NCBI GenBank assembly: GCA_937928585.1
Contig: CALEZK010000602.1
Span: forward strand, 1 to 55,881
Length of the DNA: 55,881 nucleotides
Direction of reading: 5' to 3'
Source: an uncultured bacterium
GTDB lineage: Bacteria > Hydrogenedentota > Hydrogenedentia > Hydrogenedentales > SLHB01
This document shows, one piece after another, positions 1 to 55,881 of the stretch (position 1 is its first letter; every line of letters starts with the position of its first letter). Under the pieces are notes generated by a model, which saw only the letters and a program-made list of their open reading frames with translations, did not search any database and was not told where the DNA came from. Position numbers and translations under genes: made by a program.

Positions 1-1
1 G

Positions 2-439
2 CGCTATGTGCTGGGATCGCGGGTCGGCGATCACAATTACATGGTCGGCGGAATGGGCACGCAGAGCGACAAAACGCCGGAGGCGGTCGAGGCGTTTGTT
101 CAGATCTTCGACGCCATGCCGCTTTCGGAAGACCGATTCGCCATCTCGAAGTCTTCGCTCATCAACAGCTTCACGTCTTCCAGAATCGGGTTTCGCGGCG
201 TGATTGATTCGCTACGCGCCTGGGAACGGTTGAACCTGCCAGTTGACCCGCGGCGCGAACGCTACGAGCAATCGTTGAACGCCAGTAGCGAAATGTTATC
301 CGAGTTTTATTCCGCGCAAATTAAGGGCAGGCCAAAACTGATCACGATTGTCGGCGACAAGTCGAAGATGGATGTTGGCCGGATTGAAAAGTTGGGCACG
401 ATTCACGAGATTACCGAGGACCAGATCTTCATCCGGTAG
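2..439 (+). CDS. C-terminal fragment of an M16 (insulinase-like) peptidase-family protein; 5' end lies outside the window
   Basis: The frame is open from base 2 and ends at TAG 437-439. The C-terminal pattern (KLITIVGDKSKMDVGRIEKLG...) resembles the non-catalytic C-terminal half of M16 peptidases. Family call is from memory only. Confidence 0.4.
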   Translation, partial: RYVLGSRVGDHNYMVGGMGTQSDKTPEAVEAFVQIFDAMPLSEDRFAISKSSLINSFTSSRIGFRGVIDSLRAWERLNLPVDPRRERYEQSLNASSEMLSEFYSAQIKGRPKLITIVGDKSKMDVGRIEKLGTIHEITEDQIFIR

Positions 440-447
440 CAGGGCGC

Positions 448-846
448 TTATTTTTCGCTGTAGGTATTGAGCGTGCTCGCCTTCTTGACCGTGGGGGCTG
501 CCGGGGCTATTTCCAGGGTTTGCTTCGCGAAATCGAGGCTGAGCGTACCTAGACATTTTTGGCAAAGTCGCTTCGTCGAGCTGATCGCCGGCGCGCCGCA
601 TTTGCCACAGGTTGCCATGGAAGTTCCTTCTACTTCCACGCGTCCGGATCTTATCAATCGAAGTATGAATTCAAGCGGTACTGCCGTTTCTTCGCTGACT
701 TTTTCGGCAGTATGTTTCGTGTGCTGGGAGATATGCTCGCGTACCCGTTCGTAATATTCTTCTTCAAGTAGTTCGCACGCTGGACATACGTCCGCCCGAA
801 ATTTGTGAAACAGCTTCTTACATGTAGGGCAACTTTTCAGTGACAT
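448..846 (-). CDS. YvyF-like flagellar-operon zinc-ribbon protein (TIGR03826-like)
   Basis: I place the start at MSLKSCPTCKKLF (ATG 846) with GAGGAGG just upstream. It has an N-terminal CxxC...CxxC, a central SEETAVPLEFILRLIRSGRV segment, and a second CxxC...CxxC. This matches my memory of Bacillus YvyF. The listed ORF extends to 903, but that would overlap the upstream gene. Confidence 0.55.
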   Translation of the reverse strand: MSLKSCPTCKKLFHKFRADVCPACELLEEEYYERVREHISQHTKHTAEKVSEETAVPLEFILRLIRSGRVEVEGTSMATCGKCGAPAISSTKRLCQKCLGTLSLDFAKQTLEIAPAAPTVKKASTLNTYSEK

Positions 847-856
847 TCGGTCCTCC

Positions 857-1546
857 TCACGCTTCCGGCCATTCGAACGTAATCGAATCGTCCTTAATCT
901 CAAGATTTCCGCGGACCCCTGCCTTCAGCACGACACCGTCTTCTCGACCAATGTTCACGCCAGCCGTCCACGCGTAGACCGGCTTCATTTCGGGGCCGTT
1001 GGTGGAAGTCGGCGCCAAGGGCGCAGTCTCCCGTCGCGGATAGGTCACGCGGATCCAAACCCGCTCGCTTACCGCCGCGCCGAGATCGGTGCGGCCCTTG
1101 TCTTTCGCGACAACCTCCAACTGCGATCCAGGCACGAATACAAACTGATCTTCGATTCCTTCCGAGCGCAGAACGTTGTCCTCAAAAGGTCTTGTCAGAA
1201 TTTTCTTGCAAAGATCGCGCCGCGCTTCCTGCAGCACGGTGGGGTCGGAAGATTCAATGGCAACACGGCGCAACCGATCGGACATCCAAGCCGTGAGCCG
1301 AATGATCTCGTCGCAGTTGCCGTCCTGATAGGCCTTCGCGAATTGCAGCGCGGCTCCGCCATCCAAGACAGGCGTTTCGACGAGTACGGTTGTGGCCGTC
1401 TCGGCAAGTTCAGCTTGCTCGGCATGGACGGTAGCGGCATCGTCGGGCTTCGAAGAAAGGGTGTACGCCGCGCACGCGACCACGATCATGACCGCAGCAA
1501 CTGCGAGCACGCTGTACTGCATGGCATGTGTCTTGACACTACTCAC
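857..1546 (-). CDS. hypothetical protein with an N-terminal transmembrane/signal anchor
   Basis: 229-aa ORF. It has an N-terminal hydrophobic stretch (YSVLAVAAVMIVVACAAY) and coding-like composition. I recognise no family. Confidence 0.5.
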   Translation of the reverse strand: MSSVKTHAMQYSVLAVAAVMIVVACAAYTLSSKPDDAATVHAEQAELAETATTVLVETPVLDGGAALQFAKAYQDGNCDEIIRLTAWMSDRLRRVAIESSDPTVLQEARRDLCKKILTRPFEDNVLRSEGIEDQFVFVPGSQLEVVAKDKGRTDLGAAVSERVWIRVTYPRRETAPLAPTSTNGPEMKPVYAWTAGVNIGREDGVVLKAGVRGNLEIKDDSITFEWPEA

Positions 1547-1553
1547 GGTAGTA

Positions 1554-1582
1554 ATCTTAGGGTTTTACGGGCTTACTGTCAA
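1554..1582 (-). promoter_or_regulatory. sigma-70-like promoter (TTGACA-N17-TAAGAT) upstream of the 857-1546 gene
   Basis: On the minus strand, TTGACA (1582-1577) is followed by a 17-nt spacer and TAAGAT (1559-1554). It lies in an AT-rich 74-nt gap between two same-strand genes. Confidence 0.35.
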
Positions 1583-1620
1583 TATTTAATTCCTGTATTT
1601 ATAGAAAAACGATTAAATCG

Positions 1621-2457
1621 CTACTCCGCGTGCGCGAGCCGCTTCCAGAATCGGCGAAACTGGTTCTGTACAAGGTGGACCAGGAACGGCCGGGGATCAT
1701 GCGGGGCGACTTCCAGCATGACGAAGGTCACGTCGTCGTGGGTGAGGGTCTCGGACTGGGCGAATGCCCGAAGGTCGGCGAGCAGGCGGTCTGCCGCAGC
1801 GCGGATTGGCTCGGCCACGGTTTCGTTCAACGATGCGATGAGGCGTTCTTCACCAAAGAGTTCGCGGGTCGGCGACATGGTCTCGGTGACGCCATCCGAG
1901 TAGAGGAATAGGCGCGCGCCTTCGCCGAGCGGGTTCGACGCGAACGCGTATCGCGTTTTTGGCGACACGCCGAACGGCAGGTTGGACAGACTCGCCGCGG
2001 GCACCGGCTGCACGACGAGCGGCCGCCAGACAGGGTCGCTCTTGCGATGGATGAGCGCGGGCGGGTGGCCGGCGTTGCAGTACCGAAGTTCGGAGCGCAG
2101 TGCGTGGTAGTTGATGCACACCGCCGTGGTGAGCGCTTCGAAGCCGAAGGAATCGGCTTTACTGTTCATCGCGGCGAACACGCGGGACGGGTCGCGCCGT
2201 TCCATGTTGCCGCGCATGACATCGTGCAGCCAGCCGCTGATCTGCGCGACCTGTTCGCCGTGGCCGGCGACATCGGCGAGACAGAGCCGGCCAATCAATC
2301 CGGATGAGCATGCGGTCGCGTAATAGACGTCGCCGCCTTTTTCTCCGCCGCAGGCGTTGGAATAGATGACCCCCTTCAAACCGGGGATGACGAGATCGGC
2401 ATTGATGTTGCCATTGCCGCCCCACACTTCGGTGCAGATGAGTTCGTGTATCGCCAT
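1621..2457 (-). CDS. PP2C-family (SpoIIE/RsbU-like) serine phosphatase
   Basis: Motifs GGDVYY, ADVAGHG, CNAGHPP and LYSDGVTE are typical of SpoIIE-type PP2C phosphatase domains. Confidence 0.8.
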   Translation of the reverse strand: MAIHELICTEVWGGNGNINADLVIPGLKGVIYSNACGGEKGGDVYYATACSSGLIGRLCLADVAGHGEQVAQISGWLHDVMRGNMERRDPSRVFAAMNSKADSFGFEALTTAVCINYHALRSELRYCNAGHPPALIHRKSDPVWRPLVVQPVPAASLSNLPFGVSPKTRYAFASNPLGEGARLFLYSDGVTETMSPTRELFGEERLIASLNETVAEPIRAAADRLLADLRAFAQSETLTHDDVTFVMLEVAPHDPRPFLVHLVQNQFRRFWKRLAHAE

Positions 2458-2575
2458 AACGCTTTGATTCTACACCCAAAAGCCGGGGATTTGCGGTGGT
2501 GCTTCAGTTGAATGCGTGGTCGCTACCGGCAGACAATCTACCACCTTCAAGTCCGCATACCGGGGATCCACTGTA

Positions 2576-4681
2576 ATGATGCGATTTTTTGTGCTGCTCC
2601 TGATCACGTCGTTGTTCGCGTTGGCTGATTCCGGTTCGTCGTGGCGGTGGTACCTCGGCGACCTTGAACGGACGCATTACTCCCCCCTCGATCAAATTAA
2701 CAAAACCAATGTGGCGCAGCTCGAACAGGTCTGGGTGTATCGCAGTGGCGGCGAGGCGCAGATTCAATGCAACCCGATCATCGTCAACGGCCTGCTGTAC
2801 GGTGTATCCGCGCAGCGGCATATCTTTGCGTTGAATGCCGCGACGGGAAAAGAGGTGTGGAAGTTCGACCCGGCGGATCAGCAAGCGGCTGCTTCGGTGT
2901 TGCGGGGCGTTCAGTATTGGGAATCGGGTCGCGACAAACGCATCATGGCCGCGTTGGGCCACTATGTGTATGCGCTGGACGCGCGCACGGGCAAGCGCAT
3001 CGTGGAGTTCGGCGACAACGGCGCGATTAATCTCAAGGATCACTACGATCGCGATGTGTCGAAGCTGTCGCTCGGCGCGACCACTCCCGGCGCAATCTAT
3101 AAGGACATCATGATCATGTCGGTGCGGGTGCAGGAATCGCATCCGGCGGTGCCGGGCGACATCATGGCGTTTAACGTGCGCACGGGCGAAAAAGTCTGGG
3201 TGTTCCACACGATCCCGCGTCCGGGTGAGTTTGGGCATGAAACGTGGCCCGCGGACGCGTGGAAAACCGCGGGCGGCGCGAACTGCTGGGGCGGCATGAG
3301 CGTCGACGAAAAACGCGGCGTGGTTTATATCCCGACGGGGTCCGCGGCATACGACTTCTACGGCGCGGATAGACACGGCGAAAATCTGTTCGCGAATTGC
3401 GTGCTGGCGTTGAAGGCGGAAACGGGCGAACGCATCTGGCACTATCAGATTGTGCGTCACGATTTGTGGGACCGCGATCTGCCAGCGCCGCCGAACCTGG
3501 TGACGGTTGTGCATGACGGCAAGAAACGGGACGCCGTCGCGCAGATCACCAAATCGGGCTACGTGTTCGTCCTGGATCGCGATACGGGTGAACCGTTGTT
3601 TCCGATGGAGGAAGTGCCTGCGCCTCCGTCTGATCTGCCCGGCGAAGTTGCGTGGCCGAGTCAACCGTTGCCGTTGAAGCCGCCACCGTTCGCGCGGCAG
3701 ACATTTCCGCTGGAGGAAGTGACCACGCGCACACCGGAGGCGCACGCGGAAGCACTCGAACGGCGCAAGCGCCTGCGGTGGGATGGGCCCTTCACGCCGC
3801 CGACGTTGGAAGGCACGCTCATCATGCCGAGCTTCGATGGCGGCGGCGAATGGGGCGGCGCGGCGGTGAATCCAAAAACGGGGATCATGTATGTGAACGC
3901 GAGCGAGATTCCGTGCATCGTGTCGATGTTCGACGCGTCGGACGGGGCATCCAAAGCGGATTCGCATGGCAAACGCATCTATTCGCAGAACTGCGTGTTC
4001 TGTCATGGCGTGGACATGAAGGGCGATCCGATTCGTGTGTTTCCGCCGCTGAAAGATTTGCAGAAGAAGTACACGATGGAACAGATGGCGCAACAGATCA
4101 AAAACGGCAAGGAGCGCATGCCCGCGTTCGGCTATTTGAGTCAGGCCGATATGGACGCCGTGTTGAAGTACATTTGCGGACTCGAAGACGCGGCAGCGAA
4201 ACGCGAGGGCACGGAACAACCAGCGCAAGCGCCATCCGCAACGGACGGCAAACCGTGGTTCAACCATAGCGGGTATACGCGCTTTGTTGACAAGGATGGG
4301 TATCCCGCGATTACACCACCCTGGGGGACCTTGACCGCGATCGATCTGAACAAGGGCGAACACGTCTGGCAGGTGCCGCTGGGCTTCAACCCCGAACTGG
4401 CCGACGCGGGATTAACAAACACCGGCACCGAGAACTACGGCGGACCCGTCGTCACTGCCAGCGGATTGATCTTCATCGCCGCAAGCAAAGACGCGCACCT
4501 GCGCGCCATCGACGAACGTACGGGGAAAACGTTGTGGCAAGGAAAACTGCCGTTCGCAGGATACGCAACACCCAGCACGTACATGATCAAGGGCCGGCAA
4601 TACGTCGTAATCGCCGCAGCCGGCGGCAAACTCGGAACCCCGTCCGGCGATGCCTACGTTGCGTTCGCGCTGCCGCGGTAA
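2576..4681 (+). CDS. PQQ-dependent (glucose/quinate-type) dehydrogenase beta-propeller with an inserted c-type cytochrome domain
   Basis: The signal-like N-terminus MMRFFVLLLITSLFALADS makes 2576 a likelier start than the listed 2516. Propeller motifs recur (W.Y..D...THYSPL, ALNAATGKEVW, ALDARTGK, AIDERTGKTLW). A CVFCH haem motif sits at 3992-4006 and a downstream MPAF supplies the Met ligand. Confidence 0.8.
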   Translation: MMRFFVLLLITSLFALADSGSSWRWYLGDLERTHYSPLDQINKTNVAQLEQVWVYRSGGEAQIQCNPIIVNGLLYGVSAQRHIFALNAATGKEVWKFDPADQQAAASVLRGVQYWESGRDKRIMAALGHYVYALDARTGKRIVEFGDNGAINLKDHYDRDVSKLSLGATTPGAIYKDIMIMSVRVQESHPAVPGDIMAFNVRTGEKVWVFHTIPRPGEFGHETWPADAWKTAGGANCWGGMSVDEKRGVVYIPTGSAAYDFYGADRHGENLFANCVLALKAETGERIWHYQIVRHDLWDRDLPAPPNLVTVVHDGKKRDAVAQITKSGYVFVLDRDTGEPLFPMEEVPAPPSDLPGEVAWPSQPLPLKPPPFARQTFPLEEVTTRTPEAHAEALERRKRLRWDGPFTPPTLEGTLIMPSFDGGGEWGGAAVNPKTGIMYVNASEIPCIVSMFDASDGASKADSHGKRIYSQNCVFCHGVDMKGDPIRVFPPLKDLQKKYTMEQMAQQIKNGKERMPAFGYLSQADMDAVLKYICGLEDAAAKREGTEQPAQAPSATDGKPWFNHSGYTRFVDKDGYPAITPPWGTLTAIDLNKGEHVWQVPLGFNPELADAGLTNTGTENYGGPVVTASGLIFIAASKDAHLRAIDERTGKTLWQGKLPFAGYATPSTYMIKGRQYVVIAAAGGKLGTPSGDAYVAFALPR

Positions 4682-4777
4682 GGATGCGCGGCACTCCCTT
4701 GTGGTGCAGGCGTCCTCGCCTGCCGATAAAAGTGATCGTATGCAGCCGAGACGGCCGCACCACAATCTCTCAATTAG

Positions 4778-4793
4778 TTTTTGTTAGAGCCTC
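4778..4793. repeat. solitary sequence resembling the terminal inverted repeat of the IS at 7483-8389
   Basis: TTTTTGTTAGAGCCTC matches the IS right end CTTTTGTTAGAGGCTC at 14 of 16 positions, in the same orientation. I found no partner repeat within about 1 kb. Confidence 0.3.
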
Positions 4794-4860
4794 GAAGTTC
4801 GCAACGAAGATCAATCCACGCTTAGTTTGGTTTCAGGCTTTCGCATGGGAACGCGAAACA

Positions 4861-5190
4861 CTACACATTAACAACCCGTAGCCGGGCCTGTTTGCGGGAA
4901 CGGGGTTTCGGGTGGACGACGATCTCGATGTCCTGCCCGAGACGGTTGAGCATGCGGAGCAATCGGTCGGTGGAGAAGCCCGAGAGTTTTCCGTTGTGAA
5001 GCGCGGATATCTTCGCCTGATCGATGCCCAGCGTCACGCCCGCCTCAGCCTGCTTGAGACCGCGCCGGGCAATAATCGTGTTGATGCGCGCGGCAAGTTC
5101 GGCCTTGACCATCGCGACCTCTGGATTCGGCAACCCGATGTCGTCGAAGACATTGCCAGCGCTTTTTGTAAGGGCTATTTTCTTGGTCAT
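4861..5190 (-). CDS. HigA-2/HTH_37-type XRE-family antitoxin
   Basis: N-terminal SAGNVFDDIGLPNPE is followed by the HTH LKQAEAGVTLGIDQAKISALHNGK and SGFSTDRLLRMLNRLGQDIEIVV. This is the characteristic layout of this antitoxin family. Confidence 0.7.
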   Translation of the reverse strand: MTKKIALTKSAGNVFDDIGLPNPEVAMVKAELAARINTIIARRGLKQAEAGVTLGIDQAKISALHNGKLSGFSTDRLLRMLNRLGQDIEIVVHPKPRSRKQARLRVVNV

Positions 5191-5203
5191 TAGCGTACAG
5201 GCC

Positions 5204-5350
5204 TCATTCGTTGTCTACTAATGTGTACATCGACAAATCCTCCATCGCGCGGGCGCTTCGGAACGAGTACAATTGTAGGCATATTACACGAGGATCGGTA
5301 ATCCACGTGTTGCCAGCGATTAACCTGAGTTTGTTATTTCCGCGCCTACG
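5204..5350 (-). pseudogene. probable C-terminal stub of the cognate RelE/HigB-superfamily toxin
   Basis: It ends 13 nt upstream of the antitoxin ATG on the same strand. The segment RRGNNKLRLIAGNTWITDPRVICLQLYSFRSARAMEDLS weakly resembles the C-terminal beta-strands of RelE/HigB-2/Gp49-type toxins. The expected N-terminal half is absent. Position is stronger evidence than sequence. Confidence 0.35.
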
Positions 5351-5375
5351 ATTTGCACGCCCGAGGAGATGATGT

Positions 5376-5552
5376 ATGAAGACGAAACAATGGACTGATC
5401 CGATCGTGGATGAGATACACGACATCCGCAAGAAAATGGCGGAAGAATCTGACTACGATCTCGACAAGTTCGTCGCACGTCTCCAAGAATCGCAGAAACT
5501 TCGGGGAGACCGCGTGGTCACGCGCCCTCCTCGCAAATTGAAGAAGCCGTAG
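5376..5552 (+). CDS. small conserved-looking hypothetical protein (58 aa), below the ORF-track cutoff
   Basis: ATG 5376 follows GAGGAG at 5363-5368. Translation is MKTKQWTDPIVDEIHDIRKKMAEESDYDLDKFVARLQESQKLRGDRVVTRPPRKLKKP, ending at TAG 5550-5552. It resembles a class of short DPIV...YDLD...PPR proteins I recall from cyanobacterial and planctomycete genomes. Confidence 0.45.
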   Translation: MKTKQWTDPIVDEIHDIRKKMAEESDYDLDKFVARLQESQKLRGDRVVTRPPRKLKKP

Positions 5553-5619
5553 GCGTTGGTGTCGAGCGCGATTTCTTTTACCACTGTTTCTCATATGCCA
5601 GTTCAAGGGCAAGGGATTA

Positions 5620-5770
5620 AAGGTCAATAGCAGGGGTGTCGACAACCCAGGCATGCGCGAGGCGGATGGTAAGCGCGTTGGTGATGATGTCGAAGTATCG
5701 CTACGACTGGGTTACAGGAAATCATCGATAAAGGTGCACTGGAGACCGGCGAGTCCAACTGGCTCCATGA
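5620..5770 (-). pseudogene. degraded fragment of a RAYT/IS200-like (Y1 HUH) transposase gene
   Basis: The minus-strand translation reads ...HLYR*FPVTQS*RYFDIITNALTIRLAHAWVV. This is colinear with DWIPVFQSRPYFDIITRSL...MRLYAYVIM of the RAYT at 10159-10806. There is 18-nt identity (5680-5697 = 10696-10713). Several stops are present and the HUH motif is lost. Confidence 0.5.
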
Positions 5771-5832
5771 TTTAGTTTGCAGTCCTGTTCCTTTTTGTCT
5801 ATCCTAAATCTGATACACTACTAATCTACTGA

Positions 5833-6795
5833 GTGCCGCTAATGGCTCTGATCTACGACGCGACTAAAGGTGATTTTGGCCTCGAGTTTTCCTTCCATAA
5901 AGGAACCGATAGGCCCGCGGATGTATTTCAATCCATTGCAAAACTGATCCGCGCACTGGAAGAGAACGACCGCGACATCGCTCATGCAGTCGACTACGAC
6001 CTTGATCCAAGACTTGTCCTCCAGACGCTCGAGACAGGTTCACTAAAAGTTTGGTTTGCGACAGCGCTACGTGCGATCCCCGACGAAGGCCTAAAAAACC
6101 TCGACTGGAAGAAGGCGATTGGAGCGCTATTGGTTAAGGTCAAATACAAGACTATTGAATGGCTGGAAGGAAAACCCACGATACGAGATGTATCTGAGAT
6201 TGAGGAACTGCGAAACGAGATATTGCGGCTTAAGCACGAAGTGGAACGCTTGCGGCAAATGCCGATAGAAACCTCCTTGCAGCTATCTGTCGTTGTTAAC
6301 ATCGTGCAGCGGATTTCTATCTCGTTAGCGTCAATACCTGACGATCAGAACGTCACATTTGCATCGCCTGAAGGCACACTGCGCGTAAATACCGCGTTTT
6401 CAGTTAGCGATGAACAGTTAAGAGAAATACTGGTACGCACACACCGAGTTCACCGAGTGCATGTGCCTCTTGTTGTCAAGCGTCCAGACTATCTTGGTGT
6501 ATCTATGTGGGACGTCATTGAGAGCGGTCATTCAGTTAAAGCAAAGATTATCGATCAAGATTGGCTGGAACGATTTCACAATCGAGAGGTATCGCTTCTA
6601 CCTGGAGACGCGCTCATGGCCGGATTGCGCATCGACGCCTATTTTGACGAAGAGGGAAATGTATTTGAAACCAAATACACTGTCGAGAAAATTGAAGAGG
6701 TGGTAAAGTTTAACTCTGTACAACTTGAAATGTTGGCCAACGATGAGGGCGAGTCCAATTCATCCGCATGCAACTCGGACGAAGTAACGACGTGA
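5833..6795 (+). CDS. hypothetical protein (orphan, low-GC island)
   Basis: 320-aa ORF. The listed start is GTG 5833; an ATG at 5842 is an alternative. It has a helical, coiled-coil-like middle (EIEELRNEILRLKHEVERLRQ) and a beta-rich C-terminal part. I recognise no family. Confidence 0.5.
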   Translation: MPLMALIYDATKGDFGLEFSFHKGTDRPADVFQSIAKLIRALEENDRDIAHAVDYDLDPRLVLQTLETGSLKVWFATALRAIPDEGLKNLDWKKAIGALLVKVKYKTIEWLEGKPTIRDVSEIEELRNEILRLKHEVERLRQMPIETSLQLSVVVNIVQRISISLASIPDDQNVTFASPEGTLRVNTAFSVSDEQLREILVRTHRVHRVHVPLVVKRPDYLGVSMWDVIESGHSVKAKIIDQDWLERFHNREVSLLPGDALMAGLRIDAYFDEEGNVFETKYTVEKIEEVVKFNSVQLEMLANDEGESNSSACNSDEVTT

Positions 6796-7137
6796 TGGTG
6801 TATCGAGTGCGCGTTAGTATTTGCTTCAAGCTATTGCTTGAGAACGAGAAAAATACATTGATGCCAAGGTGCTAGGTCGTTGGCATGCAGTTTGCTGCAT
6901 CTGCCGAATCAAGATTTTCAACAGGTCTATAGCGGAAATTGTCTCGTGCGCGCAAAAGCGACGCGAACTTGACTTGCGGCATCTTTAAGTGCGCATGTAT
7001 TGTAACGCATAGATTGAAAGTCCTTTGTCGAGGCAACATGCAAGATGAAATTTTTCCGTATAAGCTTTAAATCGTACTTGGAAACGGCCAACCAAGCAAA
7101 GTAGCACCAAATGATTGCGTGCATATTGAGGTGTTAG

Positions 7138-7392
7138 ATGAGTATGCCAGTTACTGGCTCAACAATACGTGCTTATTGCGATTGCGCGAATAAGAAACGG
7201 GATGAATCATCTCCTGTGATTGCGGGCGCTATTGAAACGACCTGGATATGCAAGTCAGAATATAAAGATACCGTTAAATCGGGAGTTTTTTCGTCGATAG
7301 GCCGTTATCGATATTATTGGGAATGCTTGAATTGTGGCAAGAAACGCTTAATCGGAATCTGGGACAATGAGGGCAACTGTTGGGGCACATGA
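7138..7392 (+). CDS. small Cys-rich hypothetical protein
   Basis: 84-aa ORF with GAGGTG 5 nt upstream of the ATG. It contains C.C near the N-terminus and CLNC later, so it may be a zinc ribbon. The palindrome GCTCGGCCGAGC lies just downstream. Confidence 0.45.
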   Translation: MSMPVTGSTIRAYCDCANKKRDESSPVIAGAIETTWICKSEYKDTVKSGVFSSIGRYRYYWECLNCGKKRLIGIWDNEGNCWGT

Positions 7393-7482
7393 CCAAGATC
7401 TTATTTATCAACAAGTAAACTTCGGTGCTCGGCCGAGCCTGCAATGCGCGGGTCGAGGGGCAGCCGTGGGCAACGAGTCTTA

Positions 7483-8389
7483 GAGCCTCTAACAAAAGTT
7501 TTGCAAGAAGTTAAAGCATATACAGACACAACCGAGGGCTAGGAACGCCTTGTGTATATCGACGCGACGTTCGTATCGCACGCGGAGTCTACAGAATTGG
7601 TGAAGTCAGCTAATCGTGCGCTCCACGACCCATCGGACGGTTCCAAGGCCTGTGCCGTGCTTGGTGTTGCGATGGGCGATTAACGCGCCGATCCCTCGTT
7701 CGCTCAGTTTGGTTTCATGAGGCGCCGAGTGGTAGGCACGATCCGCAAAGAGATAGCCCGGCCGCTGTTTGGGTCGCCCTCGCTTGCCTCGCACGGGTGG
7801 AATGGCGTCAACGAGCGGGATAAGTTGAGTTACGTCGTGGCGGTTTGCGCCGGTTACGGTGAAGGCAAGCGGAATGCCCTGCCCGTCGGTGACGATATGA
7901 TGTTTGGTGCCGAGTTTGCGGCGGTCCGTCGGATTCGGGCCCGTTTGCTGCCCCCAAAAACCGCGCGGACGCTCGAGGAGTCGACTACGACTCGGGACCA
8001 ATCGAGTTGGTCCGACTTGTGGAGTTCTGCCAGCATCGTTTCGTATACGCGCTGCCACACGCCCAACTCCTGCCACTTGGCCAAACGGCGCCAGCAGGTC
8101 ATTCCAGACCCGCATCCCATTTCTTGCGGAAGGTATTCCCACGGAATTCCCGTGCGCAAGACAAACAGAATTCCTGTAAGCGCACCGCGATTGGGTACGG
8201 CAGGCCGGCCATTGCTCTTGGGCTCTTTGTCCGGCGGCAAAAGGGGTTCGATGAGCGTCCACAGTTCTTCGGGCAGTATCTCGCGAGCCATATGCTCCTC
8301 CATGCAGCCCGTTGCCGTTAATCCGGACACCCTTGCGCAAAATATATATCGGAACTGTTTTCATTAACTTTAGCTTTTGTTAGAGGCTC
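7483..8389 (-). mobile_element. IS5-family (IS427/IS1031-like) insertion sequence, 907 bp
   Basis: It has perfect 16-bp terminal inverted repeats (GAGCCTCTAACAAAAG at 7483-7498, complement at 8374-8389). TTA flanks both ends (7480-7482 and 8390-8392). It encodes a two-frame DDE transposase. Confidence 0.8.
7489..8291 (-). pseudogene. IS5-family transposase (orfA/orfB joined by a -1 frameshift) carrying an in-frame TGA
   Basis: orfA reads MAREILPEELWTLIEPLLPP...SVRAVFGG. It continues in the -1 frame as QQTGPNPTDRRKLGTKHH..., with the shift at a T5G5 run (plus strand CCCCCAAAAA, 7951-7960). TGA at 7606-7608 replaces the conserved Trp of ERT(F/I)(A/S)WL. The frame then continues as LHQFCRLRVRYERRVDIHKAFLALGC... 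to TAG 7489-7491, inside the IR. Confidence 0.75.
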
Positions 8390-8529
8390 TTAGAGTTTTT
8401 CGCCACTGCATTAAGCCTGCAAAACTGCGCTCAAACTGTTTTGCAATGTCTTGTTTCTTCTAGACGAAGATTTCAATGCGGTAAGAAAGCAAACTTGTGA
8501 AATCTCGTCGTTGTCAATCAATTTGTTCA

Positions 8530-10155
8530 TTATCTTTGAGCTGATTGTTGCCTAGTTAAAATGCGCTTCGCATTATTCCAAAAACCAACTCTTTTGCCTG
8601 TAATTGTGTGAACAATTATACGGCCATTATACTGATCCGTGACATGCAGAGCGAAGTCGGCGGTTGAAGGCTCAACAGGAACGTTGAGGCGCCCAATCTT
8701 GTCCTGGCTTGGCAACGTGAATTCGGCCACTGGAACACCATGCTCTGCAATCACGGGGTTAGGGGTCCATATTGGAATACAAACACTGCCAATCTGTGCT
8801 TCAATTCCAATTGGGGCAAGTCTATTAACAAAAGCGCGTGTTTCAGGATTTGTCTGTAGCCCTCCCATTAAGACCATCAAATTACTATCGCCGAGATCAT
8901 TTATGCTGGTTATATTTCCAGAAGACTCCCAGTCCTTTGAGTTTAGACGTATGCCTGCAACTACAAGTATTAAATCTTTTTTGTCAACGTCGTAGCGCAA
9001 TGAAACATAATCTGGGCGCGTGGCTTGTCCAGATAGATCGATAGGCAGGCCGTTTATTTGAAGTACGCCTGCGTCCGTGACCTGATCTATCCAATATAGG
9101 AGTGGGCTCTTGGTAAGGAGTACATTGAACTCCAAGTCGCTCAGGTAACCATAAAGACTAGCTTGTGCTGAATCGAGCGGGGGCGCCTGGCTAAAGTTCC
9201 AGCCGACCCAAAGTAGCTGTTCTCCGTCAGTCGCTGCCTCTTGCCCAAATCTGTTTACACTTACCATGCCAATGTCGTCGATACTAGCGTCCTTCGCAAA
9301 GTCCTTAAACCAACTGGCTAAAGTATCGAATTGACCATCACTATTGTTGCATCGAAATGCGATGCGAAGAGAAATATCGTCGAAAGCAGTAATAACCCTT
9401 TCTAGCGACGTGAGTGTTTTACCGGCTAATTGAGCTTGTATATTCGTATTCTCCAGCACTAAAACTGTTCGCTTAGATTCTGCATCTAATGAATTCAGCA
9501 GTTTCTCCGCTCGTTCTTGATTCGACCTTGCCTCATTTTGCATCAGCGCCGTCTGTTTTTGCGCTGCCTCTAGCAATTCAAGTGTATTAGTAGTATTGGA
9601 ATCAATTCCTGTGAGTAACTGCTCGGCATGCATTTGATTCCGCATAGACTCTTCGCGCAATTGTTCGCCCTGCAAGCTGAGTTGACCTACAATGTTATTC
9701 AAGCCCGTAGTTTGCTCGTCCAGCCTGCCGACGACCACAGCAGTTTGTTGAGATTGGGCCCTTAAGTTTTCCAACAAACGAGTATTGTATGCCTGCTGCT
9801 GCAATGAATCCGAACGCTTCTTTAATTCCTCCGCGATTAGAGCACCAACCGTTATGGTAAGGCCCGCTAATGTCAGAACTAAGACTGTTTTTCCCCATCT
9901 ATTCAGCTTCGGTTTTTCTCCTTCGCTTCTCGCATCCCTAGTTTCAAATAGGATGCCAAGAATTCCCAAACCTCCACTGACGGAGACGCCTGCAAATTTT
10001 AAGATCGTTAGGATTAGATCTAATGAGATCATAGCTCTTCTGCTCCAAAGGCTGTAGTCGAGTACAGTGCTCGCACAATTCACTAGTAATTCTAGTGCTA
10101 GCCAGAATTGAATGGCAAGTACTTCACCACTTGCACGATTCACTGAGATCGACAC
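8530..10155 (-). CDS. hypothetical membrane protein with a long coiled coil and a beta-rich C-terminal domain (orphan)
   Basis: 541-aa ORF with a GTG start at 10155. An alternative ATG at 10032 has GGAG upstream. It has N-terminal hydrophobic segments and a Q/L/E-rich heptad-like region of about 170 aa. I recognise no family. GC is low. Confidence 0.55.
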   Translation of the reverse strand: MSISVNRASGEVLAIQFWLALELLVNCASTVLDYSLWSRRAMISLDLILTILKFAGVSVSGGLGILGILFETRDARSEGEKPKLNRWGKTVLVLTLAGLTITVGALIAEELKKRSDSLQQQAYNTRLLENLRAQSQQTAVVVGRLDEQTTGLNNIVGQLSLQGEQLREESMRNQMHAEQLLTGIDSNTTNTLELLEAAQKQTALMQNEARSNQERAEKLLNSLDAESKRTVLVLENTNIQAQLAGKTLTSLERVITAFDDISLRIAFRCNNSDGQFDTLASWFKDFAKDASIDDIGMVSVNRFGQEAATDGEQLLWVGWNFSQAPPLDSAQASLYGYLSDLEFNVLLTKSPLLYWIDQVTDAGVLQINGLPIDLSGQATRPDYVSLRYDVDKKDLILVVAGIRLNSKDWESSGNITSINDLGDSNLMVLMGGLQTNPETRAFVNRLAPIGIEAQIGSVCIPIWTPNPVIAEHGVPVAEFTLPSQDKIGRLNVPVEPSTADFALHVTDQYNGRIIVHTITGKRVGFWNNAKRILTRQQSAQR

Positions 10156-10158
10156 TGC

Positions 10159-10806
10159 TTAGTGTCCTCGTCTTGCGAGGACGAGCCATAGAAGATTTGC
10201 CTTTTCGTTACCGCGTTCGGGCTTAGGTTTTCGTTGCGCTCTTGAGAAGCTCTGCTTTGGTCCTCTGAGCCATAAGGGCAGTGGATCGATCTCCAGTACT
10301 GAATGATCTTCGAGAAAATAATTCCGCGCGGATAAGTATCGCCAATGCTCTGGCGCGTCTACCTATCCGCGGCCTACAGGGTTGTTGTGGATGTAGGCTA
10401 TCTTTTGGTCCAGCATTTCGTCGCTCTGGATGATTTGGGGGTGTGCGCCTTCCTGCCAGACTTGGTGATTGCTCTCGTCTTTGTAGCGTTTCTTTTGCAG
10501 CATGAATTGGATCAGCAAATCAACGCGACCTGTGGATCTTGTCAGGGCGATGATCTCTCTCGCGGTGTAGCTTTTGAATTCTTGAATTACTCGGCTTAGG
10601 TCTGGGGCGCTGGCGACGAGGTGCAGGTGGTTTTCCATGATCACGTAGGCGTAGAGGCGCATGTTTTTGTTGGCGCGGCAGTAGCTGAGCGAGCGGGTGA
10701 TGATGTCGAAGTAAGGGCGTGATTGGAAGACGGGGATCCAATCGACGATGGTGCAGGTTAGGAAGTAGAGGGCGTCTGGTTCTACGTATTTGTAGCGGGA
10801 GCGCAT
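10159..10806 (-). pseudogene. REP-associated tyrosine transposase (RAYT, IS200/IS605-like Y1) with one in-frame TAG
   Basis: The HUH motif (MENHLHLV) and the Tyr region (KIAYIHNNPVGRG) are present. TAG at 10363-10365 sits where relatives have Tyr (NPVRRGYV). The same frame continues as VDAPEHWRYLSARNY... to TAA at 10159. Confidence 0.7.
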
Positions 10807-10846
10807 GGGGGGAGTATAAGACCAAAGCGGAGCTTTTCAAGAGTGC

Positions 10847-10870
10847 GTTCCCAAGCGGGAGCTTGGGAAC
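10847..10870. repeat. perfect 10-bp stem, 4-nt loop palindrome next to the RAYT start (REP candidate)
   Basis: GTTCCCAAGC-GGGA-GCTTGGGAAC lies 41 nt upstream of the RAYT start codon. Confidence 0.45.
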
Positions 10871-10961
10871 GAGGGGGGAGAAAACGAGATAAGGCCGGGG
10901 CGTGGACGCCCTGTACGGAAGCCGGAGCGTTTCAATTCGAAGAATCGAGTACGATTACGCG

Positions 10962-10987
10962 CACGAGCACGAAGGCTGGACACGAAG
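10962..10987. repeat. CACGAAG-type short repeat cluster (half element)
   Basis: CACGAG-CACGAAG-GCTGGA-CACGAAG lies between the RAYT and the topA stop. The same heptamer builds the hairpin at 55299-55372. Confidence 0.4.
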
Positions 10988-11004
10988 ACTTTGTGGGGTT
11001 GCGG

Positions 11005-13410
11005 TTAGACCTCGGCTTCGGCTTCTACTATTTGTTCTTCGAAGCTGCATTTTTCGAGGGGGCATTTTCTTACGGTGGGTTTGTTTTTGCCTTTGGTGAT
11101 TACGGTCCAGGGGTTGCCGCATTTTACGCAGGGGGTTGCTTTGTCGACTTGGCCGAAGAGGGTGAAGTCGCATTCGGGGTAGCGGTCGCACCCGTAGAAG
11201 CGGCGGCCTCGGGCGAGTTTGCTGACGAGGTCACCGGTGTTGCATTGCGGGCATTTGATGCCGAGTTCCATGGGCTTTGTGAATTTGCACTTCGGGTATT
11301 TTTCGCAGCCGTAGAACTCTTCGCCGCGCCGGCTTTTGCGGATCAAAAGGAAATTGCCGCAGGTCGGGCATTTTTGATCGGTCTTCTTGGGCGGTTCTTT
11401 CGGGCCGGTGTCGACTTTGTTTCCTTCCTTATCCACCTTGTGCGTGTTTTTGCATGCGGGATAGGTGGAGCAGGCGAGGAATTTTCCGAAGCGTCCGACG
11501 CGAAGGACCATCGGCGCGCCGCAGAGATCGCAGACGACGTCGGTGGGTTCGGCGCTGGCTTTTTTCTTGACGCTGATGCGGCCGTCGCACTCTTTGTCTT
11601 TGCAGGCGAGGTAGAGGCCGAAGAAGCCCTGGCGCAGTTCCATGCCTTTTGAACATTTCGGGCAGGTCGGTTCGTCGCCGACGAGTTCGGTGATCATTTT
11701 CTTCTGCGCAACGGACAATACTTTTTCGAACTCGGTATAGAACATGCGAATGAGGTCGTGCCATTCGCGCGTGCCTTCTTCGACGTGGTCGAGGTCGGAC
11801 TCGAGCTGCGCGGTGAAACCGAGATCGAGAATTTCGGGGAAATTCGCGACGAGGAGATCGTTGACCTGATCGCCGAGTTCTGTCGGTTTCAGGCGTCCCT
11901 TTTCGCGCTCGACGTAGCCACGTTCGGTGATCGTGTTGATCGTGGGCGCGTAGGTGCTGGGGCGTCCGATGCCGTTTTCTTCCAGCGCGCGGATGAGGCT
12001 CGCTTCGGAATAGCGCGGTGGCGGTTTGGTGAAATGCTGTTCCGGTTTGAGTTCACGCTCGGTGCATTGTTCGCCTGCGTTCACCTTCGGCAACAGCCCG
12101 GCCACTTCCTCTTCGCTGTCTTTGCCGGTCTGTTTATCTTCGACCGTTTCTTCGTAGAGGATGGTGAAACCCTGGAACTTCATTACCGAACCCGACGCGC
12201 GGAACTCGCAATCCGCCGCGCTGATATCGATGATCGTCTGATCGAGAATCGCGGGCGACATCTGGCTCGCAACGAATCGCCGCCAGATGAGGGTGTACAA
12301 CTTGAGCTGGTCGTCGTCGAGATACTTCGCGACTTTTTCCGGCGTGCGCGACGGCACAGTCGGGCGAATGCCTTCGTGCGCGTCCTGCGCACCCTTTTTG
12401 CTGTTGTAGAAGTTCGGCTTCTCGGGCAGCATCTCGGGCACATGGTTCTCGCGGATGAAGGCGCGCACTTCGTCCAGCGCTTCGTTCGCGATGCGCGTGG
12501 AGTCGGTTCTCATGTAGGTGATGAGACCGTCGGTACCTTCCTCGCCCAGCGCGATACCTTCGTACAACTGCTGCGCGAGAATCATCGTCTTGCGCGGGGA
12601 GAAGCCGAGCTTTCGCGACGCTTCCTGTTGCAACGAACTCGTGATGAACGGTGGATAGGGCCGGCGGCGGACTTCTTTTGTCTCGATGTTTTTGACGGCA
12701 TACTTGGCGCCGTCGAGCCGCTTGAGGATGCTCTGCATCGTCGCTTCGTTGCCGATGACCGCTTTTTCGCCGGCGACGCGGGCAAGGCGCGCGGTAAAGG
12801 TATCGCCGCGAACGGTTTCGAGAAGCGCCTCAAGGGTCCAATATTCTTCGGGGATGAACGCGCGGATTTCCGCTTCGCGCTCACAGACCATGCGCACGGC
12901 CACAGACTGGACGCGCCCGGCGCTCAGGCCCTTCTTCACCGCCCATTGCAGGAACGGGCTAATCTTGTAGCCGACCAACCGGTCGAGGATACGCCGCGCC
13001 TGCTGCGCGTTTACGACGTTGATGTCGATCTCGCGCGGGTGCTTGGTCGCTTCGCGCACGCTGCGCTTCGTAATTTCGTTGAAAACAATACGCTGAATCG
13101 GCTTCTTGAGCTTTTCCAGGAGGGCGGCCACGTGCCACCCGATGGCCTCCCCTTCGCGGTCCGGGTCGGAGGCCAGCAGAATGGAATCCACCCCTTTCGC
13201 GGCCTCTTGCAGGGCCTTGACCGCCTTGGCGGAGTCCTTCAGGGTGACGTATTTGGGCTGGAAATTGTTCTCGACGTCCACGCCGAGATCGCTCTTCGGC
13301 AGGTCGCGGACATGGCCATAGCTGGCCCGGACGACATAGTTCGGCCCAAGAAATTTATTGATCGTCTTCGCTTTCGCAGGCGACTCGACGACGACCAGGT
13401 ACTTGCTCAT
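11005..13410 (-). CDS. topA: DNA topoisomerase I
   Basis: The N-terminal TOPRIM reads MSKYLVVVESPAKAKTINKFLG. It also has DPDREGEAI, the active-site region YMRTDS, and several C-terminal CxxC...CxxC zinc ribbons. Confidence 0.95.
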   Translation of the reverse strand: MSKYLVVVESPAKAKTINKFLGPNYVVRASYGHVRDLPKSDLGVDVENNFQPKYVTLKDSAKAVKALQEAAKGVDSILLASDPDREGEAIGWHVAALLEKLKKPIQRIVFNEITKRSVREATKHPREIDINVVNAQQARRILDRLVGYKISPFLQWAVKKGLSAGRVQSVAVRMVCEREAEIRAFIPEEYWTLEALLETVRGDTFTARLARVAGEKAVIGNEATMQSILKRLDGAKYAVKNIETKEVRRRPYPPFITSSLQQEASRKLGFSPRKTMILAQQLYEGIALGEEGTDGLITYMRTDSTRIANEALDEVRAFIRENHVPEMLPEKPNFYNSKKGAQDAHEGIRPTVPSRTPEKVAKYLDDDQLKLYTLIWRRFVASQMSPAILDQTIIDISAADCEFRASGSVMKFQGFTILYEETVEDKQTGKDSEEEVAGLLPKVNAGEQCTERELKPEQHFTKPPPRYSEASLIRALEENGIGRPSTYAPTINTITERGYVEREKGRLKPTELGDQVNDLLVANFPEILDLGFTAQLESDLDHVEEGTREWHDLIRMFYTEFEKVLSVAQKKMITELVGDEPTCPKCSKGMELRQGFFGLYLACKDKECDGRISVKKKASAEPTDVVCDLCGAPMVLRVGRFGKFLACSTYPACKNTHKVDKEGNKVDTGPKEPPKKTDQKCPTCGNFLLIRKSRRGEEFYGCEKYPKCKFTKPMELGIKCPQCNTGDLVSKLARGRRFYGCDRYPECDFTLFGQVDKATPCVKCGNPWTVITKGKNKPTVRKCPLEKCSFEEQIVEAEAEV

Positions 13411-13741
13411 GGATGACCTTACTCCTTGCCCCGCCCGGTAGGCTCCCGGTACTCAACGCGCAGACGGCAGCGGGCGCAGACTATACCGCAGTCAGGCTGG
13501 TCGGGCAAGCCGGACGGCCATTTTTTTACATTTCGGGACGCATTTGAACGCAAAAACGCGTCAAAAGTACGCAAAAGAACCTAACTCCGCAAGCATTTGC
13601 AAAGATTCCGCAGCGGCACATTTTATCATAAGTACTTATATTACAGATACTTACGTGTTGGCCACACCGGCGAGGGGCCATATTTCGCGAAACGAAGGGT
13701 AGTTTTCGGGTCAGGATCGGGCTGTTGCGGGGTAACGATCG

Positions 13742-14200
13742 TTAGTGGAAGACGCCGCCTTCGCCGTCCATGACGCCAAAGATGGTCTGTTGCGATTCGA
13801 AATCTCGGTTACCGCAGACCACCCAGGAAATGAGGTAATCGAGCTCGTCCAACCCAATTTCGCTGTCGAAATGGTTAAGGCGATCAAGGATGGCCTCGCG
13901 CTCGATCGGGTCAAGCAAGCCGTAGAACTCAAGACGTGCCAAAGCATTACGCGCTTCCGGCGTAAGTTTGTACTCCTCAAACAGGGACAGCGATCGCGCC
14001 ACCCAAGGGCGGTTTTCCTCGCGGACGGATGGCTGCACGAATCGCGGCGCGATCAACTTCATCGCGGCGTCGATATCGCGCTTGTTGTAGCCTTGGCGGG
14101 TGAGCCAAGTGCGCAATCCAGTCTCGGTAGGGACCCCGTCCGGGTATTCTTCAATTCGCCTGAGGATGACGTCGACGAGCTTCGTAATCGACGCTTTCAT
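13742..14200 (-). CDS. smg: Smg (DUF494) family protein
   Basis: It lies directly upstream of topA, the usual smg position. The sequence (LTRQGYNKRDIDAAMKLI..., LEFYGLLDPIEREAILDRL) fits DUF494. The start is uncertain: ATG 14200 is preferred, 14224 is possible, and the listed 14305 is unlikely. Confidence 0.65.
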   Translation of the reverse strand: MKASITKLVDVILRRIEEYPDGVPTETGLRTWLTRQGYNKRDIDAAMKLIAPRFVQPSVREENRPWVARSLSLFEEYKLTPEARNALARLEFYGLLDPIEREAILDRLNHFDSEIGLDELDYLISWVVCGNRDFESQQTIFGVMDGEGGVFH

Positions 14201-14439
14201 GCAGTTGGGCTCCACGGGGTTCATGTTCGGGGCACGCGCGTGCCCTTGCAGGTATTGTAGGGTCGGGGTGGCGCGGGTGTCAACCGTTCCAGCCCGTATG
14301 CGCACTCATTTCAAGCACGGTGGCTTGTCAACCGATCCGTAACAGGGGCGTTGAAGGTTTGTACCATAGGCGGAGCGGGTCTGTTATTAGACTGCGCAAA
14401 TCGTCCTTGGTTTTCGCGGCATGGCCGGCAGCTTAACGG

Positions 14440-14468
14440 TTGACCACCCATCACCCAGTTGGTATACT
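14440..14468 (+). promoter_or_regulatory. near-consensus sigma-70 promoter TTGACC-N17-TATACT
   Basis: TTGACC at 14440-14445, an exact 17-nt spacer, then TATACT at 14463-14468. It is about 80 nt upstream of the first small peptide ORF. Confidence 0.5.
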
Positions 14469-14549
14469 TCGGGTTACGCGGTGGCAGCATGAACGCGCGC
14501 AGTGCTCTCCAGTGGGGGAATCGCTTGACGCGCTCGGGAGAAATCTACA

Positions 14550-14747
14550 GTGAAGCACCTTCGCACGATCTCGCGCACGCCCCAGCTTGCCGAGGACAGC
14601 TCGACAGACCTTTCGTTCATTCTTTCCGTCTTGAGCCTGATGCTGGGACTGTTTTCGACTTTCCTGGGGTCGTTCACGACGGCGTTTTCCGGTGTGCTTG
14701 AGGCCATCGGCGCTTACAACGAAGTGAAGAATCCGTCCGGTACATAG
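14550..14747 (+). CDS. small peptide P1 (65 aa), hydrophobic Gly/Ser/Thr-rich; candidate precursor peptide or small membrane protein
   Basis: GTG start with GGGAG 9 nt upstream. Translation is MKHLRTISRTPQLAEDSSTDL-SFILSVLSLMLGLFSTFLGSFTTAFSGVLEAIGAYNEVKNPSGT. The N-terminus is paralogous to P2. Confidence 0.5.
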   Translation: MKHLRTISRTPQLAEDSSTDLSFILSVLSLMLGLFSTFLGSFTTAFSGVLEAIGAYNEVKNPSGT

Positions 14748-14819
14748 TAGACAATTGCTGAGGGCATCCGTCGGGGTGCCCGCCAAGAATAGAGTGGAAG
14801 CAACGCAGGAGATTGCGAA

Positions 14820-14969
14820 ATGAAGCATATCCGCCAGATTTCCGTGACGCGCGCCAAAAAGGCGGACGCGCTGGCCGACTTGTACAACACCATCTGGCAG
14901 GCCTGGCTCGACTTCGTGTATACGAAGAAGAACCAGATTTTCGTCGTTCCCGATACGAGCACGGACTAG
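14820..14969 (+). CDS. small peptide P2 (49 aa), Trp/Tyr-rich and amphipathic; candidate precursor peptide (below ORF-track cutoff)
   Basis: ATG 14820 with AGGAG 9 nt upstream. Translation is MKHIRQISVTRAKKADALADL-YNTIWQAWLDFVYTKKNQIFVVPDTSTD, ending at TAG 14967-14969. Confidence 0.5.
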   Translation: MKHIRQISVTRAKKADALADLYNTIWQAWLDFVYTKKNQIFVVPDTSTD

Positions 14970-15178
14970 CCCGCCCGTTTTCGAGCTTTCGGCGTCGGGG
15001 CTTTTGCTACATGCAACCGTCCCGGCGCTATTTTTTTGCCGGACTTTGCCGAGGGGGGGGACTTGCAGCGTGCATTCCGGATCGCCAGCGTTTACCATTA
15101 AGGGAACCTGTGCCGGGCAGGCCTATTCGTATTGATTGCGGGTGATTTGGCCAACCGGCCGCATGCAGCACAATCCAC

Positions 15179-15739
15179 ATGATTTCAGGAAAATACACCA
15201 TCATTCGTTCGGCTGAACCGGACGACGCGTACGCCATGTGGCGGCTCTATGATCCGAGCCGTCCGCGCTCGTTTTTGTTGGGGCCCTCGCGCGAGGTGAT
15301 GATTCCAACGCAGGACGAGATGCGCGAGATGCTGGCGCGGCGCGATGTAATTCAAGGTTCGTTTTTTGCGATCGAAGATCGCGCGGGCGAAGTGTTGGGG
15401 TGTTGCGTGCTGCGGGGCGCGAAAGCGGAATCGGATTTTGCGGAAGTGGTCGTCGCGCTAACGGACGAGAGCAGTTACGATTCGCCGGTCGCGGATGAAG
15501 TGTATGAGTTTCTCAAGAAGCTTGGGTTTGTCGACAAGAAACTAAACAAGCTTGTTGCGCACTGCCTGTGCAATGAAACGGGTTATCGCGCGTTTCTTGT
15601 GCGGCACGGTTTCACGAGCGATGGCATTCAGCGGGAAATGGTGTATACCAAGGGCCGTTACTTCGATCTCGAGTCGCTCTCATTGTTTAACAACGCGCGG
15701 ACAGGAGGGGGCAATGGATCTGCTGTTGCGGCGCCCTGA
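15179..15739 (+). CDS. GNAT-family N-acetyltransferase (1 of 3 in tandem)
   Basis: RimJ/RimL-like layout: YTIRSAEPDDAYAMWRLY, then a central beta-strand/helix region, then C-terminal GFTSDGIQREMVYTKGRYFDL. Confidence 0.7.
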   Translation: MISGKYTIIRSAEPDDAYAMWRLYDPSRPRSFLLGPSREVMIPTQDEMREMLARRDVIQGSFFAIEDRAGEVLGCCVLRGAKAESDFAEVVVALTDESSYDSPVADEVYEFLKKLGFVDKKLNKLVAHCLCNETGYRAFLVRHGFTSDGIQREMVYTKGRYFDLESLSLFNNARTGGGNGSAVAAP

Positions 15740-16262
15740 ACGCCCGGACCTGGACATCATTGTTGATTGGATGGGCGATCCCGAGTTTCGTCACTTTCTG
15801 TTTGGCGATAGCGAGCAGCGGCCGCAGCACATGGGCCAGCAGATGCTTGGCGTGATGAGCAGCGCCCTTGCGCTGCCGATGTCGAGCGCGGGCAACCTGC
15901 TGCTCGAGGATCCGGCGCTGGGGACTGTGGGTCTCGTCATGCTGCACGAAGTAAGCTGGCGCAATCGCTCTTGTTTTCTGGGGCTTTATCTTGCGCCGAC
16001 GCATCGCACGCCCGAGATCATCTCGCGCGCGATCGAGACGGTGTTTGCCTATTGTTTCGAGGAGTTGAATTTGCATCGGGCCGCGATTCGCGTGGACGCG
16101 ACCCAGCCTGATTACGGCGTGGCGTGCGAACGCATTGGCGCGGTCCGCGAGTTTGTTTTTCCTGGCCACGCGATGCGCGATGGCAAACCGGTGGATGTAA
16201 TTGGTTTCGGGGTGTTGCGCGTTGACTTTGACGCGCGGCGCGCGGCTACGGCGGGAGCATAG
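15714..16262 (+). CDS. GNAT-family N-acetyltransferase (2 of 3)
   Basis: I place the start at MDLLLRRPERPDLDIIVDWMGDPEFRHFLFGD (ATG 15714, GGAGG upstream). It overlaps GNAT-1 by 26 nt. It shares the SWRNRSC motif with GNAT-3. Confidence 0.75.
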   Translation: MDLLLRRPERPDLDIIVDWMGDPEFRHFLFGDSEQRPQHMGQQMLGVMSSALALPMSSAGNLLLEDPALGTVGLVMLHEVSWRNRSCFLGLYLAPTHRTPEIISRAIETVFAYCFEELNLHRAAIRVDATQPDYGVACERIGAVREFVFPGHAMRDGKPVDVIGFGVLRVDFDARRAATAGA

Positions 16263-16263
16263 C

Positions 16264-16893
16264 ATGGCCCTTAAATCCAGCGTTTTCATTCGCCGCGCGG
16301 ACCGGGAGGATCTTGAGACGATCGTATCGTGGATGGAAGATCCCGCATTTCAACGCTTCCTCTACGGAGACCCCGCGCGATCGCCGAAGCAAATTCGGGA
16401 ACAAATCGTCGGCATGCTGGGCCGATCCGCGGCGCGCACGTTGCCCGGCGGCATTTACTTCATGGCGGACTCGACCAAGTACGGCCCGGTGGGGTTGTTC
16501 AGCGTCGTCAATATGAGCTGGCGCAATCGATCGTGCAATATCGATTCGTACATTTGCGAAGACCGGCGCAACGGCATGTTCAGCACGGTGGCGTTTTATC
16601 GCGTGCTGGAATACTGCTTCCACGTGTTGAACATGAACCGCATCAACATTTACATCTACGGCTTCAATACGCGCTCCTGGCGCATATTTGAATTGACCGG
16701 GGCGAAACAGGAGCTGGTGTTGCGCGAGCACGTCGCGCGGGACGGCGAACTGTACGAGATGTACGGCTACGGCCTCATTCGGCCCGAGTGGGACAAGTTT
16801 CGCGAGTTTTTCCTGAAGCGCTTCAAGGGAATCGATCTGCAAACCATGATCGCGGATCTGAAGAGCGAGGAAGCGGCGAAGGTGTCCACCTGA
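16264..16893 (+). CDS. GNAT-family N-acetyltransferase (3 of 3)
   Basis: ATG 16264 is 1 nt after the TAG of GNAT-2. The sequence IRRADREDLETIVSWMEDPAFQRFLYGD...SWRNRSC...GAKQELVLREHVARDGELYEMYGYG is a clear paralogue of GNAT-2. Confidence 0.8.
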   Translation: MALKSSVFIRRADREDLETIVSWMEDPAFQRFLYGDPARSPKQIREQIVGMLGRSAARTLPGGIYFMADSTKYGPVGLFSVVNMSWRNRSCNIDSYICEDRRNGMFSTVAFYRVLEYCFHVLNMNRINIYIYGFNTRSWRIFELTGAKQELVLREHVARDGELYEMYGYGLIRPEWDKFREFFLKRFKGIDLQTMIADLKSEEAAKVST

Positions 16894-17627
16894 TGGCCGA
16901 GCAATTACTTTGGGGCCTGCTCGCGACACACATCGTGTATTCGCTGTTCGCGAATAGCAGATCGAAAAGCGAACACCCGCAGGGCCTTGCCCGCACCATA
17001 CACGTGCTGTTGCAGGCGCCGCTGCTTTGGGTGTCGGTTTACATCGGCATTCATGCGGGGGAGTTTTCGCGCGAGCTTGTGTCGCCGGTATACATCGTGG
17101 CGGGGTTGCTTGCGGGGCACCTCATATTCGGGTTCTCAATTTTGTTGACGCATCTTTCCTGGCGTGACGCCTGGGCGCATTTTTTTGATTTCGGCCCGTT
17201 ATGGAACTTCACGATGGACAGCCCGGTCGTATTGACGCGCTTCTTCGGCGTGGCGTTTGCGGAGGAACTGATCTGGCGCGTCGCGGCCCAGACGCTCGCG
17301 ATAGAATTCCTTTCGCAATACATGAGCAACACGGCGGCGGCGGCGCTTGGTATCGTATTGATTGCGGCGGGATTTGTCGTCGTACACAAGCATTTCTTTG
17401 AAAATACTTGGTACATATCGGTTGAGTTTGTGGCGTTTGCGCTGTTGATTGGCGCGCTTTATTACTGGACGGGCAGCTTCATCCTCGTAATTATCATTCA
17501 CGCGTTGCGCGATATCGAGATTGCATATCTTGAGTATCTCGGCAAAGTGGAAGAACTCGGTAGCGAAGCGGAAGCCGCGCTTGCCATCGAGCAGGCCTAT
17601 CGTCCGCGGCGAATGGAGAATACATGA
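16893..17627 (+). CDS. CPBP-family (CAAX/Abi-type) intramembrane glutamic protease
   Basis: The start overlaps the GNAT-3 stop (TGATG). It is a polytopic membrane protein with the motifs FAEELIWRVAAQ (EExxxR), VVHKHF and IIIHALRD. Confidence 0.8.
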   Translation: MAEQLLWGLLATHIVYSLFANSRSKSEHPQGLARTIHVLLQAPLLWVSVYIGIHAGEFSRELVSPVYIVAGLLAGHLIFGFSILLTHLSWRDAWAHFFDFGPLWNFTMDSPVVLTRFFGVAFAEELIWRVAAQTLAIEFLSQYMSNTAAAALGIVLIAAGFVVVHKHFFENTWYISVEFVAFALLIGALYYWTGSFILVIIIHALRDIEIAYLEYLGKVEELGSEAEAALAIEQAYRPRRMENT

Positions 17628-18664
17628 GCGCCACCGCCGCAGTGCAGCTCTGCGATGTAGATAAGATATTTCATACGCGCCATTTCTTCACGAAGCACGA
17701 AGAAACGGGCAAGCGCCGCCTTTATTACAAGAAAACGGTGCACGCGGTTGACCATATCTCGCTGGAGATCAAGCCCGGCGAGATTCTTGGTTTGCTCGGC
17801 CGAAATGGCGCGGGAAAAACGACGACGGTAAAGATGATCTCGGGATTGGTCAAGCCGAATTCCGGGACGGTTTACGTTGACGGCATGGATGTCGAGAAGA
17901 AGCGCTTGAAGGTGCTGCGCAAGATAGGCGTGGTGCTGGAAGGGACGCGCACGTGCGTTTGGCCGCTGACGCCGCTAGAAAACCTTTCCTACTTTGGAAA
18001 TCTGCGCGATGTGAAGGGCCCTGTGTTGAAAGAGCGGAGCGCGGAACTGCTGGAGTTCATCGGTCTGAAGGACAAGATGAACGTGGAGGTGCGCAAGCTT
18101 TCGCGCGGCCAGAAGCAGCGCCTGGCCATTTGTATCGCGCTGATTACGGATCCGCCGGTGTTGCTGCTGGACGAGCCGACCACGGGCCTTGATGTGCAGA
18201 GCAGCCGCGCGATCAAGGACAAGCTGATCGAGATGACGCGTGAACGCGGCAAGTGCGTGTTGGTGACGACGCACGACATGAACACCGCGCAGGAAGTTTG
18301 CGACCGCGTGGCGATCGTTCACGATGGGAAACTGGCGGCGTGCAAGCCGACGAACGAGTTGATCGGCCTGTTTTCCGATCAGACGTATCACCTGCACGTT
18401 GATCGTATTCCGGATCTTGCCGGCGTACGCGCGGTGCCGGGCGTGCTGGCCTCTGACGCGCTGGAAGACGAGGGCACTGGGCCGCGCGTTTCGGTTCAGT
18501 TTTGCGCGGACGAGTCGGAGCGTTCTTCCGCGCTTTATTCGGTGATGGAACGCCTTCGAGGCAGCGGCGTCACGCTGCGCTCGATTAACCACGCGCAACA
18601 AACGCTGGAAGACGTGTTTCTTCGCATTACGGAAAAGACCAGCAAGAACGGGGAGAAGGTTTAG
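17624..18664 (+). CDS. ABC transporter ATP-binding protein (ABC-2/DrrA-like)
   Basis: ATGA overlap with the CPBP gene. Walker A is GRNGAGKTT, the signature is LSRGQKQRL, and Walker B is LLLDEPTTGLD. A C-terminal accessory domain is present. Confidence 0.9.
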   Translation: MSATAAVQLCDVDKIFHTRHFFTKHEETGKRRLYYKKTVHAVDHISLEIKPGEILGLLGRNGAGKTTTVKMISGLVKPNSGTVYVDGMDVEKKRLKVLRKIGVVLEGTRTCVWPLTPLENLSYFGNLRDVKGPVLKERSAELLEFIGLKDKMNVEVRKLSRGQKQRLAICIALITDPPVLLLDEPTTGLDVQSSRAIKDKLIEMTRERGKCVLVTTHDMNTAQEVCDRVAIVHDGKLAACKPTNELIGLFSDQTYHLHVDRIPDLAGVRAVPGVLASDALEDEGTGPRVSVQFCADESERSSALYSVMERLRGSGVTLRSINHAQQTLEDVFLRITEKTSKNGEKV

Positions 18665-18666
18665 TT

Positions 18667-19605
18667 ATGGGCTTCTTCCTGGTACTGAAGGCCGAGGTCG
18701 TCCGTTCGATGATTGTGACGCGACGATACTGGTTTGCTACGGTGACGGCGCTGTTTGTGGCGTGCGTTATGTTTTCTGCCTTTATCAATATTTTTCTGTC
18801 CGGGATTGTGGCCGGCGCCGATATGGCAGGCGTTGCCGTGGACCGGGCACTCGGATTGGTCATCGGTATTTTTGCGTTCAGCATGGTTGGCATGTTCAGC
18901 ACGGGTCTTGCAGGCATGGCGCGCAGCGGCGAGCTCGAACAGGTGTATATGAGCCCGCATGGACTCATCACCAACTTCATGGCGCGGTCTACCGTTGCAA
19001 CGGTCTTGAGCATCATAACGTGGACGATACTGTTGATGTTTGTGTCTTCCGCGTTTTCGGCGGAGACAGACGGAGCCAAGGCCGACGAGCAAGTTCAAAC
19101 CGCGCATGCCGATGCGGCGGCTGTTGCGGAAGCTACGCCGACGGAGTCCGCGCCCGGAGCTGCAGGGGAAGATTCGGGAAAGAAAATGAAGGCGGACGGG
19201 AAAATTCACGCCGACCCCTTGCCTATGGTGGTGTTGTTCCTGCTTACGTTTTTCAGCATGACCGGATTCGGCTTCATGATTGGCGGGCTTGTGCTCGTGT
19301 TCAAACAGATAGGCCAGGTTGCGGTGATATTGCGCATGATCATGATGGGCGTTGCGTGGAAAGCGAGTGATGCGCTTTACGATCAACATTGGCTTTTGCA
19401 ATGGGTCGCGCACGCGGTGCCTGTGACGGACGCGGCGATTTGCCTGAAACTGGTTCTGCTGCAAAACTACGGCACGCATATTTTCACGCACCCGTCATTC
19501 CTGTTTCTGCTTGCGAGCGTTGCCATCTGGACGCCGATCGGTTTGATCTGCTTTAAGGCGATGGAGAATTGGGCGCGTAGCAAAGGGACCCTGGGAGCGT
19601 TTTGA
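18667..19605 (+). CDS. ABC-2-type transporter permease
   Basis: It starts 2 nt after the ATPase stop. It has multiple TM segments and an Ala/Asp/Glu-rich loop of about 54 aa in the middle. Confidence 0.7.
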   Translation: MGFFLVLKAEVVRSMIVTRRYWFATVTALFVACVMFSAFINIFLSGIVAGADMAGVAVDRALGLVIGIFAFSMVGMFSTGLAGMARSGELEQVYMSPHGLITNFMARSTVATVLSIITWTILLMFVSSAFSAETDGAKADEQVQTAHADAAAVAEATPTESAPGAAGEDSGKKMKADGKIHADPLPMVVLFLLTFFSMTGFGFMIGGLVLVFKQIGQVAVILRMIMMGVAWKASDALYDQHWLLQWVAHAVPVTDAAICLKLVLLQNYGTHIFTHPSFLFLLASVAIWTPIGLICFKAMENWARSKGTLGAF

Positions 19606-21527
19606 TGAGTCGCGACGCGCTACATCGGTTTGTGGAGAGCGAACGGCGATTTGCCGTCGACCCGGAGACCTGTTTTTGCTTCGAGTGCGACGAGATCTCG
19701 TGGGATGTGCTTGAGTACTATCCGCACGCGTCGGTGAACCGCATCTATCACCTGCTTGGCGAACGCTACAGCGTGAAAGAGCTTGAGGAAGTCATCGGCG
19801 AGCTTGAGTGGCTGCGTTCGACGCGCGCGATTCTCCCCGCGCCGAAAAAGGACGACGTTCAGAAGGAAATCCAATTCGAGCGTGGCCTGAAGCGCGTTGC
19901 TATTTCGCTGCCGCGCGAGGGCACGGAAGCTGCCGTAAAGAAAAAAGGCTGGTTCAGCCAGGGCGCGACCGTGATGTCGAGTTCGGCGCGCGATATTGGC
20001 CATGACGCGATTGCTTTGTTGTTGGGCCGTGCGGGCGAGCAAAAGGAACTCGCCATCGAGTTTGTAGAAGAAGGGTTCATTCATAATCCTGAACTGGTGG
20101 CTGATTTGTGCGCACACGCGATGAAGTGCGGCAAGCTGGCAGGCAAGAAACTGACGGCTTCGGTTTTGATCCAGAACATCGAAGTGTCGAAAGTGCCGGC
20201 CGCGCTGGATGGGCACACCGTGAGCGCCGCCCTCGAGTTTACCGAAACCGCGGACATGCTGGCGCTGTTGCGTCCCTTTGCAAAAATCGCTGGTGAAGCA
20301 TTTGCGCGCCTCGTCAAGATTGTGCAGCCGGACGCGCCGGGCGTGCATGGTCGCATCATCGTGCGGCCGAACCATCCGAATTTCGCGGGCGTTGTCGAGG
20401 AGCTTGAGAAACAAGGCTTCACAACAATCGATTTGGATTTGGACGGCGCATATGTGGCGAATCCCTCATTGAATCCAAGTGAAATGCTCGATGGCCTTCG
20501 CGCCACCGCCGTCTATTACGCGAAGCGGCTGCTTCAGCATAAGTACTATCGCGTCGATCCCATCGCGCCGCTTTTCTATCGGATCTACGATGGGTCGCCT
20601 TCCCGGCGCACGGATCCGGCGGGCACAAATGAATTGGCAGTCGGCGGCGACGGCGGCGTGTATCCGTCGCGGCGCTTGATGGGCGTTGAGGCCTACAAAC
20701 TTGGCACCGTGATGGGTGGCGAGATTGATGAGCGCATCCGCGCGCGGTTCGACGAAGTCGGCGCTTCAACCACGGGGGTATGCCGCCGATGCTGGGCGCG
20801 CAACTTGTGCGGCGGCGGCAATACGGCAGTGCACCACGCGTTGACTGGATCGCACCGCACGCCAAGCGAACCTTGGTGTGAGGCGCAGCGTGCGTGGATG
20901 ATGTCCGCGGTGAGCGCGTTTAATCTGTTGTCGTCACATGGCGTGAATTTCACGCGGGTATATCGCACCTTGACGCGGACGACGCGTCCGTCTCTTCTAA
21001 CCGTGGTGCGCGCGATGTTCCGGATGACAATTGGCATGCGGCCGATTGAAGAAACAGACGCGGAGATGCTGGCCAATTGGGAGAATTGGAACCCTGCTTC
21101 GTATTTCCTGTTCACCGAAGGGGGCATCATGGTCACGACGAAGTATGATCGTGAAATGGACGCGCTGCATCCTTCCGGCGGTGAGCAGGAGATGATTCTG
21201 ATCAAAAAGGACGGCACGGCGATTGGGTTGATTAAGCTGCGGCCCGATCGCGTTCCCGGCGCCGCTCAGGGCTGGCTGTACCTGCATAACGAGGCCGACT
21301 ACGCGTCTGACGAGGTGCGCAAAGGTTTCCGCGCTCTGCTGCGGGAAGCAGGCGGCCAACAGTCTATCCGGAGGTTGACCCTTCCCGCGTCTGCCCAGGA
21401 AGTTGGGTTGCAGAAGTTTCTGGAATCAATTGGTTTTGCGAAAGAGGGCACGCTGCGCGAGGCACTCTTTGCGCACGACACCTATCATGACGTGCACCTG
21501 TATGGTATCGCGACCGACAAGTTGTAG
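19605..21527 (+). CDS. radical-SAM/SPASM maturase-like protein without the CX3CX2C motif, fused to a C-terminal GNAT domain
   Basis: ATG 19605 overlaps the permease stop (TGATG). The region PAGTNELAVGGDGGVYPSRRL...YKLGTV...CRRCWARNLCGGGN...PWCE is colinear with the SPASM/twitch region of anSME-type enzymes. The central part looks like a degenerate radical-SAM barrel (ELAIEFVEEGFIHNPELV in place of F.GGEPLL). The last 170 aa or so are RimJ-like GNAT (IEETDAEMLANW...GFAKEGTLREALF). Confidence 0.65.
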   Translation: MSRDALHRFVESERRFAVDPETCFCFECDEISWDVLEYYPHASVNRIYHLLGERYSVKELEEVIGELEWLRSTRAILPAPKKDDVQKEIQFERGLKRVAISLPREGTEAAVKKKGWFSQGATVMSSSARDIGHDAIALLLGRAGEQKELAIEFVEEGFIHNPELVADLCAHAMKCGKLAGKKLTASVLIQNIEVSKVPAALDGHTVSAALEFTETADMLALLRPFAKIAGEAFARLVKIVQPDAPGVHGRIIVRPNHPNFAGVVEELEKQGFTTIDLDLDGAYVANPSLNPSEMLDGLRATAVYYAKRLLQHKYYRVDPIAPLFYRIYDGSPSRRTDPAGTNELAVGGDGGVYPSRRLMGVEAYKLGTVMGGEIDERIRARFDEVGASTTGVCRRCWARNLCGGGNTAVHHALTGSHRTPSEPWCEAQRAWMMSAVSAFNLLSSHGVNFTRVYRTLTRTTRPSLLTVVRAMFRMTIGMRPIEETDAEMLANWENWNPASYFLFTEGGIMVTTKYDREMDALHPSGGEQEMILIKKDGTAIGLIKLRPDRVPGAAQGWLYLHNEADYASDEVRKGFRALLREAGGQQSIRRLTLPASAQEVGLQKFLESIGFAKEGTLREALFAHDTYHDVHLYGIATDKL

Positions 21528-21569
21528 GGGGATCGGGTCCTGCTCGAGGGTCTTCGCGGTTATTGGGGT

Positions 21570-21863
21570 TTAGTCGAGATAGGCGCTTACGCGCGAGGCG
21601 ACGAGTTCGACAACGGACTGCAGTTTGTACGCACCTTCCTGGATTTGCTTTCGGGCCTGCTCGACGCGCGACTTGCGAATTTCGTCGGCGCTGCTTGCCG
21701 CGAGTCTCGCGGCGTCGGCTGCATCCTGGGCTTCGCTGCTAAAGGAAACGTTGTCTGTTGAGTCCGCAACGGTTCGGGACTCGCCACGCTTCGCTGAGCG
21801 CTCTCCAGCCGGAGTCGGCCCCGATGGGGCAGATAAACCGACTATGCCTTGTATACCAGCCAT
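21570..21863 (-). CDS. flgM: anti-sigma-28 factor FlgM
   Basis: 97 aa. The N-terminal half looks disordered. The C-terminal part (IRKSRVEQARKQIQEGAYKLQSVVELVASRV) is typical of FlgM. GGGAGAG lies upstream of the ATG, and a sigma-28 promoter lies upstream of that. Confidence 0.7.
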   Translation of the reverse strand: MAGIQGIVGLSAPSGPTPAGERSAKRGESRTVADSTDNVSFSSEAQDAADAARLAASSADEIRKSRVEQARKQIQEGAYKLQSVVELVASRVSAYLD

Positions 21864-21908
21864 CTTCTGCTCTCCCTAGCACTTCTTCGGCGTCCATGCC
21901 TAACACTA

Positions 21909-21936
21909 TTATCGGCGTTCTCACCTTCCAACTTTA
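21909..21936 (-). promoter_or_regulatory. sigma-28 (FliA)-type promoter TAAAGTTG-N12-GCCGATAA
   Basis: The minus strand reads TAAAGTTGgaaggtgagaacGCCGATAA. The -10 element matches the GCCGATAA consensus exactly. TAAA is 16 nt upstream (consensus spacing is 15). The element is about 45 nt upstream of the flgM ATG. Confidence 0.55.
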
Positions 21937-22031
21937 GTCACGCAGGCCTGGCTTGATATGCTTCGGGCCTGGAAGGTTTCCGGCGATGCATTCCGCGCTT
22001 TAAGACGTTAGACTAAAAGGGGTTACATAAA

Positions 22032-22229
22032 ATGCTGGTGGGGATCTTCGGTGGGATTGTCTCGTTATTGATTCTCGCGATCTATATTGCGAGCGTCATT
22101 TGGTCCTACACGGATGCAGAACGCCGGGGGAAATCCGGAATCCTGGTGGCGCTGCTGGTGCTGCTGTTGGTTTGGCCGGCGGGACTTATCGTTTGGCTGC
22201 TGATTCGCCCGAATGGGAGGCGAAGTTGA
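22032..22229 (+). CDS. small two-TM membrane protein (PLDc_N-like)
   Basis: 65 aa with two hydrophobic helices flanking YTDAERRGKSG. This resembles the PLD-nuclease N-terminal-domain small proteins. Confidence 0.5.
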   Translation: MLVGIFGGIVSLLILAIYIASVIWSYTDAERRGKSGILVALLVLLLVWPAGLIVWLLIRPNGRRS

Positions 22230-22326
22230 TCCGCCACTGGATCGGGAAGTAGGCTTCCGCACTTATCTGTCATGTAACACGGCGAAGCTATCCCTTCGTT
22301 GTGCATGATACGACTTCGGGGGTGCT

Positions 22327-23988
22327 GTGAGTATTAACCGGGATCGGCGAAGCGCCGGTCTAATTTTATTGTTGGCCTTCGCGCTGGGCGTCTGTGTGTT
22401 TGCGGTCACGCAGATTTCCTACGGCATCGTTGAAGACCGGGCCTTGGCGCCGAGCGAATCGCTCGGTTTTGTGTCCCTGGCCATGGATATCTACAGCTAC
22501 TATTCTTTCATTCACCAGGCTGCAGGCGGCAGTTTCTTCTTTCGCAACAACATGACGCACGAAACGTGCAGCGCGGCGTTTATCAACCTGCAATGGTGGC
22601 TTGCGGGGCGGTGCATGGCATGGTTCGACTGGAGTCCGCAGTTCTTGTTCATCGTGTGGCGGTTTGCGGGTTCGATTGCGCTGATGCTGGGTTTTGCTGT
22701 GTTGGCGCTGGTAACGTTGGAGAAGCCGCATCAACAAGTGGTTGCATTGCTGATGTGCGCATTCGGCGGCGGATTTGGCTGGGCAATTACGATCTTCGGC
22801 GCGATGGGTCTTCTAGATCTCAGCGACACCTTTGGGCTGCGCAATCCGGCAATGGATTTAATTACGGCGATTCATCCATTCGGACAGATCATGAAGAACC
22901 CGCATTACAGCTTGCCGCACGGCACGCTGTTGCTTTTCCTCGCGTGTTACGTAATGGGTGAGCGCTCCGGTTGCGCGCGATGGTATGCGGTCGCGGCAGG
23001 GGTTGCGGTGCTACAAGGTCTTTTTCGACCTTACGACACGATAACGATCATGGCGATGATTCCATTTTTCATTGGCGTCGAATCGCTTACGTCGCGAAAG
23101 CTGGATGTTCGGCGCGCTACATTGCGCTTATTGCCCGCTATTGCGAGCGCCCCCTTGCTTTTTTATTACTACTACCTCTTTTCGATTCATCCGATATTCA
23201 CGTATTGGGCGGAACAAGGCAAGCAGCCGCCAGCTTCCATGTTCTGGCACACGCTGAGCCTCGGCCTTGTCGGATTGCTGTGCATTTACCGTGTTGCGCG
23301 GCGGAAGCGCCTGCCGCTTGCCGGTTCGTGGGAACGCATGCTCGCGGTGTTTGCCGCGACCGTGTTGATCCTGTATCACGGCAATCATCTCACGCGCTTG
23401 TTGTCGTTCTCCCCACAGATTGGCATACCGCTGGTCTCGGTGCTGATCCTCCTATCGATGCCTGTATTGTCCGCGCTTGCGGCGCGCTGGTCGCGATTTG
23501 GAAAGCGCGGCTTGGCTGCTGCTTTGGTGGGCTTTCTGATTCTGAACGCGCTGAGCAGTCCATTGTACGTTCAGTGGAGCGGTAGTATCGGCGCGATTAC
23601 GCCGCGAAACTACATAACGCCGAGTGAACGCGAGGCGATACTGTGGCTGGCCGAACGCGCGGAACCGGATGATGTCATTCTGAGTGGCGAGCCGATGGGC
23701 GCGCGCATTGCCTTTCTAACGCCTTTGCGCGTGGCGATGGGCCACTGGGCGTTGACGCCAAATGTCAAGTTGCTCAAACGAAAATTCGAGCGATTCGCGA
23801 TTGGCGATCTTCCCCCGGAACGCGCGGTGGAATTCATCAAAGAGGTGCAACCGCGATACATTCTGCTAACCGATATCGAGGACGCGGGAAAGCCCGCGTA
23901 CTATCGGAAAAATGCGGGCGCGGAACGCGTTTTTGCGAACGACGATACGATAATTTACGAAGTCGTCGGGCCGCCGCAAACGCGATAG
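22327..23988 (+). CDS. large polytopic membrane protein with a C-terminal soluble domain (possible GT-C-type glycosyltransferase)
   Basis: 553-aa ORF with a GTG start. It has at least 10 hydrophobic segments followed by a soluble tail of about 130 aa. The function is only a fold-level guess. Confidence 0.45.
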   Translation: MSINRDRRSAGLILLLAFALGVCVFAVTQISYGIVEDRALAPSESLGFVSLAMDIYSYYSFIHQAAGGSFFFRNNMTHETCSAAFINLQWWLAGRCMAWFDWSPQFLFIVWRFAGSIALMLGFAVLALVTLEKPHQQVVALLMCAFGGGFGWAITIFGAMGLLDLSDTFGLRNPAMDLITAIHPFGQIMKNPHYSLPHGTLLLFLACYVMGERSGCARWYAVAAGVAVLQGLFRPYDTITIMAMIPFFIGVESLTSRKLDVRRATLRLLPAIASAPLLFYYYYLFSIHPIFTYWAEQGKQPPASMFWHTLSLGLVGLLCIYRVARRKRLPLAGSWERMLAVFAATVLILYHGNHLTRLLSFSPQIGIPLVSVLILLSMPVLSALAARWSRFGKRGLAAALVGFLILNALSSPLYVQWSGSIGAITPRNYITPSEREAILWLAERAEPDDVILSGEPMGARIAFLTPLRVAMGHWALTPNVKLLKRKFERFAIGDLPPERAVEFIKEVQPRYILLTDIEDAGKPAYYRKNAGAERVFANDDTIIYEVVGPPQTR

Positions 23989-24160
23989 GGTTTGAACGCG
24001 CCGGGATGCCTTTCGGCGCAACCGTTTGACTGGCATGAGCTTGCTTCGTATACTCCGTAGGCCTTTTCGCATTTCATTCGCGCCGACGGTTACGGAGCCT
24101 GTATGCATGGGGCCGCGTAACTTTCGGCGCATGTTGTATATGCGACGGAGAGTATCGCGC

Positions 24161-24766
24161 ATGCTTGAAGGAAACGTGCTAGTTCTGAATAAGTCGTGGG
24201 CGGCGGTTCACATCGCTTCGGCCCGGCGTGCGTTTACGCTTCTATACATTGGCGCGGCCCGAGCCGTGCACCCGCATAATTTCTCGCTTCATACGTTCGA
24301 GGATTGGGTGAGGCTTTCTCAGAACGGCATGGGAGGGCAGTACATTCACACGACGAATCTGCGTATTCGCGTGCCGGAAGTAATTCTCCTGTCCCTCTTC
24401 AATGGGTTTATCCACCACGAAGTTCGTTTTTCGCGGCAAAGCATTTTTGAGCGGGACAAGGGCACGTGCCAGTACTGCGGCAAGCATTTTTCGCGTGGGC
24501 AACTGACAATCGATCACGTGATGCCACAATCGCGCGGGGGAGGGGATTCCTGGGAGAATCTCGTGTTGGCGTGCCTTCACTGCAACGTGAAAAAAGGGAA
24601 TCGCACGCCGGACGAGGCGAATATGCCGCTGCTGAAGCGGCCATTCAAGCCGGCGTGGATGCCGCACTTCGGCGCGCGCGTTCCGCAGGACCAGCTCGCG
24701 GTGTGGAAGAAGTTTGTGGATACCTCGCACTGGAGCGCGCCATCGCGCGAAACTGCCGCTTCCTAA
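24161..24766 (+). CDS. HNH endonuclease
   Basis: I place the start at MLEGNVLVLNKSW. The HNH core reads CQYCGKHFSRGQLTIDHVMPQSRGGGDSWENLVLACLHCNVKKGNRTP. Confidence 0.8.
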   Translation: MLEGNVLVLNKSWAAVHIASARRAFTLLYIGAARAVHPHNFSLHTFEDWVRLSQNGMGGQYIHTTNLRIRVPEVILLSLFNGFIHHEVRFSRQSIFERDKGTCQYCGKHFSRGQLTIDHVMPQSRGGGDSWENLVLACLHCNVKKGNRTPDEANMPLLKRPFKPAWMPHFGARVPQDQLAVWKKFVDTSHWSAPSRETAAS

Positions 24767-24931
24767 CGCCTTCGACGAGAAGCGCCCACCTGAAATCGGC
24801 TGTTTCCTTTTGAACTTTGGGATGGCCTGCGGCAATCCCGTTCGTCCGCGAGCTGCCACAGCCCAGAGAAAACATACTGCCCTGGCGCTTACGGCTTCCT
24901 CCTGTGGACCGGTATAATTCGGGCCTGGAAA

Positions 24932-27475
24932 GTGCGGGGTGCTGTGGAACAGGTCGATTTACAGGACAATCTTGAGGCGGAAGCTGCCGCATCGGTGTGC
25001 CGTGGGGATGACGGGCCTGCCGGTGCCAGCGCTTTTGCGCAGGTGGTGCTTCCCATCGCGCTGGATCAGGCGTTTACTTATTCGGTTCCCGCAGCGTTGC
25101 GCCATCGGGTTGCCGTGGGCATGCGGGTCGTTGTGCCGTTTCAGAAGCGCGTCGAGACAGGGACGATCGTGGGGTTGGTGGAAACTTCAGACGTCGACGG
25201 TGTGCGCGCGATCGTCGATCTTCCGGATGAAGGCCCCATTTTCTCGGGCGAACTCCTCGATCTCTGCAAATGGATGTCGGAATATTACTGCTGCGCGTGG
25301 GGCGAGGCCCTGCAATCGGCGGTGCCGGCGGGTATTGCGATTCGGTCAAAGATGCGGTATTCGCTGGTATTGGGCGCGCTGGGTGCGGGCCGATACACCG
25401 ATCGTCAGCGCAACGTAATCGCCGCGTTGCACAGCCAGGGACCTCTTTCGGAACGCCAACTCGCAAAGATTGCGGGGCCTACGGCTTTGAGCAATACGCT
25501 GCGCTCGCTCTTGGCGCGTGGCGTAATCCTTGCCGAACCACTTGCTACCGCGGCGAGTGTTTCAATTGCGACGGAGACTTGGGTGCGGGTCGTGGAGAAC
25601 GCGGTACCTTCCCAGGACGACCTTGCTGCGTTGCAGCGCCGCGCGCCGCGTCAGGCCGCGGTGTTGCTCGATCTGCTGAACAACGAAGCGGAACGATCGG
25701 CACCCGCGTTATATGAGAAGCATGGCATCGATTCATCCGTCCTGCGGCAGCTGGAAAAGCGGGGCGTCATTGAGCGGTTTGAACGCGAGTTCTATCGTGC
25801 TCCGGATCTTCACGGCGATGGACGCGCCAATCTTAAACACGATCTAAATGACGATCAGCGCAGCGCGTACGAGGCCTTGGTGAGCGCGATGGATGCGTCG
25901 GCGTTTCAGACCTATCTCTTGCAGGGCATCACGGGGAGCGGCAAGACGGAAGTCTATCTGCAGGCGATTGAACATGCGCTTGCGTTGAATCGCACGGCGA
26001 TTATTCTGGTGCCGGAAATCTCGTTAACGCCTCAGACTGTTGGGCGTTTCAAGGCGCGGTTCGACACGGATATTGCGGTCTTGCACAGCGGATTGGGCGC
26101 GGGAGAACGCTACGACGAATGGCGACGCGCACAACGGGGCGAGGTGCGCATTGTCGTCGGCGCGCGCTCGGCAATCTTCGCGCCGCTGCCGCGCCTGGGC
26201 ATCGTCGTGGTGGATGAAGAACATGATTCGTCGTACAAGCAGAGCGAATCACCGCGCTATCATGCGCGCGATGTGGCGATCATGCGCGCGAAGTTGAATA
26301 ACGCCGTGTGTGTGCTGGGCTCGGCGACTCCATCCATTGAGTCGTATCACAACAGTGAATCGGGAAAATCCGTGCGCATTGTGTTGCATCGGCGCGCGAC
26401 GAAAGCACTGCTTCCAGAAGTTGAACTTGTGGACATGCGCATGGAGAACCGGGAAGCCGGCGCGCAGATCATGGTGTCGCGGCGACTGGAGGAGGAAATC
26501 GGCGCGCGACTGTCTTCCGGTGATCAGGTCCTGCTCCTGCTGAACCGGCGGGGGTTTGCGCCGTTCGTGTTGTGTCCAAAATGCGGTTGGTGCGCGGAGT
26601 GTCCGGATTGCAATGTGACTTTGACGTATCACGCGAAGGGTGCCTTTCTAAGTTGCCACTATTGCAATGGTCGTCGTGATGTGCCGCTCGTTTGCGACAA
26701 ATGTTTTTTCAATCCGCTGTTGTACCTCGGCATGGGCACGCAGAAAGTTGAGGACTATTTGCAGCAGGCGTTCCCAAGCGCGCGCATCGAGCGGATGGAC
26801 GCGGACACAACGAGCGGCAAGGGTGGTCACGCGAAAATATTGGGGCGGCTCGCCGCGGGGGAGATCGACGTGCTCGTGGGCACGCAGATGATCGCGAAGG
26901 GCCACGACTATCCAGGCGTGACGCTCGTGGGCGTGATTCATGCGGACACGGGTCTGGGTCTGCCGGATTTTCGCGCGGCTGAAACAACCTTTCAGTTGCT
27001 CACACAGGTCGCGGGGCGCGCGGGGCGCGGCGATAAGCCGGGCAAGGTGCTGATTCAGACGTTTCGACCAAACCATTATGCGGTGAAGGCCGCGGCGCAA
27101 CACGACTACGCCGCGTTTTACGCGCGCGAGATTCAGGAACGGGACGCCGCGAAGTATCCGCCGTTTCGTCGGATGGCAAATCTCATGATCGAATGCGAAG
27201 ACCCGGAACTCGCGCAACGGTGCGCGGGCATCCTGCATCGCATCGCGCGAGAGCAGATAACGGCATTGGGTTTTGACGGCCTCGAAACACTTGGGCCATC
27301 CCCGGCGACCATTCGCCGCATCAAAAAGTTGTATCGATGGAATCTGGGGTTACTTTCGAAGAGTTCCAAGCGATTGAATGCGCTCAGCCGCATCATTCGG
27401 GAGCAATACGCGCAGAATCCGAATACGGGAAAGACGAAGCTGAAAATCGACCTGGATCCGCATGGGATGTATTAG
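24932..27475 (+). CDS. priA: primosomal protein N' (replication restart helicase PriA)
   Basis: The N-terminal 3'-DNA-binding region reads VVLPIALDQAFTYSVP. Walker A is GITGSGKTE and the DEAH-like box is VVDEEHD. The Cys-rich insert reads CPKCGWCAECPDCNVTLTYH...CHYC. The start codon is uncertain (GTG 24932 as listed). Confidence 0.9.
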   Translation: MRGAVEQVDLQDNLEAEAAASVCRGDDGPAGASAFAQVVLPIALDQAFTYSVPAALRHRVAVGMRVVVPFQKRVETGTIVGLVETSDVDGVRAIVDLPDEGPIFSGELLDLCKWMSEYYCCAWGEALQSAVPAGIAIRSKMRYSLVLGALGAGRYTDRQRNVIAALHSQGPLSERQLAKIAGPTALSNTLRSLLARGVILAEPLATAASVSIATETWVRVVENAVPSQDDLAALQRRAPRQAAVLLDLLNNEAERSAPALYEKHGIDSSVLRQLEKRGVIERFEREFYRAPDLHGDGRANLKHDLNDDQRSAYEALVSAMDASAFQTYLLQGITGSGKTEVYLQAIEHALALNRTAIILVPEISLTPQTVGRFKARFDTDIAVLHSGLGAGERYDEWRRAQRGEVRIVVGARSAIFAPLPRLGIVVVDEEHDSSYKQSESPRYHARDVAIMRAKLNNAVCVLGSATPSIESYHNSESGKSVRIVLHRRATKALLPEVELVDMRMENREAGAQIMVSRRLEEEIGARLSSGDQVLLLLNRRGFAPFVLCPKCGWCAECPDCNVTLTYHAKGAFLSCHYCNGRRDVPLVCDKCFFNPLLYLGMGTQKVEDYLQQAFPSARIERMDADTTSGKGGHAKILGRLAAGEIDVLVGTQMIAKGHDYPGVTLVGVIHADTGLGLPDFRAAETTFQLLTQVAGRAGRGDKPGKVLIQTFRPNHYAVKAAAQHDYAAFYAREIQERDAAKYPPFRRMANLMIECEDPELAQRCAGILHRIAREQITALGFDGLETLGPSPATIRRIKKLYRWNLGLLSKSSKRLNALSRIIREQYAQNPNTGKTKLKIDLDPHGMY

Positions 27476-27571
27476 GCGCGCCCGCGACGCGCGCGACGAT
27501 GTATCGAACCAATTGTTATACTATCAGCGACTACTGGGCAATATTTCGCTTTTCTCAACCGGGGAATACTC

Positions 27572-29875
27572 ATGATTCGGAATGCATTGATTATCACATT
27601 CGCGATTGTGCTGTGCAGTTGCGCAACAGCGCCGAACGTTGGGCACGGTCCGTCGCCGTTTGTGGTGGCCAAGGAAGGGGTTGCGGCGTGCCGGATTGTT
27701 GTCGGCGCGGAGGCGCCGCCTTCCACGAAGTATGCGGCGGAAGAGCTGCAACGGTTCCTGGGCGAGATTACGGGCGCTACGTTCGAGGTGGTTCCTGATA
27801 CGGTGCCGTTGGGGAAGAATGACATCATCGTTGGGTGTAACCGTCACTTTGACAAGATAAAGAAAGATGCCGCGCTGTACGAGAACCTGGGCACTGAAGG
27901 CTATGCCATTCAGAATACGTCCGGGCATCTGCTGATTGCCGGCGGCGAGCCCCGCGGAACGCTCTACGGTGTATACGCCTTGTTGGAAGAGCGCTTGGGC
28001 TGCCGTTGGTTTACGCCGACGGTCAGTCGCATTCCCAAGCAGCCGACATTGTCTATTGCGATATCAACGCATCGCGCAGTGCCGAAGTTGGAGTATCGGG
28101 AACCGTTTGTGGCGGACTGCTTCGATGGCGATTGGGCTGCGCGCAACCGCATGAACAGCAGCACGGCGCGTCTTGAAGAAAAGCACGGTGGCAAGGTTAC
28201 GTATCACGGGTTCGTGCATACGTTTGAAAGTCTCGTGCCGCCGGACACTTATTTTGATACGCATCCCGAGTATTTTTCGCTGGTGAAGGGCGAGCGCCTC
28301 AAAGTACGGTCGCAGTTGTGTTGCACGAACGAGGAAGTGATTCAGATCATCATCGATCAGATTCACAAGCGGATGCGCGATAATCCCGACGCGACCGTGT
28401 TCTCCGTGTCGCAGAACGACTGGCTGAATTATTGCGAGTGCGAACCGTGCACCGCGCTTGCCACGGCGGAAGGCAGCCAGATTGCGCCGGTGCTGCAATT
28501 GGTGAACCGCGTCGCGAAATCGGTCGCTCAGGAGTTTCCGGACAAGTTAATCGATACGCTCGCGTATCAATACACGCGCAAACCGCCGAAGACGATGCGC
28601 GCGGAACCGAACGTGATCATTCGCTTGTGCAGCATTGAGTGCTGTTTCTCGCATTCGTTCGTGGCATGCGACAGCCCTGAGAATATTGCGTTCGAGCAGG
28701 ACGTGATTGAATGGGGGAAAATATGCAACCGGCTTTGGGTGTGGAACTACAACACATCTTTTGCGGACTATTTCATGCCGTACCCGAATTTGCGCGTGCG
28801 CAACGACAACATTCGGTTTTTCTCCGAGAACAATGTAAAGGGGATCTTTGAGCAGGACGTTTATACGACGGTGAACGGCGAATTATCCGGATTAAGCGGC
28901 TATCTCAATGCGAAGATGTTGTGGGACTATAATTACGACGAAGATACCGCCATCAACGAATTCCTCGATGCGGTCTATGGAAAAGCCGCGCCCAGCATTC
29001 GCGAATACATCGATCTGCTGCACAATCGCGTCGAGGCCGGCAACATTCACATGGACATCTGGATTGGGCCGCAGCATCCGCTGCTGGACCATGGCGTGTT
29101 GGAACTGGCGGACCACATCTGGGACGAAGCGGAATCGCGCGTGGCAGATGAGCCGGAGGTGCTTGAGCGCGTGCGCGCGGCGCGGTTGAGCCTGGATTTC
29201 GCCATCATCGAACGCGAGCGCACCGAAGGGCTGCGGCTTTACGAGATCGATCAGCATGCGCGCACGCTCAGGGTGAAACCGGAGTTTGCGGCGCGCGTGC
29301 AGCGCTTCTTCGAGGTTGCGGAACGCAGCGGCGTAACCAACCTGCGCGAGCATCGGGGCGCACTGGATGAGTACCGAAAGCAACTGGACAAGTATCAGAC
29401 CATTGTCGGCGGGCCAACACGCGATGCGGTGAAGGTGAGCGGCCTGAAACCTGGTCTGCGTTTCCGCGGATACGACGGCGTATGGGAGCAAGTGCCCGAC
29501 TTCGCGACGTTGAAACCGGTCGAGGATGGTGTTGCGAACGCGATTGGTCTGAGCGTTACCCAACGGCGCGAAGCACTGGGTTTGGCGTTCAACGGTTATC
29601 TTCATGCGCCGGTCGACGGCATATATCTTTTTCATTTGCGATCAAACGATGGCAGCAAGATGTATCTCGGCGATGAATTACTGATCGACAACGACGGCTT
29701 GCACAAGATTGAAGTGCAGTCAGGAATTGTGACGCTGAAGCGTGGTTATCATCCGGTCAGAGTCGAGTATTTCGAAAGTGGCGGCCAGGAGGGGCTCGAC
29801 CTTTTCATCGAAGGTCCCGGCATAGAGAAACAAGCTGTGCCAGCGTCGATGATGTGGCATTCCACGCGGGATTGA
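27572..29875 (+). CDS. DUF4838-family lipoprotein (glycoside-hydrolase-like) with a C-terminal PA14 domain
   Basis: It has a lipoprotein-like signal (ITFAIVLCSC). The DUF4838 hallmark GTLYGVYALLEERLGCRWFTP is present. The C-terminal PA14-like segment reads GLRFRGYDG...FNGYLHAPVDGIYLFHLRSNDGSKMYLGDELLIDNDG. Confidence 0.7.
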   Translation: MIRNALIITFAIVLCSCATAPNVGHGPSPFVVAKEGVAACRIVVGAEAPPSTKYAAEELQRFLGEITGATFEVVPDTVPLGKNDIIVGCNRHFDKIKKDAALYENLGTEGYAIQNTSGHLLIAGGEPRGTLYGVYALLEERLGCRWFTPTVSRIPKQPTLSIAISTHRAVPKLEYREPFVADCFDGDWAARNRMNSSTARLEEKHGGKVTYHGFVHTFESLVPPDTYFDTHPEYFSLVKGERLKVRSQLCCTNEEVIQIIIDQIHKRMRDNPDATVFSVSQNDWLNYCECEPCTALATAEGSQIAPVLQLVNRVAKSVAQEFPDKLIDTLAYQYTRKPPKTMRAEPNVIIRLCSIECCFSHSFVACDSPENIAFEQDVIEWGKICNRLWVWNYNTSFADYFMPYPNLRVRNDNIRFFSENNVKGIFEQDVYTTVNGELSGLSGYLNAKMLWDYNYDEDTAINEFLDAVYGKAAPSIREYIDLLHNRVEAGNIHMDIWIGPQHPLLDHGVLELADHIWDEAESRVADEPEVLERVRAARLSLDFAIIERERTEGLRLYEIDQHARTLRVKPEFAARVQRFFEVAERSGVTNLREHRGALDEYRKQLDKYQTIVGGPTRDAVKVSGLKPGLRFRGYDGVWEQVPDFATLKPVEDGVANAIGLSVTQRREALGLAFNGYLHAPVDGIYLFHLRSNDGSKMYLGDELLIDNDGLHKIEVQSGIVTLKRGYHPVRVEYFESGGQEGLDLFIEGPGIEKQAVPASMMWHSTRD

Positions 29876-29944
29876 GCGTTGGCAATCGAGGCAACCTGTG
29901 GCGACGATCGCTCGAACCTTTGCGAGTAGCAATTTCAGTTCGTT

Positions 29945-32131
29945 CTAGCAGAATCGCAGGGATGCGCAGTTCGTTTGCAGGTAGACCTTCTCGATCAGGT
30001 TTACGAGCGATTCCGGGGAAGGCTCCGCATCGCCGAGGGAAACATTGGATACCGCCGGCGAGGACAATTCGCCATTCAAGGCGCCTTCAATGCGCAATTG
30101 CTCCATGGGCGTCAAGGTGCCGCCGCAGGTAACGCCGGGCGTGTAGGTGGCATCGCGTGTGACGACATCGCTCTTGACGAAGGCGTGCAGGTTCGGCGTA
30201 TTGGCTTGCAGGTCCAGCGCCGCGAACCTGCGCGCACAGCGGCCGTCGTGGTCCGCTCCGAGTGTAACGCGCACCTGTTCGTTTGCGCCGGCAATCTGCG
30301 CCTCATGGCGCGCGCGCTGGAGCAGCCGCTGCGCGACTTCAACGGTTGCCTTTGAATTGCGCAATTCTTCGCCGGTGATCAGTTGCGCGCATTCATTCAG
30401 GCCGGTTACCCTCACTTCGTAGCGAATCATATTTTGATCAAGATACGGCGTCGAGCTGTCGCGAAACGCGAGCACGGCCATCGGACCAACGCCGCCGAAT
30501 GCGAACAGGTGTTCGATAAAGCGCTTTCGTTCTGCCAAAGCAGTCACGGCAACTTGAAGGATCCGCGCGATTGCATCGCCTGCGTCTGATTCGGAGGTTG
30601 CGGTGGCAGCGGCACGCGGCAGGTTAATTGTCACTGCGCCGCCCACGACATCGCGCGCGGACCACGTGTCGGTTTCGGGCGCATGCTCCAAGCCGCGCAC
30701 AAACCGCAGCACCATGCGCATACGTCGCGCATGTGTGGACAAAAGCCTGCCGAGCCAGTCGCGAAACGCGGAATCTTGCAATGCGTCGGCGGTCACGGGG
30801 ACGGCGACAGTCGGCTCGCCGAAATCGCTGATGCTGTCCATCGCGTTACCCCATGCCTGCGCAAAAGACTGCGCGAACTTGCGCGAAGCGCCATCGGCAG
30901 CGGGCCATTCCAACTCGACTTCGGGTGGATGCGTCTCGCTTGGCGCAGTCAGGGCAATAAGCGAAAGTCGCGCTATGCGGTTGCATTCCGCGCGCGCCGG
31001 CTCCGGAATCATGGATCCAATTGCGTGATTAAACGTCGACCATCGGACCGGCTCGACAAAATGCCGTTGCAACGCGGGCGAGAAACGGTTCGCGAGCAGC
31101 AGCAGCGATTCCGGCGAATTGGGCGGCGGCGCAAATCGGCTGCCAGCGTACATTGCGAGGCCGAATCGCTTTAAGAACGCCAGCGAATGCGCTGCGTTCC
31201 GCAGTCGATCAATATGCGCGAGGTCGTGAATATGCATGTCGCCGCGCAGGTGCGCGTCCGTTGCTTCCGCGGAGTGGACTGTTGATAAAGCAAACTCGCG
31301 CTTCACCCGGCGCGCCAGCGCTATATCGGTCGAGGCGGGATCTTGAATGCCTTCCTGTTCGCCCTGATTTGGCGTGCAGATGATGCGCTCGGTGTCGTAC
31401 AGGGGCACGCCGAGGCGCATATGGCGGCCCCGGTATGCTTCCAATCCCAGCTCAACGAGCCGGGCATCCACCAGCTCACGCACGAGCGCGGCGGTGAGCG
31501 TGGTCATGCCCGCGCGCGCGATCTGTTGTTCGACGTCGCGCGCCACGGATTGGGCAGCTTCCCTCGGCATTCTTGCCTCGCGAACAAGCGCTTCCACAAT
31601 GCGATCCCTATCCCAGCTCCCCAGGCGTTCGTCACTGTTGCGCACAAAGAGAGGGCGAACGATGGTCGATTGCAGGGTTTCATTCTGGCGGTGCGCGTCA
31701 TCGAGTTCTGTGAGGATGGCTTCGACATCGCCGGCACGCAGCGCGCGCTGGTGCGAGCGGCGCACGCGATAACGCATGTATGCGCGGGCCGTGCGCGCGT
31801 GGCCCATCTCGAGCAACACGCGTTCGACGGCATCGTGGACCTGATCGACCGTGGGCACCGCACCGTTCAAGAGTTTGGCGAGATATATCGTCACGCCCGA
31901 GGCAAGACTGTTCGCACGGTCGCGGTCTTCCCCGCCGATGGCCTGGGCTGCCTTGAATATGGCATCCCCAATCTTGTGTTGCTCGAACGGGGCCTCGCTG
32001 CCGTCCCGCTTCAGAATCGACGATATGGGCGCGGGAGCCTCGGCATACGGTACCGAAAAGGAAAGCTGGGCATCGAAAGCGCCCTCGCGCGGTCCTGATT
32101 CGGAAAAAAGATTGTCGTCAGACAGACTCAT
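29945..32131 (-). CDS. class III (NrdD-like) ribonucleotide reductase homologue with two ATP-cones and no visible glycyl-radical/Zn-ribbon C-terminus
   Basis: There are two ATP-cone-like segments (ILKRDGSEAPFEQHKIGDAIF... and VRNSDERLGSWDRDRIVEALV...). The NrdD-like GDMHIHDL motif is present. The protein ends shortly after TYTPGV...SLVNLIEKVYLQTN. I found no RxCGY-type motif and no terminal CxxC pairs. Confidence 0.55.
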   Translation of the reverse strand: MSLSDDNLFSESGPREGAFDAQLSFSVPYAEAPAPISSILKRDGSEAPFEQHKIGDAIFKAAQAIGGEDRDRANSLASGVTIYLAKLLNGAVPTVDQVHDAVERVLLEMGHARTARAYMRYRVRRSHQRALRAGDVEAILTELDDAHRQNETLQSTIVRPLFVRNSDERLGSWDRDRIVEALVREARMPREAAQSVARDVEQQIARAGMTTLTAALVRELVDARLVELGLEAYRGRHMRLGVPLYDTERIICTPNQGEQEGIQDPASTDIALARRVKREFALSTVHSAEATDAHLRGDMHIHDLAHIDRLRNAAHSLAFLKRFGLAMYAGSRFAPPPNSPESLLLLANRFSPALQRHFVEPVRWSTFNHAIGSMIPEPARAECNRIARLSLIALTAPSETHPPEVELEWPAADGASRKFAQSFAQAWGNAMDSISDFGEPTVAVPVTADALQDSAFRDWLGRLLSTHARRMRMVLRFVRGLEHAPETDTWSARDVVGGAVTINLPRAAATATSESDAGDAIARILQVAVTALAERKRFIEHLFAFGGVGPMAVLAFRDSSTPYLDQNMIRYEVRVTGLNECAQLITGEELRNSKATVEVAQRLLQRARHEAQIAGANEQVRVTLGADHDGRCARRFAALDLQANTPNLHAFVKSDVVTRDATYTPGVTCGGTLTPMEQLRIEGALNGELSSPAVSNVSLGDAEPSPESLVNLIEKVYLQTNCASLRFC

Positions 32132-32282
32132 GGCTGGAAATGCACCCCCAAAGGAACGAAATTACCGCTAACCCGAGCGGAGTGTAACGGAAGGTGTGAC
32201 GAAGTGGCAATGGACTTGCGAAAGCCTGGCCGCATGCTATACTGCGTCAGTGTATAATGCGCGGGTTCAATGGAGATCTTTT

Positions 32283-33374
32283 ATGCGTAATCAATTCGTG
32301 GAGATTAGCCCGAATGAACGCATTGCCCTGTTTGACGGTTTACTTTGGCATTTGGAGCGATCCAGAACGTGCATATTGGTGCAGTGTATACCGCTTTCAG
32401 ATTTGGAAGTGCGGAGATCGTCGATGCTTCCGGGAATTCTTGGCCCTGTGATGTTGTCGGTTCTTCAATCGCTCGCTTATGTGTATCTATTTTTTTTCCC
32501 ACTTCTTAAAATTGTGGGAATACTCTATACGTCTGTCTCTGATGCCAACCTCGGCCTTGGTTTGGCCTTCGGCCTTGGTGTGGCAGGGATACTCGGCTCC
32601 GCTTGTCTTATTGCAGGTTTATTAATTCTCGGGCCTAGTATAAACGACTACTTTTCCAAGTATCGGCTCTGGAACTCTTTGCCGGTAACTGTGATGGCAA
32701 GCCGTGAAGAATCGAATTTTGTTAATAAACGAGTGAGTTACATTGGCCCAATTAGGTTCACACATCTCCGCGGAGAGAACAAAGCGCTGGACGCCTTTGT
32801 CGACACGATTAGTGAGAACCAATCAGTCTTAAAGCGTGAAACACCATCCCGCGCCTTTATGGTTTCGATTCCGCTGCCGGGCTTCCAGCAACAACTTTGC
32901 GGCCTGGTGCTTATTTACTGTCCACTTGTGTGCCTTCCTCTGCTACCAGGTCCTTTATCCTATTCTACGGCTCAAATTCTTTGTACTCTCTCTATGCTAG
33001 TGCTGGCCAGCATTCAAGTTGGTATTACGCTTCGGGATAAATTTGGACCCGCCTGGAAGCGCAATATTGACGAGGCTATTTGGGCTCTGAATTTTGAGGA
33101 GGCAGAGGCACTCGTCGAGATTTCAAGCAGCCATAATGAGCGAGAATGTTTGGTAAACCACTATCGCGCTTTGCTCAAAGTTTTGAAAGGCAACATGGAC
33201 GACATTGAATTCGTGGGAAGCAAATTGTCCAAGCTATTGTACAGGCAATTTGGCGGTGAGCTTATGAAACTGTCAGGTGGAGAATCACTCTTTCGATTCG
33301 GAAGTTTCCCACGGGTGGTGTCTCAAAAAGAGCGCTATTCATTAATGCGCACGACCTACCCTGAGGCTGGTTAG
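32283..33374 (+). CDS. hypothetical polytopic membrane protein (orphan, low GC)
   Basis: ATG 32283 is preferred over the listed GTG 32196. It has several hydrophobic segments and a helical C-terminal part. I recognise no family. Confidence 0.45.
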   Translation: MRNQFVEISPNERIALFDGLLWHLERSRTCILVQCIPLSDLEVRRSSMLPGILGPVMLSVLQSLAYVYLFFFPLLKIVGILYTSVSDANLGLGLAFGLGVAGILGSACLIAGLLILGPSINDYFSKYRLWNSLPVTVMASREESNFVNKRVSYIGPIRFTHLRGENKALDAFVDTISENQSVLKRETPSRAFMVSIPLPGFQQQLCGLVLIYCPLVCLPLLPGPLSYSTAQILCTLSMLVLASIQVGITLRDKFGPAWKRNIDEAIWALNFEEAEALVEISSSHNERECLVNHYRALLKVLKGNMDDIEFVGSKLSKLLYRQFGGELMKLSGGESLFRFGSFPRVVSQKERYSLMRTTYPEAG

Positions 33375-33576
33375 CGAAGACTCTTTTCGAATTCCGGCGC
33401 GTCTCGCCATATCGATCCCTTCGCCAATTCTTCCATTATTCTCGGGGTATCGCCTTTTAGACTTTTCCTGAATTTGGAGCAGATTCTCATCATGTGAAAA
33501 CGTGCTCGACTGGACCTGGCAATTCCCATTACGATTACCAGTCTGAGTTTGAACCACGAACTTTGGGGAGGCTGCG

Positions 33577-35916
33577 ATGCTTACGGTGATGCTGGCTATG
33601 CTTGGGACGGCGATTCAAACGCCCACGGTGATTTGGGCGGATGCATTCGAGGCGCGCGAGCGTGGCGTGGAATCCGCGGAGTCGCGCGCATACCACGTCT
33701 GGACGTGGGCGAACTACGCGACGGCGGCGGAGATTACGGTGGGCACCGAGACGCTTATCGTCGCAGCGGATCCCGCGGCGACCGGCTTTCAATGGAAACG
33801 GGCGGGCACGGTGACGCTCCCGCAAGGTCGCGCGGGTGTCACGGTCTCCGAGAATGTCGCGACGATTGTACTGGCTGTCTCCGATGGCTATGACCCGGCG
33901 AAGGCTGCATCGGACATGCGTGTGAGCGATCAGCCCACGGCGATTGGCGATGGCCGCGCGATTCTCGATCGCGACACCAACACGCTGTATTCCATGACGA
34001 AGTTTTCGGACAAGGCATCGTGGGAGCAATTCTCCGAACCTCTTCGCGAGAAGTTTCTTGTCGCATGCGGCCTGTGGCCAATGCCCGAACGCACCCCACT
34101 GAATGCAAAGATAACGGAAGTCGCGCGTCATACGGATTACATCGTCGAGAAAGTTTCGTTCGAGGCGTACCCAGGGTTTCTGGTGACAGGCAATCTGTAT
34201 CGTCCCGTCGGCGATGGGCCATACCCCGGCGTGATCAATCCGCATGGGCACTGGACGAATGGCCGATTCGAAGATACCGAACTGTGTTCGGTGGCAGGGC
34301 GCTGCATCACGTTTGCGCGCATGGGCATGGCCGCATTCACGTACGATATGGTTGGCTACAATGACAGCCGTCAGTTTCCGAAGGGTTGGGGGCATTCCGG
34401 CGGCAACGTGAGCGAAGACGTGCGCAAACGCGAGGCGCTGTGGGGGATTCATCCTTTCGCGATGCAATTGTGGTCGGCGGTGCGCGCTTTGGATTTCATG
34501 GAGTCGCTTCCGTATGTCGATAAAGACAATCTTGCATGCACGGGCGCATCCGGTGGCGGCACGCAAACGTTTGCGTTGTGCGCCATCGATCAGCGGGTGA
34601 AGGTTTCCGCGCCCGTCAACATGATCTCGCACTCGATGCAAGGCGGCTGCCCGTGCGAGAACGCGCCGATCATCCGGTTGAACGCATCGAACATGGAGAT
34701 AGGCGCGTTAATGGCGCCGCGCCCGATGATGATGATTTCCGCAACCGGCGACTGGACACGCGCTACACCAACCGTGGAGTATCCCGCCATCAAGGGTGTC
34801 TATTCGCTGTACGATGCCGCGGACAAGGTCGAGAGCGTGCAGATCGACGCGGGGCACAATTACAACAAAGCGAGTCGTGAAGGGGTCTATCGCTTTTTTG
34901 GAAAGCATGTGCTCGGAAGCGATGCTTTTGCCGAATATACGGAACCGCCGTTTACGTTGGAACCGATTGATTCGCTGAAGGTGTTTCCGGGTGAAGACCC
35001 GCCAGCGGGATATCCAAACTATGAGCAACTCGTAGCGTCAATCATCGGATCGACGCGCGCAAAGTGGAATCAGTCCCTGCCGAAAGATGCGGCGTCGGAG
35101 CTCGACGCGTTTCGCAGCCGGTCCGTTCCGGCACTGAAGCATGCCATGGGACTCGTTGTGCCCACAGCGGGAACACTGAATGTGCGGGCGCTGGGTACCG
35201 AAAATCGCGGCACATACTCGATAACGCGAATTCGCGTCGGGAACAGTGGGAAGAAGGACGCGGTGCCGGTGTTGCTGTATTCGCCCGCAACCAAGGCATT
35301 GAAGGGTACGGTCGTAATTGCGCATGGGCAGGGCAAGGCCGCGCTTGCGGACATTGAGAACGGCGGGCCAGGACCGCTTATCAACGCGTTGATCGCGAAC
35401 GGGCGCGCGGTGATGACGTTCGATGCGTTCCTCACAGGCGAGCATCATGCCGCGATGAAGCGGACAGAACGATTGAACAAAAGTTTTCCGGATACATTTC
35501 TGCCCACGGACACTGCCTATCGCGTACAGGATGTGTTAACCGTACTTGCGCTCGCGCGGACCTCGGAGTACGCGCGCGGGCCGGTTGCCGTATTGGGAAT
35601 CGGCGACGCGGGCTTGTGGTCGCTGTTTGCTGCCGCAGTCGATGGCGAAGTCTCACACACGCTCATCGACGCCAACCAATTCGATCCCAACGACGATACC
35701 GCTTGGGCGGGCAAAGCCTACATACCGTCCATTCGATCGCTGGGCGACGTTGTCACTGCATCTGCATTGGTCTCGCGCCAGACCTTGAAACTCTTCAACG
35801 GTGAGGCGTGGGGCGATGCGGTGTCGGTGTATGCGACGCTTGCGGGCAAGACGGCGGACGCAGTGCAGGTCGGCGGCGGCGTGACGCCCGACGCGGTCAT
35901 CACCGCGTTGCAGTAG
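33577..35916 (+). CDS. alpha/beta-hydrolase family protein (acetyl-xylan-esterase/dienelactone-hydrolase-like)
   Basis: The signal-like N-terminus reads MLTVMLAMLGTAIQ. The nucleophile elbow is GASGGG. The sequence is typical of large secreted alpha/beta hydrolases, with a second alpha/beta-like C-terminal region. Confidence 0.6.
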   Translation: MLTVMLAMLGTAIQTPTVIWADAFEARERGVESAESRAYHVWTWANYATAAEITVGTETLIVAADPAATGFQWKRAGTVTLPQGRAGVTVSENVATIVLAVSDGYDPAKAASDMRVSDQPTAIGDGRAILDRDTNTLYSMTKFSDKASWEQFSEPLREKFLVACGLWPMPERTPLNAKITEVARHTDYIVEKVSFEAYPGFLVTGNLYRPVGDGPYPGVINPHGHWTNGRFEDTELCSVAGRCITFARMGMAAFTYDMVGYNDSRQFPKGWGHSGGNVSEDVRKREALWGIHPFAMQLWSAVRALDFMESLPYVDKDNLACTGASGGGTQTFALCAIDQRVKVSAPVNMISHSMQGGCPCENAPIIRLNASNMEIGALMAPRPMMMISATGDWTRATPTVEYPAIKGVYSLYDAADKVESVQIDAGHNYNKASREGVYRFFGKHVLGSDAFAEYTEPPFTLEPIDSLKVFPGEDPPAGYPNYEQLVASIIGSTRAKWNQSLPKDAASELDAFRSRSVPALKHAMGLVVPTAGTLNVRALGTENRGTYSITRIRVGNSGKKDAVPVLLYSPATKALKGTVVIAHGQGKAALADIENGGPGPLINALIANGRAVMTFDAFLTGEHHAAMKRTERLNKSFPDTFLPTDTAYRVQDVLTVLALARTSEYARGPVAVLGIGDAGLWSLFAAAVDGEVSHTLIDANQFDPNDDTAWAGKAYIPSIRSLGDVVTASALVSRQTLKLFNGEAWGDAVSVYATLAGKTADAVQVGGGVTPDAVITALQ

Positions 35917-35933
35917 CGGCGGGGGTGCCGGAT

Positions 35934-36815
35934 ATGTCTGAGGTGACGCCGCGCGACACATTATTGCATGTGGCCGATCTGCATTTTTGGCACGTCACCT
36001 GGAATCCGCTGCAGCTTCTAAACAAGCGCGCGCTGGGCAATGCCAACGTATTCTTTCGGCGTGCGCGGCATTTTGCGATGGATCGCGCGGCCTCATTTGT
36101 CGATACGCTGGATGCCGCCGGCCCAAAGACCATGCTGTTCACCGGCGATTTCAGTTCGACATCGCTGGATGCGGAGTTTGTGCGGGCGCGGCAGTTTGTA
36201 GACGCAGTGCACGCGCGTGGATTCGATATTCACCTGTTGCCCGGCAACCACGATGTCTACACCTTTGGCTCTCAACGCACGCGGCGATTCGAACATCATT
36301 TTGCACCCTATCTACATGCCGACGGATGCCCCGCGCGGGTAACGTTGCCGGGCGGCACGCCGATGATTCTCGTGCCGACGGTGTGCGCGAACTGGCTGTC
36401 ATCGCGCGGGCGCATCTCCGACGAGGAAATCGCGCAAGTGCGCGCCCTCGTGGACGCGACGGAAGGTCCAATAATTGTTGCGGGCCATTATCCGGTCCTT
36501 GCGCGCACGGTCGCGTACGAACTGACACCGCAGCGGCAGTTGCGCAACGCCACCGCACTGCACGATGCGCTGGGCGAATCGGGTAAGGAGATTCTGTATA
36601 TCGCGGGGCACGTGCACCGGTTCAGTTATGGGCGCGATCCGCGCCACAGGAACTTGACCCACCTCACCACAGGCACTTTTTTTGGTCACAACGCCGCGGA
36701 GGGGTTGTCGGGAGAGTTTTGCGAAGTGCGCGTAAACCCGACGGGCTTTTCGGTGATTCGCCATACGTTCGATGGCGCCTGGCGCGCGATTGCGGTCGAC
36801 GCGAAGGAACATTGA
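35934..36815 (+). CDS. calcineurin-like metallophosphoesterase
   Basis: I place the start at MSEVTPRD (ATG 35934). Motifs are HVADLHF, TGDFS, LLPGNHD, AGHYP and IAGHVHR. Confidence 0.8.
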   Translation: MSEVTPRDTLLHVADLHFWHVTWNPLQLLNKRALGNANVFFRRARHFAMDRAASFVDTLDAAGPKTMLFTGDFSSTSLDAEFVRARQFVDAVHARGFDIHLLPGNHDVYTFGSQRTRRFEHHFAPYLHADGCPARVTLPGGTPMILVPTVCANWLSSRGRISDEEIAQVRALVDATEGPIIVAGHYPVLARTVAYELTPQRQLRNATALHDALGESGKEILYIAGHVHRFSYGRDPRHRNLTHLTTGTFFGHNAAEGLSGEFCEVRVNPTGFSVIRHTFDGAWRAIAVDAKEH

Positions 36816-36857
36816 CGCCGGACTTCGGACTCGGTTTGCGGCTCGGGTCGGTTTGCC

Positions 36858-37217
36858 ATGCAACTTCACGAGGCGTTGTGCTACGATATCCAAATGCCGG
36901 ACTCGCGTGCGGCGCGTCGTGCGCGCCTTATCTTGCACATGGACAAAGACCGCGTCGGGATGTTGTCCGGCGCGTTCTTTGGCTTGATCGTGCTTATAAT
37001 TTGTGTCGTGTGGACCGGCGCGGACGCTTTGGAGATCGTGTTTCGCGTGGGGCTGACGTTTATCGTCTCCTACGTGGCCGCGTTTTTCTTGGTGCATGTA
37101 TTTCAGCAAGTCGCTGGGCCGGAGTTGAAGCCCAAGCGCAATTTGCGTCTGGGTCCGCCAGGGGCCGATGAAAAGGCCCAACCCGACGCGACCCCTCCAG
37201 GAGAAGAACAACAATGA
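36858..37217 (+). CDS. small membrane protein; start codon uncertain
   Basis: Two hydrophobic helices are present (GAFFGLIVLIICVVW and LTFIVSYVAAFFLVHVF). The stop overlaps the next gene's ATG (ATGA). No clear SD precedes any candidate start. Confidence 0.4.
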   Translation: MQLHEALCYDIQMPDSRAARRARLILHMDKDRVGMLSGAFFGLIVLIICVVWTGADALEIVFRVGLTFIVSYVAAFFLVHVFQQVAGPELKPKRNLRLGPPGADEKAQPDATPPGEEQQ

Positions 37218-38344
37218 GAATGTGCGGGTTTTATTTAGCTGTCCTTGTCGTGGTTTCGTGCGGTGCGCTTGCGCAGGCGCCGGACCTCAGCAAGATGGAC
37301 GTGGTGCTTAAGGCAGTGCCGGATGGGCCGGTGGCCGTCGTCAACGGCCAGCCGATTCCCGCCCGCGTTTTTCGTGATTTATACATGGGCGAGGTTATCC
37401 GGTGGGCAGCCACCAACCAGAGCCGGGACGTGCCGGACGACGACCGCCTCGGGATAGCCATTCATTCGTTGCGGGTGCTGGTGGAGCGGGAAGTTCTATA
37501 CCAGGAGGCCCAGAAACGGAATATTTCGGTTTCCGACGCAGATTTGCAGGCAAAGTGGAAATCAGAGTTTGAGGACCTGCGCAAGCGCGTGTCCAAAGAG
37601 GGAGAGGCCCCACTGACCGAGGCGCAGGTGTTGGAACGCGCCAACACGGACCGCAACGAAGCCCTTTCCGAACTTCGCAAGGCCATGATGGTCGATCTCG
37701 TTCGTCAGGCGTTGATCAAGGAAAAAGGGGTCACTGTTTCTGACGCGGAAGTGTCGGCATGGTTCAACGAGAACCGCAAATCGACCAGCCGCCCGGACAT
37801 GCTCCACCTGAAGCAAATCTATTTCAAAGCGGACAAGACGGCGACGCCAAAGCAGAAGGACGCGGCACGCGCGAAGGCAAACACGGCCCTTGAACGTATC
37901 AAGTCCGGTCAGAGTTTCGAGGGCATCGCGCGGGACATGTCGGAGGGGCAGTATAAGGACAACGGCGGAGAATGGCCGGTGATGCCATCGTCGGAGTTTC
38001 CACCATTCATCCTGAATGCGGTGAATACGATGAAGCCGAACGATATCAGCCCCGTTATCGAAAGCGAGGTGGGGTTCCATATCCTGAAGCTGATCGAAGT
38101 AATCCCCGGGCAGGAGGGTTCGCTGGAAAAAGCCGCGCCGCGAATCAAGGAGATGCTCATCGCGCAGAAGGGTGCGCGCGTGGTCAGCGAATTTTGTGGC
38201 GCGACTACGGGTGACCCAAACAAGGTGCGCGTCTATCTGGACCTGGAGAAGCAACTCCAGTTGCGGCCGGATCTCGTCAAAAAGATCAACGTAAATCCGC
38301 AAGGCGCGGCGGCAACGCAGCCTGGAGCACCGCCGAAGCGATAA
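37214..38344 (+). CDS. SurA/PrsA-like parvulin-type peptidyl-prolyl cis-trans isomerase
   Basis: A signal peptide is followed by a chaperone-like N-domain. The parvulin domain reads LHLKQIYF...GQSFEGIARDMSEG...VIESEVGFHILKLIEV. Confidence 0.8.
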   Translation: MRMCGFYLAVLVVVSCGALAQAPDLSKMDVVLKAVPDGPVAVVNGQPIPARVFRDLYMGEVIRWAATNQSRDVPDDDRLGIAIHSLRVLVEREVLYQEAQKRNISVSDADLQAKWKSEFEDLRKRVSKEGEAPLTEAQVLERANTDRNEALSELRKAMMVDLVRQALIKEKGVTVSDAEVSAWFNENRKSTSRPDMLHLKQIYFKADKTATPKQKDAARAKANTALERIKSGQSFEGIARDMSEGQYKDNGGEWPVMPSSEFPPFILNAVNTMKPNDISPVIESEVGFHILKLIEVIPGQEGSLEKAAPRIKEMLIAQKGARVVSEFCGATTGDPNKVRVYLDLEKQLQLRPDLVKKINVNPQGAAATQPGAPPKR

Positions 38345-38377
38345 GCGCCACGCTTGTGGCAATGTGAGATTCTTCCG

Positions 38378-38411
38378 CACCCCGTCACTTGTGACGGGGT
38401 GTTTCTTTTTT
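38378..38411 (+). terminator. rho-independent terminator
   Basis: CACCCCGTCAC-TT-GTGACGGGGTG (perfect 11-bp stem) is followed by TTTCTTTTTT, 34 nt after the PPIase stop. Confidence 0.75.
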
Positions 38412-38829
38412 CGAGAGGCATCAAAGTAGATTCGGCGATTCAATTCGCATCAGCTTCAGAGTGAAGCATCGGCTTTCTGTTGTTGATGCGCTGCTTCAAA
38501 ATCAATCGCCAGCAGATCAACGTACTCCGTGTTGCTGGAAGCTTGGCCGAGAATCGGCGCGCGCGATACGCAGAATTGTGCGGGGCTTATGGCTCGCCGA
38601 GCTTGTGCTGCAGCGTGAAAAGTAGCCTGTAAACACGATGTGATATGCTGATCTCCCGTCGCTCTACTTGACAGGAAATGCCCTGGCGCGATCTCGTCGC
38701 GCAATCTCGAAAGTTGCATTGAAACAGCTTCGCCAGACGCCCTGAGTTTTCGTCGACCTTGTGTATTCTGTTTTGTCCTTTGGACGCGAAACAGTTTGTT
38801 ACGGGCTTCAACCTGACTTCAGATTTGCC

Positions 38830-39168
38830 TCATGCCCGCGCGGTACCGTGGGCGCGCTCGACGCGCGCGATCCGGATCTCGAAGCGCGTGTACCAATTCC
38901 GTTTGCCTTCCTCCTGCGCGAGCTGATGTTCGGCGTTTGCGCGCCAGGCGGCGATGGCCTCCAGGGAATCCCAGTAGGACACGGTGATGCCAAAGCCGTC
39001 CGCCCGACGGGCGCTTTCGATGCCGAGGTAACCGGGCTGTTCCGCGGCCAGTTCCTCCATTCGCGCGGCCATCGCGGTGTAGCCGTTGTCGCCCTCGGCG
39101 CGTTGGGCGGAGAAAATGACGGCGTAGTACGGCGGGTTAGGGGTTTCGGCGAAGGATGCCTCGTTCAT
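38830..39168 (-). CDS. antibiotic-biosynthesis-monooxygenase (ABM) domain protein
   Basis: YYAVIFSAQR...GYLGIESAR...ITVSYWDSLEAIAAWRANAEH is the classic ABM ferredoxin-like pattern. Confidence 0.75.
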   Translation of the reverse strand: MNEASFAETPNPPYYAVIFSAQRAEGDNGYTAMAARMEELAAEQPGYLGIESARRADGFGITVSYWDSLEAIAAWRANAEHQLAQEEGKRNWYTRFEIRIARVERAHGTARA

Positions 39169-39355
39169 GCGGGATTTCGTCCTTGTGTTGTGTCTGGCCC
39201 AGACTGGGTAGTTGTAGTCGATTTGGGTATGTCAGGGAAAGCGCAAAGTGCCGGACTTTAGGGACCCACGCCCAGCCTTGGAACCGCGCCGGTGGGTACA
39301 ATTTACTTGACGCCTTGCCTTGAATGTTTTATGCGCAGATCAGTATGCTCAACGC

Positions 39356-39895
39356 ATGCCTAGGAACACTCCGCTGCGGAATCGTGTGAAGGAGCTGCGC
39401 GAGCGGCTGGACATCCGTCAGTCTGCGCTGGCTCGTGATGTCGGCATCACGCGGCAAACGATAATCGCCATCGAAAAGGGCCGTCTGAATCCTTCGATTC
39501 TCATCAGCCTGAAGATTGCCAAATTGCTGCGTGAACCGGTGGACTATATCTTTTACCTTGAGCCGGGGTTTGACTACGCCGCCGAAGCGGAGGCTAACGC
39601 GCTTCGCCCGAAGCGGGGACGGAAGAAACGCGTGCCCGCACCGGCCACTCCGGGGTCGGCTGCGCCGGTGGCCACAGTAAATCCCCCGTATGCTCCTGCC
39701 CCGACGTTCGAAGCCGAGCGTGATGCCGCCGGGGATTACGACGAGGGGGAGGATGAGGTCTCAGAAGCGGAAGCAGAGGAGATTGAGCTGGTCGAATCCG
39801 CTCCGGAACCCGCTGCCCCTGAAAAGCACAAGGAATCCGGCGAAGGAAAATCGGACGACCCGAAGGGCGGCCAAGCGATCTGGGATTTCTTCTAG
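39356..39895 (+). CDS. XRE-family HTH regulator with a long acidic, Pro/Ala-rich C-terminal tail
   Basis: I place the start at [16 protein letters not shown]. The HTH reads [28 protein letters not shown]. About 110 low-complexity residues follow. Confidence 0.7.
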
Positions 39896-39942
39896 CCTCT
39901 ACCCGCGCGGGACTTCGCGCCCGCCGTTCTGGAGTTTTAACC

Positions 39943-40476
39943 ATGGAAAATCTGCACGCAACGACGGTGCTCGGCGTACGCCGGGACGGCAAGGTCGCCC
40001 TTGGCGGAGACGGCCAGGTGACGATGGGCAACACGGTGATGAAACGTAATGCCACGAAGGTTCGCCGGTTGGCTGATGGGCGCGTGCTGGCTGGTTTTGC
40101 GGGATCGGTGTCGGACGCATTCACGCTGTTTGACAAATTCGAGGCAAAACTCAACGAGTACAACAAGAACATGCTGCGCGCCGCGGTCGAACTGGGCAAG
40201 GAATGGCGCACGGACAAATATCTGCGCAATCTTGAGGCACTGCTGGCCGTGAGCGATGCGGAGACTTCGCTCATCGTCGCGGGGAGTGGCGAGATTATCG
40301 AGCCGGAAGACGGCATCCTCGCGATTGGCTCGGGCGGACCGTTTGCATTGGCGGCGGCGCGCGCCTTGATAAAGCACACGTCGCTCGACGCCGAAAGCAT
40401 TGTGCGCGAGAGTCTGGTGACCGCGGCGGAGATCTGCATCTACACGAATCTGAATATTACGGTCGAAACACTGTAG
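39943..40476 (+). CDS. hslV: ATP-dependent protease subunit HslV
   Basis: [21 protein letters not shown] places the N-terminal Thr nucleophile after the propeptide. [13 protein letters not shown] and LAIGSGG are also present. Confidence 0.9.
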
Positions 40477-40515
40477 TTCCGTCAGCACACGCACGGAGAA
40501 GGTCGCGGTCGGTTT

Positions 40516-41556
40516 ATGCAAGCTTGCGTTCTACATGCGGTTGGCGATCTTCGCTGTGAGCAACTCCCTGATCCCGCGCCGAGAGCTGGTGAAGTGCTGG
40601 TGCGGGTGGCTGCCTGCGGTGTCTGCGGGTCGGATATCCCGCGGGTGTTCAAGACGGGTACTTATCGCTTTCCGCTAATCCCCGGGCATGAGTTCGCGGG
40701 CGAGGTGGTGGCCGTTGGCGAAGGCGTTGACACATCGCTGATCGGTACGCGCGCGGCAATCTTCCCTTTGTTGCCGTGCTTCAGATGCCGCCCGTGTCTC
40801 ATCGGCAATTACGCGATGTGTACGGACTATGACTATCTGGGTTCGCGCTCCAACGGTGCATTCGCGGAATACGTCTGCGCACCGGTATGGAATGTATTGC
40901 CGGTGCACGGCGCGCTATCGCTGGAAGAGGCGGCGATGACTGAGCCTGCGGCGGTAGCGTTGCACGCGCTTCGGCAGGGCAAGGTCGCGGAATCGGATCA
41001 TGTGCTGATCTTTGGCGCGGGGCCGATTGGATTGCTGGTCGCGATGTGGGCGCGCGCGTTGCACGCCGCGTCGGTGAGCATCGTCGATATCGACGCGGAG
41101 AAACTGTCCTTCGCGCGCGCGCAGGGGTTCGAGCAAACGTTCAACGCCCGCGACGTGAATGTTGTCGACCGATTCAAATCGCTGGAAGACGGCGGCGCAT
41201 CGCTGGTGATTGAAGCATCCGGAAGCAGCGTCGCGTTTGAGCAGTGCATGCACACCGCTGCGCGGTTGGGGCGCGTCGTGCTCCTTGGGAATCCGGAAGG
41301 CGGCATGCAACTGACGAAGGAAGGGTACTGGGCAATCCTTCGCAAACAGTTGACCATAACGGGATCGTGGAACTCGTCATACAATCCGTCGGGCCGCGAC
41401 GATTGGCGCATGTGCCTGGACTATATGGCGAACGGACGCCTGAACGTAAAACCGCTGATTACCCACCGCGTGGATCTGCCGGGTTTGCTGGATGCAATGA
41501 CGATGATCCGGGAACGGAAGTCGTTTTCGAATAAGGTGCTGTTTGTGAACGAATGA
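40516..41556 (+). CDS. zinc-dependent medium-chain alcohol/polyol dehydrogenase
   Basis: Motifs are CGVCGSD, GHEFAGEV, a structural-Zn Cys cluster (CFRCRPCLIGNYAMC), and the Rossmann motif GAGPIG. Confidence 0.85.
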   Translation: MQACVLHAVGDLRCEQLPDPAPRAGEVLVRVAACGVCGSDIPRVFKTGTYRFPLIPGHEFAGEVVAVGEGVDTSLIGTRAAIFPLLPCFRCRPCLIGNYAMCTDYDYLGSRSNGAFAEYVCAPVWNVLPVHGALSLEEAAMTEPAAVALHALRQGKVAESDHVLIFGAGPIGLLVAMWARALHAASVSIVDIDAEKLSFARAQGFEQTFNARDVNVVDRFKSLEDGGASLVIEASGSSVAFEQCMHTAARLGRVVLLGNPEGGMQLTKEGYWAILRKQLTITGSWNSSYNPSGRDDWRMCLDYMANGRLNVKPLITHRVDLPGLLDAMTMIRERKSFSNKVLFVNE

Positions 41557-41559
41557 GCG

Positions 41560-41578
41560 GCCGATCCGGCTTTTTTTT
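41560..41578 (+). terminator. weak terminator-like hairpin plus T8 tract
   Basis: GCCG-ATC-CGGC is followed by TTTTTTTT, directly after the dehydrogenase stop. The stem is only 4 bp. Confidence 0.3.
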
Positions 41579-41585
41579 CCGCCTA

Positions 41586-42737
41586 TTAGCTCAAACGATT
41601 CTTGTAGTCCTCATACCCAAAGGTGCGCACGATCTTTGTGTGGCCCGTGTCCGGCGAGTAAATGCCTATTGATGGGAGGCGCACGCCGTTAAACGTTGTG
41701 TTTTTCACCATGGTGTAGTGCGCCATGTCGAGGAAGACGAGCTTGTCGCCGATGCGTATTTCCTGCGGGAACGAATAATCGCCGATGACGTCGCCTGCGA
41801 GGCAGGTGAGGCCTCCGAGCCGATACGTGTGCGCGAATTCGCCGGGCATGCCCGCGCCGATGATCTGCGGGCGATAGGGCATTTCGAGCACGTCGGGCAT
41901 GTGCGCGGTGGCGGAGGTGTCGAGAATGGCGATATCCATGCCGTTGTTGAAAATATCGAGCACGGACGTTACGAGCACGCCGGTGTTGAGTCCGATGGCT
42001 TCGCCGGGTTCGAGGTACACGTCCACGCCGTAACGCGCGCGAAACTCGGACACGAGGCGCACGAGCAGATCTTTGTCGTAGTCTTCGCGGGTGATGTGGT
42101 GGCCGCCGCCGAAGTTGACCCATTTCATTTCGCGCAGGTATTCGCCGAATTTTTCTTCCACGGCTTTTAGCGTGCGCTGGAGGGAATCCGAATTGAGCTC
42201 GCACAGCGTGTGGAAGTGCAGCCCTTCGAGGCCGTCAATGGACTCATTCTCGAAATGCGCGCGCGTCATGCCCAAGCGTGAGCATGGCGCGCAGGGGTCG
42301 TAGAGCGCGACTTTTACTTCGCTGTGTTCGGGGTTGATGCGCAATGCGCAGGAGACTTTACGCTCGGATTTGCCCACCAGACCCTTGTAGCGTTTCCATT
42401 GGTTGAACGAGTTGAACGTGATGTGGTCCGCCAACGGAATGATCTCGCGCATTTCGTCTTCGCTGTACGCCGGTGCGTACACGTGGACTTGGCCGCCAAA
42501 CTCGAGCCGGCCCAGCTTTGCCTCCGCCACGGAGCTTGCAGTGGTGCCGCGCAAGTACTGTTTCACGATGGGAAAAGTGCTCCACATCGCGAAGCCCTTC
42601 AGCGCGAGAATAATCGTGCACCCCGCACGGTCCTGCACCTCCGCGAGGACTTCAAGATTGCGGCGCAGCGCCGATTCGTCCACGACGTACGCGGGTGTGG
42701 GAACATCCATGACGGGTATGTTTGGATAGGTTGGCAT
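41586..42737 (-). CDS. nspC: carboxynorspermidine/carboxyspermidine decarboxylase
   Basis: It has the typical NspC N-terminus (TPAYVVDESALRRNLEVL), the PLP-fold motif ILALKGF, and the length expected for NspC. Confidence 0.85.
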   Translation of the reverse strand: MPTYPNIPVMDVPTPAYVVDESALRRNLEVLAEVQDRAGCTIILALKGFAMWSTFPIVKQYLRGTTASSVAEAKLGRLEFGGQVHVYAPAYSEDEMREIIPLADHITFNSFNQWKRYKGLVGKSERKVSCALRINPEHSEVKVALYDPCAPCSRLGMTRAHFENESIDGLEGLHFHTLCELNSDSLQRTLKAVEEKFGEYLREMKWVNFGGGHHITREDYDKDLLVRLVSEFRARYGVDVYLEPGEAIGLNTGVLVTSVLDIFNNGMDIAILDTSATAHMPDVLEMPYRPQIIGAGMPGEFAHTYRLGGLTCLAGDVIGDYSFPQEIRIGDKLVFLDMAHYTMVKNTTFNGVRLPSIGIYSPDTGHTKIVRTFGYEDYKNRLS

Positions 42738-43486
42738 TAGTTTGTAGGTTCCTGTTCGCGGCTTATTTCAGGTCGTTTTTCTTTGGCATTTCTGCGTATG
42801 GATAGGTAGACGAAGACTATGTACGCGGCTCCCAGCAAAAGAAATGCTGGGCCGGCAATCGATTGAACCGTTCTCGCCGTCTTTTCCATTTCCAATTGCA
42901 CTGCGGTCAGGTTCTGGACGCCCGACATTCCACGCATGATGGAAATCGAAAAGAGCGTATTCAGTGAAATCACGTTGGCGATGATGGTAATGGGAAGTAA
43001 TGCCGCGACGATTGTTCGAGGCCAACTCAACTCGCCCAATCTGCGGATGAAGAAGAACAACAATGCTACGCGCCACGCTGCGACAAAAGTCAGGAAACCA
43101 AGGTTTGTGTGACCGGATGCACGTGGCTCCAGGAACCACTCTACCGGAATGGCATACACGAGTCCCGGTGTGGCGGTCATGCAGACACAAACCAGGACAC
43201 GGACATAGTTCCAGTTTTTGGGGCGTAGCGGCCAAATTATCAGCCAAAGGTAGAGTGAAAGTGCAAACACAGATACCAAGGAACCGAGGCCCAAAAGCTG
43301 GAAAACGTTGGTATCATCGTGGTCCCACCAGCGGCCCACCCCCACGATCCACGTAAGTGCAATTCCAAAAGCCGCATACTCCCACTTGGAATCCAATCGC
43401 AGCAGTTCTTCACGCGTTGCGCGAAAGAATAAAAAGCGAGATGCGACTCGGCACGCATCCGCAATTCGTACTTGGCTGGTAGGCAT
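42737..43486 (-). CDS. hypothetical polytopic membrane protein (Yip1-like topology), translationally coupled to nspC
   Basis: 249-aa ORF with 5-6 hydrophobic segments. Its TAA shares one base with the nspC ATG (TAATG). Its GC is lower than that of its neighbours. Confidence 0.5.
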   Translation of the reverse strand: MPTSQVRIADACRVASRFLFFRATREELLRLDSKWEYAAFGIALTWIVGVGRWWDHDDTNVFQLLGLGSLVSVFALSLYLWLIIWPLRPKNWNYVRVLVCVCMTATPGLVYAIPVEWFLEPRASGHTNLGFLTFVAAWRVALLFFFIRRLGELSWPRTIVAALLPITIIANVISLNTLFSISIMRGMSGVQNLTAVQLEMEKTARTVQSIAGPAFLLLGAAYIVFVYLSIRRNAKEKRPEISREQEPTN

Positions 43487-43493
43487 CGGCAGA

Positions 43494-43754
43494 TTAGTTT
43501 CTGTAAATGTCGCTTCGATGACCTACAGAGAAAACTCGTACAACCTTGTTGCCATCGTGTATTTCGTACACAACGCGATAGTCGCCAAGTCGAACTCTCC
43601 AAAAGCCATCACGCCCCGCCATTTTTGCCGCTCCAGGTGGTCGTGGGTCCGCCGAAAGCATGCCGATCATGCTATTTATCCGGCGACGAATATCGGCAGG
43701 AATCTTGTTAAGCTCTCGCAACGCGGCCGGGCGATACTTGATCTCGTACGCCAC
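43494..43754 (-). CDS. RelE/ParE-family type II toxin
   Basis: The sequence YEIKYRPAALRELNKIP...FWRVRLGDYRVVYEIHDGNKVVRVFSVGHRSDIY is the canonical RelE/StbE pattern. Confidence 0.8.
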   Translation of the reverse strand: MAYEIKYRPAALRELNKIPADIRRRINSMIGMLSADPRPPGAAKMAGRDGFWRVRLGDYRVVYEIHDGNKVVRVFSVGHRSDIYRN

Positions 43755-44003
43755 TCAGAGATCAAGCGCCTTCTTCACGACTTCCCAAGGGATGTCTTCC
43801 CCGCCCTCAGCAATCGCCGCTTCGATTTTCTGGTTATCGATGTAATCTTCTATTCGTTGAAGCAGTTCCAGATCTTCCATCGGAACCAAGCCCGCCTTCG
43901 CAACGCCGCCGAGTTCGAGCACTATGCGCTCGCCATCCGCTATGACACGACCAATCGCTTTGGACAAGTCGTTCGGCAAGGACTCCGTGTTGACGTGTGT
44001 CAT
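43755..44003 (-). CDS. Phd/YefM-like antitoxin
   Basis: It abuts the toxin start. It is small and acidic, with an N-terminal beta-alpha region (RIVLELGGVAKAGLVPMEDLELLQ). Confidence 0.6.
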   Translation of the reverse strand: MTHVNTESLPNDLSKAIGRVIADGERIVLELGGVAKAGLVPMEDLELLQRIEDYIDNQKIEAAIAEGGEDIPWEVVKKALDL

Positions 44004-44049
44004 ACTTTCGTGCTCCTGTATCTAACGCGAGTATACCATGAATTGCCGC

Positions 44050-45225
44050 CTACATTTCCTTCACGTGCCAGGGCAAACCGTGCTTGTTCAGCTTGTCCAT
44101 GAAGGGCGTGGGGTCGAGTTGTTCGACGTTGAAGACGCCTTCGCTGCGCCATGTGCCGGTGAGCATCATCATGCCGCCGATCATCGCGGGTACGCCCGTC
44201 GTATAGGAGATCGCTTGTGCTTTCACTTCCTTATAGCATTCGGCGTGATCGCAAACGTTGTAGATGAAAATCTTGCGCGGTTTCCCGTCTTTCAGGCCTT
44301 CAATGAGGCAGCCGATGCAGGTCTTGCCGGTATAGCCCGGCGCGAGCGACGCGGGATCGGGCAACAGGGCCTTTAGGAACTGTATCGGAATGATCTCGCG
44401 GCCCTCGAACATGACCGGGTCTATGCGCGTCATACCCACGTTTTGCAGCACGCGCAGATGCGTGAGATACGATTCGCCGAAGGTCATCCAGAATCGGATG
44501 CGCTTGAGTCCTTTAATATTCTGCACGAGCGATTCGAGTTCTTCGTGATACAGCAGGTACGCGCGTTTCACGCCGCATTCGGGAAAATCGAAATCCATTG
44601 AGACCGACATCGGTTCGATCTCTTTCCACTCGCCGTTTTCCCAATACTTGCCGCGCTGCGTGATTTCGCGGATGTTGATCTCGGGATTGAAATTCGTGGC
44701 GAAGGCGTGGCCGTGATCGCCCGCATTGCAGTCGAGAATATCGATTGTGTGAATCTCGTCGAAATATTCCTTTTGCGCGTAGGCCGTGAATATGTTCGTC
44801 ACGCCGGGGTCAAATCCACACCCAAGCAGCGCCATGATGCCGCGCTTCTTGAAGCGGTCCTGATAGGCCCATTGCCACTTGTATTCGAACTTCGCCTCGT
44901 CTGGCGGCTCGTAGTTGGCGGTGTCCAGGTAGTCGACGCCAGTCTCCAGGCACGCGTCCATGATCGGCAGGTCCTGGTAGGGCAGCGCAACGTTGATTAC
45001 CAGCTTGGGATCAACTTTCCTGATCAGCGCGGCCATTTGCTTGGGGTCGTCTGCGTCCACCTGGGCGACGTTGATCGGCCGCGTAATCTGGTCACGAATC
45101 GCTTCACACTTCGACAGCGTGCGGCTGGCCAGCGTAATCTCGCTGAACACTTCCGGCACCTGAGCGCACTTGTGCGTGACGACACCGCCGACACCGCCGG
45201 CACCAACTATTAAGACTCGGCTCAT
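44050..45225 (-). CDS. carboxynorspermidine synthase/dehydrogenase (saccharopine-dehydrogenase family)
   Basis: I place the start at MSRVLIVGAGGVGG (Rossmann fold), which is ATG 45225. The listed ORF start at 45378 gives a non-homologous extension. Confidence 0.85.
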   Translation of the reverse strand: MSRVLIVGAGGVGGVVTHKCAQVPEVFSEITLASRTLSKCEAIRDQITRPINVAQVDADDPKQMAALIRKVDPKLVINVALPYQDLPIMDACLETGVDYLDTANYEPPDEAKFEYKWQWAYQDRFKKRGIMALLGCGFDPGVTNIFTAYAQKEYFDEIHTIDILDCNAGDHGHAFATNFNPEINIREITQRGKYWENGEWKEIEPMSVSMDFDFPECGVKRAYLLYHEELESLVQNIKGLKRIRFWMTFGESYLTHLRVLQNVGMTRIDPVMFEGREIIPIQFLKALLPDPASLAPGYTGKTCIGCLIEGLKDGKPRKIFIYNVCDHAECYKEVKAQAISYTTGVPAMIGGMMMLTGTWRSEGVFNVEQLDPTPFMDKLNKHGLPWHVKEM

Positions 45226-45453
45226 CGAGATATATACTCCGCATCGGGTTTTCGCTCCCAGACAGTCGTCTGGTAACGAGGTAGCTGAGGAAAAGTTTCT
45301 CGGGAAGCATAGCAAACGAAGGCCGCAAAATGTAGATAGGCTTCTTGCGCCCCGTGAAGGCATGCGTTGACTCGACACGGCCGCTGCTCTAGGCTCATTC
45401 GCGGTTTGTCGGGTCGATTATCGCAATTGACGTCACAAGGCGGAATACTGAAC

Positions 45454-46308
45454 ATGACTTTCCTGGCAAAGGTTGTTTTTGTTTCCGGCGCGGTTCTCGC
45501 TTGCGCTGCGTCTGGCGCGGAGATTGGATTGCAGGGCGACCCGGCGCTGCTTGCGTTGGTTGATCGAGAGTATGAATCGCTGGCCGATTTTTCCGAGCGA
45601 CTATCTGAACTCGAAAGTGTGCTCTCTGAACGAAACGACGCGCGCGCGGTTTTCGCCGCGATGTATGTCGTGTTGACGGATAACGCAACGATCCTTATCG
45701 ACGCCGGTCATTTTGACGATGGGCAGTGGGTGGCGGCGTTCATGGTTGCCTTCGGAAACCTGTATCGGCAGGCGTTTCTCGATTATGAATCCGGCAATTT
45801 GGACAAGGTGCCCGCGACCTGGCGCGTGACCTTTGACGCCGCAATCGAAAATAACTCCTCCGTTTTTCAACATGCGCTGATGGGCATCCATTCGCACATC
45901 AATCGAGACATGGCCTATGCCCTTGCCGCGGTAACACCGGTGAACGAACGAGCCGGGCGTTTTGCGGACTTCGTGCGCACGAACGATTTCATTGTGGCAT
46001 CCATCGACCCGGTGGAAAACGCGGTTGCGCAGTTCGACAGTGCGCTGGGCATGCTCGATGCACAATTGGGCGGGATTGATGAACGGCTGCTGGAAAAAAC
46101 TTTGACGCAATGGCGATTTCGCGCGTGGCGGCTCGCGGCAACGATTGATTTGACCGGTAATACCCAAAGCGGCCAGTTTTTTTCGGCATATCTCGATCAT
46201 ATCGCGGAAAAACGCGCAGTACGGATTCGTGATGCGCGGCCGCTCTATGAATTGGGAAACAACTCGCCCAAGGCTTCGCTCGCGGTCGTGCGGAGGTGGT
46301 GCTGGTAG
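45454..46308 (+). CDS. secreted hypothetical protein (DUF5995-like)
   Basis: I place the start at MTFLAKVVFVSGAVLACAASGA, which is a signal peptide. The motif GIHSHINRDMAYAL recalls DUF5995. The call is tentative. Confidence 0.45.
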   Translation: MTFLAKVVFVSGAVLACAASGAEIGLQGDPALLALVDREYESLADFSERLSELESVLSERNDARAVFAAMYVVLTDNATILIDAGHFDDGQWVAAFMVAFGNLYRQAFLDYESGNLDKVPATWRVTFDAAIENNSSVFQHALMGIHSHINRDMAYALAAVTPVNERAGRFADFVRTNDFIVASIDPVENAVAQFDSALGMLDAQLGGIDERLLEKTLTQWRFRAWRLAATIDLTGNTQSGQFFSAYLDHIAEKRAVRIRDARPLYELGNNSPKASLAVVRRWCW

Positions 46309-46949
46309 AGGTGCGAGACCGGCGTGTCTTCGAGATTGATCTCAACCGACAATGCACCATTTCGAACCGCGATTCGCGGTAATTCGGCCGCAGGATAAAC
46401 AATCCCCGACGTGCCGATGCTGACAATGGCATCGCACCGCGCCAACGCTTCGCCCGCGCGCTCCAGCACATCTGGATCGAGATTGTCTTCAAACCACACG
46501 ATATCCGGACGCCAATAGGCGCCGCAGGCGCAGTGACGCGGGTTAATTGGCAGTTGATCGTTGGGAACAACAAGACCGTCGCGGTCGCAGCGAACGCGCC
46601 ACAGACTGCCGTGCAACTCGATGACGTTCGTCGCGCCGGCGCGTTGATGCAAACCATCGATATTTTGTGTGATGACCACGGTGTCCGGGCGCGCGCGTTG
46701 CACAGCGGCGATAATGCGGTGGCCCGCGTTCGGTTCACACGCCGCCACGCGCTCACGGCGCACATCGTGAAAATCCCAGACCTTCTCCGGGTCGCGGTCA
46801 AACGCGCGCTGGCACGCAAAGTCCTCGTAGTTGTACTGCGTCCAGATGCCACCACGCCCGCGATACGTCGGGATGCCGCTCTCCGCTGATAAACCCGCGC
46901 CAGTGAAGAAGACGATGCGTTGACAATCGAGGAAACTGAGGTTGGGCAT
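46245..46949 (-). CDS. cobB: NAD-dependent protein deacylase (Sir2 family)
   Basis: Motifs are FTGAGLSAESGIPTYRG, TQNIDGLH, HGS and the Zn-site cysteines. Its 3' end overlaps the convergent gene by 64 nt. Confidence 0.85.
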   Translation of the reverse strand: MPNLSFLDCQRIVFFTGAGLSAESGIPTYRGRGGIWTQYNYEDFACQRAFDRDPEKVWDFHDVRRERVAACEPNAGHRIIAAVQRARPDTVVITQNIDGLHQRAGATNVIELHGSLWRVRCDRDGLVVPNDQLPINPRHCACGAYWRPDIVWFEDNLDPDVLERAGEALARCDAIVSIGTSGIVYPAAELPRIAVRNGALSVEINLEDTPVSHLYQHHLRTTASEALGELFPNS

Positions 46950-47080
46950 AGTCCTTCCAACTATAGCTAGATTGAGTCACCTTTACAGTGTAGGCAATGG
47001 TTGACGACGCAGCACGCTGATTTGCACTATAGCGCAAGATAATAAGTAATTGTAAAACGTCAACAACGGAATGTGTTCTC

Positions 47081-47368
47081 ATGCGAGAAAAATTGCGAAA
47101 GAAAGTTTCGACACGCCGCGCGCTGCAGTGCGATCCCGCGACCGTCGCGTCGTACGATTATTCGCGGCTTGACCCGACATTCGACAAGTTCTCCAAACCC
47201 GCCAAGCGCGCGTTTATTGAGAACAGCATCTTTTCGCCAAAAGACTTGGCAAACTGGACTTTGCGTGACATCCTCAAGTTGCACGGTATCGGTCCGGCCT
47301 CCGTGCCGATGCTCCAGGAGATCTTGCGTGTAAATGGGCTGACCTTTAGGCCTAAGAAAAGCGGCTGA
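47081..47368 (+). CDS. hypothetical protein with a helix-hairpin-helix-like C-terminus
   Basis: 95-aa ORF. LKLHGIGPASVPMLQEIL resembles an HhH or RpoA-CTD-like motif. Confidence 0.4.
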   Translation: MREKLRKKVSTRRALQCDPATVASYDYSRLDPTFDKFSKPAKRAFIENSIFSPKDLANWTLRDILKLHGIGPASVPMLQEILRVNGLTFRPKKSG

Positions 47369-47388
47369 AATTTTGCGGGCCTGTATCG

Positions 47389-48030
47389 TTACCGCAGCAG
47401 CGATTCCACGCGAACGCGTAGTGCGGGTACAACCTCCGATTCGAACCAGGGGTGCGTTTGCAGCCAATGGGTGTTGCGCGGAGACGGATGTGGAATGGGC
47501 AAATACCGGGGGAAGTACTCGCGCCATGCGCGCACGGTTTCGGTTAGCGAAGGCTGGGCTCTTGGGGCCAGATAGTGTCGCTGCGCGTAGGCGCCCGCGA
47601 GAATCGCAAACTGGATTCGGGGCAGCAACGCGAGCAATTTCGGCAACCAATGTATCGCGCATTCCTTGCGCGGGGGCAAATCGCCGCCGCGCGGATTCCG
47701 GCCCGGGTAGCAATAGCCCATGGGAATGATGGCAATGCGCGATTCGTCGTAGAAGGTATCCCGATCAATATTCATCCACGCTCGCAACCGATCACCGCTT
47801 GGATCGTTCCAGGGGATGCCGGTTTCGTGCACGCGGGTGCCGGGGGCCTGTCCGACGATGAGAATGCGCGCGGTGACGGAAGCGCGCAGCACGGGGCGCG
47901 GTCCCAACGGCAGTTGCCCCTCGCAAATGCGGCACGCGCGCACTTCCGCGAGAAGGGCGTCGAGGCGAGCGAATGTTGCTGAAGACTTCATCGTGGAGGA
48001 AAACTTGGGGACTTGGTCGCTCATACGCAA
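47389..48030 (-). CDS. uracil-DNA glycosylase superfamily protein
   Basis: CRICEG..., ILIVGQAPG and IPMGYCYPG fit the UDG-fold families 4-6. The exact start is uncertain. Confidence 0.7.
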   Translation of the reverse strand: MRMSDQVPKFSSTMKSSATFARLDALLAEVRACRICEGQLPLGPRPVLRASVTARILIVGQAPGTRVHETGIPWNDPSGDRLRAWMNIDRDTFYDESRIAIIPMGYCYPGRNPRGGDLPPRKECAIHWLPKLLALLPRIQFAILAGAYAQRHYLAPRAQPSLTETVRAWREYFPRYLPIPHPSPRNTHWLQTHPWFESEVVPALRVRVESLLR

Positions 48031-48098
48031 ACTGAAGACATCGGGTTCACGTAGTGAAAATAAGGCCCGGACGTGTTAATCCGACGATTGAACAATTT

Positions 48099-48854
48099 TT
48101 AATAATTTCCGCGGCCTCGACCACCATGTCCTCGCCCGCCACCGCGACCTCGTTCAATCGGGGTAGACACTATTTTATCGAATGCGTCTTGACTGATGTA
48201 CTGCGGTTTGTAATCCGCGCCGACGTTCCTCAGATTGAAGACGAACGCGCGTAAGTGATTTCGAGAGCCCCGGGCCAAATTGGCATATACCATCTGTAAA
48301 TCCTGTAATTCCGTCTCGCGTGCCAGCCGTTCCAAGTCGTAGATGTCCAAGTCTTCAATGGTTGCTCCAATGGTCAGGGCGTCCACCCTGGACCTTTCTC
48401 CCTTTGCGACAAAGTCGTTGTACAGCGACTGCAGCGTCGCATTCTTGAAATGGCCAGGTATAGACGCGTCCGCTGGATCCGAGAGCTGGTAGCGGTCGAG
48501 TAACATCTTTACGGCATCTATATGGGTTAGTTCCGCAGAAGAGATACTTTGAAAGGGCTGTGGTCCCCATTTGGCGCCAAGTACCACATACACATCGTAG
48601 GCGAGTTTCTCCTCCTCCCGCATGAGGAGTAATCCCTCTGCCTCTTCCTTCGTCAATGAACTCGCAGGCGTTGAACTCAAAACCGCTTCAAGCGTACCTA
48701 CCACCAACGAAGTTGTACCGTCTTGCGCTACCGTGTAGATATTGTCGGTGGGGGGAGTGTCAGCGACAGTCGCTCCCGTTCCACGGGAAGCGCATCCAGC
48801 CAGAAGTAGTAATGCGCAGGTAGCTAGTGTCGAAATCCTATATATCGACTTCAT
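48099..48854 (-). CDS. DUF2202 (ferritin-like) lipoprotein with a Gly/Arg-rich tail
   Basis: I place the start at MKSIYRISTLATCALLLLAGC, which carries a lipobox. REEEKLAYDVYVVLGAKWG...AELTHIDAVKMLLDRY is the DUF2202 signature. Confidence 0.65.
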   Translation of the reverse strand: MKSIYRISTLATCALLLLAGCASRGTGATVADTPPTDNIYTVAQDGTTSLVVGTLEAVLSSTPASSLTKEEAEGLLLMREEEKLAYDVYVVLGAKWGPQPFQSISSAELTHIDAVKMLLDRYQLSDPADASIPGHFKNATLQSLYNDFVAKGERSRVDALTIGATIEDLDIYDLERLARETELQDLQMVYANLARGSRNHLRAFVFNLRNVGADYKPQYISQDAFDKIVSTPIERGRGGGRGHGGRGRGNY

Positions 48855-48996
48855 ATACTCATCCTTTCCGGGGAGTATGCCGCACGAATCAAATGCAAAC
48901 TTGCGATACGATACCCATTCATTACAATACTTGAGTTGGGCCGAATAGTTCACGATTCCGAAAGTATGCGACCAATCAGGAGCACATTCATCTGCC

Positions 48997-50022
48997 ATGA
49001 ATACACACGTGCGAATCGTAGTGTTGGGTTTGGCGTTAGTTGCGACCTTCGCCGCAGCAAATGCGCAGGAGAAGACAAGCCCACCGCCGCCGGTTTATCC
49101 GGAAGTAAACCCGTCGCCCTGGTATGAGGTCGACGCGGGGTGGCCGCAGAAGCCCAAGGAGTTTAGGTGGCAGGCGATGCCGGGCGTGGCCGTCGACGCG
49201 GAAGACAATGTCTGGGTGTATACGCGGAGCGCGCCGGAGGTGCAGGTGTACGCGCCGGACGGCAAGTACCTTTTCGGGTGGGGCGAAAGCGAAGGCGCGC
49301 ACCATATCAAGATTGATCGCGAGGGCAATATTTGGACGGTGAACTTCAAGCACCACATCGTGCAGAAGCACCGGCGTGATGGCTCGTTGCTGTTGACGTT
49401 GGGCGTGCGCGATCACGCCGCGGAGGATGACGCGCATTTCTATATGCCCACCGACGTTGCGATTGCGTCGAACGGGGACATCTTCGTTTCCGACGGCTAT
49501 GGAAACCAGCGCGTGGTGCATTTAACCAAAGACGGCAAGTTTGTGAAGGCGTGGGGCTCGATGGGCACGGAAGACGGGAAGTTCAGCATCCCGCACGCGA
49601 TTGCAATTGATTCAAAGGATCGCATCTACGTGGCCGACCGCAATAACGCGCGCGTGCAGGTGTACAACACCAACGGCGAATTGGTCGATTCGTGGAAACA
49701 CATCATCGTGCCGTGGGGATTTTGGATCACGGCGAAAGATGAGGTGTGGGTTTGTGGATCATCGCCAATGGCGTGGCAGGAGAAGGATATGAAAAAGTAT
49801 CCGACCGCGCCGCTTGGGTGTCCGCCGCGCGATCAGCTCATCATGCGGTTTGACACCGCAGGAAAAGTGCAGCAGGTATATTCCTTCCCCAAGGGGAAGG
49901 ACGGCGAAGAAAAGCCGGGCGAATTGAACTGGGTGCATTGCATTGCGTTGGATTCAAAGGGCAACGTCTACCTTGGAGACATTCAGGGCAAGCGTGTGCA
50001 GAAGTTCCTTTTGAAAAATTGA
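48997..50022 (+). CDS. NHL-repeat beta-propeller protein (peptidylglycine-amidating-lyase-like)
   Basis: A signal peptide is followed by repeated motifs of the type D..GN.WV.D..NHR. Confidence 0.7.
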   Translation: MNTHVRIVVLGLALVATFAAANAQEKTSPPPPVYPEVNPSPWYEVDAGWPQKPKEFRWQAMPGVAVDAEDNVWVYTRSAPEVQVYAPDGKYLFGWGESEGAHHIKIDREGNIWTVNFKHHIVQKHRRDGSLLLTLGVRDHAAEDDAHFYMPTDVAIASNGDIFVSDGYGNQRVVHLTKDGKFVKAWGSMGTEDGKFSIPHAIAIDSKDRIYVADRNNARVQVYNTNGELVDSWKHIIVPWGFWITAKDEVWVCGSSPMAWQEKDMKKYPTAPLGCPPRDQLIMRFDTAGKVQQVYSFPKGKDGEEKPGELNWVHCIALDSKGNVYLGDIQGKRVQKFLLKN

Positions 50023-50037
50023 GATAAAGGCTTCGCG

Positions 50038-50307
50038 CTATTTCCAGATACCGCGGAAGCGGAGGTGATCCTCCAGCACGGCGCGAAACTCCGTGATGTC
50101 CACGTCGCGCTCGACGCACACGAGCATGAGGTTGCCGTCGAGCCGGAAGTTCCCGTCCCATTCCATGACCTGCTCATCCGTCCACGTCTTGTCGTACTCA
50201 GCGAGGTGTTCGTCTGTTTGCCGCGTGAGATATGCCCGCAGACTTACGTCGGTCTCGTCCATGGGCATCCCGGCGGGGAGATGTTCGTAGTCGGGCGTAG
50301 TCGTCAT
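50038..50307 (-). CDS. hypothetical protein
   Basis: 89-aa ORF with AGGAGA 7 nt upstream of the ATG. It is acidic, and I recognise no family. Confidence 0.5.
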   Translation of the reverse strand: MTTTPDYEHLPAGMPMDETDVSLRAYLTRQTDEHLAEYDKTWTDEQVMEWDGNFRLDGNLMLVCVERDVDITEFRAVLEDHLRFRGIWK

Positions 50308-50338
50308 GGCAGTTCTCCTGTCTTCGCTTGAAACACCG

Positions 50339-51232
50339 TTAATATTCGCATGTTGCGCTATGTCGATTATAGGGGCGAATGGTTTTCATCGGTTCGCCCT
50401 GAGTATGACACGTAAAGCACAACGGTTGCTCGGGAAGCTTCACGTGCTTCGCGGTGGACTGCGCGTGTATGTCGTGACACGTCGTGCAGGTAACTTCGGT
50501 TTTGCCGGCGAGTGTAACGTCGCGCGTGTTCTGCAAGATATGCGCTTCGCCTGGATTCTCGCTTTGGATGCGCTTTTCCGACAAATCAACGGCGAAATCT
50601 TTGAACAGATTATCACCGGGAACAAAATTGTTGGGAAAGGGCAGGCCTGTGCTTTTTGATGTTCCTCCGCGCAGATGACACGCGCCGCAAATCGAAATCT
50701 CCACTCTCGGCAGCGTTCGCTCTTTCTTTGCGAGCAACATCAGCGAGCCGTCTTCGGTGTGCTCAGGCACTGCGATTCCGTGGCAGGTGTGACAATCGAG
50801 TGAGACCATCTGAAACGTCTTCGCGATACTGTCAACGCCGGAGGTGTGGCAGCCCGCGCAGCGCTCGGCGAAAGATGTCGCGTGAGCATTGCCCTTGGGG
50901 TCATGCCAGACTTGCTTGCGAACATCCCATCGCGGATTGAGCAGCTCCACCGTGCCATACGATTTCGCGCGCTTGAGGAAGCGAAGAATCGCTTCGCGTC
51001 CGATCGCGTAGTCGGCGTCTCTTGGTGAATCAGCAAGTTGCCTTGCGCGCACCTCGTCATCGATTCCGCGAATTGTCGTTGCGTGGCGGTTGGTTTGCCA
51101 GCTTGGGCCGATTGTCGTGCGATGGCAGAATAGGCATGCATTGCCGTCTTCGTAGATCGGCACGGGTTTGCCCACGTGATCGCCGCCCCAATCCGCGGGA
51201 TCGTGCTGCTGCGCGGACACGGTGAGCGCCAC
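50339..51232 (-). CDS. hexahaem c-type cytochrome; N-terminus unresolved
   Basis: Six CxxCH motifs are present (CLFCH, CAGCH, CHTCH, CGACH, CTTCH, CFTCH). The first canonical start is GTG 51232. A signal-peptide-like stretch is encoded in frame upstream of it (see findings). Confidence 0.8.
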   Translation of the reverse strand: MALTVSAQQHDPADWGGDHVGKPVPIYEDGNACLFCHRTTIGPSWQTNRHATTIRGIDDEVRARQLADSPRDADYAIGREAILRFLKRAKSYGTVELLNPRWDVRKQVWHDPKGNAHATSFAERCAGCHTSGVDSIAKTFQMVSLDCHTCHGIAVPEHTEDGSLMLLAKKERTLPRVEISICGACHLRGGTSKSTGLPFPNNFVPGDNLFKDFAVDLSEKRIQSENPGEAHILQNTRDVTLAGKTEVTCTTCHDIHAQSTAKHVKLPEQPLCFTCHTQGEPMKTIRPYNRHSATCEY

Positions 51233-51346
51233 GTTCGCGAATAAGATGAACAGCTGTGTGATGCTGGGCGTGATTGTAGTTCCGCCATGTGCGTTGCAGG
51301 CAAGGACGATATCCAGCTCGCGAGAGCCCTCGCCCTATCCTTCACC

Positions 51347-52867
51347 TTACGCTTTCTCCGCGCGCACCCAGCCGTGCGCGGCGTTGTCGCGCAGGATTCC
51401 CTGATCAACGTAAGCGGTCTTTAACCTGCTCAGCGTGTCCTTCGGGAAGTTCGTGCGCGCGGCCTGCACGTCGATGCCGTACAGTTTGGCCGCGTTCAAT
51501 CCGAAGATTTTCGCTTTGTCTTCCGCCGTCAGTTTCTTGTAACCGTGCTTCTCGCACATGGCGTCGGAAATCTCGAGGCGTTTGAAGGCATCGATCACCC
51601 ACTGCGGCGAACCCCACCACAAACAGTCGGTGCCCCAGATGACATGGTCGACGCCGTAGTGCTTCACGTTTTGTCCGATGAGGTGCTGCGCGAGTTCGGG
51701 ATGCACGATGGCAAGCGTGCCGAAGGCGGAACCAATCTCGCAGTAAACGTTGTTCATGTTTGGATTGCGCTTCTTGATCGCCATGAGTTCGCGATGCCAT
51801 TCGAAGTCGCCCGTCTCGGGATTGAAGGTGCCGCTTTCGTCGAACTCGGGTTCGCCCGGGCCATGCTTCATCGCGGAGTGATAGATGATGAAGTTGATGT
51901 CCGGATGCGCGAGCGCCGCCTTTTCGATATCGGCGGGGGGCGCGAAGTGGCCGAGTGTGCGCGATTGCGAAGCGTAGCCTTTGTGGATACTGAAGACTTT
52001 CAAGCCCAGTTCCTTCGACTTTTCATAGAACGGGTAGGTCATTGCTTCATCGTCAAGGCGGAAGCCGTTGCCGGATCGCGCGGGGTCCATGTGGCAATAC
52101 CATTTCCACGAATCGATCTTGTATTGCGTTACTTCCCGCTCCATCTGTTCAAACAGTTCGTTGAACGCGGGTTTGTTCGCGGTCTTGTCCCAGTAGTGGT
52201 TCGGAGCGCAGTTGCCCTGACACAGCGCGCGCTGCGATCCCGCGATGGTGTTCAGTTCGTGTTTGCGTTCGGACATCAACCAGCTTGGCAGCAGCCCAAG
52301 CATGCCGGGTGAGCGATCTTTGCCTTCGAGAATTGCGCCGTCCGCCCCGCGGTTGATCTCTTTTCCCGGCACGCCGGAAATGCAGATCATGCTGGTCTCG
52401 CTGTCGAAGAACATTTCCTTGACAAAATTCTCGAAGCTGTAGGCCTCTGGATCGTCGCTGAGGTTGAAGCCCATGTTGCGAATGAACGGCGAACTGCGGA
52501 AGCCGAGGTTGTAACCATTGGTGAAGTGCGTTTGCACGTCGAACACGAAATATTCGCCCTTGGGCCACTTCTCTTCGTACGCGCCCTTTTCGATGGTCTC
52601 CGCTTCCGCAACGTTCCAGTGTCTGCCGTAGACCATGTTGCTGGCCATGAACGCGGTGGCGAGGCCCATCGAACTCGCGAGGAAAGCGCGCCGTTCCATG
52701 CCAAGTTTTTTGGAACGGTCATCCGCGATTTCGCCGATGAGTTTCTCCATCTGCGCCTGTTGTTTTGTCTGTGGACGCGGCACGAACTCTTCATTCGACA
52801 CCACCTGGGTGGGGAAGGGACTGTCCACGCCTTTTTCCCGGTCGCGCAGCCATTTCGGAACCCACAT
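51347..52867 (-). CDS. amidohydrolase-family (metal-dependent hydrolase) protein with a twin-arginine-like signal
   Basis: [15 protein letters not shown] (TAT-like) lies about 58 aa from the listed start. The C-terminal pattern [14 protein letters not shown] is typical of amidohydrolase_2 proteins. Alternative starts are at 52750 and 52699. Confidence 0.7.
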
Positions 52868-52986
52868 GACGCAGCCCTCCTCGGTAGTGATGTTGCCCGG
52901 TGCTCAATGAAATGCGATTGTGCGCGATTTCGCCTGGTTGTGCAACCGTCTTGCCGATGCTAGGGTGGAGCACCGCGAGGAATCTC

Positions 52987-53907
52987 ATGATGTTCGAAAC
53001 GTTTACGTATCGCGTTGTGCAGGGCCTGCCCATCAAACTCGATTTGTATCGTCCGGTGAACACCAGGCCTGCGCCCATCATCGTTTGGATCCATGGCGGC
53101 GCGCTGATTGGCGGGTCGCGCGGGTGGACCCAGCCCGTTGTGAGAGATTTGTTGGCGGAACTGGGATATGCCCAGGTTTCGATTGATTACCGATTTGCGC
53201 CGGAATCGAAGTTGCCGGACATCATCGACGACGTCGCGGAGGCGTTCCGTTGGATCCACGAGTCCCTGCCATTTCAATGCGCGGTGGATACGGGGCGAAT
53301 CGGGGTGATTGGGGGGTCCGCCGGCGGGTATCTCACAGTAATGACGGGTTGCATGGACGTGCCCCGGCCGCAGGCGCTGGTTTCGTTGTACGGCTATGGC
53401 GATATTGTCGGGCCTTGGTACAGCGAGCCGGATCCCTTTTATTTGCAGCAGCCGAAAGTTACGGAAGAGGAGGCCCGGGCCGCCGTTGGCTCGGTGCCAA
53501 TCTCGGAACAGCTTTCGGGCGGGCCGGATCGGTTCCGTTTCTACCTGTGGTGTCGACAAAACGGTTTTTGGCCGCGCGAGATTATGGGAATCGACCCCAA
53601 GCTCCAGCCGGAGGCGTTTGTTCCGTTCTGCCCCGAGCGGAACGTTGGATCGGATTACCCGCCTACGCTCCTGATCCACGGAAACGCCGACACGGACGTG
53701 CCTTATGACCGTTCGGTGGACATGGCCGCAGCCCTGGCCAAGGCGGGTATCGCGCATGAGTTGATCACCATCGAGGGGGGCCCGCACGGCTTTGATGGTC
53801 GGCTAAAGACCCATGACTGGGCGGAGAAACAGGGTACGCCCGAGGGCAGAGCGCTATCACGGGCGGTGGAATGGTTCGGGCAGTGGCTGGGGGTAGGGCC
53901 ACCCTAG
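52987..53907 (+). CDS. alpha/beta-hydrolase fold-3 esterase/lipase
   Basis: I place the start at MMFETFTYRV. The oxyanion motif is HGGALIGG and the nucleophile motif is GGSAGG. A C-terminal HGF is present. Confidence 0.75.
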   Translation: MMFETFTYRVVQGLPIKLDLYRPVNTRPAPIIVWIHGGALIGGSRGWTQPVVRDLLAELGYAQVSIDYRFAPESKLPDIIDDVAEAFRWIHESLPFQCAVDTGRIGVIGGSAGGYLTVMTGCMDVPRPQALVSLYGYGDIVGPWYSEPDPFYLQQPKVTEEEARAAVGSVPISEQLSGGPDRFRFYLWCRQNGFWPREIMGIDPKLQPEAFVPFCPERNVGSDYPPTLLIHGNADTDVPYDRSVDMAAALAKAGIAHELITIEGGPHGFDGRLKTHDWAEKQGTPEGRALSRAVEWFGQWLGVGPP

Positions 53908-54286
53908 CCGTTTCGTTGACTGTAAGCTCACTGGGCGCCGTGCTGTGGTTGATCGCGCATCCCGGCAGCAATTTGTTCCAAAATGGGGCGGTTCTGCCTG
54001 CTCTTGGCCTACGCCCTGGTTTGACTTGCTTTTCCTTCATGTGGCATCATCTGACCCAAATAAGAAGAAGAGGCGATTAAGCGTGAGAGACCCGCGCTGC
54101 ACCCCTGCTTAGGCACCGCGCGCGGCGATAAACGGATCCGAAGTATCGATCCGCCCCCACACGGTTTACACCTCCTGTTGTACGTTCTTATTGTGTGGTT
54201 CTAATTTTTGGAAACCGGACTATGCCCGAGAGTTGTGTGCGGCATGGCCTGTGTAGTTTGTCATCAAGCGAAAGGAAGATGGGGTC

Positions 54287-55285
54287 ATGGCTACCAAAGT
54301 AGGTATCAATGGATTCGGCCGTATCGGCCGTAACGTGTTCAAACTGTTGCTCGAGAATCCGGAGTTCGACTGCGAGGTAATCAACGACCTCACCGACCCG
54401 AAGACACTCGCGCACTTGCTCAAATACGACAGCACCAACGGCGTGTTCAAAGGCACGGTCACTTCGACGGAAGATTCGATCGTCGTGAACGGCAACACGA
54501 TCAAGATTTATAAGGAAAAGGACCCGACGAACATTCCGTGGGGCAAGCATGGCGTTGAACTGGTCGTCGAATCGACGGGCGTGTTCACTTCGAAAGAGAA
54601 GTGCATGATGCACATTACGGCGGGCGCGAAGAAGGTATTGCTGACAGTACCGCCGAAGGACGCAATCGACGCGGTCATCGTGATGGGCGTGAACGACAAC
54701 ACCTTGAAGGCATCGGACGTGGTTGTGTCGAACGCGAGCTGCACGACGAATTGCCTTGCGCCGATGGCGAAGGTCTTGCACGAGAGCTTCGGCATCAAGC
54801 GCGGTTGGATGACGACGATCCACGCGTACACCAACGATCAGCGGGTGCTCGACATGCCGCACAGCGACCTGCGCCGCACGCGCGCAGCCGCGGTCAACAT
54901 CATCCCCACGACGACGGGCGCGGCCCGCGCGGTGGGCGAAGTGTTGCCGGAACTGAAGGGCAAGCTGGACGGTATCGCGATGCGCGTTCCCGTGCCGGAT
55001 GGTTCGGTTACGGACCTTGTCGTCGAGTTGAACAAGCAGACAACGAAGGCGGACATCAACGCCGCGCTGAAGGCCGCGTCAGAAGGCGCGCTCAAGGGTA
55101 TCCTGATGTACACGGAAGACGAAATCGTCTCCAGCGACATCATTGGCAACCCGTTCTCGAGCATCATCGACGGCAAGCTCACGAACGTCATGGATGGCAA
55201 CTTCGCGAAGGTCGTGTCGTGGTATGACAACGAGTGGGGCTACTCGAACCGCTGCATCGATCTGCTGAAGAAAATGAAAGCCTAG
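54287..55285 (+). CDS. gap: type I glyceraldehyde-3-phosphate dehydrogenase
   Basis: Motifs are INGFGRIGR, the active site SNASCTTNCLAP, and the C-terminal WYDNEWGYS. Confidence 0.95.
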   Translation: MATKVGINGFGRIGRNVFKLLLENPEFDCEVINDLTDPKTLAHLLKYDSTNGVFKGTVTSTEDSIVVNGNTIKIYKEKDPTNIPWGKHGVELVVESTGVFTSKEKCMMHITAGAKKVLLTVPPKDAIDAVIVMGVNDNTLKASDVVVSNASCTTNCLAPMAKVLHESFGIKRGWMTTIHAYTNDQRVLDMPHSDLRRTRAAAVNIIPTTTGAARAVGEVLPELKGKLDGIAMRVPVPDGSVTDLVVELNKQTTKADINAALKAASEGALKGILMYTEDEIVSSDIIGNPFSSIIDGKLTNVMDGNFAKVVSWYDNEWGYSNRCIDLLKKMKA

Positions 55286-55298
55286 TAAAAGAAAGAAC

Positions 55299-55372
55299 CA
55301 CCACGAAGGCACGAAGAACACGAAGAATTGTGAAATGCCGAATTGCTTCGTGACCTTCGTGCCTTCGTGGTG
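55299..55372. repeat. REP-like composite palindrome built from CACGAAG heptamers
   Basis: CACCACGAAGGCACGAAG (55299-55316) pairs perfectly with CTTCGTGCCTTCGTGGTG (55355-55372). An inner CACGAAG/CTTCGTG pair lies between them. Each arm has three heptamer copies. It fills most of the gap-pgk spacer. Confidence 0.55.
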
Positions 55373-55381
55373 AAAACCAAT

Positions 55382-55881
55382 ATGAACAAACTGACCATTC
55401 AAGACCTCGACCTGAAGGGCAAGCGCGTTCTCATGCGCGTGGACTTCAACGTGCCGCAGAACAAGACCGACGGTTCGGTGCGCGACGACACGCGCATCCG
55501 CGCGGCATTGCAGAGCATTAATTACGTGCGCGAGAAGGGCGGCAAGCTGATTCTCATGTCGCACCTGGGCCGGCCGGAGAAGCCGGAGAAGGCCGAGAAC
55601 GAAGCGCAGAAGCAGGAGATGCTTGCGAAGAACGCGCTGTTGAAGATGGATCCGATCGCGGCGAAGTTAAAAGAACTCGTCGGCGGGAACGTCACGAAGG
55701 TGAACGATATTGTCGGGCCTGAAGTGGAAGCCGCGGTGAATGCGATGCAGCCCGGCGATATTGTCGTGCTGGAGAACACGCGCTTTCACAAGGGCGAGAC
55801 GAAAAACGACGAAGAACTTTCGAAGCAGCTTGCCGCGCTGGGCGATGTATACGTCAGCGATGCGTTTGGCAGTGTGCACCG
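55382..55881 (+). CDS. pgk: phosphoglycerate kinase (3' end outside the window)
   Basis: ATG is at 55382. The sequence reads LDLKGKRVLMRVDFNVP...DDTRIRAALQSI...LMSHLGRP...LENTRFH. The frame is open to the window end. Confidence 0.95.
   Translation, partial: MNKLTIQDLDLKGKRVLMRVDFNVPQNKTDGSVRDDTRIRAALQSINYVREKGGKLILMSHLGRPEKPEKAENEAQKQEMLAKNALLKMDPIAAKLKELVGGNVTKVNDIVGPEVEAAVNAMQPGDIVVLENTRFHKGETKNDEELSKQLAALGDVYVSDAFGSVH

Follow-up and report, generated by a model that had tools for sequence, protein, structure and literature searches.

The CteA-CteB pair (ScfA-ScfB) belongs to the SCIFF/ranthipeptide systems. CteA is the substrate chain in the CteB crystal (5WGG) and begins with MKHIKILN. 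Its leader is bound as a beta-strand by the leader-binding domain of CteB, and SCIFF is conserved across the Clostridia, a clade, and is not scattered (PMC8326336). The Hydrogenedentota operon analyzed here showed the same clade-wide conservation without scatter. Its 640-aa fusion protein was homologous to CteB over residues 1–435, across the leader-binding domain, the barrel and the SPASM domain, and its precursors shared the CteA start motif MKHI[KR]x[IL], a likeness of leaders that spans only about 8 residues. Unlike CteB, the fusion lacked the CxxxCxxC motif, the GGE motif and the auxiliary-cluster-I cysteines; unlike the CteA/CteB system, the operon contained a CPBP protease, an ABC-2 transporter and, besides the GNAT within the fusion, two or three that stand alone. 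The Hydrogenedentota cores were not Cys-rich, and thioether chemistry is therefore impossible.

Two further, uncharacterized clusters, L042 and L043, comprised Cys-rich precursor arrays with the leader MKHIKLLN...LPxxA, a radical-SAM maturase, a CPBP protease, a DrrA-like ABC ATPase and a membrane component, which was a Pfam ABC-2 permease in L042 and an unannotated 264-aa gene in L043. They shared with the Hydrogenedentota operon the leader pattern MKHIK..LN...P-x-x-A, the multi-copy precursor arrays and the homologous CPBP and DrrA-like ABC genes; the gene order matched in L042, and permease homology held for L042 only. They differed in their intact radical-SAM/SPASM maturases, their Cys-rich cores and the absence of GNATs. 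Among 1.84 billion library proteins, the intact ones nearest to the fusion were P0174 and P0179, which are encoded in these clusters. Both contained CxxxCxxC, and their best model was the SCIFF maturase, with scores below its cut-off.

The skf locus of Bacillus subtilis comprises a small precursor, a radical-SAM-family protein that carries a leader-binding domain, the CPBP protein SkfC and the ABC pair SkfE/SkfF. Its sactisynthase, SkfB, is active and has a twitch domain; the locus also includes a thioredoxin-like gene but lacks GNATs. The first-pass annotation had likened the present locus to skf. The set of components was indeed alike (precursor, radical-SAM-family protein, CPBP and ABC pair), but the fusion was closer in sequence to CteB than to SkfB. 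Judged by sequence, the closest known relatives are SCIFF/CteB and their CPBP/ABC-2-linked cousins, rather than skf.

RiPP GNATs acylate Lys or Orn side chains or, once the leader has been removed, the N-terminus (PMC13647313; PMC8784127). The GNAT-modified RiPPs compared here were the selidamides (KspN, PhaN, NpuN), goadvionins, lipolanthines and lipoavitides, together with N-acetylated microviridin and goadsporin. As in the present operon, where acyl transfer is only proposed, their GNAT genes lie beside the precursors. Their enzymes are stand-alone, beside LanM, avionin or YcaO machinery, with NHLP/Nif11 or other leaders, and a fusion with a degenerate radical-SAM/SPASM protein, as in Hydrogenedentota, occurs in none of them. 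HlyC and CyaC are GNAT-like enzymes that acylate internal Lys residues of membrane-active RTX toxins before ABC export; the operon would resemble them in logic only, and the acyltransferase family, substrate size and secretion route (type I) differ, with no homology found. No description of the system was found; the first-pass annotation, too, had recognized no described class combining four GNAT domains with a maturase-like protein devoid of SAM-cluster cysteines.

Organization and distribution of the operon

The window, i.e., the whole stretch of DNA that was analyzed, was 55,881 nucleotides long. The ORF listing reproduced nine ORFs at 14550–21527, all on the forward strand and at the positions given before, with two small ORFs followed by seven enzyme/transport genes (Table 1).

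Table 1. Features of the operon and of the fusion protein (positions in the window)
Feature	Position	Strand	Description and evidence
Sigma-70-type promoter	14440..14468	+	TTGACC-17-TATACT, TG upstream of -10 box; motif scan and alignment
pep1	14550..14747	+	65 aa, GTG start; leader MKHLRTISRTPQLA, hydrophobic 45-aa core, K-NPSGT tail
pep2	14820..14969	+	49 aa, ATG start; leader MKHIRQISVTRAKKA, conserved amphipathic core, polar tail
GC-rich hairpin	14991..15037	+	11+4 bp, dG -26 kcal/mol, then seven T; fold
GNAT1	15179..15739	+	186 aa, stand-alone acyltransferase-fold protein; Pfam Acetyltransf_4, E 1e-11
GNAT2	15714..16262	+	182 aa; Pfam Acetyltransf_3, E 2e-11
GNAT3	16264..16893	+	209 aa; Pfam Acetyltransf_3, E 2.5e-14
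CPBP/Rce1-like glutamic intramembrane protease	16893..17627	+	244 aa; Pfam PF02517, E 1.4e-9
ABC transporter ATPase, DrrA-like	17624..18664	+	346 aa; ABC_tran E 4e-32, TIGR01188 drrA E 2e-71
ABC-2 type permease	18667..19605	+	312 aa; ABC2_membrane_3, E 5.5e-8
Fusion protein gene	19605..21527	+	640 aa; ORF call
Fusion, leader-binding (RRE-like) winged-helix domain	19605..19829	+	residues 1-75; aligns to CteB N-terminus
Fusion, degenerate radical-SAM barrel	19887..20609	+	residues about 95-335; alignment to CteB 5WGG
Fusion, SPASM domain	20610..20939	+	residues 336-445; TIGR04085 32.7 bits vs cut-off 27
Fusion, RimL/SpeG/YdaF-like GNAT domain	21027..21527	+	residues 475-640 and stop codon; profile search

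The domains predicted at first pass were all found: Acetyltransf_3/4 in GNAT1–3 and the fusion C-terminus, Rce1-like/CPBP, DrrA-like ABC_tran and ABC2_membrane_3. GNAT1 and GNAT2 overlapped by 26 nt, GNAT2 and GNAT3 were 1 nt apart, and the GNAT3/CPBP junction was TGATG; downstream followed an ATGA junction (CPBP/ATPase), a 2-nt gap (ATPase/permease) and another TGATG (permease/fusion), with an alternative TTG start of the fusion gene at 19602. A spacer of 209 nt separated the precursor genes from GNAT1. Because it holds a hairpin and a U-tract, tight coupling is limited to the seven enzyme/transport genes; the proposal of one translationally coupled operon thus held for these seven and not for the precursors. 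The hairpin, which a consensus scan had missed because its loop is too long, is a putative intrinsic terminator or attenuator between precursor and enzyme genes. A comparable hairpin with a U-tract was found in 12 of 22 loci, ~50–60 nt past the pep2-type stop codon (83 nt in L024), and the stem sequences differed among these 12 loci.

Three promoter-like sites occurred in this region where 3.4 would be expected, which is the chance level if they are judged singly. Yet the near-consensus promoter noted earlier was kept as TTGAC-N17-(TGn)TATACT in seven of eight relatives, with TATACT invariant in all eight and diverging flanks in the alignment. A GGAG sequence preceded pep1 by 9 nt and pep2 by 8 nt. 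The GGGAG ribosome-binding site and GTG start of pep1 were conserved in the alignment of related loci.

The neighboring genes were smg (DUF494), topA and flgM, as described before. The GC content was uniform across the locus, which indicated no compositional island and agreed with the earlier view that no mobile element was obvious. The same operon occurred in at least 36 Hydrogenedentota genomes. Synteny was kept in L001–L036, with 40–89% identity of the fusion, and the distant members L037, L040 and L044 showed 25–29% identity. The operon was single-copy and inherited as a unit, without a compositional mark of mobility. The operon is real and conserved in this uncultivated phylum.

Precursor peptides and their enzymes

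The precursors shared a leader of 14–17 aa, M-K-H-[ILV]-[RK]-x-[ILV]-[ST]...P-x-x-A, and matches to its profile elsewhere in the loci were noise (E above 2). Neither the peptides nor the leader profile matched any curated family. The leader peptide MKHIRQISVTRA is a putative ligand of the N-terminal domain of the fusion (residues 1–90). Of the 25 loci with enough upstream DNA, 23 had one to six same-strand small ORFs just ahead of GNAT1, and homologous operons do therefore have adjacent leader-sharing small ORFs. The exceptions were L018 and L037, which had no adjacent precursor; L018 also lacked GNAT1. Over their whole length, the small ORFs of the window had dN/dS values of 0.05–0.25, with synonymous sites near saturation (about 0.22 for pep1, with orthologues in L002, L003, L008 and L028). 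Both small ORFs are real genes under purifying selection, and the leader that they had been noted to share is a real one.

The precursor proximal to GNAT1 was always of the pep2 type. The pep2 core, D-A-L-A-D-L-Y-N-x-x-W-Q-A-W-L-D-F-V-Y-x-K-K-N, was more conserved across the phylum than the enzymes, and its helical hydrophobic moment was above that of shuffled controls. The pep2 family comprised at least 134 sequence clusters, all unnamed, whose source, where named, was Hydrogenedentes; P0282 was 100% identical to pep2. Each of the 42 catalogued precursors, whatever its class and however unrelated its core, had a Lys where core and tail meet. At this boundary, K or KK preceded E, N or D, after which came a short polar tail, and the Lys is a plausible acylation or cleavage site. 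Several neutral or anionic cores were as long and as hydrophobic as a membrane-spanning segment; such cores could be resident membrane peptides instead of exported products.

The operon GNATs fell in the amine-acetylating SpeG/RimL/RimJ/YdaF clade. GNAT1 belonged to the YdaF/SpeG/RimJ clade (1NSL in a profile search of solved structures, E 1e-7). GNAT3 was SpeG-like (8FV0, E 2.6e-18), with a weak match to the PseH model, an invariant SWRNRSC motif and 51–87% identity over L001–L036, which placed it among the best conserved operon proteins. GNAT2, a paralogue of GNAT3, was restricted to closer relatives (L002, L003, L005, L006, L008, L028 and L035). The canonical pyrophosphate loop (Q/R-x-x-G-x-G/A) was absent in GNAT1 and the fused GNAT and partial in GNAT3; some GNAT domains may thus be non-catalytic or use a donor other than acetyl-CoA.

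Residues 4–435 of the fusion matched CteB 5WGG over the full length of CteB (E 9e-41), and CteB was also the top Foldseek match (E 1e-17) of its AlphaFold2 model (mean pLDDT 85). In the model, the leader-binding domain consisted of three strands followed by three helices. Strand beta3 carried C23-x-C25-x-x-C28, of which C23 and C25 were invariant in 118 homologues and C28 nearly so. In the barrel, LPREGTEAAVKKKGWF replaced CxxxCxxC, the GGE SAM-binding motif was lost, and residues 106–124, the place of the would-be cluster loop, were the sole low-confidence stretch. The Pfam Radical_SAM search of the fusion gave no match, which had been expected alongside the SPASM match. The auxiliary-cluster-I cysteines were absent in the alignment to CteB and anSME 4K37, whereas in the same register the auxiliary-cluster-II cysteines C393, C396, C402 and C425 were invariant in the 118 homologues. 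The fusion had been called cluster-less, which proved incorrect: only the SAM cluster and auxiliary cluster I were lost, and one [4Fe-4S] cluster (auxiliary cluster II) is probably kept, although it may be merely structural. The loss of the SAM cluster, the GGE motif and auxiliary cluster I leaves no radical chemistry possible for the fusion. An outgroup clade with all SPASM cysteines suggests stepwise decay. A disordered linker (residues 455–473) joins the fused GNAT, which matched RimL 1S7K/1Z9U (E 5e-6) and, weakly, Pfam Acetyltransf_4; its Foldseek matches were SpeG, YdaF and RimL, with a target-normalized TM-score (TMt) of about 0.72–0.81 among the matches listed.

The EExxxR and FxxxH motifs of the CPBP protease were intact and the HxxxN/D motif was present in all 17 orthologues checked, and the protease is predicted to process the peptides. 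The ABC-2 permease was syntenic in all loci and contained a lineage-specific low-complexity insert.

Proposed function and evolution

We consider, with a probability of roughly 0.7, that this is a RiPP-type operon for the maturation and export of peptides and that it arose from a ranthipeptide cluster of the SCIFF/CteB-like sort. Its substrates are most likely small gene-encoded peptides, which it would modify, cleave and export. The first-pass proposal of a RiPP- or bacteriocin-like locus, in which leader-sharing precursors are modified and exported, was supported by the adjacent small ORFs of homologous operons, by the purifying selection on these ORFs, and by the CteB-type leader-binding domain together with the MKHI[KR] start. 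The comparison indicates that the leader, its binding domain, the protease and the exporter were kept, the SAM cluster, GGE motif, auxiliary cluster I and Cys-rich cores were lost, and three to four RimL/SpeG-like GNATs were gained relative to the intact relatives. The key enzyme of the ancestral radical pathway has lost its radical chemistry and become fused to an acyl-transfer domain.

The first three of six proposed steps, covering transcription, the precursor parts and the former maturase, draw on sequence evidence, and we infer the last three (scaffold, acylation, and cleavage and export). The sigma-70 promoter would drive the two precursor genes, with the hairpin probably passing only part of the transcripts onward. 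Each precursor consists of the leader, a hydrophobic or amphipathic core, and the boundary Lys with the polar tail. The fusion, a former radical-SAM/SPASM maturase with a CteB-type leader-binding domain, would then serve as a leader-binding scaffold that offers the peptide to its own GNAT and to the stand-alone GNATs; since RimL, YdaF and SpeG are oligomeric, the latter may hetero-oligomerize with the fused domain. The GNATs would put an acyl group (acetyl as the default guess) on a primary amine of the peptide, at the boundary Lys and/or the new N-terminus left by leader removal. Finally, the CPBP protease would cut behind the invariant Ala to release the leader, perhaps trimming the tail too, and the DrrAB-type ABC-2 transporter would export the product.

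It is also conceivable, though unlikely, that the peptides are unmodified class II-type membrane-active bacteriocins or pheromones, which the CPBP protein and ABC-2 transporter process and/or from which they protect the producer, and that the GNATs acetylate and thereby inactivate intracellular peptide for self-protection. The RimL-like C-terminal domain of MccE acetylates, and so inactivates, processed microcin C, and the operon GNATs are RimL-like; CPBP/Abi proteins and ABC-2 pairs are often linked to bacteriocin loci, and each locus has several precursors with variable hydrophobic cores. However, the cores are neutral or anionic rather than cationic, and a pep2 core that outconserves the enzymes across the phylum is unlike peptides of inter-strain antagonism. 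Immunity would hardly call for three to four conserved GNAT domains of which one is attached to a leader-binding domain, and a single-copy operon inherited as a unit, without compositional signs of mobility, also argues against this explanation.

Still less probable is a non-peptide substrate, such as a polyamine, an amino sugar or an envelope component, for both the GNATs and the ABC-2 transporter, with the small ORFs encoding small membrane proteins that serve as transporter subunits or regulators. The retained CteB-type leader-binding domain speaks against it, and the MKHI[KR]...PxxA leader is common to Cys-rich precursors beside intact radical-SAM maturases; one to six precursor copies with a terminator-like hairpin are typical of substrates, not of subunits. 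It would nevertheless fit the SpeG and weak PseH matches of GNAT3, the Lys-flanked cores of membrane-span length and hydrophobicity, the lack of adjacent peptides in L037 and L018, and the glycosyltransferases after the fusion gene in L039. That the small ORFs are chance or regulatory upstream ORFs beside enzymes of unrelated role was effectively refuted by the conservation data. Their short length (49–65 aa), the lack of a curated family and a promoter match that alone is at chance are outweighed by the low dN/dS over the whole length at saturated synonymous sites, the numerous clusters of pep2 homologues, the conserved promoter, start codon and ribosome-binding site, and the position kept in nearly all informative loci.

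For the ranthipeptide-derived maturation and export operon, phylum-wide inheritance and a pep2 core conserved beyond the enzymes make a physiological factor likelier than a fast-evolving antibiotic. The same two points argue against a typical variable bacteriocin. Thus, the product in Hydrogenedentota is more likely to be a signal, envelope-active or surface-active peptide than an antibiotic.

Organization and distribution of the operon

The operon consisted of two small ORFs, pep1 and pep2, followed by seven genes on the same strand, as described in the first-pass annotation, and the junctions of these seven genes (26-nt overlap, 1-nt gap, TGATG, ATGA, 2-nt gap, TGATG) were also as reported there. 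GGAG was found 9 nt upstream of pep1, the spacing claimed for both small ORFs; for pep2 the distance was 8 nt. Profile searches bore out the predicted domains: Acetyltransf_3/4 in the three small enzymes (GNAT1-3) and at the C-terminus of the last protein (640 aa, here called the fusion), together with Rce1-like/CPBP, a DrrA-like ABC ATPase and an ABC-2 permease. The SPASM model TIGR04085 scored above cut-off in the fusion, and Pfam Radical_SAM gave no match, as had been expected.

The promoter-like site in front of pep1 was by itself at chance level in a consensus scan (3 sites found vs. 3.4 expected). However, TTGAC-N17-(TGn)TATACT was kept in 7 of 8 related loci despite diverged flanks, and TATACT was invariant in all eight. 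The ribosome-binding site and GTG start of pep1 were likewise conserved in related loci. Back to back with the promoter region of the operon, a second promoter-like site close to consensus points the other way and precedes the smg/DUF494 gene.

The operon neighbors in the window were DUF494/smg, topA and flgM. Flanking genes were common only to the window and its two closest loci, with flgM downstream in L001 and smg/topA upstream in L002, indicating that the operon travels as a unit while its surroundings change. The GC content was flat across the locus. The operon was thus not obviously mobile, as first suggested, and a mobile island was rejected on the basis of uniform GC and inheritance as a unit amid changing flanks. 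The GC content dipped to 0.47 at window positions 8000-10000, against 0.55-0.60 in the rest of the 11-28 kb region. Downstream of flgM, a 65-aa two-helix membrane ORF (weak GT87-like match only) and a 553-aa polytopic membrane protein (no Pfam match) were both conserved with L001.

A pattern-limited scan with one genome per species detected 36 loci, one copy per genome, all belonging to Hydrogenedentota save a few records labeled otherwise (Nitrospiraceae, FCB group). Gene order was conserved (precursors, GNAT1, (GNAT2), GNAT3, CPBP, ABC ATPase, permease, fusion), while the identity of the fusion ranged from 89% to 40%. GNAT2, a paralogue of GNAT3, was present in closer relatives only. Homologues of the fusion were all ~600-680 aa, and those with a named source belonged to Candidatus Hydrogenedentes or Hydrogenedentota. 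When 1.84 billion representative proteins were searched exhaustively, 52 representatives were returned at E <= 1e-30, some of them fragments; full-length members reached down to 28% identity, below which scores fell sharply to ordinary radical-SAM/SPASM maturases of 450-490 aa. In the divergent member L039, a 23S_rRNA_IVP four-helix-bundle gene was located between the permease and the fusion, which was followed by three GT2 glycosyltransferase and two methyltransferase genes. The window permease (312 aa) carried an Ala-, Asp- and Glu-rich insert of ~45 aa (…AETDGAKADEQVQTAHADAAAVAEATPTESAPGAAGEDSGKK…); in most other loci its tblastn alignments covered only ~265 codons, and the called permease genes of distant loci encoded 265-281 aa.

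Coordinates of features in the window and in related loci
Feature	Sequence	Position	Description
Divergent promoter-like site	window	14254-14283	minus strand, TTGACA-18-TACAAT
Promoter-like site	window	14440-14468	TTGACC-17-TATACT
pep1	window	14550-14747	small ORF, GTG start, 65 aa
pep2	window	14820-14969	small ORF, ATG start, 49 aa
Hairpin and U-tract	window	14991-15037	dG -26 kcal/mol (folding)
Permease insert	window	~19050-19210	within gene 18667-19605
Cysteine triad	window	19671-19688	C-F-C-F-E-C, fusion residues 23-28
Two-helix membrane ORF	window	22032-22229	
Polytopic membrane protein	window	22327-23988	
RND pump gene	L018	3248-6469	AcrB-like
Two-cysteine precursor	L021	2942-3109	
Two-cysteine precursor	L024	5413-5592	
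Two-cysteine precursor	L025	5406-5630	
Two-cysteine precursor	L026	5414-5632	
Two-cysteine precursor	L029	5313-5480	
Outer-membrane factor gene	L037	10258-11871	TolC-like
Divergent member	L039	967-8199	
Two-cysteine precursor	L040	4337-4522	
Precursor array	L042	2423-3914	
Precursor array	L043	993-2888	

Precursor peptides

The dN/dS ratio was 0.05-0.25 for pep2 and ~0.22 for pep1, with synonymous sites near saturation. As read from the sequences, the small ORFs are genes and precursors. Whether homologous operons carry adjacent leader-sharing small ORFs had been set beforehand as a test. Among loci with enough upstream sequence, a leader-profile search found one to six ORFs of 38-75 aa on the same strand immediately before GNAT1 in 23 of 25, including the distant loci L040 (fusion 25-28% identical, five peptides) and L044 (~29%, three peptides); profile matches elsewhere in the loci were noise. 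The two exceptions, the divergent loci L037 and L018, had no adjacent precursors, and L018 also lacked GNAT1, its operon starting at GNAT3. A TolC-like outer-membrane factor gene was found downstream of the operon in L037 and an AcrB-like RND pump gene upstream in L018; neither occurred in any other locus, and both were rejected as conserved partners.

The leader followed the pattern M-K-H-[ILV]-[RK]-x-[ILV]-[ST], usually continued by P-x-x-A; the window peptides begin MKHLRTIS and MKHIRQIS, and the leader peptide sequence is MKHIRQISVTRAKKA. The peptide nearest GNAT1 was always of the pep2 type, whose core (A-D-A-F-x-D-F-x-N-A-x-W-R-A-W-x-D-F-x-Y-x-K-K-N-E) was conserved above the level of the enzymes. 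This family comprised at least 134 sequence clusters, none of them functionally named. Other peptide classes recurred across lineages, including a hydrophobic class (with pep1) and a two-cysteine class. In all 42 catalogued peptides the core ended at Lys (K or KK, then E, N, D or T), with a short polar tail after it. The cores were neutral or anionic, moderately amphipathic in the pep2 type and plainly hydrophobic in the others. No cysteine was present in the window peptides, and only one class had any, two in each peptide. In that class (C..[ST]DYQ..LCF / C..D.LQARFCF) the cysteines were kept though the associated maturase had lost radical chemistry. Scans of 12 precursor peptides against NCBIfam and Pfam, with the E-value limit raised to 10, gave no relevant family.

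In 12 of 22 loci, the stop codon of the pep2-type gene was followed, at a distance of ~50-60 nt (83 nt in L024, one of these loci), by a strong hairpin with a U-tract. In the window, this hairpin was missed by a consensus terminator scan and found by folding. Such a structure after a precursor gene is the usual arrangement where the precursor is transcribed in excess over the enzymes.

The fusion protein and its relationship to SCIFF maturases

With a profile of 118 homologues, fusion residues 4 to 435 matched CteB, the SCIFF ranthipeptide maturase (PDB 5WGG), at E 9e-41, and residues 521-635 matched RimL, YdaF and RimJ. The alignment started at fusion residue 4, paired with CteB residue 5, and thus included the leader-binding domain. 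The AlphaFold2 model (mean pLDDT 85) was disordered only at 106-124 and in the linker 455-473, and its residues 7-72 formed three strands, then three helices. The best Foldseek match was CteB, followed by SpeG, YdaF and RimL.

CteB HISHDCNLRCKYCFA aligned with LPRE...KRGWFG of the fusion, in which CNLRCKYC is replaced by a cysteine-free loop, and CteB FFGGEP aligned with FVEE(G/E), so that the GGE SAM-binding motif is lost. No conserved cysteine was found in the SAM-cluster region among the 118 homologues, confirming the earlier statement that the maturase-like protein lacks these residues. The description "cluster-less" was incorrect, since C393, C396, C402 and C425 were invariant among the same homologues. 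We take these four to be the auxiliary-cluster-II ligands, and assign the cluster-I ligands likewise, from the published anSME and CteB structures; the auxiliary-cluster-I positions are occupied by Asp/Pro, Ser and Asn/Thr/Ala instead of Cys. The loss of CxxxCxxC, GGE and the cluster-I cysteines, together with the invariant cluster-II cysteines, implies that the fusion cannot carry out radical-SAM chemistry and probably still holds one iron-sulfur cluster. A divergent clade (library proteins P0156, P0157 and P0163) lacked the SAM-cluster cysteines and kept all SPASM cysteines, which suggests stepwise decay. This clade also lacked a cysteine triad, C23-x-C25-x-x-C28, that lies in strand beta3 of the leader-binding domain of the fusion, with C23 and C25 invariant and C28 nearly so. 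The triad might bind a metal, form a disulfide or belong to the binding interface. In CteB, beta3 is the strand that pairs with the leader.

The CteA leader docks as a beta-strand onto the leader-binding domain of CteB (PMC8326336). The CteA chain in the CteB crystal is MKHIKILNGSTLKDSLKKGGC, and the Hydrogenedentota peptides begin with the same MKHIK-type motif; this link emerged only when a SCIFF-like sequence was used as the query and brought up the true CteA chain. Among the sequences of solved structures, a 25-column leader profile gave no match.

Among intact radical-SAM enzymes, those most closely related to the fusion were P0174 and P0179, which had the SCIFF maturase as best model, though below cut-off. 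Their clusters (L042 and L043) contained arrays of two or three precursors, with an MKHIKLLN...L-P-x-x-A leader and Cys-rich cores, beside a maturase, a CPBP protease, a DrrA-like ABC ATPase and a membrane component. The latter was a Pfam ABC-2 permease in L042 and a 264-aa gene without annotation in L043; there, the CPBP gene came last. The CPBP proteins and ABC ATPases of both clusters, and the L042 permease, were homologous to those in the window. From this homology and the shared leader we infer that the window operon is a derived form of this architecture. It has kept the leader, leader-binding domain, protease and exporter, lost radical chemistry and the Cys-rich cores, and gained three or four GNAT domains. 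The L042 and L043 precursors (59-88 aa, Cys-rich and Tyr/Asp-rich cores) matched no NCBIfam model, and these clusters appear undescribed.

Proposed pathway and alternative explanations

The GNAT fold was supported for all four domains. At the sequence level, GNAT3 matched the amine-acetylating SpeG/RimL/YdaF clade, as did the other GNAT folds in the window. The acetyl-CoA pyrophosphate loop (Q/R-x-x-G-x-G/A) was partial in GNAT3 (R-R-N-G-M-F) and absent from GNAT1, and the fused GNAT has D-Y-A-S-D-E where RimL has Q-G-Q-G-I-M. The window CPBP protein (Pfam PF02517, E 1.4e-9) carried the glutamic-protease motifs EELIWR, FVVVH and HALRD. EExxxR and FxxxH were found in 17 of 17 orthologues checked; HxxxN/D also matched in all 17 by an unanchored pattern search, with only one of the two usual matches in L028 and L040.

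Precursors with a common leader and variable core, located beside a leader-binding domain, a protease and an exporter, correspond to the definition of a RiPP gene cluster, and the initial reading of a RiPP-like modification and export locus fits the predicted functions. The operon appears clearly to work within the RiPP scheme and to fall outside the ranthipeptide, sactipeptide and selidamide types. Ranthipeptide/SCIFF maturases are defined by CxxxCxxC and GGE, both missing from the fusion; their SPASM domain holds two auxiliary [4Fe-4S] clusters, whereas the fusion keeps only the cluster-II ligand set, and their core has six Cys in ~45 residues for thioether links, in contrast to none in the window peptides. 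An skf-type sactipeptide operon likewise has a CPBP protein and an ABC pair, but its sactisynthase is an active radical-SAM enzyme, unlike the fusion, and domain scans found no thioredoxin-like domain in the nine window products. Selidamide-type RiPPs combine GNATs with a Lys/Orn acyl acceptor, and the window has GNATs and a conserved Lys; however, selidamides have an NHLP/Nif11 leader with a Gly-Gly cleavage motif, whereas the MKH-type leader lacks a GG motif and gave no NHLP/Nif11 match in family scans, and LanM is absent.

We propose that the fusion binds the leader and presents the core both to its own GNAT domain and to GNAT1-3. At least one of the GNATs would transfer an acyl group to a primary amine, which would be the boundary Lys or the N-terminus freed once the leader is gone. 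Cleavage by the CPBP protease would fall behind the invariant Ala and perhaps at the tail as well, and the ABC-2 transporter would export the product. Other RiPPs offer established cases of acylation by GNATs, on Lys/Orn side chains as well as on N-termini from which the leader has been removed (PMC13647313). Since the operon occurs clade-wide and the core of pep2 is very conserved, a physiological role is favored over inter-strain antagonism; the same argument was made for SCIFF in Clostridia (PMC8326336).

Other explanations were considered. The substrate might not be a peptide, the small proteins then being transporter subunits; the SpeG/PseH-like matches, cores long enough to span a membrane and the absence of peptides from two loci (L037, L018) agree with this, but it leaves unexplained both the leader-binding domain and a leader common with genuine radical-SAM substrates, and we regard it as improbable. 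Slightly less improbable, though still unlikely, is a class-II-like bacteriocin or pheromone locus in which the GNATs provide self-protection. A defense system was rejected because a search with the PADLOC library gave generic ABC-ATPase matches only, and the possibility that the small ORFs are chance ORFs is negligible.

A more far-reaching reading, somewhat less likely than not, is a new RiPP class. In this reading, a radical-SAM/SPASM maturase devoid of radical chemistry would persist as a single-cluster scaffold that binds the leader and is fused to a GNAT. Jointly with two or three further GNATs, it would acylate hydrophobic peptides at the conserved boundary lysine, at the new N-terminus or at both. 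Such peptides would have a core physiological function, as an envelope, surface-active or signaling peptide, across the whole of the uncultivated Hydrogenedentota.

Literature searches (Hydrogenedentes RiPPs; GNAT and SPASM RiPPs; ranthipeptide/acetyltransferase/CPBP; MKHIKT) found no description of this system, and its members carry only generic names ("SPASM domain-containing protein" or "hypothetical protein"). If confirmed, it would be the first case known to us in which a radical-SAM/SPASM peptide maturase has given up radical chemistry and become a scaffold joined to an acyltransferase. It would provide a natural example of a pathway that swapped its chemistry and kept leader, leader-binding domain, protease and exporter, showing how RiPP pathways can change chemistry yet retain leader recognition, processing and export. 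This bears on pathway evolution and on the engineering of leader-guided peptide acylation, for which pep2, the fusion and the GNATs together in E. coli form a concrete test system. The family defined by the analysis comprises over 130 clusters of small proteins and ~50 clusters of 600-680-aa proteins, all of them unnamed, and the analysis marks a conserved, probably important trait of a phylum without a cultured model.

Follow-up and report, generated by a model that had tools for sequence, protein, structure and literature searches.

Two small adjacent genes of an uncultured bacterium encode peptides, here named P1 and P2, that share a short N-terminal leader and continue into unrelated cores. 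We consider it probable that they are the translated precursors of a leader-guided modification and export system that is specific to Candidatus Hydrogenedentota and descends from a radical-SAM (rSAM) system of the SCIFF/ranthipeptide type. Sequence comparison suggests that in this SCIFF-derived system acyl transfer has probably replaced radical chemistry. The window analysed, meaning the whole stretch of DNA, comprises 55,881 nucleotides (GCA_937928585.1, CALEZK010000602.1:1-55881) and the features discussed are collected in Table 1. As is generally expected of RiPP precursors, leader and core are encoded beside an RRE-containing maturase, a protease and an exporter. An earlier interpretation of the DNA without database searches (the sequence-only reading) had proposed a precursor-peptide family from the shared N-terminal leader, a proposal now supported by the maturation and export operon and by the RRE protein. 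That reading had missed the descent from SCIFF, the missing rSAM motifs and the conservation of a lysine.

Table 1. Positions of the peptide genes, the operon and associated signals in the window
Feature	Position	Strand	Remarks
Sigma-70-like promoter	14440-14468	+	TTGACC, 17 nt spacer, TG-TATACT; ~80 nt upstream of P1
Antisense ORF (rejected as a gene)	14451-15098	-	215 aa
P1	14550-14747	+	GTG start, 65 aa; Shine-Dalgarno GGGAGA 8 nt upstream
P2	14820-14969	+	ATG start, 49 aa; Shine-Dalgarno GGAG
Hairpin and seven T	14991-15037	+	GC-rich, 11-bp outer stem and inner stem; between P2 and GNAT1
GNAT1	15179-15739	+	Acetyltransf_4/3
GNAT2	15714-16262	+	Acetyltransf_3; paralogue of GNAT3
GNAT3	16264-16893	+	Acetyltransf_3; most conserved GNAT
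CPBP/Rce1-like intramembrane protease	16893-17627	+	PF02517, 1.4e-9, 38.5 bits against a cutoff of 22.4
ABC transporter ATPase, DrrA-like	17624-18664	+	
ABC-2 type permease	18667-19605	+	PF12698
640-residue protein (candidate scaffold-acyltransferase)	19605-21527	+	likely start ATG 19605, overlaps permease stop (TGATG)
Its RRE	19620-19826		residues ~7-75
Invariant CFCFEC of the RRE	19671-19688		
Its barrel remnant			residues ~95-335; Cys-less
Its SPASM remnant	20619-20936		residues ~340-445; keeps Cx2Cx5C and the last Cys
Its C-terminal GNAT domain	21024-21524		residues ~475-641

The two peptide genes and their orthologues

Ten of the first 21 residues of P1 and P2 are identical (M1, K2, H3, R5, I7, S8, T10, D16, D20 and L21), and only 2 of 28 positions match in an ungapped comparison beyond residue 21, where 44 residues of P1 and 28 residues of P2 remain. 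Both the ten identities and the divergence after them had been listed exactly in the sequence-only reading. The N-terminal resemblance is far beyond chance. BLASTP of P1 against P2 reported no alignment because the segment is short, and exhaustive counting of N-terminal pairs and shuffling were used in its place. With 507 ORFs of 40 aa or more, the window yields 128,271 pairs of N-terminal 21-mers, a single one of which reaches 10/21; this pair must be P1 and P2, since a direct count gives them 10/21. When residues 2-21 of P2 were shuffled 200,000 times, no shuffle reached 9 or more of 20 matches, and the pattern KH[LIVM]R.[LIV]S has no further occurrence beyond P1 and P2 in the six-frame translation of the window. 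The DNA of the two leaders is identical at 32 of 63 nucleotides, which indicates that the likeness is held at the protein level and does not stem from a recent duplication.

P2 had been thought to escape gene calling, but an identical sequence is present in NCBI ('hypothetical protein PLJ47_07065 [Candidatus Hydrogenedentes bacterium]') and its homologues form 20 database clusters. P1 is seldom gene-called (6 database clusters). Neither peptide matches a model in NCBIfam or Pfam, and a search of six family peptides against NCBIfam at E <= 10 gave no matches, a threshold at which the HMMER filters may still drop very weak ones.

Relatives of the last gene of the operon led to 36 genome loci (40-89% identity), nearly all of them labelled Candidatus Hydrogenedentota and a few from MAGs labelled Nitrospiraceae, Nitrospirales or FCB group. 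Orthologues of the P1/P2 type occur in about 20 Candidatus Hydrogenedentota genomes, each time upstream of the same operon. All loci that reach far enough upstream have 1-5 small ORFs with the shared N-terminus in front of the operon, except L018, which has neither GNAT1 nor MKH peptides. The P1 orthologues (8 in total) all start with GTG, and their dN/dS against the window is 0.19-0.23 for five of the six that could be scored and 0.66 for the remaining one (L028); the median over unsaturated pairs is 0.35, with L002 left out as dS-saturated. A P2-class peptide is found in 20 of 22 sources (the window and 21 loci), always as the last peptide before GNAT1, and its dN/dS is 0.09-0.25 against close orthologues (median 0.28, with synonymous sites near saturation).

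Given the Shine-Dalgarno sites (6-10 nt from the start codon in both cases), the conserved frames and lengths and a dN/dS of ~0.1-0.35, P1 and P2 are genuine genes. The check for frame conservation that the sequence-only reading had proposed was run here, and it finds both frames conserved and under purifying selection. The same reading had feared that P1 might prove to be an ordinary membrane protein occurring independently of the operon. This does not hold for the fetched loci, where every P1 orthologue recovered sits in the operon.

The leader is shorter than initially described. Among 43 non-redundant family peptides the consensus is MKH-Φ-(R/K)-x-Φ-(S/T)..P..A, with K2 in 38, H3 in 40, Φ4 in 43, R/K5 in 38, any residue at position 6, Φ7 in 43, S/T8 in 43, P, R or K at position 11 and A14 in 31; P1 has MKHLRTIS and P2 has MKHIRQIS. 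The shared N-terminus of the proposed 21-residue leader therefore stands, but its conserved part comprises residues 1-8 plus A14.

The family peptides are all built alike. Their leader is cationic, with a charge of +2 to +6 over 12 residues; a helix, either hydrophobic or amphipathic, comes next, and a Lys and a short tail complete the peptide. In P1, the cationic leader is followed by a 36-residue hydrophobic helix rich in Gly, Ser, Thr, Leu and Phe, the single Lys60 and the tail NPSGT. P2 has a conserved amphipathic Trp/Tyr core (ADAxxDLYNxxWQAWLDFVYTKKN) that includes Lys37-Lys38, and a variable acidic tail. Its mean H of 0.25 and μH of 0.48 describe an amphipathic segment with too little hydrophobicity for a transmembrane helix. 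A lone K or KK after residue 16 and straight after the helix is found in 41 of 45 peptides spanning 10 unrelated core classes. The residue after this Lys is polar (N in 25, E in 9, D in 4, and others), and the tail that follows is variable, polar or acidic, with a median of 5 residues (range 1-17). The part after the leader is net negative in 36 of the 45 peptides. P1 and P2 contain no Cys, and within the family just 5 of 45 peptides have Cys at all, with 1-2 residues each. There is no Gly-Gly in P1, and P2 is devoid of Gly altogether.

The cores had been called hypervariable. They do differ between classes but are conserved among orthologues: identity among P2 orthologues is 68% in the leader (residues 1-8), 19% in the linker, 59% in the core and 25% in the tail, the linker and the tail being the variable parts. 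The corresponding values for P1 are 58%, 40%, 49% and 75%, and Lys60 is invariant among its orthologues. P2 occupies a near-universal slot, and P1 belongs to a variable upstream slot.

The operon and its transcription signals

The genes downstream of P2 lie on the same strand and are closely packed or overlapping. Their order (peptides, GNAT1, in some loci GNAT2, GNAT3, CPBP, ABC, ABC-2 and the gene for the SPASM-GNAT protein) is strictly syntenic across the 36 loci, apart from the missing GNAT1 of L018. The surrounding genes are housekeeping genes (topA, smg/DUF494, flgM, HNH and priA).

The putative promoter matches the consensus at 10 of 12 positions and has the extended -10 TG; it was assigned from the consensus only and is the sole plus-strand match in 14250-15250. 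A simple terminator scan detected no terminator, and the hairpin between P2 and GNAT1 was recognized by RNA folding and comparison across loci. Folding in the window gives a centroid of -26 kcal/mol with a z of only -1.5, and a hairpin with a T-run lies 10-35 nt past the last peptide gene in about 13 of 17 loci. The sequence suggests that this hairpin is a probable leaky intrinsic terminator, parting the peptide genes from the enzyme genes. Its position would be the classic arrangement for producing precursor transcripts in excess over enzyme transcripts.

GNAT1 has a tblastn match in 22 of 23 loci extending far enough upstream, the exception again being L018. GNAT2 is restricted to the window and to L002, L003, L005, L006, L008, L028 and L035. 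It is present in all 8 loci with a P1-type peptide and in none of 14 loci without one, a co-occurrence that is a mere correlation and not a sign of specificity, since all such loci belong to one clade. The closest solved relatives of GNAT3 are primary-amine N-acetyltransferases of the SpeG/PaiA type (8fv0, E = 8.5e-10). The translated CPBP protein has all three motifs of its family, EExxxR (AEELIWR), FxxxH (FVVVH) and HxxxN/D (HALRD). No genes for an acyl donor (ACP or ligase) were found in or near the operon, which we count against acylation. An interpretation of the locus as a defence system was also tried and set aside, as PADLOC gave just generic ABC-ATPase similarity.

A CteB-like protein that lost its radical-SAM motifs

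The last gene of the operon encodes a protein of 640 residues that appears, from its sequence, to be a CteB-like maturase that has lost the radical-SAM machinery and gained a GNAT domain. Its best NCBIfam matches are ScfB-type SCIFF maturases, far under their cutoffs (TIGR03974, the SCIFF maturase ScfB/CteB, 68 bits against 425), and the model of the SPASM domain, whose seven-Cys motif binds two auxiliary 4Fe-4S clusters; this model passes (TIGR04085, 32.7 bits against 27). The sole significant match among PDB sequences (phmmer) is CteB (5wgg_A), which aligns with the RRE and the first part of the barrel at residues 7-178 and with SPASM at residues 340-430. In an AlphaFold2 model (pLDDT 82, pTM 0.67) the protein is predicted to have the three-part CteB fold of RRE, barrel and SPASM domain, and CteB is the top fold match in Foldseek (E = 1.3e-17, target TM 0.67-0.69, ~480 columns). 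The fold of the C-terminal domain resembles SpeG/RimL-type amine N-acetyltransferases, and the GNAT domains are above the Pfam threshold. Clustered at 90% identity, the 640-residue family falls into 293 groups, all with proteins of about 640 aa that are annotated just as 'SPASM domain-containing protein' or 'GNAT family N-acetyltransferase'.

The radical-SAM cluster motif CxxxCxxC and the SAM-binding motif GGE are absent from the window protein and from alignments of 19 and 33 homologues. The segment where CxxxCxxC is expected has no Cys and many indels, and the model is of low confidence there. For comparison, the nearest relatives were obtained by exhaustive profile search and then aligned directly. 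The seven nearest outgroups (about 450-490 aa) have CxxxCxxC, GGE and all seven SPASM cysteines and no GNAT domain. Two divergent members, P0185 and P0189, have lost CxxxCxxC and GGE, keep all seven SPASM cysteines and have a GNAT domain. The Hydrogenedentota form has likewise lost CxxxCxxC and GGE and has the GNAT domain, and four of its seven SPASM cysteines remain: it keeps only Cx2Cx5C and the final Cys and is devoid of both hairpin cysteines and of the fourth Cys of Cx2Cx5Cx3C. Following the assignment in anSME, we take the four kept cysteines to be Aux II ligands and the lost ones to be Aux I ligands. In addition, a CxCxxC motif is invariant in the Hydrogenedentota form within ETCFCFECDE, the likewise invariant strand that matches β3 of the CteB RRE.

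The canonical acetyl-CoA loop (Q/RxxGxG/A) is not conserved in any of the four GNAT domains of the operon. This leaves the acyl donor, the catalytic paralogue and even catalytic competence uncertain.

The SCIFF connection extends to the peptides. CteA, the SCIFF precursor that was co-crystallised with CteB, starts MKHIKILNGSTLKDSLKKGGC and has the leader MKHIKILN, and the MKHIK-type leader of SCIFF precursors is recognizable in both P1 and P2. Within the RRE of CteB, strand β3 is where the CteA leader binds, itself as a β-strand (PMC6231123). The sequence-only reading had pointed to the protein at 19605-21527 as a binding partner of the leader, and it does carry a predicted leader-binding RRE homologous to that of CteB. 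The nearest relative with intact rSAM motifs, P0192 in the outgroup locus L040, is encoded with three peptides, and the locus combines its rSAM/SPASM maturase with an Rce1-like CPBP protein, ABC and ABC-2. The three peptides start with MKHIKLLN and have Cys-rich cores. The same leader and cassette at L040 suggest that the pair of leader and RRE and the module of CPBP and ABC-2 are ancestral, and that Hydrogenedentota switched to Cys-free cores and changed the chemistry via loss of rSAM function and gain of GNAT domains. No MKH peptides lie within about 8 kb of the divergent P0185 (L037/L038) and P0189 (L039), and the peptide link is demonstrated for the Hydrogenedentota clade and the intact outgroup L040. 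Because the HMM searches were blank (the family peptides have no match to the SCIFF precursor model TIGR03973), the link to SCIFF draws on the PDB sequences and this outgroup.

Compared with the SCIFF/ranthipeptide systems (ScfA/CteA with ScfB/CteB, PDB 5WGG), the leader start M-K-H-I-K-x-Φ and the maturase architecture of RRE, barrel and SPASM are the same, with CteB the best match in both sequence and fold, and the close intact relative at L040 also shares the peptide array and the CPBP and ABC-2 cassette. In contrast, SCIFF precursors have six conserved cysteines in a core of ~45 aa, and P1 and P2 have none. The CxxxCxxC and GGE motifs and the Aux I ligands of the SCIFF maturase are all missing from the 640-residue protein, a motif loss that would make thioether formation impossible. 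The Hydrogenedentota operon also adds the fused GNAT domain, 2-3 GNAT genes and the invariant CxCxxC in the RRE strand. The system is SCIFF-derived by descent yet fails the defining features of SCIFF, as it has no Cys and no rSAM function.

A proposed maturation route and its alternatives

The route that we regard as probable would begin with docking of the leader on the RRE of the 640-residue protein. This protein would no longer carry out radical chemistry and would serve as a leader-docking scaffold. The helical cores, which are anionic and Cys-free, would thereby be offered to the GNAT domain of the scaffold itself and to the 2-3 GNAT paralogues encoded separately. The GNATs would N-acylate the peptide, with the single conserved Lys right after the helix as the likeliest site; Lys is the most plausible acceptor because SpeG-like enzymes acylate primary amines and the GNATs of selidamides acylate Lys or Orn at core termini. 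Next, the CPBP protease would cleave away the cationic leader, the variable tail at the C-terminus, or both, and the product would leave the cell through the ABC-2 transporter, while the strong promoter and the leaky terminator after P2 would keep peptide transcripts above enzyme transcripts. The conserved Lys could instead be used for membrane anchoring or protease recognition. Several observations count against this route: the phylum-wide, single-copy chromosomal conservation, which is unusual for antibiotic RiPP clusters, the loci with no MKH peptide (L037 and L039), the locus with neither GNAT1 nor peptides (L018) and the non-canonical GNAT loops.

The proposed acylation chemistry would be the same as that of the selidamides, which are GNAT-lipidated RiPPs such as kamptornamide, phaeornamide and the nostolysamides (PMC8784127, PMC13647313). 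In these, the side chain of a Lys or Orn at the core terminus is acylated by a leader-dependent GNAT with an acyl donor from primary metabolism, and the cluster has no ACP (PMC8784127, PMC13647313). Unlike P1 and P2, the precursors of selidamides start with a long leader of the NHLP or Nif11 type that terminates in Gly-Gly (PMC8784127), and no leader model of Pfam or NCBIfam matches P1 or P2. Selidamide clusters also differ in their lanthionine or arginase co-modifications and have no rSAM-like scaffold and no CPBP protein; the GNATs of the Hydrogenedentota operon resemble SpeG/RimL types. By analogy, the chemistry may be like that of the selidamides while the peptides fall outside the leader definition of that class. 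Nif11/NHLP and prochlorosin-type families are similar in having several paralogous precursors per locus with one leader and unrelated cores, but the Hydrogenedentota leader is just 8-14 residues long, the core classes are conserved and P2 is near-universal.

A bolder version of events, which we judge unlikely, is that the former maturase is a non-catalytic pseudoenzyme that docks the leader and passes the Cys-free helical peptides to GNATs, which lipidate or acetylate the conserved C-proximal Lys, after which the CAAX-family protease trims the variable tail beside the acylated residue. This would be a bacterial analogue of the eukaryotic lipidate-then-clip CAAX processing, and its products would be anionic lipo-helical peptides whose physiological function, in the envelope or in signalling, is conserved throughout an uncultivated phylum. 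We also hold it to be unlikely that the peptides are cell-retained, housekeeping membrane micro-proteins or signals, processed by the CPBP protease and acting as regulators or subunits of envelope physiology instead of being exported. The phylum-wide conservation in a core chromosomal context (topA, smg, flgM and priA nearby) and the strong conservation of P2 throughout the phylum are consistent with such a role, as is a cationic N-terminus followed by a hydrophobic helix, which suits the positive-inside rule. The cell-retained reading resembles in this respect SCIFF itself, which may have a regulatory role. Retention in the cell is, however, compatible with modification and not exclusive of it, and a locus with its own ABC-2 exporter, a peptide array set apart by a terminator and 1-5 variable paralogues looks more like a product-forming cassette. 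The amphipathic P2 is also insufficiently hydrophobic for a transmembrane helix.

P1 and P2 might also be an unmodified, membrane-active peptide pair like the class IIb bacteriocins, with the N-terminus as an export or processing signal, CPBP and ABC-2 conferring immunity and the GNATs self-protective or unrelated, which we find rather improbable. Class IIb two-peptide bacteriocins similarly have adjacent genes for two unlike helical peptides, a CPBP-family membrane protein and an ABC transporter. The locus likewise has at least two neighbouring small genes whose peptides have helical cores of a hydrophobic or amphipathic kind, together with an ABC-2 transporter and a protein of the CPBP/Abi type. 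In plantaricin-type two-peptide bacteriocins, Abi/CPBP proteins confer immunity, and the non-canonical P-loops of the GNATs also fit a pair that is left unmodified. However, P1 and P2 have no double-glycine leader and the family cores are anionic instead of cationic. A bacteriocin would also leave a strictly co-conserved, RRE-bearing CteB homologue and four constrained GNAT domains with no role, and the leader has a homologue whose binding to an RRE is known. Finally, chance resemblance, a non-coding structured 5' UTR or the antisense ORF as the real gene can be considered refuted, although BLASTP aligned nothing between P1 and P2 and a long antisense ORF does exist. The single pair at 10/21 and the shuffles are incompatible with chance. 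The structured 5' UTR that the sequence-only reading had named as an alternative is rejected, as Rfam matched no family over the whole window, and the frames are under selection, with dN/dS among orthologues well under 1. The antisense stretch has no Pfam match, its stop-free length varies from 101 to 253 aa and its frame shifts between loci; we reject it as a gene and regard it as a GC artefact.

Searches of the literature for Hydrogenedentes RiPPs, SCIFF-acetyltransferase systems and SPASM-GNAT-RRE fusions found no description of a system of the P1/P2 type, which appears to be an undescribed form of leader-guided (RiPP-type) peptide maturation. The maturases form a graded series, from intact rSAM enzymes, through members that have lost the SAM cluster, kept both auxiliary clusters and gained the GNAT domain, to those with only Aux II-type cysteines. 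The series shows stage by stage how the chemistry of a RiPP pathway can be exchanged while its substrate-recognition hardware is kept: the pair of leader and RRE, the CPBP protease and the ABC-2 exporter would persist as acyl transfer replaces radical cross-linking. This class would be overlooked or wrongly assigned in genome mining that relies on rSAM/SPASM rules or on HMMs of known precursors; its members are annotated only as 'SPASM domain-containing protein' and 'hypothetical protein'. It is among very few small-peptide systems that are conserved phylum-wide in Hydrogenedentota, a lineage with no cultured representatives, and it offers a testable target in the form of a mass shift at Lys60 of P1 and at Lys37 or Lys38 of P2.

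A cysteine triad on the predicted leader-binding strand

The CxCxxC triad of the 640-amino-acid protein, a CteB-like protein that has lost the radical SAM motif CxxxCxxC and carries a C-terminal GNAT domain, is invariant. The triad lies in strand β3 of the RRE; in the SCIFF maturase CteB, the leader pairs with this strand. The triad is found in none of the intact outgroups, the seven nearest rSAM/SPASM relatives that retain CxxxCxxC, and is reduced in the divergent intermediates P0185 and P0189. The triad may represent a new metal site on the leader-binding surface of the RRE. As a speculation, the near-invariant His3 of the leader could in principle serve as fourth ligand.

The ORF listing begins the gene of this protein at a TTG. 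The TGATG at the permease stop makes the ATG at 19605 the likely real start, and this start yields 640 amino acids, the same length as in the database homologues. The overlap would also imply translational coupling of the last gene with the ABC-2 permease.

The loss of CxxxCxxC is also seen in the CteB-like protein P0231 (656 amino acids), in which the SPASM motif is complete and the C-terminus is fused to an S24/S26-like peptidase segment (GDSMLPLIKDGD). Thus, dead rSAM proteins may have been reused as leader-binding scaffolds more than once.

Features in the window and in related loci (L numbers)
Feature	Location	Strand	Remark
DDE transposase	window 7606-8364	-	~6 kb upstream of operon
Antisense ORF, 215 aa	window 14451-15098	-	spans P1, P2 and spacer
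P1 orthologue starts	window 14550; L002:5016; L003:435; L005:5028; L006:5039; L008:3400; L028:2405; L035:5011		GTG
GC-rich hairpin (CCGGGRC...GYCCCGG) and T-run	window 14991-15037		directly 3' of last peptide gene
Last-gene start	window 19602-19607		TTG 19602 in ORF listing; ATG 19605 likely real start
CxCxxC triad (ETCFCFECDE)	window 19671-19688		C24, C26, C29 of 640-aa protein; RRE strand β3
flgM anti-sigma-28 gene	window 21570-21863	-	convergent with operon end
HNH endonuclease gene	window 24026-24766	+	2.5 kb downstream of operon
Divergent SPASM-GNAT family member	L037:4262-9923 (GCA_004196275.1)
Divergent SPASM-GNAT family member	L039:1394-3247
Stop-free stretch, ~994 aa	L018:3503-6487		immediately before GNAT3

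Divergent loci

The SPASM-GNAT family members of L037 and L039 retain both auxiliary-cluster cysteine sets. The L037 operon matches (GNAT, GNAT, CPBP, ABC, ABC-2), a gene for an outer-membrane efflux protein (OEP) comes after it, and no MKH-leader peptide was found within 8 kb; in L039, glycosyltransferase and methyltransferase genes follow the SPASM-GNAT gene. The Hydrogenedentota locus L018 has neither GNAT1 nor any leader peptide, and its precursors must lie at another site unless they have been lost. Its long stop-free stretch looks efflux-pump-like by eye.

Start codons, hairpin and antisense frame of the peptide genes

All eight P1 orthologues (the window and seven loci) start with GTG, as does the first peptide of L021, L022, L025, L026 and L029, whereas ATG starts 20 of 20 P2-class peptides. 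This difference may be a conserved means of fixing the P1:P2 peptide ratio.

The position of the hairpin and T-run is conserved in L002, L006, L008, L011, L015, L017, L019, L021, L024, L025, L028 and L035, and the element is likely a leaky terminator or attenuator. It went undetected by a simple terminator scanner because of its inner stem.

The antisense ORF has no Pfam match, and its length and frame vary across loci; we therefore rejected it as a gene and regard it as a GC-content artefact, one that could misdirect gene callers relying on ORF length.

Follow-up and report, generated by a model that had tools for sequence, protein, structure and literature searches.

The gene at positions 19605..21527 (forward strand) of the window, the whole 55,881-nucleotide stretch of DNA analysed here, encodes a protein homologous to the SCIFF/ranthipeptide maturase CteB, with an RRE, a degenerate radical-SAM barrel and a SPASM remnant keeping only the Aux II ligands in one stretch, followed by a GNAT domain. 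It belongs to a largely Hydrogenedentota-specific and uncharacterised family, descended from a CteB-like RRE-rSAM-SPASM maturase, and closes an operon that is conserved across this phylum and is probably the signature of a group of modified peptides that has yet to be described. On balance, we favour a role for the protein as a non-radical, leader-binding scaffold that would present peptides for N-acylation. A first-pass annotation had described it as a possible dead maturase scaffold presenting a peptide to its own acetyltransferase domain; the observation behind this proposal is confirmed as real, and the interpretation is partly supported.

A profile of the family aligned with CteB (PDB 5WGG) in one stretch over positions 4-433 (E 1.7e-39), and phmmer retrieved CteB from the PDB at E 2.7e-16. 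The best NCBIfam matches were the SCIFF, ScfB-related, QhpD and PapB maturase models, with the SCIFF, QhpD and PapB models matching at E 1e-15 to 1e-20, far under their family cutoffs, and the SPASM domain model TIGR04085 scored 32.7 bits, above its cutoff of 27. When an AlphaFold2 model of the protein (mean pLDDT 79) was compared with known structures by Foldseek, as the first-pass annotation had suggested for known maturases, CteB ranked first (E 6.9e-17, target-normalised TM 0.64). Likeness to CteB-type maturases and to GNATs is far beyond chance, and the proposed derivation from an RRE-rSAM-SPASM peptide maturase is genuine and conserved.

The N-terminal domain and its short linker (residues 1-95; 19605..19889, +) are RRE-like in AlphaFold2 secondary structure, with three strands and three helices, the last ending at residue 72, and align with CteB residues 5-100; RRE topology extends over the first 75 or so residues, in keeping with the suggestion of a peptide-recognition element at this end. 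The degenerate partial TIM barrel follows (residues 96-335; 19890..20609, +), with pLDDT above 90 over approximately residues 131-310 and below 50 in the loop at 106-124. Because this barrel is confidently folded and contains residues invariant across the family, it appears to be under purifying selection as a scaffold. The SPASM remnant (residues 336-445; 20610..20939, +) was delimited by the TIGR04085 match and by alignments, and the GNAT domain occupies residues 474-640 plus the stop codon (21024..21527, +). Translation from the ATG gives 640 residues; an in-frame TTG at 19602 gives a 641-residue form, whose numbering the first-pass annotation had used.

In the 640-residue numbering, the nine cysteines lie at 23, 25, 28, 169, 175, 393, 396, 402 and 425; the earlier list had the first three right in its own numbering and displaced the other six by 20-30 residues, with correct sequence contexts. 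A motif scan of the whole protein found no CX3CX2C, as claimed, and alignments (MAFFT among them) set ISLPREGTEAAVKKKGWF opposite LHISHDCNLRCKYCF of CteB in place of the SAM-cluster loop, and FVEEGFIH, in which EEG replaces GGE, opposite FFGGEPMM, just where these substitutions had been located. The segments DPAGTNELAVGGDGGVYPS (20613-20669) and CRRCWARNLCGGGN (20781-20822) do align with the SPASM elements of genuine rSAM/SPASM enzymes; MAFFT sets D337 and not P338 opposite the first cysteine of Aux I, so that the earlier placement was off by one residue. All three Aux I ligands are lost, their positions reading D337, S355 and N406, and C393, C396, C402 and C425 are invariant in the family and align with the AC2 ligands C400, C403, C409 and C432 of CteB (AC1/AC2 ligands assigned following PMC10177961, Fig. 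2 legend). The SPASM cysteines that are kept are no random half: by alignment, they coincide with the complete set of four Aux II ligands in CteB. Since these four are retained, the protein is probably still an Fe-S protein, presumably with an occupied Aux II site, and not cluster-free. There is good support for a complete loss of radical-SAM catalysis in the family, because every member examined lacks both the radical-SAM cluster motif and GGE.

The protein has also gained a motif, CFCFEC (C23, C25 and C28; 19671..19688, +), on RRE strand beta3, which is invariant in the main family and not found in CteB; our genome scan used CxCxxC as its search pattern, so only the two homologue-set analyses are unbiased for this invariance. 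We considered whether C23xC25xxC28, with or without C169, might together with Aux II still serve electron transfer or SAM chemistry. Seven invariant cysteines and a nearly invariant C169 are retained in the family alignment, and some members of the radical-SAM superfamily, such as ThiC, Dph2 and HmdB, have non-canonical cluster motifs. We nevertheless regard a remaining redox or radical enzyme as very improbable: GGE is replaced, the canonical cluster loop varies across the family, with indels, and is disordered in the AlphaFold2 model, a Pfam search gave no match to PF04055 at E <= 0.1, the CxCxxC motif is predicted to sit on the RRE beta-sheet and not at the barrel top, and more distant fusion members lack it.

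A homologue search returned 303 matches at E <= 0.001; the 120 of these listed, nearly all of them full length, show 50-89% identity. CX3CX2C is found in none of these 120 and in none of approximately 33 full-length representatives (596-678 aa) at 28-54% identity, so that the survey of orthologues, taken over about 160 full-length or representative relatives, shows the same loss throughout. Nearly all matches of the next tier (~450-500 aa) carry both CX3CX2C and CX2CX5CX3C and are true rSAM/SPASM enzymes. Apart from the missing motifs themselves, nothing suggests that the gene of an ordinary SCIFF-type maturase has been misassembled or has recently become a pseudogene, and this explanation is refuted by the 303 homologues, the 43 representatives of clusters at E <= 1e-30, the relatives encoded at no fewer than 100 genomic loci in the genome scan, the intact frame, the invariant residues and the conserved operon. 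A literature search found no published precedent for a fusion of a dead rSAM maturase with a GNAT, in agreement with the first-pass annotation.

Upstream of the gene, the operon runs in the order peptides, GNAT1, (GNAT2), GNAT3, CPBP protease, ABC ATPase, ABC-2 permease and target gene, an order kept in 50 of the 59 loci with enough upstream DNA, between unrelated flanks. These loci are nearly all labelled Hydrogenedentota and mostly come from representative genomes of distinct species. All features lie on the forward strand. A candidate sigma-70-like promoter (14440..14468; TTGACC, 17-nt spacer, TATACT, extended TG) lies ~80 nt upstream of the first peptide gene, in a region where promoter-like sites are no more numerous than in shuffles. 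A terminator- or attenuator-like hairpin (14991..15039), with an 11-bp G+C-rich stem followed by U7, separates the peptide genes from GNAT1 and forms the centroid structure, with an MFE of -31.1 kcal/mol and a z-score of only -1.65. GNAT1 (186 aa; 15179..15739; PF13420, E 9.8e-12) is a stand-alone GNAT present in most loci. GNAT2 (183 aa; 15711..16262; PF13302, E 2.1e-11) is an extra GNAT confined to the window's subclade, a gene occurring at its position in about 9 loci, and RimJ-like GNAT3 (209 aa; 16264..16893; PF13302, E 2.5e-14) is the operon's most conserved GNAT, with tblastn matches of 47-88% identity across loci. These are followed by a conserved CPBP/Rce1-like intramembrane glutamic protease (244 aa; 16893..17627; PF02517, E 1.4e-09), with weak matches to myxosortase-type Mrt models in NCBIfam, a conserved DrrA-like ABC transporter ATPase (346 aa; 17624..18664; PF00005, E 4e-32; TIGR01188, E 2.4e-71) and an ABC-2 type permease (312 aa; 18667..19605; PF12698, E 5.5e-08).

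The peptide genes at the head of the operon belong to a family sharing an MKH leader, of which we found 122 members in 46 loci, with 1-6 in each locus that carries them. P1 (65 aa, GTG start; 14550..14747, +) combines a MKHLRTISRTPQLA leader with a long hydrophobic core and an ...EVKNPSGT tail, and has 'type A' orthologues at the same position in seven other loci. P2 (49 aa; 14820..14969, +) has a MKHIRQISVTRAKK leader, a ADALADLYNTIWQAWLDFVYTKKNQ core and a tail; a regular expression for P2-like 'type B' peptides recovered 37 in 36 of the 46 loci, the nearest peptide to GNAT1 in each, and in seven further loci the last peptide also carries the ADA..DF..W.DF..KKNE core. Almost all peptides have a conserved C-proximal Lys, with a hydrophobic helix, then K-(E/N/D) and a short polar tail. 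Their leader consensus, MKH(I/V/L)(K/R)x(I/V/L)(S/T), is SCIFF-like: what we take to be a SCIFF-type leader scored 12.9 bits on the leader PSSM, a value reached by just 11 of 1e6 random N-termini. That assumed sequence is accepted by the NCBIfam SCIFF model TIGR03973, which gave no match to the operon peptides, the leader likeness being limited to ~8 residues. The reading of P1 and P2 as precursor-like is strengthened by their membership of this leader-bearing family, and weakened by the 13 of 59 loci with upstream sequence in which no MKH peptide adjoins the operon, the four most divergent among them; the locus of a distant fusion protein (P0155) is also without one.

These gaps bear on a different view of the operon, in which the GNATs would act on a small molecule, lipid or envelope component handled by the ABC-2 transporter, and the MKH peptides would be small membrane, regulatory or immunity proteins and not substrates. 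P1-type peptides are indeed long and hydrophobic, resembling small membrane proteins, GNAT3 is weakly similar to the sugar N-acetyltransferase PseH (E 8e-10, below cutoff), and conservation throughout the phylum suggests that the system could have a housekeeping role, unlike typical RiPP antibiotics. We judge this view improbable, as the target keeps a complete and strongly conserved RRE and peptide-maturase architecture, and the peptides, with their leader, variable core and conserved tail, in 1-6 copies directly upstream, have typical RiPP precursor anatomy. A hairpin after the window's peptide genes is also RiPP-precursor-like, and the leader resembles those of substrates of the target's closest characterised relatives.

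The C-terminal 170 residues, previously assigned as a RimJ/RimL-like GNAT, are indeed closest to YdaF, RimL and RimJ by both Foldseek and the family profile. The Pfam score of this domain is 19.7, below the gathering threshold of 24.3, and the glycine-rich CoA-pyrophosphate loop of RimL/YdaF (QGQGI/EGKGI) reads D-Y-A-S in the family consensus, with both glycines gone. GNAT1 likewise lacks the loop glycines and has a conserved Tyr in the corresponding loop; S141 and E160, which we take to be the proposed catalytic residues of RimL, are not conserved in the fused-GNAT alignment. The activity of the fused GNAT is therefore uncertain, because the usual glycine-rich loop is absent; judging from these substitutions, it and GNAT1 could each be non-catalytic or use another donor, and the two or three stand-alone GNATs could perform the chemistry in its place.

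Carried further, these features would make pseudo-enzymes of the fused GNAT and the rSAM part alike, in an adaptor that only binds leader peptides and recruits stand-alone GNATs, for instance as a RimL-like heterodimer with GNAT1, or passes peptides to the ABC-2 exporter. GNAT1 is the closest paralogue of the fused domain (hhalign probability 98.8%, E 1e-16), RimL-type GNATs are dimers, and the target ATG overlaps the permease stop codon by one base (TGATG), its start likewise being the last base of the permease gene in homologous loci. We consider such a purely non-catalytic adaptor rather unlikely. Conservation within the protein peaks in the N-terminal half of the fused GNAT (WENWN, YDREMDxLHP), usually the acceptor-binding region, as would be expected of an active site more than of a surface for passive dimerisation, and GNAT CoA loops bind via backbone amides and tolerate glycine loss.

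We therefore return to the leader-binding scaffold presenting peptides for N-acylation, in a family where the loss of the SAM-binding [4Fe-4S] site, of GGE and of the Aux I site facing the substrate would have put an end to radical chemistry. In this proposal, the barrel, which is well conserved, would be retained as structure together with Aux II and its putative [4Fe-4S] cluster. The RRE would bind the common MKH leader of the operon's 1-6 peptides in the manner of CteB, in which the SCIFF leader (MKHIK...) pairs as a beta-strand with RRE beta3/alpha3 (PMC8326336, PMC6231123), and the core peptide would be held by the degenerate barrel. An acetyl or longer acyl group may then be transferred by the fused GNAT, alone or with GNAT1, and by GNAT3, to the near-universal C-proximal Lys or the N-terminal amine, acylation of Lys/Orn side chains or N-termini being an established role of GNATs in RiPP maturation (PMC8784127, PMC13647313). 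Finally, the CPBP protease might remove either the leader or the short, polar tail at the C-terminus, while export of the product, or immunity to it, might fall to the ABC-2 transporter.

Several known systems share parts of this architecture. The TIGRFAMs/NCBIfam collections include pseudo-rSAM/SPASM relatives of peptide maturases such as the 'pseudo-rSAM protein, GG-Bacteroidales system'. Like the target, these proteins, including the SPASM-only 'grasp-with-spasm' family TIGR04193, lack a canonical radical-SAM motif and lie beside precursor peptides; no model of this type matched the target at E <= 0.1 in NCBIfam. We know of no GNAT fusion in these families and, to our knowledge, none has been characterised biochemically. 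RimL, RimJ and YdaF (PDB 1S7K, 3IGR and 1NSL), the best profile and fold matches of the fused GNAT, are N-alpha-acetyltransferases whose substrates are protein N-termini; the target domain differs in its identity of ~20% or less in Foldseek matches, its replaced loop and its fusion to a maturase scaffold. The RiPP GNATs (selidamide KspN/PhaN/NpuN and the N-terminal acyltransferases of lipolanthines, goadvionins and lipoavitides) are GNAT-fold maturases adjoining leader-bearing precursors, as here, and act on their acceptors in a leader-dependent manner; they are described without a radical-SAM or SPASM-derived domain (PMC8784127, PMC13647313), whereas the target GNAT is fused to one. Their precursors, NHLP/Nif11 or lanthipeptide in type, have cleavage sites at Gly-Gly, and the fused GNAT is instead RimL/RimJ-like, with a non-canonical CoA loop and a putative activity.

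Twitch-domain enzymes (SkfB, BtrN and MoaA) are natural SPASM derivatives that bind one auxiliary cluster only (PMC6231123). Being truncated, they have Aux I and no longer Aux II, the reverse of the target family, and they retain the radical-SAM cluster whose motif the family lacks. From CteB and the other SCIFF maturases (TIGR03974, NF040492), the target differs in its missing CX3CX2C, GGE and Aux I ligands, its score of 68 bits against the TIGR03974 cutoff of 425, its additional C-terminal GNAT and its additional CxCxxC on the RRE; the operon peptides lack the six-Cys core of SCIFF, so that thioether formation is impossible for most of them. These maturases, with their relatives PapB, QhpD and Tte1186, nonetheless share with the target the same RRE, partial TIM barrel and SPASM over ~430 colinear residues, including all four Aux II ligands in CteB. 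SCIFF precursors start with MKH(I/V/L)(K/R), as do the operon peptides, and SCIFF is spread through the whole lineage of the Clostridia (PMC8326336), as the target system is through its own.

The open reading frame at window 19605-21527 (+) is intact and encodes a fusion protein of 640 aa counted from its ATG; starting at an in-frame TTG (19602) instead yields the 641-aa form used in the first-pass annotation. The ATG overlaps the stop codon of the preceding ABC-2 permease gene by one base (TGATG), and its start coincides with the final permease base in homologous loci as well. The product had been described as a radical-SAM/SPASM-like protein with a GNAT domain and without the SAM-cluster motif, and the motif strings cited for this, CRRCWARNLCGGGN, DPAGTNELAVGGDGGVYPS, ISLPREGTEAAVKKKGWF and FVEEGFIH, are all present in the protein as stated. 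A motif search bore out the observation that CX3CX2C occurs nowhere in it. Nine cysteines lie at residues 23, 25, 28, 169, 175, 393, 396, 402 and 425; their number and sequence contexts had been read correctly, while the residue numbers given for the last six were off by 20-30.

A Pfam scan of the protein at E ≤ 0.1 returned none of PF04055, PF13186 or PF05402 and a weak GNAT match alone, so that homology had to be established with NCBIfam models, by profile searches of the PDB and from a predicted structure. Four independent routes (NCBIfam, single-sequence PDB search, family profile and structure) identify the protein as a radical-SAM/SPASM relative. The NCBIfam SPASM model TIGR04085 matched residues 339-425 with 32.7 bits, above its cutoff of 27. 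The best full-length NCBIfam models were those of ScfB-related, SCIFF, nif11-peptide, QhpD and PapB maturases (E 1e-15 to 1e-20; residues 129-420 in the PapB alignment), all matched far under their equivalog cutoffs; the SCIFF/ranthipeptide maturase model TIGR03974 gave 68.3 bits, short of its equivalog cutoff of 425. When the single sequence was compared with the PDB by phmmer, the sole radical-SAM enzyme matched was the SCIFF/ranthipeptide maturase CteB (5WGG; E 2.7e-16, residues 6-177 and 339-429). Positions 4-433 of a profile of 33 family members aligned in a single stretch with residues 5-443 of the CteB chain (E 1.7e-39), which settles in the affirmative whether residues 90-420 have a radical-SAM or SPASM relationship, one of the points on which the first-pass annotation had staked its claim. 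The AlphaFold2 model has a mean pLDDT of 79, rising above 90 over residues ~131-310 and falling below 50 at residues 106-124, the loop that would hold the SAM cluster. Strands and helices alternate over residues ~97-330 in the manner of the radical-SAM fold, and the top Foldseek match of the model was again CteB (E 6.9e-17, target-normalised TM 0.64, 494 columns).

For CteB, the Fig. 2 legend of PMC10177961 names C104, C108 and C111 as ligands of the radical-SAM cluster, C344, C362 and C413 as ligands of the auxiliary cluster Aux I, whose open site takes the substrate Cys, and C400, C403, C409 and C432 as ligands of Aux II; PDB chain numbering is +3 relative to these residue numbers. In our alignments the CteB radical-SAM loop LHISHDCNLRCKYCF stands opposite ISLPREGTEAAVKKKGWF, and FFGGEP, which carries the GGE SAM-binding motif in CteB and true homologues, stands opposite FVEEGF, in which that motif is missing. 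Nor does the fusion protein contain the seven-Cys SPASM motif that spans Aux I and Aux II (CX9-15GX4C-gap-CX2CX5CX3C-gap-C; PMC10177961, PMC6231123). Its Aux I ligand positions are taken by D337 (or an adjacent gap), S355 and N406, and its Aux II positions by C393, C396, C402 and C425, four of the seven SPASM cysteines. These four were invariant in all alignments made. D337, at the old Aux I position, is invariant too. The reported loss of half of the SPASM cysteines is thus real, and what remains is exactly the Aux II set; a random half-loss was rejected because the loss falls specifically on Aux I. Compared with the Twitch domain, which retains Aux I (PMC6231123), the situation is reversed, with the Aux II set retained and Aux I gone. 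With the Aux II ligand set complete, one [4Fe-4S] cluster is probably still bound. A residual radical or redox function of the protein we consider very unlikely.

A search of a large protein database gave 303 homologues of the fusion protein. The 120 that were listed are 50-89% identical to it, nearly all ~640 aa long and almost entirely from Hydrogenedentota MAGs, and their database label says nothing beyond 'SPASM domain-containing protein'. An exhaustive phmmer search with residues 1-470 against 1.84 billion cluster representatives recovered a compact set of 596-678 aa, down to 28% identity, past which the score falls to the first proteins of ~450-500 aa (E ~1e-24 and weaker). None of the 120 listed close homologues and none of the long-form fusion-family representatives contains CX3CX2C, the outcome expected of a family by the first-pass annotation, which had proposed this survey; nearly all of the next-tier proteins of ~450-500 aa carry CX3CX2C (at about residue 100-130) together with the full CX2CX5CX3C. 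A pseudogene or assembly artefact is excluded by the homologue set, the long-form representatives, the motif counts and the genomic loci.

Joint alignment revealed a graded series from true radical-SAM/SPASM enzymes to the Aux II-only main family. Three distant GNAT fusions (P0155, P0156 and P0162; 25-29% identity) are without CX3CX2C and keep all seven SPASM cysteines, and these appear, from their sequences, to be evolutionary intermediates. Two others, P0158 and P0161, have lost the Aux I ligands and have just two of the three cysteines of a CxCxxC motif found near the N-terminus of the main family. The P0155 gene (locus L086, 9001-10923) belongs to the same GNAT-GNAT-CPBP-ABC operon, 3' of rnpA-yidD-yidC-jag-mnmE. 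Separately, P0191 (472 aa) and P0204 (484 aa) are SPASM relatives without a GNAT domain, CX3CX2C or the Aux I cysteines, with a CGGGS/CAGGS ending and a long N-terminal extension; they may represent a second, independent lineage that lacks the radical-SAM motif.

The N-terminus had been noted to lie where PqqD-like peptide-recognition elements (RRE) usually sit, and both the AlphaFold2 model and the alignment with the CteB RRE support such a domain: strands at residues 7-11, 14-19 and 24-28 are followed by helices at 30-36, 44-51 and 57-72, a winged-helix topology. The leader of CteA, the CteB substrate, lies as a β-strand between β3 and α3 of the CteB RRE (PMC8326336, PMC6231123). By topology and by alignment with CteB, we propose the corresponding region of the fusion protein as a candidate leader-binding domain. 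In the model, strand β3, the one that pairs with the leader in CteB, carries the motif CFCFEC (window 19671-19688, aa 23-28, C23-x-C25-x-x-C28). This CxCxxC motif never varies in the main family; CteB, which reads GAVHVV there, and the most distant fusion members lack it. The genome scan described below used CFCFECD as its search pattern, so every locus that it found carries the motif. C169 is nearly invariant. The CxCxxC motif and C169 may form a zinc or Fe-S site.

The fusion gene closes an operon whose genes all lie on the forward strand. A promoter-like site (14440-14468) is followed by genes for two precursor-like peptides, P1 (14550-14747) and P2 (14820-14969), three stand-alone GNATs, GNAT1 (15179-15739), GNAT2 (15711-16262) and GNAT3 (16264-16893), a CPBP/Rce1-like intramembrane protease (16893-17627), a DrrA-like ABC ATPase (17624-18664), the ABC-2 permease (18667-19605) and the fusion protein. 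Directly 3' of P2 and 140 nt 5' of GNAT1 lies a hairpin (14991-15039, +) of 11 G+C-rich base pairs with a U7 run, UAUUUUUUU. It resembles an intrinsic terminator or attenuator, which would yield surplus precursor transcript, as in many bacteriocin/RiPP operons; its z-score against shuffled sequences is only -1.65 and a consensus scan missed it. In the window the upstream flank holds a DUF494/Smg-like gene (13742-14305, -) and topA (11005-13410, -), both divergent from the operon, and the downstream flank a convergent flgM gene for anti-sigma-28 (21570-21863, -); neither flank is kept in other genomes.

With each GTDB species represented by one genome, a scan found at least 100 loci that encode a relative of the fusion protein, nearly all labelled Hydrogenedentota, and 80 of these were fetched. 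By tblastn with the window proteins, the order GNAT1-(GNAT2)-GNAT3-CPBP-ATPase-permease-fusion protein was recovered in 50 of the 59 loci with enough upstream sequence; among the other nine, four lack only a detectable GNAT1 and five have a partial operon. The flanks of the operon are unrelated between loci. Two further loci fall outside the 59: in L040 (1-7001) the permease alone precedes the fusion gene, with unrelated genes farther upstream, and in L032 (1-4529), on a contig that contains Ns, no GNAT or CPBP match was found upstream of the ATPase. Labels other than Hydrogenedentota ('uncultured Nitrospiraceae/Nitrospirales', 'Bathyarchaeia archaeon', 'Robiginitomaculum sp.' and 'FCB group') are attached to L009, L016-L019, L022, L023, L028, L050, L051, L055, L057, L063, L068, L070 and L082. 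The operon recurs in these loci, 37-71% identical to its counterparts from Hydrogenedentota, and their labels are probably binning or naming errors and not signs of horizontal transfer.

Short ORFs of ~37-73 aa, 122 in total and one to six per locus, lie 5' of the first GNAT gene in 46 of the 59 loci. They share an N-terminal leader, M-(K/R)-H-(I/V/L)-(K/R)-x-(I/V/L)-(S/T), in which position 2 is K (0.87) or R (0.13), position 3 is always H (1.0), positions 4 and 7 are I/V/L and position 8 is S/T. A common MKH leader, diverse cores and the proximity of GNATs, a CPBP protease and an ABC transporter together give the layout of a RiPP cluster. Type A peptides, P1 included, are hydrophobic or amphipathic. 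Type B peptides, of which P2 is one, have the core ...(R/K)ADAF(T/S)DFxNAxWRAWxDFxYxKKNE...; a regular expression identified 37 of them in 36 loci, in each of which a type B peptide is the last one ahead of GNAT1, and the last peptide of seven further loci has the same core. Nearly all peptides finish with a helix, K-(E/N/D) and a short polar tail, and most are Cys-free. A subtype with two conserved cysteines ~12 residues apart (...C(T/A)xIxSDYQALLCF...) occurs beside Cys-free types in L048, L049, L053, L055, L059, L060, L062, L064, L067 and L069; this pair could form a disulfide or be a relic of a Cys-rich SCIFF core. No MKH peptides adjoin the operon in the most divergent loci (L078, L079, L083, L084 and L086), and at L086, the locus of P0155, neither an MKH-type nor an otherwise recognisable precursor was found within 9 kb. 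It is conceivable that the leader His3 serves as fourth ligand of the Cys3 site on the RRE, the metal then bridging fusion protein and leader.

Neither P1 and P2 nor the leaders matched any NCBIfam model at an E threshold of 10, the SCIFF precursor model TIGR03973 among them, so the link to SCIFF depends on an eight-residue motif assessed with a PSSM. P1 and P2 contain no Cys, which sets them apart from the Cys-rich SCIFF precursors, and have in common with them the N-terminal leader motif alone. As a reference we used a SCIFF-type sequence, which scored 89 bits on TIGR03973. When run by themselves, its 20 N-terminal residues (MKHIKTLNTKTLKDSVKKGG) still matched profile positions 1-19. On a PSSM built from 113 distinct operon leaders, MKHIKTLN scored 12.9 bits. 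Of 1e6 random N-termini 11 score this high, and of the 896 N-termini of window ORFs none does. The likeness is short and was spotted after the CteB match; we therefore regard the apparent identity between the operon leader and the start of SCIFF precursors as supportive, not conclusive.

The C-terminal domain of the fusion protein (residues 474-640; window 21024-21527) has a GNAT fold, with Foldseek matches to AAC(6'), SpeG, RimJ and YdaF at target-normalised TM 0.65-0.80. PF13420 gave 19.7 bits against a gathering threshold of 24.3, which it did not reach, and is assigned to some homologues in precomputed Pfam annotation. The label 'RimJ/RimL-like' proved correct, because a profile of the fused domain from 29 loci matched YdaF (1NSL), RimL (1S7K, 1Z9U) and RimJ (3IGR) in the PDB at E 3e-7 to 5e-6. 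The pyrophosphate loop between β4 and α3 is non-canonical: where RimL has QGQGI and YdaF has EGKGI, the family consensus is D-Y-A-S-E (NEADYASDEV in the window protein), with D565 and Y566 nearly invariant, no glycine, and nothing resembling Q/R-x-x-G-x-G/A. The closest paralogue of the domain is GNAT1 (hhalign 98.8%, E 1e-16), GNAT3 and GNAT2 being more distant. GNAT1, like the fused domain, is missing the loop glycines and has a conserved loop Tyr; the GNAT2 loop is without glycine, and the single loop glycine of GNAT3 in the window (RRNGMF) is not conserved. Across the operon, all four GNAT domains lack the canonical Q/RxxGxG/A. The non-canonical CoA loop makes it a real possibility, though less likely than not, that the fused GNAT is a pseudo-enzyme and the whole protein a pure adaptor. 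The best-conserved stretch of the entire protein is the N-terminal half of the GNAT domain (RPIEExDAxML..WENWN..YF....YDREMDxLHP); in GNATs this half usually forms the acceptor site.

The most economical reading of these sequences is that maturase and precursors would have descended together from a SCIFF-like system. During that descent the precursors would have lost Cys, and the maturase would have shed the SAM cluster and GGE motif that serve the substrate radical and the Aux I that serves the substrate thiol, while retaining the RRE for leader binding, the folded barrel and the Aux II site and taking on a GNAT. From this pattern of loss and retention, together with the gained GNAT, we propose that the protein acts as a leader-dependent scaffold that would present the peptides for N-acylation. 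GNAT maturases that acylate Lys/Orn or the N-termini of RiPPs are established (PMC8784127, PMC13647313). The steps past leader binding are those that we infer: the acylating domain could be the fused GNAT itself, a GNAT1 partner or GNAT3, the likeliest acceptor would be the conserved C-proximal Lys or the N-terminal amine, CPBP may trim the product, and the ABC-2 system may provide export or immunity. Taken together, we tentatively suggest that the operon represents a new phylum-wide RiPP-like class, in which a SCIFF-type maturase has turned into a non-radical Fe-S scaffold for leader recognition (Aux II only, with a new Cys3 site on the leader strand that leader His3 possibly completes), directing GNAT acylation of a C-proximal Lys on Cys-free helical peptides whose tail a CAAX-protease-like CPBP trims. 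That the family defines a new class of modified peptides is, to the same degree, a possibility we entertain with some reserve.

If this reading is true, it would be the first radical-SAM maturase exapted as a substrate-delivery module for a different enzyme chemistry. RiPP discovery relies heavily on radical-SAM/SPASM maturases, which are identified by their Cys motifs, and the present family shows that their scaffold can outlast its own radical chemistry. Genome-mining pipelines that filter radical-SAM proteins on CX3CX2C may overlook an entire class of peptide systems. The natural series, from full radical-SAM/SPASM enzymes through GNAT fusions with seven SPASM cysteines to Aux II-only fusions with the RRE Cys3 motif, makes it testable what Aux II does without radical chemistry and how another catalytic domain reuses leader recognition. 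Should acylation be true, an RRE-GNAT fusion would be a compact tool for leader-guided peptide acylation.

Literature searches found no description of the family or of any radical-SAM/SPASM-GNAT fusion, in agreement with the first-pass remark that no precedent was known. The parts are of known kinds, namely RRE scaffolds, pseudo-enzymes of RiPP pathways and GNAT maturases; the way they are combined appears new, as do a SPASM remnant confined to Aux II, an RRE that carries a Cys3 site and the peptide family that goes with them. The operon, with its large and diverse peptide family, is probably important in the biology of Hydrogenedentota, much as SCIFF systems are widespread in Clostridia.
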